DNA of 55,926 bases, filler included, from Basidiobolus ranarum (lineage: Eukaryota): NCBI GenBank assembly GCA_040143965.1. It is 5 parts of 5 records of this genome, joined end to end, with 100 filler letters (N's around TTAATTAATTAA, not from the genome) between each part and the next. Parts side by side here need not be neighbours in the genome. Positions count along the whole stretch, not along the records: positions 33,656 to 44,747 come from JASJQH010000638.1; 4 more parts are not named here. The stretch is one strand, 5' to 3'. A model generated the notes under the pieces. The model was not told where the DNA came from and did no database searches. It saw only the letters and a program-made list of their open reading frames with translations. Both the position numbers and the translations under genes were made by a program. This document shows, piece after piece, positions 1 to 55,926 of the stretch. Within the stretch, counting starts at the first letter, position 1, and every line of letters starts with the position of its first letter.

Positions 1-143
1 AAGCTATATATGACTATATAGGTGTTTAGGCAATGCTAATTTCAACATCATCAATATTGAATACAGAAGTGGCACTGAAGACATCAGCCTAGTATCTGTT
101 GAAATTAGCATTGCCTAAACACCTATATAGTCATATATAGCTT
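1..143. repeat. 47-bp perfect inverted repeat (1-47 / 97-143) with 49-nt spacer at contig start
   Basis: AAGCTATATATGACTATATAGGTGTTTAGGCAATGCTAATTTCAACA at 1-47 is the exact reverse complement of 97-143. Confidence 0.95.
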
Positions 144-1877
144 AGTATTTAGTTATCCTATATTGAACTAAGATATCACCTCAAGAGGAATTTACTTAGA
201 AGTTCTCAGATATATAGATTTTGATAACTTGTGCTAGAAGTCCCAAACTTTGCACACATGTTCCTGTGAGCTTCCTTAACACATTCTACACGTTAGCTTG
301 TTTACATCGTGACAAAACCATAAATGTCAACTTTCTACTCAATAAATCAATAAGTGAAAAACCACCAATTTCTCTAATTCTCCAAACCACTTCCAACAGG
401 CTCCCAAATACTTTAACATAGTTATCACACAATTGAGGATATGTGACTAAACTTAAAAAGGTACAATATGTATTCGTATGCTTCCCCAACTCACTGCTCA
501 CTATTTTCTCAGTAAATATCATTCAGATGGATGATTTATATACATTCCTAGTTACCAGCTACATTTGTTGATGACCATCCATCCATTGCTGATACTTGAA
601 CCCATGATATCATCTTTATTATCTTATACAGCAGTATTCAAGTCAATGGTAAATAACTACTTACTCCCCATTAGGTAAGGATTTAGTCTCTATGTTATCC
701 ATCAATTATGTATCACCAAATATTATAACCAGCAATATATAACCAATTGCCATTGTACTTGTCATAATGGTTCTAGATTTAACTACGCTTTAATAAATAC
801 ACTTGTTACCTCTGGAAGTAAATATTCATCATCTGGACAAAACAGGAATCCCATTTTGTTCAGTGTAATACCTGGATCATCTTGAAGTGCATTTTTCAAT
901 TTACAAATATATCATTCATTTAGCCCCTGTAGAACAAACCTACAAGAGGCTCGGTTTGTTCAACACATCATAGGTATTGCTACATATTTGGTAAAAAAAC
1001 CGAGGAGTCGCTTGAACAAATATTACCCACTAAGACTAGTAAAGAAATTCCATTAAAATAAGATTGGTTTGATTGGAGTTGTCTTTACTCCGAAAGATTG
1101 AAGAAATAAAAACAAATGCAGGCTTTAATAAAAGCTCTCACATATTAAACTAAAGAGTGGTATTGTCTAAAGCTCTGCGATAGAAACGAAAGGTAGATAT
1201 TGAATTTATATTGGGAGTCTATGATTAAATGGACTACCAAAGAAACTGATTACTATCGGCTTTTTATACTTGCCAAAAATCATACGTTTCTTGGGTATGC
1301 TTCGAGAAAAAGAATATTCTCATTTTTCATCTAACTACTTAGAGGGCGTGCGTAACCTCTTCTGTTTATCATGTTATGGTGCTACGATTGATTAACCTAA
1401 TCAAAGATATCATCTACGTCCTCTGGCTGTATTCCAAGTATAAATATAAGAGTAGTCTCTTGAAAACTCTTTTATGAGATATGGAGATCCTTCACATAGT
1501 AATTACACTACATAACCGACTTTGTTAAGTTCATCGATTGTAAAATTATTTACAGAATCGAAAGAAAAATCACAGATAAATACGCAATCCCTGATGATTT
1601 GGGGAATGTTGCAAACCATATGCTAAATGAAAGACGAGTCGGAGTTTATAATGCTAAGAAATGAAGAGCTTCTCCAAAATGCAGATATGTGGTCGAGGTA
1701 TCCTAATACTGGTGAGGCCTCATCAGAAACGATTCAAGAAGCCATATTATGTGGATATGCCTTTATTCACCCAGCTTAAATACTGTAAATAATGAATTTG
1801 GTTAAATTGATAAAATGCTAGAATTTAATAAATTCATCTTGAAACGGATTGAAATTTTGCAAAGCAGCAAGCACGAT

Positions 1878-2276
1878 TTAATGGTGTTCACCGTGAGCGG
1901 TTTCTTGGTGATGCTCTGTAGAAACCATTGTTAATGAAATGGATATAAAAATTATATACTCCTATTGCAATAACTTACTGTAGTGAAGTCCAATGTGGAT
2001 GGCACCAACGAGAAGCATGGCATGAATGAAAGGTGTGAATGAAGCATTTTCTCCTTCCCAATATTTGGCACGATAACGAGCAAGTAGACCACGAGGCTTG
2101 GTAGCTTCAGCAGCACCTTTAGGAATTCTCTTGTAAAATTCAACTAAACCGCTCAAGTCACTGCTACCAGACTCTGCCTTAGGAGCAGCAGACTTAACAG
2201 CAGCTCCAAGATTGGGAGGAATGTAAGATCTAGTAGAATAAGCTCTACGAGCGACGGTACCAATGATGGAGTTCAT
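1878..2276 (-). CDS. ATP17: Mitochondrial ATP synthase subunit f (2 exons, intron 1916-1978)
   Basis: Presequence-like ARRAYST, then IPPN..VEFYKRIPKG..GLLARYRAKYWEGENASFTPFIH, typical of fungal subunit f. A GTAAGT..CTACAG intron gives the C-terminus HYKHHQETAHGEHH*. Confidence 0.9.
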
Positions 2277-3169
2277 GTTGAAGTTAATGTGCAACAAGCA
2301 AAAAGAGCAACAAGGCCTGGAAATAAATGAACCACACCCTAACTTTGGTCCTTAGTCACTTCCAATCAATGTCTGGCCATGATTTTGATAACAGTGGGGA
2401 AGGAATGGCCTGTTTGGGGGCTACAATTAACTCTAATCCTAGATCTTCTACGAAAATGAACCATATTTTTTGGGGTGGAGTGGAGGGTAAGATTTAAACA
2501 AGAAACCGATCTGTTAGCTTAAACGTGGTGGTTTCTGGACCAATTTGCTGTCATCATCATTTTAACATCTAGTATACGCTATGATATCACACAAAGGAGA
2601 CGGAATATGTTCAACCACTCGTTCAGGGCGTTTGTCATGTATCCAATATACACACGTTAAACTCGCCAGTAGTTATTTCTAAACAATTTCTTAAATAGAA
2701 TATGGAATTTATTGGTAACCCACTTTGATACATTGAATTGATCTAACTCAATTCCTACATTTCAACCTACATCATTGAAGCTATCTGTTAGGTGAGTTCA
2801 AGTGGATAACATAGTAAGTGCCTTATTCGAGGTAACAGATTTAGACTACCATGCTCACAAAGCCAGCGTTAGGCAATTTGATGATTCATGAGACCATTAT
2901 AATGTAATGTGCAATGAATCAAAATAGAGCAGAGATATTTACATAGACCGTGTACATATCATGGTAGGAGATGCCTATTGTTTTAATTCCTACTCAAGTC
3001 CACCATCAAGAAATTTCATCTGAATAAGTATACATAGGCTAATATAAATTTACAAGCGTTGGCCAATCATTCAATACAAATATTTACTAGCAACAAGCTT
3101 TCAAAATATAGAAAATGATAGCGCTAATTTTTTAAGTTTTTGAAAAGCTACCTTGGATAGTTAAATACA

Positions 3170-4417
3170 ATGTCTTCCTTACTTGATGCCATCACCGATT
3201 CAAAACTGCAATCTTCTGTCACTAGTTATTTATCCTCACACCCAGAGGCACAACAACTGATTGATGATCTGATTCAACATTTTCTTTCAAAATCACAAGA
3301 CTCGCCTCAGCTGGGCAATCACGATAGCAAAAAACGCAAGTTGGATTCCAAAGAAATAAGAGATCTTACAGCTGAACCTACATGTATAATTCAGGATCTT
3401 TCCTTCCTCACACCGCGAAAGAAACTTAGCCTTGGCATCTCCAGTACATCCATTATTTTAAAAACCAAGGATGACAAAGTGGAGGGTACATATCCTCTCA
3501 AGTCAGTGAGACATGTGCTCTGTGTGCCTACACCCGACAAGCAAAAGCCACAATATACTTTCATTTTATTTAGTCAATGTGAAAATTCAAGCTTAACTAC
3601 CGATATGGAGGCCATTGTTTTCACTGTGGCCAATGATACCTCAGTACAAATGTCAGGGCGCGTTAACCAGATAGCTATGGACACCCTAACAGGAACAAAC
3701 AAAGAGCGCATCAGTCAAATTTTAGAAGAAGGTACTAACCGAAAAGTCACAGTCCCCGACTTCGATCTTTTTGAATCCAATGCGAAAATGGGACTTGCAA
3801 AGAGCGTCGGGAAAAGGGCACATATTAATTGTTATCTAAAATCCAAAGAGGGTCATCTTTACCTTTTGCCGAGCGGATTGTTTTTTGGTTTCAAAAAGCC
3901 ACTTATTTTTCTTCCAATTCACAGAATCGATGCTATGAACGTTCTTGGAATTACCTCTCGTACGTTCGACCTAGCCATCACTATGAAACCCAGCTCCTCT
4001 CCAGATACCACTCAAGATGAGGAGAAAGGCATTAACTACGAGTTCTCAATGATCGATTACAGTGAGTTTGATCCAATCATGGGGTACATCGACCATCAAA
4101 AGATCACTTCTAAAGCCTGGGAGGAATCTCAAGGAAAACCTGATATGGAACAAGCTGATGCTCAAGGTGATGTTGTTGGAGAGAAGAAAGAGGAAGATGA
4201 TGACGAAGAAGATGATGAAGATTTTTGTCCTGAAGACGACAATGAGGATGTAGCGGAGGAATATGATTCTGAACACGACTCTGAGAATAGTAATTATCAA
4301 GGATCCGACGACGACATGGCCGAAGTATCTGAGGAAGTGGAAAGTGTGAGCTTAAACGAATCTGAAGATGACGAGGAAGGTAACCCCGAAGCCTACGAAT
4401 TAGACGATGAATTTTAA
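3170..4417 (+). CDS. Rtt106/SSRP1-like PH-fold histone chaperone with acidic C-terminal tail
   Basis: 415-aa ORF containing CYLKSKEGHLYLLPSGLFFGFKKPLIF..ITSRTFDL..EFSMID, characteristic of the Rtt106 domain, an NLS-like KKRK and a D/E-rich tail. Confidence 0.85.
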   Translation: MSSLLDAITDSKLQSSVTSYLSSHPEAQQLIDDLIQHFLSKSQDSPQLGNHDSKKRKLDSKEIRDLTAEPTCIIQDLSFLTPRKKLSLGISSTSIILKTKDDKVEGTYPLKSVRHVLCVPTPDKQKPQYTFILFSQCENSSLTTDMEAIVFTVANDTSVQMSGRVNQIAMDTLTGTNKERISQILEEGTNRKVTVPDFDLFESNAKMGLAKSVGKRAHINCYLKSKEGHLYLLPSGLFFGFKKPLIFLPIHRIDAMNVLGITSRTFDLAITMKPSSSPDTTQDEEKGINYEFSMIDYSEFDPIMGYIDHQKITSKAWEESQGKPDMEQADAQGDVVGEKKEEDDDEEDDEDFCPEDDNEDVAEEYDSEHDSENSNYQGSDDDMAEVSEEVESVSLNESEDDEEGNPEAYELDDEF

Positions 4418-4759
4418 AGCAACTACTTGTACAGGGTTTGTATGTATCCCAATCATAGAGTTATAATTAATTTTGTCTTAGCCTATGTTCACTTATCCCT
4501 ATCAGTTACTTCTATTTGATAAGTCACGTTTGAATAGAGCTTTTTATGAGTGTAATAAAATTTGTCTACGATCGTTTGTTACTACTGCATAGATTTGACA
4601 GACACCACTATGCAAACACTTGTAACTGATGGTCATTTATGTAAAATCTGTGTTGGCTGTAAAATTGCCTTTTTCACCCAATGGAGTAGGAAATCGAATA
4701 GTCGAAAATCAACCAAGTTGATAATAAAATCCAGAGTTCATTCAACAAACATAGTAACC

Positions 4760-5813
4760 ATGCAACTTCACCCAGTTGAGAATCAGTCTAACCCTTTGCC
4801 TCTGAAAAAAAGAGCACCCAAGTTTAAAGGGTTGACTTTCCAATATAGCCCAAGTCCTGACGGAGTGGATGAGAACCTATTGATCTTTTTCCATGGTTTA
4901 GGTATACTTAGTCTATTTTCTTTGCGCCTTGACCACCTACTTACTGCTAAGTTTTTGTTTACAGGAGATACTGAGAAACCATTTTTTCAATTGGGACAAT
5001 CATTGAAGTTACCTCAGACTGCGATTATATCTATAAAAGCACCACACGCTATCCCTTACTTTGATGAGGGTACTCAATGGTATCCTTCGTTTGATCCTTT
5101 AGGAGATCGTAAGTGAGCACTTGAACTCAAACGCAAATACTTAATAACTTTTCTAACTTAATCACAGTTCTTACAAAAGATTCTCCACTTCGTTTACCCG
5201 GTCTTATTCAAACGCGTACAATCTTAAAAAAATTCTTCTTAGAGGAGCTGGTTGGCGTTTGTGGATATGATCTGCATAAGATGATTCTTTTTGGATTCTC
5301 CCAAGGTGCCACTACCGCGCTTGATTTAGTTGTACATGGTGGGGTGAATGTTAACTCTGTGGTTAGTATAGCTGGATATCTGCTCGAAGAGACTGAAAGA
5401 GCGTCCATTGAAGTTGGATTTGTTCAAAATACGAATGTATTGATCATTCAAGGAGATAAAGATGAAACTATTCCTCTTCGTGTTAGCCAAGAACGGGTAA
5501 GTACTTGGAAATGTTAAAGGAATTTTCTTACTTATCGCACAAGCTTTACATCAATATAGACTAAATACGTTCAGAGTAAGTTTGGCAAATCTCATGTGAA
5601 AGCGCACATGGTGACAAGAAAAAATCATGCGATGCCTACTGGACCGGTAATAAGATAAAAATGAAGCATTTGTGAAAATATAATTACTATTCTAACCTGT
5701 ATCTACTTGATAATTAGGGTGAGTGGCGACCGATCATGGAGTTTTTTGCGCAGAATTTGTCGAGGCGACAAGTCGAGCTAGAAAACGTATCGGAACTCTA
5801 CGAGGTCAAATAA
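4760..5813 (+). CDS. Phospholipase/carboxylesterase family alpha/beta hydrolase (multi-exon)
   Basis: NLLIFFHGLG|D, GFSQG nucleophile elbow, QGDKD and NHAMP joined by GT-AG introns; stop TAA at 5811-5813. Confidence 0.85.
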
Positions 5814-6795
5814 ACACAAACTATCAAATACTGAATATAGCATCATCCAAGTCCATAATTTCCATTCAGTACCAAAAATAAAATACAGTAAACAACGATA
5901 CTTAGGAAGTCTTGATACTAGGTATACATAAATTATTAAAAACATGTATATATTTGAATAGAAAATTGTGCATGGAACTTGAAAGTCACAAGGGTCATAG
6001 AGATGCGTAGCTTTCTAACCACTCCAATAATTCGCGTTTTGTCGCATAACAACTAGCTTTGATACCATATAGTTTTACGTTTTGCTTTATCTGCTCTGCA
6101 CTCGTTATTATTACTTCTCGGAGTTGGTTATAGTAATTGATTTAAACCTAACCGATTGCTGTCCATTGGGCCTGCTCATATGGTAGCGTCCCCCGTACAT
6201 ATTTACGAGGTTATGATTTCAAATCGAACGATGGTCTTTATGTAGAGAAATGTAAAAACTTTGATAGTTGCAAATTGAAAAGCTCCGCTACGATGATATT
6301 TGATTTAGACAACATTGACTTTACGAAAGCTAAGTAAAGTCTTCAAGTTGTAGTCAGTGTATATATATGAGTAACTTAAGGGTTCCAATCGAGCAATTTG
6401 GGAAACTAGGAAATTCAAATTTATTTATTAGAAGAAAAACAGTGAATCCAATGCTCAAAAATATATAACATCTGGTAACACTCTCGAAGATAAATGCTCT
6501 TGGCTGTTGAAGATAGTTTGCAAGATACAGGTAGTGGTGATCAATAAATCTACGATCATTTTTGCTTCCTTAGCTAATGGCAAGTAGGCATGTAAACATT
6601 GCCATACAAATTTGATTTATATTACATGAAATAAAAGAAGACATTTAAATCTAGACAGAAATCAGCAGAGAAAAATCAGGGGTTTCTGAGGAAAGGGGTT
6701 TCATTGGCCAGGGAAGATTTTTTCATCACTTTAATAGGAGTCTGGTGAGAGGGAAACGTTCTCTTTCTCTCTCGTTAAATCTCGTATTGCTCAAT

Positions 6796-6966
6796 ATGGC
6801 TCACGAAAACGTTTGGAACTCTCGCCCCCGTTCATACGGTAAAGGTTCTCGTCAATGCCGCGTATGCACCCATCGTGCTGGTCTCATCCGCAAATACGGT
6901 TTGGACATCTGCAGACAATGCTTCCGTCAATATGCTGCCGATATTGGATTCGCCAAGTACCGTTAA
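6796..6966 (+). CDS. RPS29: 40S ribosomal protein S29 (uS14)
   Basis: [48 protein letters not shown] is the canonical S29 zinc finger; intronless. Confidence 0.97.
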
Positions 6967-7859
6967 ATCTTTTTGTGTCGACTTCCGAGTATAATTTTTG
7001 TGTAGCTTTCCATTCAAACTCACAAAATAAAAACAACCCGATCTCTCGCTACAAATTCTCGTATGTTATTTCAATGGATGTGTAGGATGTTTCATTAGAT
7101 ATATGCTGCCAGATGTTCTCATCCATCCCTGTTTCATTTTCTGAGACTAGCCAGTCTTGAATTGATCATTCTCTGTAATATGCATGCGTGAGGTAACGCC
7201 ATATATGACATGGGCACTGGTTCAATCTCGTAAGTAAGTGACATAAAGGCCAGTACGTAAGAATATTGGCAGCAGTTGTCTTCAAAGAAGCCCAAGCACC
7301 TTGATGGTATAGACTGGTGCATATGCATGTGGTAGGGTTTTCTCATTTGAAAATTTACATACATTGCGGGTATATTGTGTGCTTGTAGTGGCAATATACT
7401 GCTTGCTAAATGATGTCGTTTTGAAATCCACTGTCTTACAATCTGTAGCATACAGAAGCGGGCTTTGTGACCTCACGGTGTGGTGGGTTCTGAGGAACAG
7501 GATCTAAATTTAGTATTATCTATATATCACAGTAGGGCCTCGAGCGGGCTGAAATTCATTCATTTATCGATCAAGTGGTCTTTGAAAGACATGGTAATAT
7601 AAATGGAAAGAATGTTGGACTATCAATCGTGCATAATATTGATTCCAAATTCATATTAAAAATCTTGTAATCGAAAAATACCAATTTGCTCATATGGGAT
7701 CTGTTTTGGGACTAATTCAACTACCCTAGATTTTTTCTCGATTTATTTCAATCTAGATACATTGCTTTGAAGCTTATCCATTGATTAGAATATAATTATA
7801 GTTCTCTATTTTCCCAACTTATCATAGTGTTTCTTACTTTCTTTCTCCTGTGATAAAGA

Positions 7860-8877
7860 ATGCTTCCTGCTGCTAAATATTCAGTCGTTATTTTAGGTGG
7901 AGGTGGGGTTGGGAAATCCGCAATAACTCTAAATTTTGTCCGCAAACAGTAAGATTATGAACCTTCTTTTATGACACAACGCTTCCAAACTAAACCTTAT
8001 ATCTTCTGTAGGTTTGTTGAAGAGTGAGTTTCCTTCTTGGTCCACCATCGAGCTTTATATTTTCTAAAATTTACCTTATTTTACTTACCTTCACAGATAT
8101 GATCCCACTATAGGTAATTGTATTCATACAGCTAATCTATACATCAACTTTACTTAATTTGTCAAGAATAGAGGATTGTTATTGTAAATCGCTTATTATG
8201 GACGGAGTAGAATATAATCTGGATATCACTGATACTGCTGGGCAAGAAGAATATCGGTATATGGAGACATTACAATTCCGTAGCTTGTCATAATTAAGTA
8301 TTTACAACCTCTACTTATAGCGGCTTGTTTGGTGATAAGTTCATGAGACAAGGTGACGGGTTTATTTGCGTTTACTCAATTAGTTCTCGAGACTCTCTTG
8401 AGGAGTTGGATTCTATCGTTCATCAAATTTATCGTGCCAAAGAGGGAGACCCAGTAAGTTCTAAATACTTGTGTAGTAACCTATTACGCACTCCCACATA
8501 TGTTGATTTTAGAATATTTACACATAGTGTCCAATCATTATTGTCGGTAACAAATGCGATTTGGAGCATCTACGTGAGGTATCCGTAGAACAGGGTAAAG
8601 CTTTTGCCCAACAGTCAAATGCTTTGTTTTTGGAAACAAGGTAATCCAAACGGACGTAATTAGACATATATAGACATAAGATAAGCTTATCGATTTTACC
8701 AATATCTATCCATTAAGCGCGAAAACCCGAATCAACATCGATGAGACATTTGAACATATTGTTCGCGAGATTCGCCGACAAGCTGAATCTTCAGCATCTA
8801 GTAGCAAACCAATCCCACAATTCTCTACTCTTGACACACATAGCAAAACCAAAAGCTCATGCTGTATTGTTCAATGA
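7860..8877 (+). CDS. Ras-family small GTPase (7 exons, including 12-nt and 17-nt micro-exons)
   Basis: The spliced product has GGGGVGKS (G1), YDPTIED (G2), DTAGQEE (G3), NKCD (G4), ETSAK (G5) and a CAAX end CCIVQ*. Confidence 0.93.
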
Positions 8878-10183
8878 TTGACTTACATTCTACCTCATTG
8901 TTTAATAATGTAACTATGCTTCGCTCCATGTTTAATAGCTTCACGTACCATTCTACTCTTGCTGAACACTTAGATATAACGTCAGTTAGTCTGTAACTTG
9001 ATCTGCTTTGACTGTAGTAAAATGAAAATCCATTGCTGACATCCTGAATATACTCCATGATATTAGCGTATAGTTGCAGCCGGTTGCTCAATATTAAATA
9101 TCCGAGTATTGAAATGGTGACATCTAAGACATTTCGACTGCGAAACAATTTATTATGGCTGTGTGGGAAGGTAGATACAAATTCGGACCGGTAGTTAAGC
9201 AATCATATTTATGATATCATCAGTTTACGAAGATGGGCACAGCGCCTCTGACAGCGGCAACACTAGTGGTAGAGACTGGCCAAGCCCATCAGCCATGGCT
9301 TTACGGCAATCAGGACATTCTCAGATACCAACAGATTAGCGTTCCACCGAAAACTTACCACTAATGTGCAAGTATACTTAGCATGCTGGATAATTTGTAT
9401 CTACATCAGCTTTCCGAGAGAAGCGAGCGAGCAGTGTACTTTCCAACAACTTGATCGTTACTAGTGTGTTAGACCTACTTTAGTATGGCTTCTCATGATA
9501 TTGTCATTTGTTCTTGGCTACACATAGATATTGATTCGAGGCTGACTGTACTTCATTAGTGTGATTGAAGGGAAAACTAGATAATGCTAATGGATGGATA
9601 AAGCTACGTGGTGATTGTGTTAGTACTAACCATTTCGACTACAGATCTTCACAAGAATGAAAGAGGTAATTTGGGAGGTGGGATTTCGATAGATTGCCAA
9701 AACCTTTGAGGTGAACTGATTGGAGGATCTATGGGATTCATCATCACTTTACATTCCGGTTTTGAATAGTTGAGTTGAGGTGCAATGATGTATTCAAACC
9801 AGCTGGTCGCAGCATTAGAGGCCGAATGCACAACAACGTATCAAACCAAATGTTCACTACTAGTTTTTGGAATGATGTTCGTTCCTACATACACATCACC
9901 AGATTGGCTTTCCACCCATCTTATGTATCTTTTGTCCAACAAAACTATCAAATTTCATGCCACAAGTATCGACATCTATTCTGATCGATTAGCTGGATGG
10001 AGATGTCCCAAGCTGGATTGTCACAGAGTTTGATCGCCATCGGGACAATTCAATCTAGGATAAAAATCTGTAACACGGATCGAACCATGCGAAACACCAT
10101 TTGTTTGCAAAATCATAATTCATGTCAAATAAATATGACTGACAAGCAATCTATCATTTCGAAAGCATATCCTTTTGATCAGT

Positions 10184-11132
10184 ATGGGTGGTTATTTTGC
10201 TCGCGCTTTCATTCTGGCTATCTTGGCTATTAGCGTGACTTGCGGTGTCGATGTCAATCTCCCCAGCCCAGCGAAACCCTGCTCCAAGTTGATGGTTAGA
10301 CGGGAGATACGTCAATTAAATGACAACCAACTTCATGAATTTCTGGATGCGCTAAATGCCATGAAAACCAGCGGTGCATATGATGAATTTGTTCAAATAC
10401 ATGCTAAATACATCAAAAAATATCACCGCACCCATAACTTTTTATTATACAATCGAGCATTCTTGTTGAAGTTTGAAAAAGCATTAAAGACCACCAATCC
10501 TCACTTGAATCTCACCATCTGGGTAAATTCTTAGATATGGGTTACAATACTGTTTGAAACTGATTTATTCTGACGCTTATTACAGGACTGGAGTAGGGAT
10601 ACCTTTTCACCAGAGAATAGTCGCATCTTTACTATCTTTGGAGGTAACGGTCGCAAGAAGGATAACTGTGTAGGTGACGGGTTAGTGAAGAACTGGAAAG
10701 CGCACTATCCTACCGGTCACTGTATTAAACGGAACTGGGATCTGGGCAACAAAATCAAATCTTTCCCTCCTCCAGAATATATCAGAGCAATCATCGTTCG
10801 ATCCAAGACATGTGCTTTGCTAAACGAACAGGTGGATTTGGTTATACGCCATGTTCACCAGTCGATTGGCGGGGACTTGTATGATGTGGTGACAGCAATC
10901 AATGAGTAAGTGTTGAGATTGTTATGCTTTTACAATGGAGAAGTTAGTATCACTTACATGCTTTAGCCCTCTATATATTTTAAGTGCAGCCTTTGCAGAT
11001 AGAATTTTTGCCGATTGGGAAAAGATTCATGATCCCGAAAGTCTATTCAAATACGACTATAAGCGTGACGAACTTATCGAACCTTTTGGAATGAAGATCA
11101 AGGATTTAGGCAACACTCAGAGTCAGCCACTG
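10184..11132 (+). CDS. Secreted tyrosinase-like (di-copper centre fold) protein with degenerate Cu ligands; 3' truncated by gap
   Basis: Signal peptide, RREIRQL, YDEFVQIH, W|DW, GGNG..CVGDG, HCIKR and ND|P..DRIF; introns 10523-10585 and 10906-10966. Confidence 0.85.
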
Positions 11133-11232
11133 NNNNNNNNNNNNNNNNNNNNNNNNNNNNNNNNNNNNNNNNNNNNTTAATTAATTAANNNNNNNNNNNN
11201 NNNNNNNNNNNNNNNNNNNNNNNNNNNNNNNN
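11133..11232. other. Artificial contig linker (N-run + TTAATTAATTAA + N-run)
   Basis: 100-nt spacer with a six-frame stop linker; the identical structure recurs four times. Confidence 0.98.
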
Positions 11233-11530
11233 TGGCGATGGTACCGAGGTTGTTGACAAGGTCAGCCTTGGTCATACCAATACCAGAATCGCGGATGATA
11301 AGAACCTTGTTCTCCTTATCAGGGGTGATACGAATGAAGAGTTCCTTGCAAGCATCAAGCTTGGAAGGATCAGTCAAAGATTCATAACGGATCTTGTCGA
11401 GGGCATCAGAGGCGTTAGAAATCAACTCACGAAGGAAAACTTCCTTGTTGGAGTAGAAAGTGTTGATGATCAAGGACATCAACTGGCTGATTTCAGCCTG
11501 GAAAGCGAAGGTTTCGGAGTTGTCAGACAT
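11233..11530 (-). CDS. HSP90: Cytosolic HSP90, N-terminal fragment (truncated at contig end)
   Basis: [66 protein letters not shown] signature. Confidence 0.97.
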
Positions 11531-12351
11531 TATTTTCCGGTTTAACTTACTTTGAAATAAAGAGAAAAGTAAAGAGAAATGCAACTTGCAGATGACCGTC
11601 GCTCACTAGTTTATAAAGGTTTTCACGTTTCGTTGTTTTCCTCCCCTGGCACCGCTAATGGTCCCAGATTCCATGGAATCAAATGGAACAAAATCATTCT
11701 AGTATATTCATATTTGCTTGATCACTCTAATGATGACCACAACGCACGGAAAGATCATCCAGTTGGTACGAATCTTTTTTTCTGCACTATTTTTTTTCTT
11801 GATTACTCGACATCTCGATTGTATTGCGGGAAATTCCCAGGTATTTCCACAAGAATCTCCATATTTTTTGGGTAACATTTTGGATTGACAAATAACCTAA
11901 CACCAATAGAAAGAAATAGAAGACTCCTTTTTGTCGCTTGCCTATTGGTCAGTAAACGCTTTCAACATAGATCTTTATTTATCATTGGGTACAAATGAAA
12001 TTCACTCTCTGTAACCGATAGAAATTGCTAGAAATTACCAGAACAACACGTATTCTCATCGATTGCACTAGCAAGTTCTAGTAAAGCAGTTAGGAGACAA
12101 TGCTTGTCTCTCAGGTCACGTGATATGTCGAAATTATGCTTGCCGATATTGAAGAGCAACTTGGAAATGATTCTATTGAGACGCAGTAATTTTGTTTTGA
12201 TAAGAATTCTATGTTTATGTTTATATTTCATCGTATTCCAGGAATAGAGAGGTTAGATAACAATGATTGATAAGATATATGCATGGATGTTTAATCAAAG
12301 TGATAGCGTATGAGCATGAGTGAATGTAATTCTTTTCGAAAGTTAATCAAC

Positions 12352-12813
12352 TTAGAGTTGTAGTAAGAATACTAACAAAAGGAAGTAGGCTGGAAGTACT
12401 AACAAAGTCGTAGCAACTGTATATTTCCCACTGGTTTTAAATGGAATATGCATATCCAAGTCATGACTAAAGGTTCGACGTCTCATGGTACCAATCAACA
12501 GCATTCCGATACCTAATGCGATATAGACTAAGCCAATCTTGTAGAATTCGTTGGTAAACACTCGAAGTACAATAACACCAGAACCGAATGCACTCAGGGC
12601 TGAGCGCCAATACGCTCCATCAAAAGTACGCTCTCGAGCTTATAAATTTCACAATGAATATACGAAAAGGAGTTAGCTCTTGTATGGATGGAGGTGATAT
12701 TATTTTTATTAAATAGCTACTTGATGTAAAAATATATAGTGGGAGAAATTACCTCTTACTTCTAGCAGTTCATCATCGGTAAGACCACATATACTATCCG
12801 TATAATTTGCCAT
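12352..12813 (-). CDS. DUF202-type small membrane protein (2 exons, intron 12639-12752)
   Basis: Spliced ELLEVR|ARERTFDGAYWRSALSAFG..FYKIG followed by hydrophobic helices, matching the fungal ARxRTFxGAY DUF202 pattern. Confidence 0.75.
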
Positions 12814-13215
12814 TCTTTCTAAAATTTTTGTTAAAGGGTATCTGGCGTGGCAATGGTCATTATATTATAGGAATTAAAGAGTTTAGTCAATATGACAGTT
12901 TTTTTCGAGCCGGCGAAATATTTAGTTTAATTTCTAAATGAAGTATAAAGTATCATGTTCATAATTACAAATTGTGATGAATAGAAATATACATGAGAGC
13001 ATAGTGAAGCTACCCGACATATATGGAAAGTATACGGATACAATTACGGATAAAAATACGGCTAAATTTGGTCTATACCAGGCGACTTGTTAAGGAAACA
13101 AAAGATCACTCATAAACGTACATTTTCACGCCCTTTCCCGTCCTTTTTATTATCATTTAAGTTAGCGTGAAACAAATAATCAATATCTATAAAGACGACC
13201 ACCACGGTGAAACCT

Positions 13216-13954
<739 letters not shown>

Positions 13955-14914
13955 GATAAAGATTTGATGAGAGTAAGAGATAGAGATGAGGATAAAGTGG
14001 ACCTTCTTAAGCTGTTGGCGATAACGCAACGGTATTTATAGGATTCCTTGACGTTGAAGCCAGATTCTTTTTCCACTCTCCTTTTCAGCTAGTGGCGTAA
14101 CATAATTGGACAGCTGCGTAGGATCTGAGCTGAGGTGGTATTGAATTTCATAAGATTTAGATCAGGCAAGGTGACTATTTTGGAATCTGAGATAACAAGG
14201 CGCTGCCTTTAAGATGGATTTCCTAAGCAGAGTCGCTATTTCCCACCTCACGATGTGTAACAACTCCAGCGTAGATATGGATAACAAAGCAAATGTTTCA
14301 AACAATGAGGATGAAAATCAAGTTTACCTACCATCATTTGGACTTATCCTAGCTCTATCCTGCATACTGCCGCTTAAGGTGAAACATGAGCTGATAACTT
14401 AAATCATGAGCGAAGACGTATTTCAAACACGATATCTTCACTCAGGAGGTGGTGGTCACTCAATTTACTTTGATAGGAAATAAAAGCTGAAACCGAGTGA
14501 ACAAAGCCCTCATCATTTGTCTCATCAGGTCACGGGGTAGCATTTCAAATTACTCACGCATGTCACATCGAAGAAAGAGCTGCATTCCGGAACGTCATTC
14601 TGGGACAGTTTGGTTGAGAACCAAGGTACTGAATCCCAAATATATTCAAGAAATATACGTCCATATCCATAATATGATATCGATGAAAATGAATAATACA
14701 ACTGCAACATCAGCATATTTATTCAAGTGACAAAGCGTATTTCCAGATGAAAATCGATAATAAGAGATAAAACTTTAATATCAGATTTATACATGAGCAG
14801 GATATTTATTCATGAGGGTTTTCTGATCTCTCAACAAATATAGGAAAAGGCGAAGGTTTTTGTCAGATATACAATACCAATCTAATTTTATGTTGCAAAA
14901 CCCATGCTTAAGAT

Positions 14915-15451
14915 TTATGAGGAGGTGGCTGAAGCACTATTACCATTACTCTTGGCAGATCCCGACCCATAGAAGCGATCTTTGATATTCTTGGCAGTAT
15001 TTTGAATAGGAGTTACGACATTCTGATTAAGACTTTCCAACACTTCGTTGGTAGGCGCCTTTACAATTGGGAATTTCGCTTCAATATAGTCTAGAGAGCG
15101 ACAGCCCAATTCATCGACCTTGGAGATGGGTTGTTGGAAGTGAGCTTGATAAGGTTCTGAGAGTTTGTAAAGACTATTGGCTGCATTTTCTACAGTTGAA
15201 GCCACTTTTTTTATATATCCGGCATTGGTATCGTGAACATAAGAAGACACTAATTCCACACCATCATGAACTAAGGGAATCGAAAAGATACGCTTAATAA
15301 AGCCTAGCTCACCCGACTTGTGTGCACCGTTAGCACCATTGGTACCTTTTTCGTTCTCATCCTGGTTATTCACAGTCTCATTTTTTTCCGAAGGATGTCC
15401 GTTATCCTGATCTTGGTTCTTTACTTCGTTCGAGTCTTGAGAGGCCGGCAT
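14915..15451 (-). CDS. Perilipin/PAT-domain-like lipid droplet protein
   Basis: RIFSIPLV..PISKVDELGCRSLDYIEAKFPIVKAPTNEV resembles the PAT domain of perilipin/CAP20-type proteins; TATA-like element upstream. Confidence 0.7.
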   Translation of the reverse strand: MPASQDSNEVKNQDQDNGHPSEKNETVNNQDENEKGTNGANGAHKSGELGFIKRIFSIPLVHDGVELVSSYVHDTNAGYIKKVASTVENAANSLYKLSEPYQAHFQQPISKVDELGCRSLDYIEAKFPIVKAPTNEVLESLNQNVVTPIQNTAKNIKDRFYGSGSAKSNGNSASATSS

Positions 15452-17201
15452 GATGACTAAATTCGCTCCGGAGAGTGATGAGAAATGCAAGTGTTTAAGC
15501 AGTCTGACAACTTTTGGCAAGCTCTTTATAGATTCAGAAAGTATATACTAGGGCCCAGTGAGACATAGATAAGTTAGTTAAGCCACACATTCATTGTTTT
15601 TGAACTTTTAATGTACATTATTTATTCATTGTTTTGAGCATGACGCTGATTAGTTTGTGATAGCATTGAAACCAGTGTTACTATATATCCTCAGCTCAGC
15701 TTATGGCTTATATCTGTTCATTGCCTTATTTGCTACCTCTCATTGTGAAGTGGATTGATGAGTTGATCGGTATGGGGTGGTTAGACGTGGTTGTTTGCTA
15801 AGCCACCTTTGTTGATATTCAGATGTATCTATTCTAAACCAGATTACTAGATAACTTGGAGCATGGGGTGATGACTGGGGCGAATCCGGGTTCATATCTG
15901 ATCATCGTTGCCATAGTTGCTATTGATTAGCATGATCACTCTTTGTCCTTGTTGGCATGTTGGAATATGTGTTGGTACCATGATTTAAATACGTATGTAT
16001 ATATGCTATTGTACCATGGTTTGTAGATGTATGCATATATATGCTGTTGTTGATTCAGATCGTTCTATCATTCAACTTTGCATAACTTCAGGACAAACTT
16101 ACCATTTCTCTTTCCCTCGCTTTCCCTCACTTTCCCTCACTTTCCTCCTCCTGACAATGGTTTTATGACACATGGGTGACTGACTTATACTTTCCAATTA
16201 CGAATGATTTATTGTGGCTGAATACCTAAATTGTGTGATTCTAAGGAATTTTGCGTACCAAATCATCCCATGACTGACAAACACCAATTTTGCTTTCCTA
16301 TACTGACCAGTTTCAACAAGTTCTTTACCAATTGGAATCTTCAAAAAGGAGCAGAAGCCTTACACTTGCACCGTTGATTGATGCCGTTTGCTAAGCCACT
16401 ACATCCCATATATATATTGACATATCCACATATAACTTTCTTGACTTTGCCATTATGAAGTAGTAAGAGTATTGCAAAGTGAATCTAGAAGTAAACTTAA
16501 GTTATTGGCTATAGTTCTATTACCCCCACTGTCAGAGTATAAGCTGGAATCTTATCATAGCTCTTAATACTACTCTTCTAATTTCCCTTGAGGAGTTTAG
16601 TTGACTTTAAGCAGAAAACTTGAGGACTAAATATACCCTGACTTCGGTGCTGATCCTTGCAGTCCCAGAAAGAAGCATGCACCTTGCTTGAAGATGACCT
16701 TTTTTGTTTCTTATTAATCCACTTCGTTAAACATCTTGTACTTTAACTATTTCCCGGAAATATTCTAATAGTCTGCTTGACTTAGTGCAGGGAATGTTTA
16801 ACCAGGGCTCAAGTTTCACACTATATATTAAAAATATTATATACATATATGCTTCAAAAATATTGAATCAACAAGTGAGAGCGGGAGCGGGTTTATTGAG
16901 CGCATGCTTGAATTATTATTAGAATATTAGTGTACTGAAGAACTATTTATGGGAAGATATGTCGCACAAGTCTTAATGATACCTGATTGCAATTCTATTG
17001 AGTTTCTATCTTTCCTATATAAACAACAATATTTTTGCTGCCTCGCTCGTTGGTTGCCTGTCATCCGCCTGTTGTATATTTCACCCTCATCTTTACTTCC
17101 ATTCTAATCATAGAAATCTTGAAAATTTAACCGGAATCTTTAAAACTTTGTAACTATATTTATTCCCACTTAACGCTCTAGAACGATATTACACAGAAAG
17201 A

Positions 17202-18645
17202 ATGCCATCCATATGTGAGCCAGCTCGGGCTTTATCTTCCTCTTCTTTTGTGAAGCGCATGATGTTTGACGATATGCTCTCGAACCATCCTGCTTCACTT
17301 GCTTCTTCAACTTTATCCGGGCTTATGTTAGCCTCCAAAGAAAATGGTGGTCACCATTGGGTTTTTCCTATAGGCCGTGATACTGGCACCATTGCTGTCG
17401 ATTATATGGCTGTGGAGGTACACAAAAAAATGTCGCTTTCTGCACTGTGATCCTTTGTTAAACATCCATTTCTTTTAGTGCAATTCAGTATCGCCACATA
17501 ATTCTCCTAAACTCTCTGATAAAGCTGGTAAGCAGACTGTAAGAAAATGGAGGGCCCACTCAGTACCTACTATGGTGCCTCGGAAGGAGCATAAGACTAG
17601 CTTTGATACTAATATCATTCCACAACCTTTGTTATCCTCTACAAATTCTGAACCTGTCCACTTGACCGACATTCCAAAATATCACCCTGAGACTAACGAT
17701 CAATTAAATTCCCCTTCCCCTTCCCAGCTTACCTCATTTCTAACACTCTCACACAATTACAAATATGTCCATCGGAGAACTGTGTCTTTACCTATCGAAC
17801 CTTTAAATTCCAATTACCCAAACATACTCCACAAAGTTCTAGAACTACCACCCATTAAATTACTTGGTGGTTCTTTTGACGAAGAGCCTTTACTGACCGA
17901 GGAATTAGCTGAACAAGTTAATCCATATTTCAGTTCAATGGTATTTGCAACAAGTAGCTAACGAACTGATATTGTATAGATCTCACGTTTTCTTCCACGC
18001 CGTCTACGCCTCAATCGAAACTGGAAACTTTTGTTCAGCTTAGAACAACATGGTTGTACTCTCAGTACTTTGTTTCAAGTGACAAGAAACAAAGGACCTT
18101 CTGTTTTGATTATTCGTGACTCTTGTGGATCGGTCAGTTCATTGGAGTTTGCAAGTTGTTTAAATAATTCGAATTTAATGTGGTTTTATTGATAGATTTT
18201 TGGAGCTTTTATCACTGAGCATTTTAGACCTAGTCCGACTTACTATGGAGGGGGTGAATGGTAAATTAGATTACCTATGAGACATCATACATCATGTTAT
18301 TGATTTTATTGATTCTTCAGCTTTTTGTGGAAAGTAAGCCATGATGGTGGCAAAATACCAAAGATCAAAATTTACAATCGCACGGGTGAAAACGAATATT
18401 TCATGCTTTCAGAGAACCATTTCATTGCTGTTGGCGGAGGGTATGTAGCATTCTAGGTAGCATATATATTTACATCTCTTGACTCAGTCTCTAATGACTT
18501 TACTAGTAATGGAACATTTGGGCTTTGGCTGGATAATCATTTGGATAGAGGATTTACTACTAAATGCTCCACCTTTGGCAATGAAGTGCTGTCTGCATCT
18601 TCTGTATTTAACTGTGTAGAATTGGAGATTTGGTCATGCACATAA
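17202..18645 (+). CDS. OXR1: TLDc-domain oxidation resistance protein (multi-exon)
   Basis: Spliced LPRRL..WKLLFSLEQHG..IFGAF..YYGGGEC|FLWK..FIAVGGG|NGTFGLWLD..CSTFGNEVL..LEIW is a TLDc domain. Confidence 0.88.
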
Positions 18646-18748
18646 TGAGTCTTGTACATCCTTCAATTTTGCATTATATATATTCAACTTAAAGCATTTA
18701 ACCTGCTTATGCAATAAACATATCTAGTAGACTTTACAATATGACCTT

Positions 18749-21700
18749 CTACTTCGATACCAAGTTTAATAGATGGTCAAGGGAATATACTTCTGCAGGT
18801 TTCTGTTGTGCTTCTTGAGGTTTGGCCTCAACCTTTTGACTAGGAGATGGTGGATTAGATTTGTGTGCAGGGCTTTTGTCAAGGCTGGCGGGTCTGTCTT
18901 TACCAACAGCCTTTCCTTCAGTGCCCTTTCTATGTGGTTCATGGTAGTGTGCTGAATGACGATCCGATCTATGGTCAGTGCGCTGAGTTTTGACCTTTCG
19001 CGAATCTAGGCGTGGGGAGGAGGGTGCGGATCTTTTTCTTGATCCTTCATTATTAGTATGTACATTAGTGAGCAGACTTCCATATTCTAGCTCATAGTTG
19101 GGTTTTTCTATTAATAAAGGGGTTCCTTCGAAATATTCTGGATAATCAAATATAGAAGGATATTTCTCTTTCGATTTTTTGTTCACTGATTTGTATGATC
19201 TTCTCATCCCTTTCTCCTCGATTGCTGCATTTCTCCGTTCTGGATAAATGCTCCTATGATCTTTGTTTCGTGTATTTACCGACTCTTTAGACTGTACATC
19301 GCTCTCCTTGGGTTGCTTTCCACTAGATTCCGGTCGCTTTATCGTATGTTTGTCAATGTTATCTGATCGAGAGTCTTTGAACTTATTTTCGTATCGTTGA
19401 TGCTGGTTGCTTTTTAGTTGTGACTCGATCCTTGGCTTCTTTTCTGGAGTGTAACTCTTTCTGGGTTGGTGTTCTACCCCAGAAGGACTTGAATGGCCTG
19501 CCCTATATTGATCAGAGACATCTTTTCGAGAATCCTTGGATTTTTTTTCATCTAGATGTGCTACTGAATCTTTCAACTTCTTACTCTTCTCCAGTTCCGT
19601 TTCCATTTCGACTCTTGGCCTCTTAACTTGAGTATGACTGTCCTTTGCTGATGATTCTGGTCGCTTGGTCTTATATTGGGTAGTGATGTCATTTTGGGGG
19701 TCCTTCGATTTGTCTTGTTGATTAGATGCTGAATATTTCGGCCTTTCATTGATGTCTAACTCTGGTAGCTCGATAATTTGCTGAGGATGGTTCGTTCCGG
19801 ATGAAGTTTCTACTGTTACAGGCATATCAGTACTTGGCCTTTGAGGGTGCTTTACTCTATTTTCGTATTTATGCTTATCAGTGGTGTCTCTAGCGCCCAT
19901 CTCGAGTGGAGATTTATCAGTGATACCTGTTCGAGAATCCTTGCTTCTATTTTCGTCATCTATCTTCAAGTCGATTTTCCTTAACACTGGCTTTTTGAGA
20001 ATTCGTTGGCCTGCTATCTCTTCGAGAATCCCTTGACTTGCTATCGCGTCGATGTTCTTCAATACCACCTCTTCGAGAATCCTTTGGCCTGTTGTCACCT
20101 TGGTATTCATTGACATCACCCCTTGGAAAATCACTTGGCTTGCTATCTTGTCGATGCTCAACAGCAATATCTCTTTGAGAATCCTTTGACTTATAACTGC
20201 GCGGATATTCATCAATACTACTTTTTTGAGCATCCTTTGACTTGTTCTCTTGTCGATACGGAGCGGCATTATCTCTTTGTAAGTCTTTTGATCTAGGATC
20301 GCGTGGATATTTATCAATACTACTTCTTCGAGAATCTCTTGACCTACTTTCCTGTCGGTGCTTAACAGTGCTATTTGCTTCATGATCCTTTGTTCTGTTG
20401 TCGCGTTGGTATCCATTAATACTGCCCCTTCGGGGATCCCTTGATCTGCTTTCCTGCCAATGCTCAACCGTATCACTTTGATAATTCTTTGATCTATTAT
20501 CGTGTTGTTGTTCACCAATACTACCTTTTTGAGAATCCCTCGACCTGCTTTCCTGTCGGTATTTAACAGTGCTATCTGTTTGGTGCTTCTTTACTATATT
20601 GTCGCGTTGGTACTCATTGGCATTACCACGTTGAGAATCCTTTGACTTACTACCGCGTCGATATTCATCAATGCTATCTCCTCGAGAATCTTTTGACCCA
20701 TTGTCGTGTTGCTGTTCACCAATACTACCTCTTCGAGAATCTCTCGACCTGCTCTCCTGCCGGTGCTTAACATTGCTATCTGTTCGATGATCTTTTGTTC
20801 TGTTATCGCGTTGGTACTCATTGACACTACCACTTTGAGAATCCTTTGACTTATTACCGCGTCGGTATTCATCAATGCTACCCCTTCGAGAATCTTTTGA
20901 CCCATTGTCGCGTTGCTGTTCACCAATACTACCTCTTCGAGAATCCCTCGACTTGCTTTCCTGTCGGTGCTTAACAGTGCTATCTGTTCGATAATCCTTT
21001 GTTCGGATGTCGCGTCGGAATTCATTAACACTACTTCGGGAATCTCTTGATCTGCTATCCTGTCGATGGTCAACAGTACTATCTCTCTCCGAATTCGTTG
21101 ATTTATTGTAGCGTCGATTTTCATCAATATTACTTCGAGAATCTTTTACTGTGTTTCGGAAATCATGTTCGTCAGTGTTGCCTTTTTGAATGACTTCTAC
21201 TCTGTTTACATGATGAAATTTATCATTATTGTTTCTTGAGAAATCTCTCAACTGGTTTTCGCGCTGATACTCTTTGTTGCTGCCTGTCCGAAAATCATTT
21301 TCTCTGTTTTCATCGATATACTTGTTGGCGCTACCTATCTTAGGATTCTTTGGCTTGTTTTCGCGTCGATATTCTATATTGTAATCTCTATGAAAATTTT
21401 CGGATCTGTTCTTGTGCCGAGGTTTATCAGATATATTTCTTTGAACATCAATTGATCTATTTTTACTTCGATTTTCATCAGTAGTGCGTATTCGCGAATC
21501 CTTTGATTTACTTCTTTGCTCATCCTTAGCTTTGTTTTCGTATCTTTGCGCACCAGGGTTGTCTTGAGAATGGTTTGCTCCATATTCATATGCGTAGTTA
21601 TTCACATTGTTTCTTATCGAGTCCTCCAACTTAGTTTCGCGTCGGTCCTTACTTTTCTCCAACTTCGATTGCGACTCCAGCTTGATTTGTGGCTTATTGT

Positions 21701-22349
21701 CTTGCGTATGACTCGGTGTAGATTGAAGGTTTATTCTGGACGGCTCTGAATGCTTCGTCGCATATTGATTGTCAATGCTTCTTCGAGAGTCTTTTACTTT
21801 GCTCTCATGTTGATGAGACACGGAGGTGTTGGAACTCTTGTTATTTACTCGCTTTAATTCTAATTGTATTCTTCGATTCTTAGCTTCTTGATAGCTCTTT
21901 TTCAACTCTGGCTTTATCCTGAAAGACTCCGTTTGATCTGGCGCATCCTTATTAATGTTTAAGCTACTTTTGCCTTTATCGGTTTGTGGCTGAGGCTGTA
22001 ATTGGATCTCGTTTGTTTTCTCAGAGATGTTAAAAGGCTCAGTTTCAACCGAATCTACTAGACTTGATTGATTCGATGGATATGTATTCGATGGATATGT
22101 ATTCGATGGATATGGTGTAAAATCATCGACTACAGTAAGTTCTAACTGATCGTAAAATGAATCATCACCTATCTGCAAAGCGCTTCCTTCATAATAATCC
22201 TCTTCAAATAATGGGAAATTCTGGAAATTACTCGACTTGTTCTTGCTTGTTTCTGGTGTTTCGAGATGGATTTCTTGGATTGAGGTGCTGTCTTCTGACA
22301 TGATTGGCGATGAGCTTGGAATTGAAGGTGGAATACTAGATTCCGTATG
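18749..22349 (-). CDS. Large hydrophilic low-complexity repeat protein; 5' open at gap, frame switch near 19956-19990
   Basis: The 781-aa ORF (19956-22301, open up to the gap) and the C-terminal part of the 18749-20518 ORF share the same S/K/D/R-rich repeat vocabulary (SKDSR). No recognisable domain. Confidence 0.65.
20000..21150. repeat. Coding tandem repeat: 51-bp (17-aa) units organised in 204-bp (68-aa) higher-order repeats
   Basis: CACCAATACTACC recurs at 20513, 20717 and 20921 (204-bp spacing); GAGAATC-like cores recur about every 51 bp. Confidence 0.9.
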
Positions 22350-22449
22350 NNNNNNNNNNNNNNNNNNNNNNNNNNNNNNNNNNNNNNNNNNNNTTAATTA
22401 ATTAANNNNNNNNNNNNNNNNNNNNNNNNNNNNNNNNNNNNNNNNNNNN
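22350..22449. other. Artificial contig linker
   Basis: N-run + TTAATTAATTAA + N-run. Confidence 0.98.
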
Positions 22450-22789
22450 ATCCAAACAAACAATGTATATTAACATGTCTACAGCCGCATCAGAGAATTA
22501 CCCACATCAACAAACCTATAGCTCGTCTTTAGTTTCATTCTCCTCCACTTATCCCCTAAGTCACACTGAAATCTATAAAATGTTGGAGGTATATTTTGGA
22601 GGAGATACTGGCAATAACCATGCATTTGCTGATGTGAATACTTTTCACTCCTCAGAATTGGCAGTAAATGGCACTGCAGTCTTTGGAAATGATAATGAAG
22701 ACTCCACCAATTTTGATCACGAAATATGGAACGTATTTGTACCGATGTTTAATCAATCACAACTACCAGAAAGTGATACTGGAAATTAA
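22450..22789 (+). CDS. 3' end of a paralogue of the downstream Zn2Cys6 transcription factor (5' lost in gap)
   Basis: GGDTG..SSELAVN..WNVFVPMFNQSQLPESDTGN* aligns to the C-terminus GGDTG..SSELAVN..WNVFISMFNQSQLPQSNTGK* of 23397-25648. Confidence 0.8.
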
Positions 22790-23396
22790 GCAGTCTGTTA
22801 CACTTTTGTAGCAAACCATTCATTGTTGTATATTATTCACTTGTTTTCGAGGTGTATTTTTATTCATCATAGCTCGTTCAGTCTTTCACTAAGATATTTT
22901 GTAGATGTTCTGATAGTACTCACATAGTAGAAGCTTTAAATTGTTTGTACAGTTTTGAGGGTACCTTACCCATTGCAATGGCACATTCGTGTTTTAGGCT
23001 TCATCATGCCCATAATTACCAAAACTCTGCCTCCTTCGCCGTTGTACCTAAATTGACGATCAATATGTCAGAATTCAAATTTCATTGTGAAACACCTATT
23101 CTAAATGGCTCCTAATTTACTCAAAATAACCATTATGTTCGATTTAAAATACGAAGCAAGTAGCCTAGTTTAGTCCGTCAGAAAACTGATCACTAGTAAA
23201 TTCACTTTCATCAAATAGATTTTTCCGATTTTTCCGATTTTTCCTCAAAATTATATCTTGAAATCGATCCTGTCAGACAGATGCAGTCGAATCATCTCAG
23301 CTCGTATAAAGTCAATTTCGATAACCTTCTCATCTCATAATTCAAGAAGCGATATATATACATATACGCATACATACGTGCAAGTAGACGCTTGAC

Positions 23397-25648
23397 ATGT
23401 CTCACTTGTCAGAATATAGCTCCTACCCTATAAAAAAATCAAAGACTTCACGTGCATGCGATATATGTCGTAAGAAAAAAGTGAAATGTGATGGAACCTT
23501 ACCAGCTTGCTCACATTGTGCAACTTTTGGGTTTGATTGTACTTTTGCGTATAAACCCAAAAAAAGAGGACCTAACCCTTCACAACAGAAATTACTTGAG
23601 AGTCGTTTAGAAAGACTAGAAACACTGATACTACCCTTGGTCGAAGAAGAAGAATTGAAGGAGAGACTTTCGAAAGCGAGTGGAAAGCCACGACCCTTAC
23701 GTGAGGTAAAATGTTTATATTGAATATCGAGTAATTTTCACTTTGAACTATATACACCAGTTAAAACTTACGCTCTGTTCCTTCAAACTTGTAGAGTTTG
23801 GATGCCTCTCATGAAGAGGAAGTTGAAGAAGATAATACTTTGTCGAAAATTTCCCAAAACTTTAGTAATTTAGTATTAGAGGGAAATAACTCGTTCCGAT
23901 ATGTCGGAAGTAGTTCGGGGTTGTACGTTTTAGAGGGTGGTAAATTCAACCGAGACGGATTAGTGCAAGATTTAAGATACCACTTAGATAACTTTGGTAG
24001 TATCCCCCAGGCTTTTCCAAAGAATTTCCCGTTTCAGGAGCTTACTTCGCGCTTACTGTCAATCTACTTTGATAGATTTCATAGATATGTTCCTATCTTC
24101 AACAAGGTCGATTTACAGGATCGAATCAGTTCAGGAAAGAAAGTGTCGTTGACCTTAATGAATTCGATATATGCTTTAGCATGCCTACATATTCAAATGG
24201 ATGACCTGTTTGATGATGCAGAAACCCATGTGAGCGCTACGAACTACTTCTTTACTCAAGCCAAAATCTGTCTTCATAAAGAATATCTAATCCCTTCGGT
24301 GCAGACGGTCCAAGCATTAATTTTGATGTCTTTTCATCCAGAAGGAGGCTGGATATTTCTCGGTATGGCTGTTCGAATAGGGCAAGAACTAGGGCTACAT
24401 CGTAATTTAGACTTGGATAAGATGGATTCAATACAAAAGCAAAATCGACAACTTGCTTGGTGGGGATGTTTCTTCTTTGATCGACTAGTGGGTGCAATCG
24501 TTGGAAGACCAATGTGTATAGATGAAGAGGACTGTGATGTCAAACTCCCCATAGATATTCGTAGCAAAGGCTCTGATAAGAATCCAAGAGAAGATAAGTT
24601 TGCCGGAAGTGTTCGTTATTTCAATCAAATCATTCGCTTGTTCACTATCTTGACACAAATTCTTCGTACTGTTTACGGAGTGACAAAGCAAAGTAAAGTA
24701 AAAGCCCGCGATACACTTCTACATCTCAATAAATCGCTGAGCGATTGGAATGCTACTCTTCCACCGGAGTTCTGGTATGATATTACTCTTGGCCGATCAA
24801 ATAATCACTATGCTGCAATGTTAGCTCTGCATTACCACTACGCCGTCATTTTGGCCAATCGCCCGTACATTGCGCCTTCTGGTGACAACATATCACTATT
24901 CAATAATCTCGCCCTCCAAACGTGTGCCAAATCAGCCAGTATCATTTCCTATATTTTGTATCATATTCCCGCGTCCAACTTACTGCACGGAATACAAATC
25001 AAATCGACATTTATATTCTGTGCTAGTACTATCCACACAATGAACATAACCTCATCTGACTCTAATTTGTCTTCCACCTCCAAAACCAATCTGATTGTCA
25101 ATCTGAATATCCTCAAGAAGCTCAACATCCACGCAAAGGCTCTGATTCGAAGCTTGCTCTACGTTCAAGACATGGTACAGTCCCATGGACTCTCCGACAT
25201 GGTATCCGACTCTCAGCAGCCAGTGATCTATTCCTCGGCCAATGAACAGCTTTCCACCACCGATTATCTTGCCAGTCCACCTTCTCGGCACGACTCTGAA
25301 ACTTTAGTTTTTCAACCTCAACAAACGAGCACCGATGTGCTAACCACACCAGAACATTGTCCACATTTCAAATCCTCTAGCTCACCCTCAGCTTCATCCT
25401 CCCCTATCTATCTAGCAAGTAGCACAGGCTCCGAGACGTTTATGGAACCAGATGTCGATTTAGGAGGGGATACTGGCAAAAGCCATTTGCTTGTGAATGG
25501 GAACTCATCAGAATTGGCTGTAAATAACACCGAAAATCTTGAAAATGATAGCAATGAAAACTCAAACTACTTTGATTCTCAGCAATGGAATGTATTTATA
25601 TCGATGTTTAATCAATCACAACTACCACAAAGTAATACCGGCAAGTAA
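23397..25648 (+). CDS. Zn(II)2Cys6 fungal transcription factor with fungal-specific TF middle domain (intron 23706-23794)
   Basis: ACDICRKKKVKCDGTLPACSHCATFGFDC zinc cluster; YVGSSSG and WIFLGMAVRIGQELGLHR..WWGCFFFDR..GRP. Confidence 0.95.
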
Positions 25649-26141
25649 TGCATCTACTACACTCTTTTTACCATGTTAGCTAGTCTTCGAGCTGTACTTT
25701 TAGGCAACGTATTTCCTTCAGTACTTCAACAGGGTATATCTTAGAATATCCACGTTCAAATCGAAGCATACAAGGATCTGGCATCTATAAGTTTATTAAT
25801 GAGTATGTTTTGAGCATATAACCAATTTTGTATTAAACTGTCTGTAAGGCATACCAAGCTTTAGAGTTACACATTGAAAGGACTTCATTAAACTTACATT
25901 CATTGCAATCAAAACCTTCACTGTCGAAGCGAAGTAAAGTTATCAAACTCAGCTATGCGTGGGTTCGATTTTGTTTATTCATAACAAGAATTCACTACTT
26001 TCAAGTGGATTGTCTACAGGAAAATGCTTTCATATGTATACATGATTGAACGACACTCACGAGAGTAAAGAGGGAAACAATCGACATTAACTATCGAATA
26101 TACAAGTGTAAAGAGTAATCACTTTATTTGGAGTGTATCAT

Positions 26142-26779
26142 CTATTTGTTCAAGACAATACCATCGTACTTCTGTTTGAACCACTTGGTAGTCTCTTCCT
26201 TGGTAACACGGTGAGCGAAACCAATCTTAGATTGACATCTCTTTCTACGGGAAACACGGAAACCAGGACGTCCCATGATAACGAAGAAATTCATACCGTA
26301 AATACCAATGGAAGGATCATACTTGATACCCAAATCGATGTGTTCTTGGATACCGAAACCGAAGTTTCCGGTGCTGGAGAAGTTGGACTTCTTCAATTCA
26401 TATTCCTTAACCTTAAGACCACGTTCCAAGATCTCTTCAGCCTTAGGGCCACGAACGGTAGTGTGAACGGCGATCTTTTCGTTACGACGAATGCTGAAAG
26501 AACGGACGGTATAACGAGCCTTAGAGTAGACGGGGGTTTGACCAGTCAATTGTTCCAAAACCTTGGCAGCACGGGTAAGTCTATCACCAGATTCACCAAC
26601 ACAGATGTTAAGAACGAGTTTCTCAATACGCAATTCGCGCATAACATTGACGGTGGCAGGGGCTTCGGCAGACTATGATGGATAAGGAGGATTAGTTATC
26701 AATGCTATAAAAATCAAGGATATATTCCGTCCATCCATCGGTGAATACACGTACAGTTTATTGAAATTATTCCTACCAT
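26142..26779 (-). CDS. RPL11: 60S ribosomal protein L11 (uL5); ATG-only first coding exon, intron 26673-26776
   Basis: [51 protein letters not shown]. Confidence 0.97.
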
Positions 26780-27082
26780 TGTCGAATATTCTAAGTCTCC
26801 ACTCAAAGAAAGAAAGAAGTGTTGAGCCCCCAAAAATCAACTGCTTTATTGCATCCTAAACAGAGTAAGCCCATTCGTCCAATTCAATCATCTTGATATT
26901 CCTGGGCATGATGAATTTTACCATTACCTTTCCATTACCAATACCATTACCGTGATCTTGATTAATACCATTACCATTCTCTTTCTTGAGTTCGTTGTTA
27001 CTTTCGAATGCGATATGATCCATTATTGAGTACATATATATTATGCCTATTTCAATGCAAATAAGGACAATTCACCTTGTAA

Positions 27083-27481
27083 ATGAAACAATACAGGGAT
27101 TTGCAGACAGGCAAGCCGATCTTGAATTACAATGACGTGCAGTTTGGTGAATACGAACCCTTTTCTTATATAAGTGGGTTTATCCATTCTTCTAACCTCA
27201 TCTCTCTTTGTATCTCGACTGTTAACACTAACAATACTCTCACTTACAACCAAGACATGAGGTCACTTACCAACGATTCATTATATGCTCCACTAAATTC
27301 CTCGACCAAACTTTACTACCCACGAAAGCAATCGCTTTTACCTAGACCACGAAGAAATTCTCAATTCCAATTTCAATATGAAGAAGAGGCACCCGAGGAA
27401 AGAGAGAGCTTAAACAAACCTTCATATGAAGAGCCCATGTTTCACGAGAAGCTTAGACAAACTCTGGCCTTCTTCTTTTAA
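27083..27481 (+). CDS. Hypothetical protein (possible in-frame intron ~27175-27255)
   Basis: 132-aa ORF with an ATG start, divergent from RPL11, and a TATATATA upstream; no recognisable domain. Confidence 0.4.
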   Translation: MKQYRDLQTGKPILNYNDVQFGEYEPFSYISGFIHSSNLISLCISTVNTNNTLTYNQDMRSLTNDSLYAPLNSSTKLYYPRKQSLLPRPRRNSQFQFQYEEEAPEERESLNKPSYEEPMFHEKLRQTLAFFF

Positions 27482-27821
27482 GAGCGTTCACACTCCTTTA
27501 CACTAGAATCATTACATACCAAATCTAAATTTATAACATAGCATTGCACTAATAACTCAATAGATCTCTAGAATCACTATAGATAGGGATTTGGACCATT
27601 CCATTCCATCCCTTCCCCTCCCTTTGCTCTTTCTCAACTATTGCTATTAAATCATGATAGATTTCCTTCAAACTTTATGATCTATTTTGAAGATAACAAT
27701 AGTACAGTTGACAAATGACAAATATTAACACGAAACCATCAAAATTGGGAAATAAAAACATACACATGATAGCAAGTACAGACTGTGAATAAACTATTAA
27801 ATAACCATCACACGGGGTTGA

Positions 27822-29469
27822 TTACCACAAGTATTGACTGTCAATACTACTGGTGCCTTGATGCTTAATTGATGGGTCTTCAAGAAGATCACTGATCTTT
27901 TCCAACCATATATTCCTCGTAGATTCTGTGGGTGCTGATAAGTAGAGCTTGTATTCAGAACCTGGGCCTCGGATCATATCTGCAGGAAACCCCTGGGTAG
28001 ATATGACACTATCTGGGAAAGATAGCTCGAACGAATGCATCTTAGTATCTTGTAAGTCTTGAGCTCTGATTGAACTCATTCCGGATAAATCCACTTCGTT
28101 AATGGGTGGCTTAGCCTAAGGTTGGAGGATAGTCGCTTAATTGAGATGGGTCATCAAACTAGGACAAGATATGAACTTACGCTTTTATGACGAGGGTGAT
28201 AGAGAACAAGTTTGTTGTTACGGAGAGCGACGAAGTAGCTTTCCCAATTGGACTATAATGATGTTAATGTGTGAGATTCAAGTGAATCATTCTAGAATAA
28301 TGAATGAACTTACCGAACCAGACACATCTCGTATGTACAACTGTAAATGTCCAAAATGAAGATGATTCTTTGAAACATCATCGGAATCAGAGTCTGAATC
28401 TAGTTCTTTGGTTCCTAGAAATTGCATTCCAACCTCTAACACAACCTCAATTTTCTTCGAATCACTTGGATGATCTTGATCCAGAAAGTAGGTGTCAATG
28501 CTTTTCTCTTGCTGTTGGAGAGGAAAACTGAGTTGCAACGAGCCTACTACCACGTCTGACTTTTCATGTTGTTTACGAGAGAATGCCTTGGGAAAGAACG
28601 AAGAACGACGTGAAGATTTACGAATTCGCTGACCAAATACTGACACATAAAGTGTGAATGCTGCATTAACATCACTGTTGAAAAACCCACACGTTAGGAA
28701 TATATATAGATGATTGGATCCAATGGGTAATGGCCTTACTATAGGAAAATCTCATCAAAACTAGAGATTTGAACTTCGGTGTCTTTCTTGACAGCGGTTA
28801 CAGTAGCAGTAGAGCACTCTTTTGCTCCTACTCTCAAAACGCATCTCAAGCTATAGTCTGAGAGCATATAGAAATTAGTGATGTGTGAATTTTGTCCGTT
28901 TTGATGACAGCTTACCCTTTTTACTTTGATGAGATCGTACCTCCAATACTAAATAAATGAATATAATTTAGAAGAATATCTTTGGAGCCGGGGGCAAGTT
29001 AACCTACCTCGAATATACAAAAGACCCTCCTTAGGTGGACTATTGACTGAGGTAGCAGGGCTGAATATTGCCGGTGGAAATGAGGACCTTGACAAAAGAG
29101 TTAACAGAGTTCCGTAGCTAGTCAATCTATAAACCAATATCACCTTCTTTTCCTTCTTCTTCTTGGTACCCTAGAGTCTCTTCTTTCTTCGGGAGTTTTC
29201 TCTTCTTCGCGTATAGGTGGTGGTAGGGTATGTCGTTTTTGTTGGTTACGATCATATACCCAGTCTAACACGTTGTTATCCAATTTTATAGAACTTGCCC
29301 TCAAATAGTGTACGCTCTTAGCCCTTTCAGGTGGATTTTGAAGAGCAGGAGATTGCAGAGTTTTCGAGGGTAAAGAATGAAAAGTAAACAAAGAGTCTAT
29401 ATTGGAAGCAATAGACTCTTTGGGACGTTCTTCACGAGTACGTATCGAATGCTTGAAGCGCGAAAACAT
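27822..29469 (-). CDS. Multi-exon protein with C2-like region and C-terminal PH domain (anillin-like architecture)
   Basis: Exons give LLYIRG..LRCVLRVG..FDEIFL (C2-like) and HFGHLQLY..WESYFVALRNNKLVLY..VDLS..HSFELSF..LYLSAPTESTRNIWLEKI (PH). Confidence 0.6.
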
Positions 29470-29571
29470 TACACCTTATAAAATTGAACTGAGTGGTAAC
29501 TAGGTTGTAAAAGTGGTTGATTTATTAATAAAAGTCACTATTATCTTAATCAAAACAAACTCTACATCCAA

Positions 29572-30253
29572 TCAAATCTTAGAATCTAATAAAATTTGAA
29601 GTTCGTACCATTTATCAGGACCTATAGAAAGTATATTAGTAAAAGTTCCGAAACCATTTTTGTTTCAATTATCAGTTCTGATTCTAGTGTCTAGTGTTTG
29701 GTGTCTGGTGCAAGTAGAAAGTAAATTTACCATGAACAACTTCAGATTCTCCAAGTAAAGTGAAACCACAGCTTTCGTAAAGCTTAATCAAATAATCATG
29801 AGCTATCAGGGCAATTCTTTCATATTTCGGGGAGTCACAGTTTCCGTTGGACTCTTGAAGTCTTCTAATATATTCCTTTAGAAGATTGGCTGCGATACCT
29901 TTTCTCTGATGCTTTTTATCCACACAAACCGAGTGAATACATACGGTTTTCCCGTTAGGAACATGGTCACTCATGGAGTTATGAGTTAAAGTAGGTTCGG
30001 AAGCAAGTGTAGATACAATGTAACCCACCAACTGACCATCCAAATACCTTCCAAGGAATAATTCCGGCGCTACCTTTTGTCTATATTCAAGTTTATCTAA
30101 AGTAGCTGCTTCCGAAGCATCATAACCTACAAAGGAACCTTTAAGTTCGGAAATTTTCTTAAAAATATCTTTGAAATTCTTCTATTTACCTGCACTTTCC
30201 AACTCGTAAGCTGTTGGTACCTCGAACCTCTCAACCAGTTTATAGACGGCCAT
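29572..30253 (-). CDS. GNAT N-acetyltransferase, polyamine/arylalkylamine (Paa1/AANAT-like) type (3 exons)
   Basis: AYELESA|GY..EAA..KLEYR..PELFLG, VCIHSVCV..QRKGIA (acetyl-CoA motif), LIAHDYLIKLYESCGF and HG|PDKWYE. Confidence 0.88.
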
Positions 30254-31960
30254 TCTTTAATCAAGTGTTTGTTTGGTATTGTACTCTATAAATATAGCCG
30301 AATAAACTAGGGTGATCGATAAATGATGGGTAATCGATTTTGGGGACCATCTACTTACCCCTCTACCCTCCACGTCATGATTTTCATTCAGTCCCACAGA
30401 TTAGCTAATATTTAACACTCTGACTAAATGTTCATATATAACATAGTTATCTGAGTTTGCCTATTGCTTATGACTTTATAATAATAGCACATCTCATTTG
30501 TACACTATTTCAGCAAATACAAGTGTGACTAGGATGCCAAGCAAAAATTCTTAAACCAAGAACTATTTACATCAACAGCCTCATCATGTACTTGCATGCA
30601 TATATGAGACCTTGAACCAAGCAACTAGCATTTATAACCCTACTATGCTCTTAACTCTTCATTCCCTAATACGAACTTTATTCAGTTCAATTAAGTAGTT
30701 GGTACAAGCAAGCCCATCAATGCTTCCATTTGTCCAACATATCTATCAGTTAGAAATACTTACTAACTATTCACCCATCCATTATCTGCCCTTTTTCGGC
30801 ATAATATCATTTACCTATATACTTTCGTATCTTTCATACCAAGTTAACCACGTGATGTTGTCTTAGCAGTTGGTTCTTACTAACAGAAGAATATATAATC
30901 ACCAATTAACCTAAATTCCATAAAAGTATCATCGAATTGGAGTGCAAAAGAGTGCAAAACTTTGCCAACATAACTCTGGATATATCTCGATGACAAAAAT
31001 TATACCAAGAAACCATGTTCCTAAATCTGCCGTCCGATCCAGATCGATTAATCTCAAGAATTGCATTAAGTATACACAGTATTCAATCAGTATTACCAAT
31101 CTCCAATTGTATAATGGATTCTAATAGCAAGGAAATAGCCACACCCTAGTCATATTCAGTTGCTACTTCACTCCTGATTATCGGTACTATTCTAGGTCGG
31201 ACCATCGAATATAGCTCATTAGTCCAAGATCTGTTACTGGAGTACCAAATTAACACGATACCTGGGCTGGTTTGAGAGTAATTCGAATATGTATTATAAA
31301 AACTCATTACGTAGGAATGTTAAATGGATCAAGATTGCCAAGATTCAGCTTGCCACATCCCCAGAACGCAAAATACAGTGGTATGTTCTTGGGTAGTACA
31401 ATGTAATGTACTAATTTAAGGAAGAGTTTGATACTCATTCGTTGTATCAATACAATATGGTTCTGGCTTGAAATAAACAAGTAGCTCAGAATAAAAGTTG
31501 CTTCCGGACAAGCATGACAAACATCTCCCCATTAATGAATAAACTTATTCACAAATATTCCCTAAAAGAGTATGCTTGTGATTCCAAATCAAGGGTGTAG
31601 TAGGGCTTAGTTGAGAGAGAGGTCAAGAATTGCCTGCCAAGACCGTAAACCCAACCTGCCATGATATACGATATTTTTTGCATGAACCTTTCTTGGCACT
31701 TTTAAAAGAAAGACTGGTACTTATTGGCGTTACTGTCGTACTGTGATCCAAACATTTCAATCTATATATGTAGATTACTTCATAATCCCTGGCAATTCAA
31801 GTAAGGATCAGCGGGTTAAAAAGTCTAAATCCGATAGTCTTGTGGAGTACAATACTGTTCCAGATTGCAATTAATGCCAACACTAGAAGCGAGCGATATG
31901 ATAAAAGCTGACTAACGACACTCGGTTTGGTCATAACTTACATCTAAACAGCAATCTACA

Positions 31961-32374
31961 ATGGAAGCAAAGAGATCTCTTTACAGAATAGCCTTGTTGA
32001 TTGTGTGCCTCTTGAGTCCAATTGTCGTGAATGCCAGAAGCAACTGTGAAGACTGCTTATTTTCGTTACCTTTCCGAGCCACCCCAGGATGCGAGAATTT
32101 CGTGCATGATGATGAGCTAAAACCCTTCAATCCCACCGACTTGTACAAGAAATGCTCTTGCCAGTTAAAAGATGCCCCTCACCATTTCGATTTATGCAAT
32201 TCCATCTGTTCTCAATCGGAAGTGAGCAGGATAAAATCTCAGATTGGTGCAGCAGGAATGTTCAATTGTAATAAGGTGTTAGGAAAATCCGCTGCATCTC
32301 CTTTGACATCCAATACTGTTTGGATGATTGGTGCCGTCTTGAGTGCAATTTTGAGTCACTTTCTATTGATGTGA
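31961..32374 (+). CDS. Small secreted cysteine-rich, probably GPI-anchored protein
   Basis: Signal peptide, 8 Cys in the mature part, SAAS omega-like site and a hydrophobic C-terminus. Confidence 0.75.
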   Translation: MEAKRSLYRIALLIVCLLSPIVVNARSNCEDCLFSLPFRATPGCENFVHDDELKPFNPTDLYKKCSCQLKDAPHHFDLCNSICSQSEVSRIKSQIGAAGMFNCNKVLGKSAASPLTSNTVWMIGAVLSAILSHFLLM

Positions 32375-33555
32375 TACTGTCTTTAAGTTATCACACTTAC
32401 AGTACTACTAGCTCTATCTGAATACATTCAATTTCACTTTAATTAAATAAATTCCAGTTTTATGAAAGTCCTCATAATAATATCCCCTCTCCCCGATTAT
32501 TGAAGAGACAACCTAGTTTAGATCACACGGATGCTCTTTCTAAGAACTATGGGTACTAGTGTGAAGTAGAAGTAGTTGGCCCAAAGAGATTCATGCTGAA
32601 CGCGTCAAGAGGCTACTGTATACATACAATCCAAGCTGGGTTTTATAATTGGGCGAAATCTTTGTGGTCACTAATTAGCGTTACTGATACAAACTGTTAA
32701 CCATTATGATCAAGCCACAGTTAGCTACATCAAGTGAGAAATATCTGCGTATATTGATAATGCATGCTCCTTTATTACTTCATTGTTACTTTATATGCTA
32801 TCCATAGCTATAGTCTCACAGTATGGCCTGATCTCATTAGAAAAAGTTGAACAATGCAGAGATCAACATATTCAAGGATGATGGTACTCTTGAAGATTAT
32901 GAGTTTCCAGAGGTAAACATCAAGTTTCACATACTAGTTGTGAGAAACAGAGCATTAGTCTGCAGCAGGAACTTCTCTTTATGATACATCTACACAAGCT
33001 TATTATTACTATTGTATTTGTTATCCATTTCTTAATCTGTCCCAGTATTTTATATAACAACTCTCACTAACAGAGATTTCAGGATTGTTATTGTAAGAAA
33101 ACCATCACAATTTTAATTCATTTTGGATTGACCATTTACTTACCATCACAAAATCATCAAGTTAGATTTGATTTTAATCAATTTTTTCAGTTTCAGGAGT
33201 GAAATTTCAAGATCTTGCAAAATAGTTGCACATGATTGGCTACAATCTCAAAAAACTATGGATCAACAAATGTGCAAAAAACATAACTCAAATTTTACAT
33301 ATTTACCACTTGAATGTTAATTTCTCACCTTTAAAATCCCTAGTTTCTTTGATATGTTCTCCTGAATATTTTTATAGAGTTCTTCATACCCAAGGTTTAG
33401 CTCATATCCAACACAAGTTTGTATGAGTATCTCCATCAAAGCCCACCATTATATTAATGTTGCTGAATCACCATTCTTCACGCTATCTGGTGGATACCTT
33501 GCAATATTGTGCCACTCTGTATTAAGATCTTCCCAGATATCTGCACAGTCAACAT

Positions 33556-33655
33556 NNNNNNNNNNNNNNNNNNNNNNNNNNNNNNNNNNNNNNNNNNNNT
33601 TAATTAATTAANNNNNNNNNNNNNNNNNNNNNNNNNNNNNNNNNNNNNNNNNNNN
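33556..33655. other. Artificial contig linker
   Basis: N-run + TTAATTAATTAA + N-run. Confidence 0.98.
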
Positions 33656-34230
33656 AATTCCGATCTTGGTTTGAAATTTTTTAAAAATAATTCCGAACTT
33701 AATTTAAATCTTAATTCGGATCTTGGTTTGAAACTTTTAAAAAAATAATTTCGCAAAATATTATTTTAAAACTCAAATTAGAACTTGAAGAAGATCTTGT
33801 TTAGAATTTAATTCCGAACTTAATTTAAATCTAATTCGGATCTTGTTTAGAATTTAATTCCGAACTTAATTTAAATCTAATTCCTATCTTGGTTTGAAAT
33901 TTTTTAAAAATAATTTTGCAAAAAATTATTTTAAAACTTGAATTAGAACTTGAAGAAGATCTTGTTTAGAATTTAATTCCGAACTTAATTTAAATCTAAT
34001 TTGTATCTCGGTTTGAAAAATTTTAAAAATAATTTCGCAAAATATTATTTTAAAACTCGAAAAAGATCTTATTTAGAATTTAATTTGAATCTTAGTCCAA
34101 GAACTCTTTTAAAATATTATTTCGTACTAACTTTAATTTAAATCTTAACTCGAACTTGAATTATATCTTGGATTTAAAAATTATTTCGCAAAAATTTAAT
34201 TTAAACCAAACCTGGATTTTGGTTCGAAAC
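33656..34230. repeat. AT-rich complex tandem repeat with palindromic subunits
   Basis: AATTCCGAACTTAATTTAAATCT at ~33689, 33810, 33856 and 33975; TTTTAAAAATAATT..ATTATTTTAAAA hairpin units at ~33737, 33902 and 34021. Confidence 0.92.
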
Positions 34231-34232
34231 TT

Positions 34233-36230
34233 TTAAAAAATATATTTATGGTTGAGTCTGAGTAAAGATTGTTGAACCAATGGGTGATTGTACGGAACGA
34301 TATTTATCTTATCTATTGTGAATGGTTGTTCTTGGTTTTCTCTCGTGAAAATATATTTGTTGGAATAAGATTTTGGCTGGGATAATTTTTTTGGTTCCCA
34401 GGAATGTGTTTCGTCAAGAAATATTTTGTTTAGGGTAGATGTATTTGCGGAAAGTAGTTGTGTTTCTTTGCATTTAAGCCAAGAGACGTTTGGTTTTGAA
34501 AATTCGTAGATTGTGTGAGCATTTAGGAGTTTGACTTCTGTATCTGGTGCGAAAAAAGATATATCTAGGGGTCTTTGGTACCTGCAAACAAACCCGTAAT
34601 TTTCTAAAGTTTGTTGGATCTGGGGAAAATTTTTTGTGATGCCAATAATTTTGCAGATTGGGTGTAAGAGAGGTTGGAGTTGGGAAAAGTGTTCTGGGAC
34701 GTGATCTAGTTGGAATAGGGTAATAATGTTGTACTTAATGTTAACGTCGTGCAAATTTGGTAAATGTAAAATATTTACCGTTGGAAAGTTTGGTGTGTAC
34801 ATCATAATATTTTGGATTTCGTTGATCCACAATTTAAAGAACGTCTGTGGTGTTCCATCTAAAAGGTCTGGACCCAAGGCGTCTTGGATATTTTTTTCGA
34901 CAATAGTTAAGTTGTTGCCGTAAATTCTGTCTTCGCGTTTTTTGGTGCACACTAGGGTATGTCGTTCAAGTATGTTAAACTCGTAGATACCTGTGACGTC
35001 AAGGATATTATTTGGGTCTAGTACATTAGTAATCCCGGATGCCGTTGGGTCAAACTCTTGGGGTGGGTTACCACAGGATAATTTTTTGGTGAGTGGATTC
35101 CATTCCAGATCGACGGTGGTGCCGATATGTTTCCATTTGTAGATTTTGTTGTGGTATTGTTTGCCATGGGTAAATACGATTCCGTCCATCATGTTTTCGT
35201 ACTTTTTAAACATAGATAGGGTTGGGAAGACGTTCATGGGTAAATAGGGTTTAGATTCGAAAAGGTTCTGTTGTGTTAGGTAGGGTTTGATGTCGGAGAG
35301 AAAAGTTTTTATGTAAGAGAGTCGTTCGGGTAATTTATGTCTAGTTAGATTTTTTCCGTTGTAGATAATTACATCTAAGATAAAATATTTATCGTGGTTA
35401 ATTTTTTCTATGTCCAGGGCAATTGGGTTGCGTTTAGAGTGTTCGGTAAAGTGTAGTATAACGTTGCATAGACAATCTCGATCTAAGTTTGGTTTTAGGG
35501 TGCACAAATATCCTCCCATAATTGTCAACAGAAGTCTTTCTCCGTCTACTTTTGCGGACATCATGTAATTCTTTTTGGATAGCACTAAATCTTTGATATT
35601 GCTTTTTGTAAGGGTTACGGGTTTGTTTAGTTTAAATTTTTTAATTACGGTGTTAGATTGTTTAGCGAGAATATTTCTGATAGTTTTTGGGATAAAGGTT
35701 TTGTCGTTTAGCATACATAGTGTGCAGAATTGGGCAGTTTTGAAAAATTTTTGTATATTAAGCTTGTCAAAAGATAATATTTCAAGTTCAACGAATCGTA
35801 GGATGTTATTATTTTCTGGGATTTCTGTGATATCTATTCTAAAGTCGTCAAATGTTTTTGACCATCGTTGTTTTTGGATAGGTTTGATAGAGAAGGAGTT
35901 AAGTTTAACATTGTAAGAGACGCTAACTTCTGAGCTCAGCACTAAGTTATACCAGTCACCCAAAAGTTTTTTGCGTTTTAGGGTAGACTTGCAGACGGTT
36001 TCTTTGCCATTTATTTTTCTGTAATAGTATTCGCCGCTTATTCTGGTTGGCCTAATTTGTTTTTCCATATATGTAATATGTTCCCAATCATCGGGACCTA
36101 GGGTGGATTTAATTTTGTTGATGCCAGATTCGGTAATTATACTTCCGTCCATGCGTAGTTCTAATTCGGCACATTTTCCGAGTGATTTTCCGAATATTAG
36201 CATAGAATTTAATACAGATTTGTCATCCAT
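34233..36230 (-). CDS. Viral-type mRNA capping enzyme: TTM RNA triphosphatase + guanylyltransferase + degenerate C-terminal methyltransferase-like region
   Basis: TTM motifs ELELR, KQRWS..FRIDITE and FVELEI. GTase motifs KPVTL, I KVDGER, III LDIE, IIIa YFILD, IV DGIVF, V YKWK..TVD and VI REDR..GN. 665 aa, intronless. Confidence 0.9.
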   Translation of the reverse strand: MDDKSVLNSMLIFGKSLGKCAELELRMDGSIITESGINKIKSTLGPDDWEHITYMEKQIRPTRISGEYYYRKINGKETVCKSTLKRKKLLGDWYNLVLSSEVSVSYNVKLNSFSIKPIQKQRWSKTFDDFRIDITEIPENNNILRFVELEILSFDKLNIQKFFKTAQFCTLCMLNDKTFIPKTIRNILAKQSNTVIKKFKLNKPVTLTKSNIKDLVLSKKNYMMSAKVDGERLLLTIMGGYLCTLKPNLDRDCLCNVILHFTEHSKRNPIALDIEKINHDKYFILDVIIYNGKNLTRHKLPERLSYIKTFLSDIKPYLTQQNLFESKPYLPMNVFPTLSMFKKYENMMDGIVFTHGKQYHNKIYKWKHIGTTVDLEWNPLTKKLSCGNPPQEFDPTASGITNVLDPNNILDVTGIYEFNILERHTLVCTKKREDRIYGNNLTIVEKNIQDALGPDLLDGTPQTFFKLWINEIQNIMMYTPNFPTVNILHLPNLHDVNIKYNIITLFQLDHVPEHFSQLQPLLHPICKIIGITKNFPQIQQTLENYGFVCRYQRPLDISFFAPDTEVKLLNAHTIYEFSKPNVSWLKCKETQLLSANTSTLNKIFLDETHSWEPKKLSQPKSYSNKYIFTRENQEQPFTIDKINIVPYNHPLVQQSLLRLNHKYIF

Positions 36231-36258
36231 GATTTAATTAATAATAGTTTTTTGCGAT

Positions 36259-36730
36259 AAGTTTGGGTTTAAAAAAGTTTGTTTGGCGAAAAGTTTGTCT
36301 GGAACGAAAAAGTTTGGTTGGTGAGAAGTTTGTCTGGAACGAAAAAGTTTCGAAAAGTTTATTTCAAACTAAAAGTTTGTTCAACGAAAAGTTTGTTTGG
36401 CGAAAAGTTTGTTCAACGAAAAGTTTATCTAAAACTAAAAGTTTGCTTGACGAAAAATATTTTATCTAGAACTAAAAGTTTGTTCAACGAAAAGTTTATT
36501 TCGAACTAAAAGTTTACTTGACGAAAAATATTTTATCTAGAACTAAAAGTTTGTTCAACGAAAAGTTTATTTCAAACTAAAAGTTTACTTGACGAAAAAT
36601 ATTTTATCTAGAACTAAAAGTTTGCTTGACGAAAAATATTTTATCTAAAACTAAAAGTTTGTTCAACGAAAAGTTTATTTCGAACTAAAAGTTTGCTTAA
36701 CGAAAAATAATTTATCCAGAATTAAAAGTA
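36259..36730. repeat. AAAAGTTT-core tandem repeat array (16/18/16/21-bp subunits, 71-bp higher-order unit)
   Basis: About 22 AAGTTT cores; AAAAGTTTGTTCAACG at 36474 and 36545 (71-bp period). Confidence 0.93.
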
Positions 36731-36844
36731 ATTTTTTGATATCAAAAGTATAGAAACGGAAAACCTATTTCTTGGTTTTGTATCAATTAACATTGAAAAA
36801 ATATTTGCATTCCCCATTCCGCCTTACACAAAATATACGTAGCC

Positions 36845-37126
36845 ATGAGTCTTAAGTGTAAATCTACTGTCCATTTGAATGGGTATCCACAAATTGGTAC
36901 AGAGGATTTTCAAATAAAAATCGCAAATAAATTGGAGTTCAGAAACTTTTATAATTCAGAAGGTTTATACCCTCATCAAGAATTCTTGCGTAGATATCTT
37001 TCTCCACATACTCCGTATAAAGGGTTGTTGTTATTTCATTCCCTGGGTTCAGGTAAATCACTAGGTTGCATATCTGTCGCAGTGGACCATCACGTCTACA
37101 AGTTGAAATTAATCACTCCTCCTTGA
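36845..37126 (+). pseudogene. 5' fragment of NCLDV D6/D11-like (VETF-S/NPH-I family) SF2 helicase
   Basis: YP..DFQIKIANKLEF, LYPHQEFLRRYLSPHTPYKGLLLFHSLGSGKS (Q motif and Walker A). The ORF stops about 20 codons after motif I, with no DExH. Confidence 0.8.
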
Positions 37127-38778
37127 GTATATATCATTCTTCGCTCGTAACTGAATGTAAGATTCCGCCAATAAGATACTTGTTGAAAATCACGTTGTAA
37201 CTAGGGAATATATAATATACCAATGCGGTATTTGGGTAGAGGTGCATGGTAATTATGGATTTTTAATGAGAAAGGAACGAGTTTGTTAAATAAATAAGGA
37301 TCATCTGGTGGTGGTACAATTAAATGTATTTAGGTAAACAAGTCTCAGCCCACTAAACTTGCCATATATCGCTTAGGATATTATTAAGTTCATCTATTCA
37401 AGTAAGAATGGGTTAATAACATGCTCAAGATAAGGTGTTATCTGTTGATGCACTTACTCGAAATTGAGTAACCATCCATTTCTTGCACCTGATTCCAGCG
37501 ATTCATTCTTCAAAGACGGGTTACCATGCCTGTAGTACATAACATGCTCGAAATACTTCATGGGAACGGTAGAGCAGCAGTATACCTGATTGCGTGTCAG
37601 GCCACCGCCTTTTTTGGTTACAACTTTTCACACTTCCCTGCTTCCAAATACAGCTATTTTGTAAAGCATTCACTTTTTTCATTACTACATTCAACCCAGG
37701 CACTACAATAGTTTAGGTGAAAGTTGATGTTCCACTGTAGAATAAAATATCCCAGTTATTGCATCATCCCTTGACGTTGATAAGCTAAATTCACCTAAGA
37801 CAACCTCTTGTAGCTACCGCATGAGAATTACTACCCATTGAAAGGAAATACGATGCAGCGGGGACTAAAAGATGAGAAGAGACACGTCCAGAAGGATTTT
37901 CTGACCAAGATACTATTGATATGACGATCTAATGCTAGAAAAGCCAGTGGTTGAATATTACATTTAATGCTTGAAAAAATCGTTACCAACCGAATACCGT
38001 AGCATTCTTACCAATCTCATTGAGAAAGATCAAAATAAAAGTAAGAGCCATTTTAGTAGCCACTGCACTCCATTATTATTTTGGTAGCAATGTTAGGAAG
38101 TACCCAATCCAATAAAATTGACATGATATATGTCCAGAATATGCATGTCACCTATTATGAATACACGTGATATGAGGGAGGTCATAACCTAAGAGCTACA
38201 TGCTGTCAATTATTAAGCTGTCAATTATTCCACCAACATTCGATACAAATATACACTATGAATTCGATTTCGCCATCAAATAGCTTAGTTAACTCTATTT
38301 AACCCCAACTACTGTTATATTTGTATCAACATCTAGTTAGTGACTTTTGTAAAGTAGTGCCATTGGTGTAAAATTGAATTTGGCTTATTTGCGTTATAGC
38401 TGGTACAAACTCAGTAAAAAGAAACTCATTCTAGGTGAAACAGTTACTTGTCTGACAAACTTTAGAATTTGTGAATTTTAACTCACAAGAGCAACAAATT
38501 CTCAACACCGGCTAATTCCAAATTTTTGTAGTTCCTTATGTTACATGTATTCGACGACATGTACAAATACTACCCAATAATCAGAGACCAAGAGCTCGAA
38601 CAGCTTACCATGGCAAGAGTACTATTTCATCATCGTGGCAATAGAATGTGAAAAAGGAGCATAGTAGCACATAATTTTAAGTATAAGTACTTCTCAGCGG
38701 TAACATCTTCATTATCTAATCATCTTTCAATAGTTCTTGAACCTTTCAGATATTTATCAACCTTGCAGTGAAAACAAT

Positions 38779-40392
38779 ATGCGCACTAATAACGCCAAGG
38801 AACAAAGTACTTTTAAAGAAGAATGCCAAGCTGTTTACAAATGGTGGTCTTCTGAACGTTTCAGCCATGTCACTCGCCCGTATTCAGCAGAATCCATTGT
38901 GAAAAAACGCGGAACCCTCCAAGTTCAATACCCCTCCGATACAATGGCTAAAAAACTGTGGGGTCTTCTGAGCAACCATTTCAACAATGGTACAACCTCT
39001 CATACCTTTGGCTCTTTAGATCCGGTTCAAGTCATTCAGATGTCCAAGTACTTGGAAACTATTTATGTATCCGGCTGGCAAAGCTCTTCTACAGCCTCTA
39101 CCTCCAATGAGCCTGGCCCTGATCTTGCTGATTATCCCATGGATACTGTTCCTAACAAAGTTGAACAACTATTCCTCGCTCAGCAATTCCATGATCGCGT
39201 GCAGAATGAAGCAAATATGAGTGTCAACTGTGAGGCTTCCTTGAAAATCAACGATTATTTCCGCCCAATCATCGCCGATGCTGATACTGGTCACGGAGGA
39301 GTAACTGCAGTTATGAAACTCTCTAAGATGTTTGTTGAACGAGGTGCGGCTGGAATTCACCTTGAAGATCAAGCTCCAGGTACCAAAAAATGTGGCCATA
39401 TGGCTGGAAAGGTTCTAGTTCCAATAAGTGAACATATCAGAAGACTTATTGCAGCCAGAGCTCAGTTCGACATCATGGGAGTAGAAAATCTACTTGTTGC
39501 CAGAACTGACGCTGAAGCAGCAACTTTGATTACTAGTACCATTGACAAGCGTGATCATCCGTTTATACTCGGCACCAGCAACGAATCTCTTCGTCCATTA
39601 GTCGAAGTATTGGAGGAAGCTATAGAGGCTGGTACAGATCTCGCAGAGTTATCAAAACTCGAGGCTCAATGGATTAGTGATGCCAACCTTCGTACATATC
39701 CAGAAACTGTAGTAAACGCCATTGAAACCTCAAATTTGTCGAACAAAGAAGATTTGATCAAGAGTTGGAATGAAAAAATTGATACCATCAGTATTTCGGA
39801 AGCCAAAAAACTAGCCAACTCCATGGGGGTTACAGTTGAATTTGACTGGGATAAACCACGTACTACCGAAGGGTATTATCGTTATCAGGGAGGTATTGAA
39901 TGCTGTGTTGCTCGCGCCAGTGCTTATGCCCCATATGCTGACTTGTTATGGATGGAGAGTAAAAGCCCTATTATGGAGGAGGCAAAAAGATTTGCCGAAG
40001 GACTTCATGCGAAGTATCCTTGGGCCAAACTTGCTTATAATTTATCACCTTCCTTCAACTGGGATGCCACTGGTATGAGTGACGAGGAAATGGGTAACTT
40101 CATCCGGGATCTAGGCAGCTTGGGTTACTGTTGGCAATTTATTACACTTGCAGGATTCCACTGCAACTCTTTGAGTATCGACTTATTTGCTCGGGATTTT
40201 GCTAAACGAGGTATGCTGGCTTATGTTGAGGGAATTCAACGTAGGGAGAGGGAATTTGCAGTAGAAACGCTTCAACACCAGAAGTGGTCTGGTGCTTATT
40301 ACTATGACGAGATAGTCAATATGGTGAGTGGTGGTGTTGCGTCTACTGCAGCGATGGGTTCTGGAGCTACTGAGGAGCAATTCCAACATTAA
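38779..40392 (+). CDS. ICL1: Isocitrate lyase
   Basis: [20 protein letters not shown], catalytic KKCGHM and [20 protein letters not shown] carries ICL-type rather than methylisocitrate-lyase-type residues. Confidence 0.95.
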
Positions 40393-41172
40393 CCTATCAA
40401 ATGGACTTGGTATAAACAATATTCATATATACTATTAATTAGAGTTGAACATCACTCTTGGAATAATAAACAGCATTTCATCAAACCCTTATTTCTTATT
40501 GGCTAGAATCAGAACACAGGAAATGACACTTGATCGATTGAACTATCTTTACACGTTTAAAAGTTGAAGATCAATGAGCCCCACTTGTTTGAAAGTGATT
40601 GGGTAATATACAACGATCTGGTTAACAGAATACCAAACTAAAGTAGAAAGACATCCGGATAACTGGATTCATTTCTGCACTTTGTGTTCCACTCAGATCG
40701 CACTTTTATGCTTAAGCGTTCACTTTTTGAATCGATTGAATTATGATCTGGTTACAAACCTTATGAAACAATTGCCGCCTAATCTTACTTACTTTACCTG
40801 TTACTTAGTGAAACACAAGATGGCCCTAAATGGAATATTCATCAAACACACGTGTCGAGCGATATGTAGCAGCGTATTCGTGATAAATCACCAAGTGGTA
40901 GATATATATTCATTTACGTTAAAACTGAAAATGTTGGTGAATTTTTCTTAAGATCACTACTCCATAAGTATTGTCAAAATTCACAGTAAATCGTTTTAGA
41001 ATTAGTATTTATTTATTTATATATCTTTTTTAGACGTCTCCCTTGTTAACACTACTGTTTACGATAAGTGCTGTACAAAATAAAGAAGTTGACAATGCAT
41101 GGAAAACAATATATGCTAAGTTTGGTGTTTATAAAGTACTATTATTCTGTCGTACAACTGATTCAGTATTGG

Positions 41173-42289
41173 TTATTGAGTCTGTAGTTTTAGAGACAAC
41201 ATTGATGGCCAAATATCCATCCACTGAGAAACTTTCTCGTAAACCATAAACGTAATTGCTTGTCCAGGAGCGACCCGGAGAAGACGTGGTGTAAGACCTT
41301 TATACAAGGCCCGATAGCCCTACAGAAAAATAAAGTATTTCTTTTTAGTCTTTCATTCCTATAAATTCAGTCAGTTGAGAAGAAAAATACCTCATTTCTA
41401 ATGATACTAGCGGTTGTATTGGTGAACTGAGCCCAACCAGATTCATTGCTTACCATGGAAGCTTTCTGAACTCTAGTTTTAATTGTATCAATGGGCGCAT
41501 TACACATGGGTCCCATGGCACCACTAATACCACCAAGTGCTAGTGCTTGATAGCTAGGGAGCTCCGAGATATCTTGATAAGCCAATAAATGTTTTTTTCC
41601 CTCTTGATAAGCAGTGAAATTTACTCCTTGATTTGTCGCTTGACGTAAGCAAGTGAGGGTTACTCCTTTGTACAGTGCTCCAATTCCCTCTTCTCTAATA
41701 ATTGTATAAAAAGTCTGTGATCCAGTACGATATTTAGGTATCTCATTAAGGTTGAATTTCGAGCGATGCTGTGTCTGTAGACGAATCTTCACAACATCCG
41801 TGGGACAGACCACCATGATAGACTCAGTGACACCTGCTGCTAGACCAGCTGTAAATTGAGAGTTATGAAGGTTAAACTCAGTAAGGATCAAAGTACAATC
41901 AATTTAACTCTTCAAGTATCCTTACCTACGAATACGGAAGTAGTGGAAACATTCCCGGTCTCTTTGTTAGCTAGCAAAGATTTGTATAGCTCAAAGCTAG
42001 AGAAACGTATACTCATCTTCGGCACAATTCCCATAACGACAACACCTAACCCCCTATAGAGCGCCAATAGACCCTCATCTTTAACGATACGAACACCTGT
42101 ACCGAAGAAAGATCTTGGTCGCACCTCAGCAGAAGAGTTGGTTCGAAGCTGCATGAAAACCTTGACAGTATCTAAAGGATGACATATGCAAGCTTCTACA
42201 AATCCTGCACTTCCACCAGCAATCAGGTGAGTAGAAAAATTCTTCTTGCGGGAGCGATCTGATGACATATTAATGGAGCTTTTTGACAT
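41173..42289 (-). CDS. SFC1: Mitochondrial succinate-fumarate carrier (3 exons)
   Basis: Three carrier repeats, with GIVPKMSIRF, LRQATNQGVNFTAY, NAPIDTIKTR and PRLLRVAPGQAITF diagnostic of Sfc1/Acr1/AcuL. Confidence 0.9.
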
Positions 42290-43942
42290 GCTTAGAGAAA
42301 TGAAGAAGGAATATAGCGCTCTGGATATTGGAGTAAGGAATTATTATTAGGAACGGTCTTGTTATATAGCTCCTTTACACCTACTATAATCAACATTGGT
42401 ATAGAAATACAAAAATAATACATAAAAAAACCGGCATTCAACTGATTGCTATATTTCTAAGAAAACCACGCCATATAGTACGGGTTTTTCGATAAGAGTT
42501 TAATGAAGAATCAATACAAAGGTACCATCCTTTAGGTCATACTTTAACCTGTTTATCAATGTCACATCGTGTTTGGTGTTGTTGCGTTCATGACTGTAAG
42601 TGTGTACTATTTGAATGTTGGTAATATGCTACCAAGTATGTTGTGAGCGAGAAATATGAATGCCCGTCATACACTGTTAAAGTTTACCCAGGAAACATGT
42701 GGTTTCACATCTCTGAATCTATTGGCAAGACTATTCAGAGGAAGGGTCGTGATGTTAGTAAAATATCCCCAGCACTTGGGATGGTAGATAAAGAAAGGGC
42801 ATTAATACGGAATAAGCAACCACATTGTTAAGCTTCGGATAACATGAAAGCAAAGTACCGATGTCAGAAAACTGGTTGTTTCAAGTTCTGGGTTCGTAAC
42901 CCTGCAATCAGTTACTATGTAAGCATTCAACCTTGTACAGCTTGATCATTCCCATCGGATTAACTCTCTGCCATTCTGCTAGTTCTACGCTAGATTTCTG
43001 GGCCGGTGTGACAACGTGGAGACATATTGTTTTATTAGCACCTGATATGGTGCTGATCACTTGTAATTTTTAGTTGAAAATTCCCAGTCTCACTCTTGAG
43101 ATGACGCTGATTCGTAGGAATCCATCCCATATGTTAATTAGCGATGTTGATGTGATGGCAACTTCTAAGGTACTCTCAATTGTATTGAGCTGCTCCTACC
43201 AATGTCATTTGTCTACGTGTGTTTGCTACAACTAGGTTCGATAAGCATTACTGGTAGACATAACTATTGCAGGTCATTTTTAAGCTGGCAAGTAGTCATC
43301 CAAGTTAGGACTAGATGAATACGATTCATTTTCTCACTATTCCATGAGAACTCAGTGGTTGGTTACCTCTTACTATTACTATCCAACCAAAATACTGATC
43401 AGTGGTGTTTGGTCATCAATACCAACCTATTGTTATTGGAAAATCAGCAATACTGTTGGTCTTTCGCCAAGTGCAGGGAATACTTGACGGTGCTGAAACT
43501 GTACATTCATGGAAGCAAATAGACCAGATTTGCAGGACGTATCACAAACTACTGCATGTTTAGTTTCCCCCCACAAAATCGAAATCTTCCACAGAATCTC
43601 AATAATCTTGCACATGCTTTCCGTACAGATCACAGTTGATATTGAGCATCATGTAATACATCATAACGGAGAAAGTAGTTTTGGGAACTTGAGAAAATAG
43701 CGAGCTTTCTGGTATTTGTAGAGATCACGAAATCCCGCTATTTCTGTCATGACGAGATTATGTGTGAGAAGGTAATAGTAGTTGAACCGTTAATATTAGG
43801 GGATGGTATCAGAAATTAGGCAAAAAGCGGGATATTTATGAGCCAAATGAGCACATAGTCATCTTCGTCTGAAATGAAATTGACTATGTAAAATACCATT
43901 GCCTTATTTTCAAGAGAAATAGCTAAATTACTTTCAATATTT

Positions 43943-44636
43943 TCTTTTACTGGTAAACAGAGGGGAAGGGTTCCAGATATTGTATATCGTTTAAATGCTG
44001 TCGCGATTTCATGACAGTTATGATGTCATTGCAAATTGCTTTGATGAGATCCAGTGAGCATTGTTATAATTTTCTTGATGTGCGTTACTCTACTAATATT
44101 CTTGATATATATTGGCTGGTAGTTTGATTGGACTCTGTTGAACAACAACTTTAAATTATGCATGCATTATTGTTGCATCACTGAAAAATTGGATGGCTCT
44201 GTGACCTTTCAAATCATCTATAATTAATATTTTACGCAGATTTCAGGAAAATTCATGATCATTTCTAATATTTGATATTTCAATAAGTTTCTTGCTAAGA
44301 CAACTCTGGACTATTCAAGAATCAAATTGTCAGTAAATGGGTTGAGCAATGTGTTGAATGATTTTCAAAAATTGTCAAACAATTATTCTGGCAATTATTC
44401 TGCTTAGTCACAAGATAGCTTATATGTTATCCTTGGTACATATCTAAGAATATTAGTAGAGTAACGCACATCAAGAAAATTATAACAATGCTCACTGGAT
44501 CTCATCAAAGCAATTCGCAATGACATCATAACTGTCATGAAATCGCGACAGCATTTAAACGATATACAATATCTGGAACCCTTCCCCTCTGTTTACCAGT
44601 AAAAGATAGCTTATATGTTATCCTTGGTACATATCT
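43943..44636. repeat. 161-bp inverted duplication (43943-44103 / 44446-44606) with 34-bp direct repeat (44412-44445 / 44603-44636)
   Basis: The arms are reverse-complementary with one visible mismatch; AAGATAGCTTATATGTTATCCTTGGTACATATCT flanks the second arm on both sides. Confidence 0.9.
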
Positions 44637-44747
44637 GTTTTTCATTGGAACTTGGCCAATTTGTTGAGTCATTCAGCTCAGGATCCATATTTAAGTTTTT
44701 GTTACCACTATTTTAAGAAGTTGCAAAAATTTACTCCTCATAAATAG

Positions 44748-44847
44748 NNNNNNNNNNNNNNNNNNNNNNNNNNNNNNNNNNNNNNNNNNNNTTAATTAAT
44801 TAANNNNNNNNNNNNNNNNNNNNNNNNNNNNNNNNNNNNNNNNNNNN
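44748..44847. other. Artificial contig linker
   Basis: N-run + TTAATTAATTAA + N-run. Confidence 0.98.
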
Positions 44848-45510
44848 CCTATACCACCATATAAGCCAAACCCACTCCCAGCCTAAAAGCCTAATCCCGT
44901 CCCTCCTTACAATCCAAATACTTTCCCACCTTACAAGCCACAGCCTGTCCCCGCTTACAAGCCAAAGCCTGTCCCTGCTTATAAGCCAAAGCCTGTCCCT
45001 GCCTATAAGCCAAAGCCCGTCCCTGCTTACAAGCCAAAGACTGTCCCCGCTTACAAGCCAAAGACTGTCCCCGCTTACAAGCCAAAGACTGTCCCTGCCT
45101 ATAAGCCAAAGCCCGTCCCTGCTTACAAGCCAAAGCCCGTCCCTGCTTACAAGCCAAAGCCTGTCCCTACTTACAAGCCAAAGCCTGTCCCTGCCTATAA
45201 GCCAAAGCCCGGCTATGGTTCGGGATCTAGTGGTATGAGTGGATATTCTAGCAGCAGTAGAGGGGGTTCTGGCTACGGCTCGAGCTCTAGTAGCCGCAGA
45301 TCCAGCTCCAGCAGAATAATACGTGAAAAATCGTCAAGCTCCTCAAGTTCATCAAAAGGTGATACATCTTCCTATTCTTCCATGAAAGATGGAGAAAACG
45401 GAATCAATTGGAACGAAATATCAGGTGGATCCGAGGGTATTAGAAAGGCAATCAACAATAACTTGGATTCAGGTTCAGATGATGATGATGACGATAATGG
45501 CTCTTATTAG
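44848..45510 (+). CDS. 3' part of a Pro/Lys/Tyr-rich (YKPKPVPA)n repeat protein with Ser-rich tail; in-frame TAA at 44884-44886
   Basis: The 24-bp tandem repeat at 44848-45210 reads YKPKPVPA in the same frame as ORF 45235-45510. Confidence 0.65.
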
Positions 45511-45880
45511 GTGATATGAAATCTCTTTTCTTTTGAACTTTAATAAATACGTTTTTTATCGACTGGCATCTCTTGCACCTTCCTCTAGGTAGTTAGGATT
45601 AGTTGATAAATCATGTGCTTAGGGTTAGCTAAAAACATCGAATAAAATTGTCTTTGTACCATACTGGAACATAGTGATCACATATCCGCATACTAGTAAC
45701 ACAGGCTAATTGTTTGAAGGTTGATTAAGTTATGCCATATCCAATACCACCTGGACTAAGTTGTTTTGTTGATGTAGATGACTTAATTTATTTCGCGATT
45801 TCTCTTTTCTTGGTTAATTCTGTAAAAAGAAAATAATAATACAAAAGGGGTTTTTTATCCGATATACATAGTAAACCGAT

Positions 45881-46841
<961 letters not shown>

Positions 46842-47032
46842 AGTGATTTCTTGACGATGGAAGAATGTTTATATTTCCCCCTCTTCGCCAACCATCGGTC
46901 GAATCTTCTGAGAATAAAGAGTTTATTTTAATGTAAATCTAGTGATAGTGAATGGGTAGAGTTGAATATTCTGGAATAGGAGTTTAGTAGATACTGGTGA
47001 GGATAGTGGAGTAGGGAACTGGCTTAGATGGT

Positions 47033-48596
47033 TCATTTGGAATCCTCCTGTTTGCCAGTCTCTTCTTCGTAGTCGGTCTCACTGTCATGGGATGGATCCA
47101 ACTCCTCTTCGGTAGCATCGCTGGAGCTTTCGTGATCCTCCTCAGTAGGTTTCTGTTGATACGATGGACGAACTTCCTCACAGACTGTGGGCTGGTTTCG
47201 GCGTGATGCCCATCTGCTGGCAAGGATGGCCAAAATGGTTAGTCCGATAATTCCATACTGGTCCCAGATCGATCGGAGTGTCTCTTCAGTGTATGTCTTC
47301 CATGATTGTTCCAAGAATGGTACGTGGAGAGGATCCGAAGGTATGGTAATCAGAGAGATTGTGGAGCGACCATCGTGAGCATGTTCAAATAGTGGTATCA
47401 TGGTCTAGAAAAGGGTCATTAGATTGAGCACTTGTTGAAACTTAGCATCATGAAGTTACCTTCTCTAAAAGCTCACGCAATATTGCTTTTCCTATGGTCG
47501 ATTGGGTTGAATCGAGTCCGTACCGTTTGTTGATCAGCTGTAATAAAGTGAATCAGTCCAAACACAAATAATGCTAGAGGATTCATCAACTACTAACCTC
47601 AAATCCACTCAAAGATAACGAAAGATAGTTAGGTCTATCTGATGGGTAATCGGCCGCTAACCAGGAATATCTATAAATCATCCTAGTGGCATATTCTATT
47701 TCTCGGATGAAAATTATATCTTCCTGTCAATCAGTAAATTCGGTAAATCTCGGATTCAGAGTTAGCATTTAAAAATCCATTCAATTTACCTTAACATTTG
47801 GATTGAATAGTTCTGCTCCTATCAGCTGGTAAGTGCTCAGGAAATAATCGTATGCTTCATCATCAGATACTTCGGCTGAGGGCATTCTTTCATTTAAAAA
47901 CTGAAGAAATAGCCTTAGCAGAGATACTTTGAGAAGACGGTGACAACATGGTTACTTACAATATTTTCCGTTCTAATGTCTACTTTACCCCCGTAACGAT
48001 TTTCGAAGTGCGTTTTCCAAGAACCTCCATAAGTTTCCCACGAAGTAAGGGAGAACGAATCCACCATCTCATAGAATTCACTGGGTGAAGGTGGATTTGA
48101 AACACGTAAAGTTGGGTTGTGCTCTGGTAGTATCTCTACAATAGGGAATATATATTGTTATTTTCTGTAAAGAACATGCTCAAAGGCAAAGATACTCATA
48201 CCTGAACCTCCAGCTAAGCCACTTATTACCACCACTAGATTTCCCTTGGTGTCTTCCTCCATGCTGCCGTTAATGGTCGGGTTCATCCAAAGATATTCTT
48301 CCTCGATGGTCTCAAAATCGTCGTATGCATCGATATCAAAAGTTTGTAAAACACTTGAAAGAAGAACCGGCATCGTCTTGAAGGAAATATCAACGGGAAA
48401 TGGTTGTGGTTCCAACTCCATTTTAGTTTTTAAAGGAATAACATATACAGAAGTAGTGGCAAGCTCCGCAATATCTGATAAAATAAGAGAAAGGTTAATG
48501 TTACTTGTTACCGAACTCTGAAAGAGATAAAGTTATACCTGCTTGGATAGAGACTATGGCGAAGGTCAGACAGTAAAGAGAAGCGTAGGCACGCAT
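47033..48596 (-). CDS. Type I membrane protein resembling the ATP6AP2/(pro)renin receptor - Vps3844 family (multi-exon)
   Basis: Signal peptide MRAYASLYCLTFAIVSIQA; spliced PNYLSLSLSGFE|LINKRYGLDSTQ..AILRELLEK; one C-terminal TM helix and an acidic tail. Confidence 0.6.
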
Positions 48597-49194
48597 TTTT
48601 GATGATTGTTGCAAGGATTTTATTACGTAAATACTCTTGCAAGAGATAATGTCTTCGTTTTATAGAGATTTCAAGAACGTGTAGTGTATCAACAATGAAT
48701 GTTACCCATTTCCATGCAACATTAAAAGCAATCCTTGGGAACACTCAACAAGTACATGTGTGATTGTTTACGATGAGCAGTACCTGCACACATTTGCACC
48801 ATTCAGTTCATTTTCGATACGAAGTTGTAATTCAAAATTGAACTCTGATACACATTCGGCATTCAGCATCTCATATTATCGCCATTTCCCTACTCCGCCT
48901 AGTTTCATCCTAGCGTGAGTTTTACTTGATTGGAATATAATATCATGAATATTAAGTACCATATTTTCGAGCGAATAACTTGGTCATATACTTAAAGACG
49001 ATATTTTCTCCACAAAATCTAAACAACTCCATGATTTGGGAAGATTTTTTGGGGAAGTTCAATACGATTTGATAAGTTCGCTCATATTTGGATAGAGTGG
49101 CTACTTTTAGTAATTCAATGAGAGTAAATGACTAGTGATATATAGATTTTGCTTCTCACTTTTCCCTTCTGTCAAGTACAGCAGTGCAAAAACA

Positions 49195-50895
49195 ATGTCC
49201 TCAAGAACAATCTTATGTGCTCTATCTCGTTCGCGAGTTTCTACCACTCCTTTGTTCACTAGAGTAGGACTCTCACAGACTCAGGCTATTCGTCCCTTTT
49301 CGCTTGCTTCTTCACCAGTACGTCCTCTTAACAGAGCCAAATTCTCCCCCACTTCCCTTTCAAGCTATGCGACTTTTTCTACCACTACAACTGTTAGTTC
49401 TCCTCTGCATAGTGTGAAAAGCTTTCTTGTTGGAAGTTTAGCCGTGGGTGGAGCTCTCTTCTTGTCAGTTTACTTATTAGACTCTCGTGCGGGCTTTCAC
49501 AAGTATGTTCTCATGCCCATTATGCATCAGTTTGATCCTGAAGCCGGTCATCGAGTTGCTATTGTCACAGGGAAATATGGACTTAGCCCTCGTGACCGTG
49601 TTAAAGACGCAGATAACTTGGAAGTAGAGGTAGGTTTCTTTTCAGGTCGAATTTACTCGAAATATTATTCGTTCTAAGTGAAGATTTTCGATACTTCTTT
49701 TTGAAAATTGGCTATATAGCTTTGGGGAAAAAAATTCTCTAATCCTCTTGGACTAGCAGCTGGTTTTGATAAACATGGTGAAGCTATTGACTCTATGTTC
49801 GATATGGGCTTTGGCTTCGTAGAGGTGGGAAGTGTAACTCCTGAACCCCAGGTAATGAACAGATTATCATTCTACGTGATGGTCATTCCTTATTAACTTT
49901 AGTTCCCCTCTTTATGAAATAGCCAGGTAACCCTAAACCCAGACTCTTTAGACTAAAGGAAGATAAGGGAGTGATAAATCGATATGGATTCAATTCCGAT
50001 GGACATAAGGCTGTGGTAGATAGATTAAAGGATAGACTACGCCATTATTTCTTTCACCATCCAAATGCCGAATCCACTTCCATCAATCAATCTTTGAGAC
50101 CTGACAAACAACTTGGCCTTAATCTGGGAAAGAATAAGACTTCTTCACCCGAATCCTTCAGTGATTACATTCAAGGTATAGAGACACTCGGTAGATATGC
50201 TGATTATTTGGTCGTGAATATCAGTAGCCCCAACACACCCGGATTGAGAAGCTTACAAAGAAGAGATATGCTGGAAGGACTCGTCAAACAAGTAACATTC
50301 TTTCTTAATACCTCGATGCTAGTGTAACTCTAACCAACAAATTAATGCTTAGGTCATGATCGCTCGTGACAGTCTGCCTGAGCCTCGTCCTCCCCTTTTG
50401 ATTAAGATTGCTCCTTGCCCGGACTTATCTCATGAAGAACTCTGTGATATTGCCCAGGTTGCCCTTGATTGTAAGGTGGATGGAGTGATTGTATCGAATA
50501 CCACTATCAATCGTCCAAGTGGCATCAAATCTGGTAAGCATAGTATAAGATGAGTTGGGAATTGTATGGAATTTAACTTTGTCTCCTTTTCAGACTCCAA
50601 GATCCTTAAAGAGGCGGGAGGACTTTCCGGTGGACCATTGTTCCCTCAGTCACTTGCAACAGTCAGAGAGTTCTATAAATTGACCAAGGGACAAATCCCC
50701 ATCATTGGTGCTGGTGGTATTCGTTCGGGTAAAGATGCAGTTGCCTTTGCTAAAGCAGGAGCTTCCATGGTACAGATCTACTCAATCCTCTCCTACGATG
50801 GCCCCGGAGCCCCTAGAGCTATCAAAGATGAAATCGTTCAAGAACTTAACGGGCAAAAATGGAAGGATATTGTTGGAATTGAGAACAAATTATAG
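49195..50895 (+). CDS. URA9: Mitochondrial class 2 (quinone) dihydroorotate dehydrogenase (multi-exon)
   Basis: Presequence and TM helix, [52 protein letters not shown] and GGLSG. Confidence 0.96.
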
Positions 50896-52350
50896 TGATG
50901 TAATGAATAATACCTTTCATTCCCATTCTCCATCTCAACTATTCATACTCATTTCTGATACGCTTCTGATACGCTCATCTCTTTGTATTCAAATGAAAAC
51001 TTCCTCAAAGAAGGGACATACTATAATAAACATGTGACTCAAGTCATAACCAGAACAGTGTGTAAGTAGTACCGTGCTTGTAATTTAATCTGGTTAATGA
51101 AGCAGTGTTACCGTCACGGTAAAATGCTGGTATTGAATTGATTATTTTGTATGTTATATGGTGCTAGTCTAAGTTTAGTAGGGTAAATGACCAGCAGGTA
51201 GCACTATCTCAGATGACTCACATTTGAGGAGTTTCGGTTATAAATGCTAGGAATTACTACAAATAATATATCCAGAGCTTTCACATTAAGTGTCAAGCAA
51301 TGTATTGAACTTCTGGGCCCAATTCCACTAGAGAAACTAAAATTAGCCCAATATTTATACTTACATGACTAGCATATTTAATAAACATGTATGAAATATT
51401 GTCACTAGTCAAAATGGCTTTCATTAGATCTATTTAGAAAATATAGAGAGTATGCAAAACTTTCAAAACTCAGTCAAAACACTCTAAACATCTCCCCGAA
51501 CACTAGGCTCTTGAACCATAAAATCTCCCCTCAAAAATTATAAATTACCGCATCTAATATCACTCAGACTACTTTAGAGTAATGACACTTAGTTCAAATT
51601 GAGTTAGTACAATAGTAGCAATATGGTTACATAGGTGATTTTTCCTCTTTGCGTATCTGATCCATTCTCAAAATGCATGCTTAAATGAAACCGTGAGACC
51701 CTGTAACTCAGTTGATAAAGTGAATAAGGCCAAGAATACCACTGTGACTAGAACTCTTGCAGGCACAGTACCCAAGTGCCTAGTGATGTATGAATGCAGC
51801 TGGATAAATGAACTTAGCCCTGGCCCAAGCCTTTTAAGTTTGACGGTCAATCAATACCTAACCAAGATATAACAACCATTACTATGAGAAAGTTGAGCAA
51901 CTGAAGTAGTAGATTCATGTAAAATTTTAGTGTTTATAAACATATAAATTATTGCAAATAAAAGCGTTTTAACCAAAATATTCTAGATTGCGCGTACACA
52001 TTTAAAGTAAAAATATTCACTTTTAAAACAACACTGCTAAATGTAACACTCACCAAACGTGGAATTATTTATGTTGCTTGATACCTTATTCAATTAGCGT
52101 GGCATGTTATAGTATGGATGAATGAAAATAAACTATGCACGTGCCATCAACATAAACACGCTTAATGGATTAGCTATAAGTTCAGTTTAATAATAACATA
52201 GCAACATGCAGATTTATAGCAGATATCCAAGTTTTGTGAATCAAATTGTTCTATGTCACGAATTACTTCGTTGATATTTTGTGGTAATACTAATATTTGG
52301 TCTATAAAAATAGTTATCCTTCTCATTATTACTCTTGAAATTTTCTAAAT

Positions 52351-52423
52351 GGGGCATTGGCCTAATGGATAAGGCATCAGACTTCGGATCTGGGGATTGT
52401 GGGTTCGAGTCCCATGCGCCTCG
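52351..52423 (+). tRNA. tRNA-Arg(UCG) with imperfect acceptor stem
   Basis: 73-nt cloverleaf: D-arm GCCT/AGGC, anticodon arm TCAGA-CTTCGGA-TCTGG, T-arm GTGGG-TTCGAGT-CCCAT, followed by TTTT. Confidence 0.88.
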
Positions 52424-53181
52424 TGTTTTGACTCCTTACATTGCAAAAGTCATGATTCGATTAGCATTATGCCTATAGTAATGATAAGCATCAATGTGAT
52501 ACGAAAAATGTTATGACTAGCAATACTTCTATAGTAGTATAGGAATTCATTATGCTTTCAAAATAACTATTGTTGCAAAACAAGCTAATATCTTTTGAGC
52601 TTGAATGACATTTGATAGATAGTTGGAATGAGTTATTCTCTAGTATTCTTATTTTGTCAAGAAAGAGGCAATAACAAGGATAGATGAGAGACTAAATTTC
52701 ATGATCATGATAAATTTAAGGGAATGTTAGTAATGATACAGGCATCAAAAGCTATTAAGTAGAGTGAGCGGTGAATGGAAATAAGTCGATATATGTTCAT
52801 AAAATTATCTTTGGATAAGTCATACCCTTCAGTGAGATAATAAATCCTTCTCTAGCACAATATGCTATTATTTTTGAATCATCAGTGAGTGGTTAAATTT
52901 GTGCAAGTTGATGATCCACTTGAGAAGAAGATACGGATCTACATTAAGTTAGACTGGAGGTGTTGGAATTTTAGAAATCATAATCAAGGGTGTTAAGTTA
53001 AATGAATTTAGGACATCCCCTCTTTCACCATTGGCAATGGACTAGAAATGTAATTGTTGTCTCCGGGAAAGAGCTTCACTTTCAAACGGATAACTAGTAA
53101 GCATCATTAGTTGAGCAGCGTATCTTGGAATTTTTAAAGGAGATGTAGTCTCTTTCACAAACTCCTCCTATAGTACGCTCC

Positions 53182-53538
53182 TCATGTATATTGCATGTAG
53201 TACCCAGTTCCCATCCTCAACACAAGAGAAGTGCCTCATCTACCTGGATGAATGTGCCTGTTTCTGGTCAAAAGTGGACCACCCTGAAAGAACTCCAAGT
53301 CATATATCATAGTGAGTTAATTCCATTTGCTAATGATGAGGGCATATTCAGTATCCTCTCCTCACTGGCATTTGCAATTGGACAAAGAGGAATATTGATT
53401 TGTACTCCGAAGGGTAGCATTTTGTGGGACTGTATCTCCCTGATCGATGATTTTCAACAGCTATCTGGGATAAATTATACTACTACTGCCATGTGTCATA
53501 TTTTTAGTAAATCTGACTATGGTGGATCCATCTTCTGA
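53182..53538 (+). pseudogene. Decayed metallo-beta-lactamase-fold hydrolase pseudogene
   Basis: IACSTQF..CLIYLDE, then after a frameshift VPVSGQKWTTLKEL..FAIGQRGILICTPKGSILWDCISLID; truncated before the HxH metal motif. Confidence 0.7.
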
Positions 53539-54742
53539 AATATGTGCCTAAGTGTATTACGATTGAATTGTTTTGATAGAGTGAATTTCTCAAGTCAGTA
53601 AACGGTGAACTACCCGGGTTGCAATCCGAGCTCACCTGGGGGATTTTAATCACAATTGGGTAATATTCCCAAAGTACATCATGTTGAAAACTAATTGTTA
53701 TTATAAAATAACAGGTAAAAGTTTCCTACTGAGAATTGATTTTCTAGCTACAATTCCTATTCCTTTTTGATCCAAGAGTGAGATGAGATTCAATTGTGGG
53801 ATTGTGGAATTTAGTTGGGTAGAGAATACTCAATTCCATACCTCCAGTGGCCTAAGCGAGACTATTAGCAGAGATCAGAATTACTGATGATTATTGTTTA
53901 TAAAAATTTTCTACGATTCAAGGTGCCTTGTTAACTAAGCGTAGTTGATGTTAAAGCATATTTACTGAATGTTTGTGCCTTGGTTTAAATCCTACTGCGG
54001 GGAATTGAAACTAATCGATTAGCAATTAGAGGTAGACTATATCCGTACTAATTCATACAAAGTGGGTGCGTAATTAATGCCATTCGTACAAGTATTCACT
54101 TGGGGCTATTTTTGCCATTTGGCAGTGTTCCGGGAAACTGAATGTTTGGCGGGCTTCTAACAAATAAAAGACACTCAATAGTACTCTTCATGAGCCTCTG
54201 CTAATAGGGTTACGAGTGTTATTAATCAGTAGTTGTGACAATAAGTAAGGTTCCCTCCTCGAACTTTATTATACATTACTCCCAATCATGTTATTCTCGT
54301 TGATTGTCCCTGCCTTCATATGGAATGCAAGTTGTTCATGGAATGCAAATAATTGGCCTAGAGTACCATTTGCGTTATGTTGAATGGTGATACTAAGAGC
54401 ATGGATATGGACCAAAAGAACCAGGACCGTCGTGTGGGAGCTGAGGAGAAAATAACGAAATATAGAGAGTTAATATCTAGGCAGCTGCGGGCTTATCATA
54501 TTGGCTTTACACTAGCAGCATGGTAACTGATTGATTACTACGTGTGGTTTGAGTGAGCTGATTGGAATGCTCGTCATAGAAAGCAGTTCCTATTAGATGG
54601 AATGAATATACAACAAAAGAATTGACTCTAATTAGATCATGAATGTCTGATCATTGAGTAATTCACTCTCGTCCCCTCCTTCAAAACAAGTATAAAAGCA
54701 TCTGGTGTGTATCATACAATATTAATCAACCCAATAATCGTG

Positions 54743-55085
54743 ATGTTCTCACCTTTCCATCTAGTCTTAACCTTGTTCGTCGTCCCTCAAGTAGCTCTTT
54801 CTTTTGATGCCAATACTCTCTTTGCTTTAGTAAATCAACAGTGTCAAAATGCTGGTGTTCCAGCATTGACTCAAGACTCACCGTGACAGCTACCAGGCAT
54901 ACTCACTACCAAGCCACAGTCCAAATGGGCCCTAATATTTGTTAGAAACAACAAACATTAATGGAATACATACAAGATGCGGATGCACACTTATCTTCAT
55001 ACAAGGCTGATTGGTGACATGTTAGTTGGCAAAAACTTAGGATTGCCTCCAATATAATGATGTTCTGATGCAATCTTGGTTGTTT
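54743..55085 (+). pseudogene. CAP/SCP-domain secreted protein pseudogene
   Basis: Signal peptide and TLFALVNQQCQNAGVPALTQDS, a frameshift into TATRHTHYQA, and later LMQSWL; several stops. TATAAAA at 54691. Confidence 0.55.
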
Positions 55086-55295
55086 TATGGCTCCCATTAT
55101 TTGGGCTGCAGAAATTCATCCCAGACAATATATACAGTTGCATCTTCGTCGACTCTCAGCATATTTAGAGGGTAAATTGTAGAGGATTCTATATACGGTA
55201 GACTCTGCAGGAGAAAACTCTTACCCCCGATGCCCTTTTAAGTATTTAAGTAATAGCTTTTCTCCAAAATTCGTTACGACACTATCCCAACAGCC

Positions 55296-55926
55296 ATGGC
55301 AAAGTTACTCGCCCTAGTCTTAGCCTTGGCTCTTGTTCATCCTACGATTGGAGTCGTCATTCCTCATGGTTATTCCAGTAATGGTGTTTATACTCTACCG
55401 ATTCGTCGCTCCACTGTCAATGCACCCGATACCCGTCATAGGAGAAGTTTGAATGCTAGAGCAGTAGAAAATATCCCGGCTACAAATATGCTGACTCATG
55501 TAAGCAATTGTCTTGCTTAAACAAGTTTGAATTAAAACTAACCCCTCCTTTATCTGAATAGTATACTACTTCCATCGGAATTGGAAGTCCTCCCACATCC
55601 TATGAAGTGTTGATTGACACCAACTCCGCTAATACGTGGATCGGTGCTGGTAAAGCCTACATTTCCACGAGTACCTCTGTCAAGACCTCGAACTCAGTTT
55701 CGGTTAGTTATGATAGCGGTTCATTCTCTGGAACCGAGTTCACTGATACGGTAACAATCGGTCAAAATTTGGTACTTCAAAAACAATCCATAGGAGCTGC
55801 CTCTAGGTCGCAAGGGTTCAGTGGACTTGATGGTGTACTAGGTTTAGGGCCAGCCGATTTGACTCTTGGAACATTATCACCTGATAGTTCATCCATTATT
55901 CCTACCGTCGTTGACACTCTTTTCGC
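55296..55926 (+). CDS. Secreted pepsin-family (A1) aspartic protease, polyporopepsin-like, 3' truncated; intron 55500-55561
   Basis: Signal and propeptide, then YTTSIGIGSPP..LIDTNSANTWIGAGK..SGSFSGTEFTDTVT..QSIG..DGVLGLGP. Confidence 0.9.

Follow-up and report, generated by a model that had tools for sequence, protein, structure and literature searches.

A probable endogenous fragment of a fundsalphavirus-type element beside the isocitrate lyase gene of Basidiobolus ranarum

How did an intronless capping enzyme gene, paired with the first codons of a helicase gene, come to lie beside the isocitrate lyase gene (ICL1) of Basidiobolus ranarum? An earlier note on this DNA had suggested one end of an integrated genome from a large DNA virus, possibly of an undescribed lineage. 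We investigated the locus in the window, that is, the whole stretch of DNA analysed (55,926 nucleotides). We consider it probable that positions 33656–37108 are a fragment of a fundsalphavirus-type element, endogenous in the B. ranarum nuclear genome beside ICL1. Fundsalphaviruses are NCLDV-like elements found endogenously in fungi (Gong, Zhang & Han 2020, Virus Evol, PMC7017919).

An intact capping enzyme gene and a truncated helicase gene

A stop-free ORF on the minus strand (34233–36230) encodes an mRNA capping enzyme of 665 amino acids, with triphosphatase and guanylyltransferase domains. The description of an intronless TTM–guanylyltransferase fusion gene of about 2 kb was therefore upheld, with the catalytic residues of both domains present. 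The TTM (RNA triphosphatase) domain (residues 1–175; 35706–36230, minus strand) was recognised from its invariant residues in a 13-sequence alignment (E22, E24, R26, K81, R122, E148 and E150), from a structural model and from Foldseek matches to the Sulfolobus TTM protein 7nsf (7.2e-7), Trypanosoma cruzi Cet1 (6l7x, 1.0e-6) and Schizosaccharomyces pombe Pct1 (4pn1, 1.1e-6). It was modelled as a beta-barrel, with pLDDT values per 10-residue block of mostly 71–93. The nucleotidyltransferase and OB domains of the guanylyltransferase (residues 200–455; 34866–35633, minus strand) carry the KVDGER, DIE, DGIVF, KWK and RxDR motifs, and the same alignment identified K227, D229, G230, R232, D273, E275, D349, G350, K365 and K367 as invariant; residues 203–327 matched the Pfam mRNA_cap_enzyme family (3.6e-7). 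In the AlphaFold2 model (mean pLDDT 72.6), confidence fell below 50 at residues 477–515 and 582–634. The top Foldseek match of this model, over nearly its whole length, was vaccinia D1 (4cke_D, E 7.2e-20), and the PBCV-1 and human guanylyltransferases were also matched.

Alignment and pLDDT values identified the remainder of the protein (residues 456–665; 34236–34865, minus strand) as a shrunken remnant of a cap N7-methyltransferase with a C-terminal extension. A SAM-binding motif (consensus ILDIGTGQGGD, with variants) was present in 10 of the 13 aligned relatives and absent from the window protein and two others, P0046 and P0047, which share its C-terminal extension; the motif appears to have been lost in the Basidiobolus lineage. 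The B. ranarum NCBI model K7432_009864 (517 aa), a 100% match encoded on an 11092-bp contig, diverges from the 665-residue ORF past residue 484. Support for the full ORF comes from a second copy of the gene in the same assembly, on a 1171-bp contig, with 83–84% identity over residues 1–381 and 348–665. That copy has neither gaps nor stops across all 665 residues, and 90–92% of positions are positives, which points to selection on the gene. GC3 was 0.384, a host-like value that is uninformative on insertion age.

The helicase gene is divergent from the capping enzyme gene and survives only as its beginning. The ORF at 36845–37126 (plus strand, 93 aa) contains HQEF...GSGKS, and homology to D6/D11 (VETF-small-subunit-like) SF2 helicases covers the first ~88 codons, through Walker A (36845–37108). 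The frame then enters unrelated sequence and reaches a stop at 37126; the rest of the gene was not found anywhere in the window. All 42 homologues of the fragment are longer (320–1308 aa, most of 830–956 aa), in agreement with the proposal of a D6/D11-type helicase start. The best of them, P0003, had 88% identity (E 5.6e-40), and a separate 3016-bp contig carries a full-length helicase with 88% identity to the fragment. The helicase profile matched vaccinia VETFS (2.7e-27) and NPH-I (9.4e-19) far better than cellular SNF2 (6e-4). With ~88 codons left, the helicase of this copy is dead.

A family of compact elements

The two proteins are members of a single family of compact elements, represented in soil metagenomes, IMG/VR and Mortierellaceae, chytrid and Basidiobolus assemblies. 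Assemblies of Linnemannia elongata and Mortierella sp. contributed some of the helicase homologues, and one of the 64 HMMER hits for the capping enzyme came from the chytrid Clydaea vesicula. Of the 16 retrieved loci with both genes, 14 had them side by side in divergent orientation, the arrangement seen in the window. Among the nearest relatives, P0046 and the helicase P0004 were each found on a contig of 19807 bp, and P0047 and the helicase P0005 each on one of 8806 bp; these equal lengths suggest that capping enzyme and helicase are co-located there too. The relatives' loci encode a Pol-delta-like PolB (PF00136, ~1e-81; 3iay, 1.7e-72), together with Rpb2, Rpb1 split into N- and C-terminal parts, Rpb5, a D5_N primase-helicase, XPG/FEN1, UDG and HET domains. 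No gene for a capsid protein was seen among the family members.

In the helicase tree, in which P0003 stood in for the 93-residue window piece, the family (35 rows) was separated from 10 rows of giant-virus-MAG type with a support of 98, and a Basidiobolus-type clade of P0003, P0004 and P0005 (support 100) lay inside it. The capping enzyme tree, obtained by a 'quick' method and with the window protein on a long branch (1.58), recovered a family of 30 rows (support 100), in which the window protein, P0046 and P0047 (support 99) were sister to the remaining 27. This lineage appears to be deep-branching. Both trees were built without pGKL2 or other ORF3/ORF4 reference sequences from virus-like elements (VLEs).

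Repeat arrays, spacer and limits of the fragment

Four identical linkers (N44-TTAATTAATTAA-N44, one of them at 33556–33655) divide the window into five size-sorted contigs of 11132, 11117, 11106, 11092 and 11079 bp. Position 33656 is the first base of the 11,092-bp contig, JASJQH010000638.1, and is therefore a contig end rather than a junction. It falls within tandem array A, which extends 3' of the capping enzyme gene to the contig end (33656–34232; AT 79%, GC 0.211). This array has units of ~119/165 nt composed of 23/46-nt subunits (TRF 33688–34105, periods 119/165; matches 82–93%). Tandem array B (36231–36744; TRF 36238–36729, periods 37/71) fills the divergent spacer with 16–18-nt subunits of the AAAAGTTT type within 37/71-nt units; one 28-mer occurred five times, versus 0 expected. 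The two AT-rich arrays, one on either side of the capping enzyme gene, were correctly reported as unlike the rest of the window, where no other copy was found, this comparison being with four unrelated contigs only.

The spacer is 614 bp long in the window copy. Among the 14 relatives with an adjacent divergent pair it measured 33–72 bp in 11 and 164 and 258 bp in two others; the start was ambiguous in the last (L008). The helicase 5' flank (36745–36844, plus strand), conserved with P0003 back to 36803, contains a single ATTGA (CATTGAAAAAA) at 36792–36796, 53 nt ahead of the ATG. AATTGA was ninefold enriched upstream of the relatives' genes (24 of 130, versus 2.7 expected). ATNTGA was absent from both strands of the spacer.

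Beyond the break in the helicase, a non-coding flank (37109–38736, GC 0.359) showed no similarity to the family proteins, and we took it to be host DNA upstream of the isocitrate lyase gene (38779–40392, plus strand; PF00463, 4.8e-247). An SFC1-like mitochondrial carrier gene follows in two ORF pieces (41367–42289, minus strand; PF00153, 4.9e-32 and 1.5e-23). No N occurs between 37108 and 44747, consistent with the gapless run into host DNA noted earlier. The suggestion that the locus is one end of an integrated genome was not supported, because its left limit is a contig end and its right limit the break at codon ~88, with no element terminus. No family genes were found in the window beyond the capping enzyme and the helicase start; together with the end of helicase homology at 37108, this marks the locus as a relic and not as a complete element.

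Origin of the fragment

Members of the family are compact dsDNA elements, related to NCLDVs, from terrestrial fungi and some zoosporic ones. On the basis of gene content and host overlap rather than sequence comparison, it probably corresponds to the fundsalphaviruses, for which Gong et al. listed PolB, D5, a D6/D11 helicase, a SAM methyltransferase, RPB2, RPB5 and a split RPB1, with hosts including B. meristosporus, B. heterosporus and Mortierella elongata (PMC7017919). The relatives studied here share the host genus Basidiobolus and encode PolB, D5, a D6/D11 SNF2 helicase, RPB2, RPB5 and an N/C-split RPB1; in them the SAM methyltransferase is a domain of the capping enzyme, and elements of both sets are joined to host DNA. 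However, B. ranarum lies outside the 14 species of Gong et al., whose screen used PolB only and in which a triphosphatase-guanylyltransferase was not described, and the window copy differs in its lack of the methyltransferase motif and its large tandem arrays. Given the match in gene set and host range, the element is probably of a known kind, neither an undescribed lineage, as had been thought possible, nor a pGKL-type plasmid. An NCLDV-type association with early-diverging fungi is also seen in the Mycodnaviridae (Myers et al. 2026, PMC13533422), giant viruses whose hosts are zoosporic fungi and whose genes include those for a capping enzyme, a D5 helicase-primase and a superfamily II helicase. 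Their genomes of several hundred kb nevertheless bear a major capsid protein (MCP), which was not seen in the family here; NCLDV MCP was found in none of 40 non-zoosporic genomes, and in Dimargaris alone among 2,543 Mycocosm genomes (PMC13533422).

It is very unlikely that the two genes are ordinary fungal genes of cellular type, one for a Ceg1-type capping enzyme and the other for an SNF2 remodeller. The guanylyltransferase part of the family profile did score best against the human and mouse enzymes (human 3s24, 4.9e-18; PBCV-1 1ckm, 3.8e-15), but a cellular identity is contradicted by the synteny, across 16 loci, with viral genes for replication and transcription, by the preference of the helicase profile for VETFS over SNF2 and by the fusion of TTM and guanylyltransferase (and methyltransferase) domains with full-length likeness to D1. 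Both genes are also intronless, unlike the adjacent carrier gene. The NCLDV-type origin proposed earlier is thus retained. The resemblance to poxviruses extends to D1, in both fold and order of domains, and to the helicase family, nearest VETFS (D6) and NPH-I (D11) among solved structures, whereas identity to D1 is ~12% and the window protein appears to lack a functional methyltransferase domain. Neither a D12-like partner nor one resembling the VETF large subunit was identified.

An origin from a cytoplasmic VLE of the pGKL2 type (helper plasmid, ORF3/YKP3 and ORF4/YKP4), integrated or free, seems improbable. It would fit the lack of a methyltransferase motif in the window, P0046 and P0047 proteins and the position of this clade outside the other 27 capping enzymes, in a tree devoid of VLE sequences; pGKL2 ORF3 likewise combines a triphosphatase and a guanylyltransferase and is not known to include a methyltransferase. 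VLEs with YKP3 and YKP4 are known from Zoopagomycota and Mortierellomycotina (Heneghan et al. 2026, PMC13348850), and Zoopagomycota and Mucoromycota host both kinds of element. Sykora et al. (2018, PMC6211774) attribute triphosphatase and guanylyltransferase activities to ORF3; VLEs also have a capping enzyme and a D6/D11-type helicase serving an element-encoded RNA polymerase, with a proposed role for the helicase in binding a short promoter element upstream of genes. Nevertheless, as previously argued, the spacer contains no ATNTGA. The relatives' PolB is Pol-delta-like, not protein-primed as in VLEs. The Basidiobolus helicase clade lies within a family whose sampled loci have D5, FEN1, UDG and separate Rpb1, Rpb2 and Rpb5, in contrast to the fused RNA polymerase of VLEs. 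Repeats fill the long intergenic spaces, and AT content is 64% in the genes and 68% in the whole fragment, versus the >75% given for VLEs (PMC4431711). Heneghan et al. covered all non-Dikarya assemblies, with 0 occurrences of Basidiobolus in their text (PMC13348850).

It is somewhat less unlikely, though still doubtful, that the viral-type part is real but episomal or co-sequenced, as a persistent virus or plasmid-like element, and was misassembled onto the ICL1 locus. The intact capping ORF, with all its catalytic residues, and the well-preserved arrays would also fit a living episome misjoined to host DNA; the contig ends inside an array, and the second capping enzyme copy and the full-length helicase lie on small contigs. 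Moreover, in other fungi the VLE-like contigs that bear genes for a capping enzyme and a helicase represent high-copy episomes and have no host junctions (PMC13348850). However, the helicase is cut straight into unrelated DNA, so that a chimeric join would need to coincide exactly with this break, and no common repeat is visible; in two Basidiobolus species, the elements of Gong et al. lie within long genomic contigs and contain stop codons (PMC7017919). Integration next to ICL1 is suggested by continuity along a single 11-kb contig, in an assembly that is fragmented.

In the parent of the probably endogenous fragment, the capping enzyme and helicase genes would have formed a conserved pair transcribed in divergent directions. 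Judged from its counterparts vaccinia VETF and pGKL2 ORF4, the VETF-small-subunit-like ATPase may have recognised the element's promoters and recruited its multisubunit RNA polymerase. The capping enzyme would have acted on nascent transcripts, the TTM domain removing the gamma-phosphate and the KxDG domain transferring GMP. In the window copy, truncation has silenced the helicase and a tandem array has inflated the spacer, and the capping enzyme gene has kept its catalytic residues. The locus would represent a new case, in B. ranarum, of a kind of viral fossil known from other Basidiobolus species.

Capping enzyme gene and its second copy

The open reading frame (ORF) at 34233–36230 on the minus strand comprises 665 codons without a stop. 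The earlier note had seen here a capping gene and, beside it, the start of a helicase gene, two repeat arrays and gap-free continuity with host DNA, all of which were borne out by the ORFs, Pfam, TRF and the contig itself. The Pfam guanylyltransferase catalytic domain was recovered at residues 203–327 (E = 3.6e-7), and an exhaustive HMMER search yielded 64 relatives of the capping enzyme. In an alignment of 13 sequences, the invariant residues comprised E22, E24, R26, K81, R122, E148 and E150 of the TTM triphosphatase and, for the guanylyltransferase, K227-x-D229-G230-x-R232, D273/E275, D349-G350, K365-W-K367 and R432/D434. The acidic and basic residues of the TTM tunnel and guanylyltransferase motifs I, III, IV, V and VI are all present in the window protein. 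Searched against the PDB as a single sequence, the capping enzyme had chance matches only (E > 1), and PHROGs yielded nothing. The AlphaFold2 model (mean pLDDT 72.6), in which the N-terminal beta-barrel and the guanylyltransferase were predicted well and the C-terminus poorly, matched vaccinia D1 over nearly its full length (E = 7.2e-20), with further matches to the PBCV-1 and human guanylyltransferases and, separately, to TTM enzymes, T. cruzi Cet1 and S. pombe Pct1. The enzyme could, if expressed, still perform the triphosphatase and guanylyltransferase steps.

The SAM-binding motif of the cap N7-methyltransferase, the third domain of NCLDV enzymes, is absent from the window protein. Of the 13 aligned capping enzymes, 10 retain this domain at their C-terminus, with the SAM-binding motif recognisable, and the family profile also matched RNMT-type methyltransferases. 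In the remaining three (the window protein and the database homologues P0046 and P0047), the region is shortened and lacks the motif, and is accompanied by a common C-terminal extension.

A second copy of the gene is represented by P0002, from a 1171-bp contig of the same assembly, and by P0045, the two being identical where they overlap. It is 83–84% identical to the window protein. The two copies have diverged under purifying selection, because their alignment spans the full 665 residues free of gaps and stops, at 90–92% positives. The deposited B. ranarum protein K7432_009864 is 100% identical to the capping ORF, but its gene model (517 aa) departs from the ORF after residue 484; since the second copy is conserved to the last residue of the 665-aa reading, the deposited model is mis-spliced.

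Phylogeny and gene content of the element family

The ORF at 36845–37126 on the plus strand encodes the N-terminus of a helicase, including the Walker A motif. It had 42 longer homologues, most of them of 830–956 aa, and 41 of these 42 matches showed 59–88% identity to it over the aligned stretch, the best being P0003 (88% identity, E = 5.6e-40). A distant homologue of 1308 aa (P0044) contains Hom_end/LAGLIDADG intein domains. The helicase profile matched vaccinia VETFS (2.7e-27) and NPH-I (9.4e-19), whereas cellular SNF2 proteins were matched at only 6e-4, and the ESM Atlas neighbours of both proteins, taken as leads only, were NCLDV clusters. A cellular origin of the two genes is therefore excluded for practical purposes. 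The earlier note had recognised NCLDV-type genes here and had preferred a viral origin to descent from cellular Ceg1/SNF2 enzymes; it was correct on both points, and the feature is real.

Phylogenetic analysis of the helicase, by a “quick” method, was performed on 45 sequences (16 family loci, 19 of the 42 database matches and 10 giant-virus-MAG-type or other distant loci), with P0003 standing in for the window piece, which, at 93 aa, was too short for inclusion. The 35 family sequences were separated from the other 10 with strong support (SH-aLRT 98), and P0003, P0004 and P0005 clustered together (support 100) in an unresolved fork of the family. In the capping enzyme tree (35 sequences, same type of method), 30 family sequences, the window protein among them, grouped together with a support of 100, and two sequences intended as outgroup were placed within the family. 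On long branches, the window protein joined P0046 and P0047 (support 99) in a group sister to the remaining 27 family sequences (support 93). The nearest capping enzymes and the nearest helicases lie on contigs of the same sizes: P0046 and P0004 each on a contig of 19807 bp, and P0047 and P0005 each on one of 8806 bp. No close named relative of either protein was found, and both proteins are members of one element family.

Relative loci were fetched with the helicase profile from IMG/VR (4) and metagenomes (15). Both genes were present in 16 fetched loci and were adjacent and divergent, as in the window, in 14 of them; the exceptions were L001, with two ORFs between the genes, and L014, with both on the same strand. 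The relatives encode a family-B polymerase (PF00136, E about 1e-81; 5.4e-83) of Pol-delta-like type (3iay, yeast Pol delta, 1.7e-72), and none of the best 60 of its 113 PDB matches was a protein-primed polymerase of the phi29 or adenovirus type. Their Rpb1 is split into an N-terminal gene of ~640 aa and a C-terminal gene of ~350 aa, and the other genes around the pair include Rpb2, Rpb5, a D5_N primase-helicase, an XPG/FEN1 nuclease, a uracil-DNA glycosylase, a second SF2 helicase and DUF5757. One family locus also encodes a Hint-module (PF01079) protein (L015:13928–15166).

HET-domain proteins, often several, are encoded in the family loci, with one to three PF06985 genes in each of L008 (e.g. 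L008:5118–6758), L009, L010, L011, L015 and L017. As a domain characteristic of heterokaryon incompatibility in fungi, it hints at fungal hosts for the metagenomic elements. Assemblies under the names of Linnemannia elongata, Mortierella sp. GBA30 and Clydaea vesicula also contain family members. A capping enzyme and a helicase encoded side by side (P0007 and P0125) were found on a 21,561-bp contig binned as a Phenylobacterium sp. MAG; for a eukaryotic element family, this is probably a binning error. The IMG/VR locus L002 (17,169 bp) had been classed as bearing inverted terminal repeats of 145 nt (1–145 and 17025–17169), but we do not take these as evidence for a complete linear genome, given that terminal bases 38–94 recur internally at 12919–12975 and that L003 has near-identical genes on a 35-kb contig. 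The intergenic regions of L002 have dispersed repeat units in common, in both orientations.

The motif AATTGA (extended forms AAATTGAA and ATAATTGA) was found in 24 of 130 upstream 100-nt stretches of the relatives, against 2.7 expected (~9-fold), and it resembles the mimivirus early promoter motif. In the window, CATTGAAAAAA lies 53 nt before the ATG of the helicase, and no motif of this type was found within 120 nt upstream of the capping gene. If the parent element worked like vaccinia VETF and like pGKL2 ORF4/ORF3 (Sykora et al. 2018, PMC6211774), its helicase would bind a short promoter element lying upstream and bring in the element's own RNA polymerase, and the capping enzyme would travel with this polymerase.

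Truncation, repeat arrays and probable junction with host DNA

Four identical artificial linkers (44 N + TTAATTAATTAA + 44 N; 11133–11232, 22350–22449, 33556–33655 and 44748–44847) divide the 55,926-base window into size-sorted contigs of 11132, 11117, 11106, 11092 and 11079 bp, so adjacency across their positions means nothing. The left limit of the feature is a contig end inside a tandem array, without a neighbour junction, because the fourth contig (33656–44747) begins there. This array (array A, 33656–34232) and the one between the two genes (array B, 36231–36744) were both recovered by TRF, and no copies of either were found in the other four contigs of the window. The array B unit had 0 matches in IMG/VR, and searches of the arrays for inverted repeats or hairpins gave low-complexity AT-rich matches only. 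Array B fills the spacer between the capping gene and the helicase, which is 614 bp long in the window; in the 14 relatives with an adjacent divergent pair, the spacer was 33–72 bp in 11 and 164 and 258 bp in two others, the helicase start of L008 being ambiguous. Intergenic tandem repeats were present in 10 of the 16 family loci, covering 0–20.5% per locus. Elsewhere in the window, unrelated contigs contain an array of 14.5 copies of a 24-nt unit within an ORF with a repeated peptide (44863–45211) and an array of 102/204-nt units (20014–21084).

Helicase homology stops at 37108, and no further parts of the gene were found anywhere in the window; the helicase of this copy cannot work. The fourth contig is N-free from the feature into the isocitrate lyase gene (ICL1) and then a mitochondrial carrier gene. 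We consider the feature to be probably integrated at this site, since the helicase is cut at codon ~88 and its frame leads straight into non-coding sequence unrelated to it, upstream of ICL1, no repeat common to both sides of the break is visible, and the published precedent in the genus is endogenous (Gong et al. 2020, PMC7017919), which also speaks against an episome joined to the ICL1 locus by assembly chimerism. This second explanation is less likely but has substantial weight: integration rests on a single contig of ~11 kb, the capping gene and arrays are undecayed, and the left end is an assembly break.

Relationship to fundsalphaviruses and virus-like elements

The gene content and hosts of the family correspond to those of the fundsalphaviruses described by Gong, Zhang and Han (2020, PMC7017919), with PolB, D5, a D6/D11 SNF2 helicase, a SAM methyltransferase, RPB2, RPB5 and an RPB1 in N and C parts, which were reported as endogenous elements from six phyla and a total of 14 fungi, among them Basidiobolus meristosporus, B. 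heterosporus and Mortierella elongata. We equate the two on this basis rather than by direct sequence comparison; in the literature searched, the word “fundsalphavirus” occurred in that paper only. The window helicase belongs, through its proxy P0003, to the family clade, and the adjoining divergent capping gene has the usual family arrangement, whereas the capping enzyme has lost the methyltransferase motif of a group that has a SAM methyltransferase. No PolB, D5, split RPB1, RPB2 or RPB5 was found in the window, as expected for a fragment, because 577 bp past the capping gene the contig breaks off and on its other side the element is truncated. The feature is most likely a truncated representative of a type of fungal endogenous element that has been described before, from this genus among others, and the possibly undescribed lineage envisaged by the earlier note gives way to this identification.

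An origin from a pGKL2-type cytoplasmic virus-like element (VLE) would fit the absence of a methyltransferase from the nearest clade (the window protein, P0046 and P0047). To our knowledge, pGKL2 ORF3 also lacks this domain. Nevertheless, such elements have ATNTGA before each gene, and this motif had 0 matches on either strand of the 614-bp spacer, in agreement with the lack of it remarked on in the earlier note. The AT content, 64% in the genes and 68% in the fragment, also counts against a VLE. Moreover, pGKL2-type elements have a protein-primed family-B polymerase and a fused beta-beta' RNA polymerase, whereas the sampled relatives, to which the polymerase typing applies and which do not include the nearest-clade contigs (P0004/P0046), have a Pol-delta-like enzyme, D5 and separate Rpb1 and Rpb2 subunits. 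The trees were built without pGKL2 ORF3/ORF4 and named NCLDV families, and a PLSDB tblastn search toward named NCLDV/VLE references gave no match. pGKL-type VLEs with YKP3 (capping enzyme) and YKP4 (helicase) are described from Coemansia, Cunninghamella, Umbelopsis and Podila by Heneghan, Salzberg and Wolfe (2026, PMC13348850), in whose text Basidiobolus does not occur. Overall, a VLE origin is improbable in comparison with a fundsalphavirus-type one.

It could also be supposed that the Basidiobolus lineage is not a fossil but a living, capsid-less and repeat-rich one, between NCLDV-like fundsalphaviruses and yeast-type VLEs. Its marks would be the methyltransferase-less capping enzyme and the divergent gene pair, with two copies kept under purifying selection. 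The capsid-less, plasmid-like part of this reading is based on the relatives and on published surveys. The capsid, A32 packaging ATPase and VLTF3 Pfam families were found in 0 of 40 ORF products from family loci, sampled over ~10 kb on each side of the helicase (weak evidence), and a PF04451 search of L002 gave no match, its control likewise matching nowhere. In line with this, NCLDV capsid genes are reported to be missing from terrestrial fungi: Myers et al. (2026, PMC13533422) encountered none across 40 genomes of non-zoosporic fungi and, in a set of 2,543 Mycocosm genomes, recorded Dimargaris only. We regard a living lineage as unlikely; if it were real, the intact capping gene beside ICL1 would be part of an active element or a gene retained by the host.

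With this truncated element, B. ranarum joins the fungi carrying NCLDV-related DNA. What the window offers by itself is modest, a truncated relic whose kind was known before, but the broader family deserves proper study. As the PolB-based screen of 2020 could not reveal, its elements combine a full TTM-GTase(-MTase) capping enzyme with a VETF-like helicase, and the family is common in soil metagenomes, with fungal-type HET-domain genes and a common AATTGA-type upstream motif. The family could help to settle whether these elements are viral or plasmid-like in nature, or both, and how they are related to the helpers of yeast killer plasmids.
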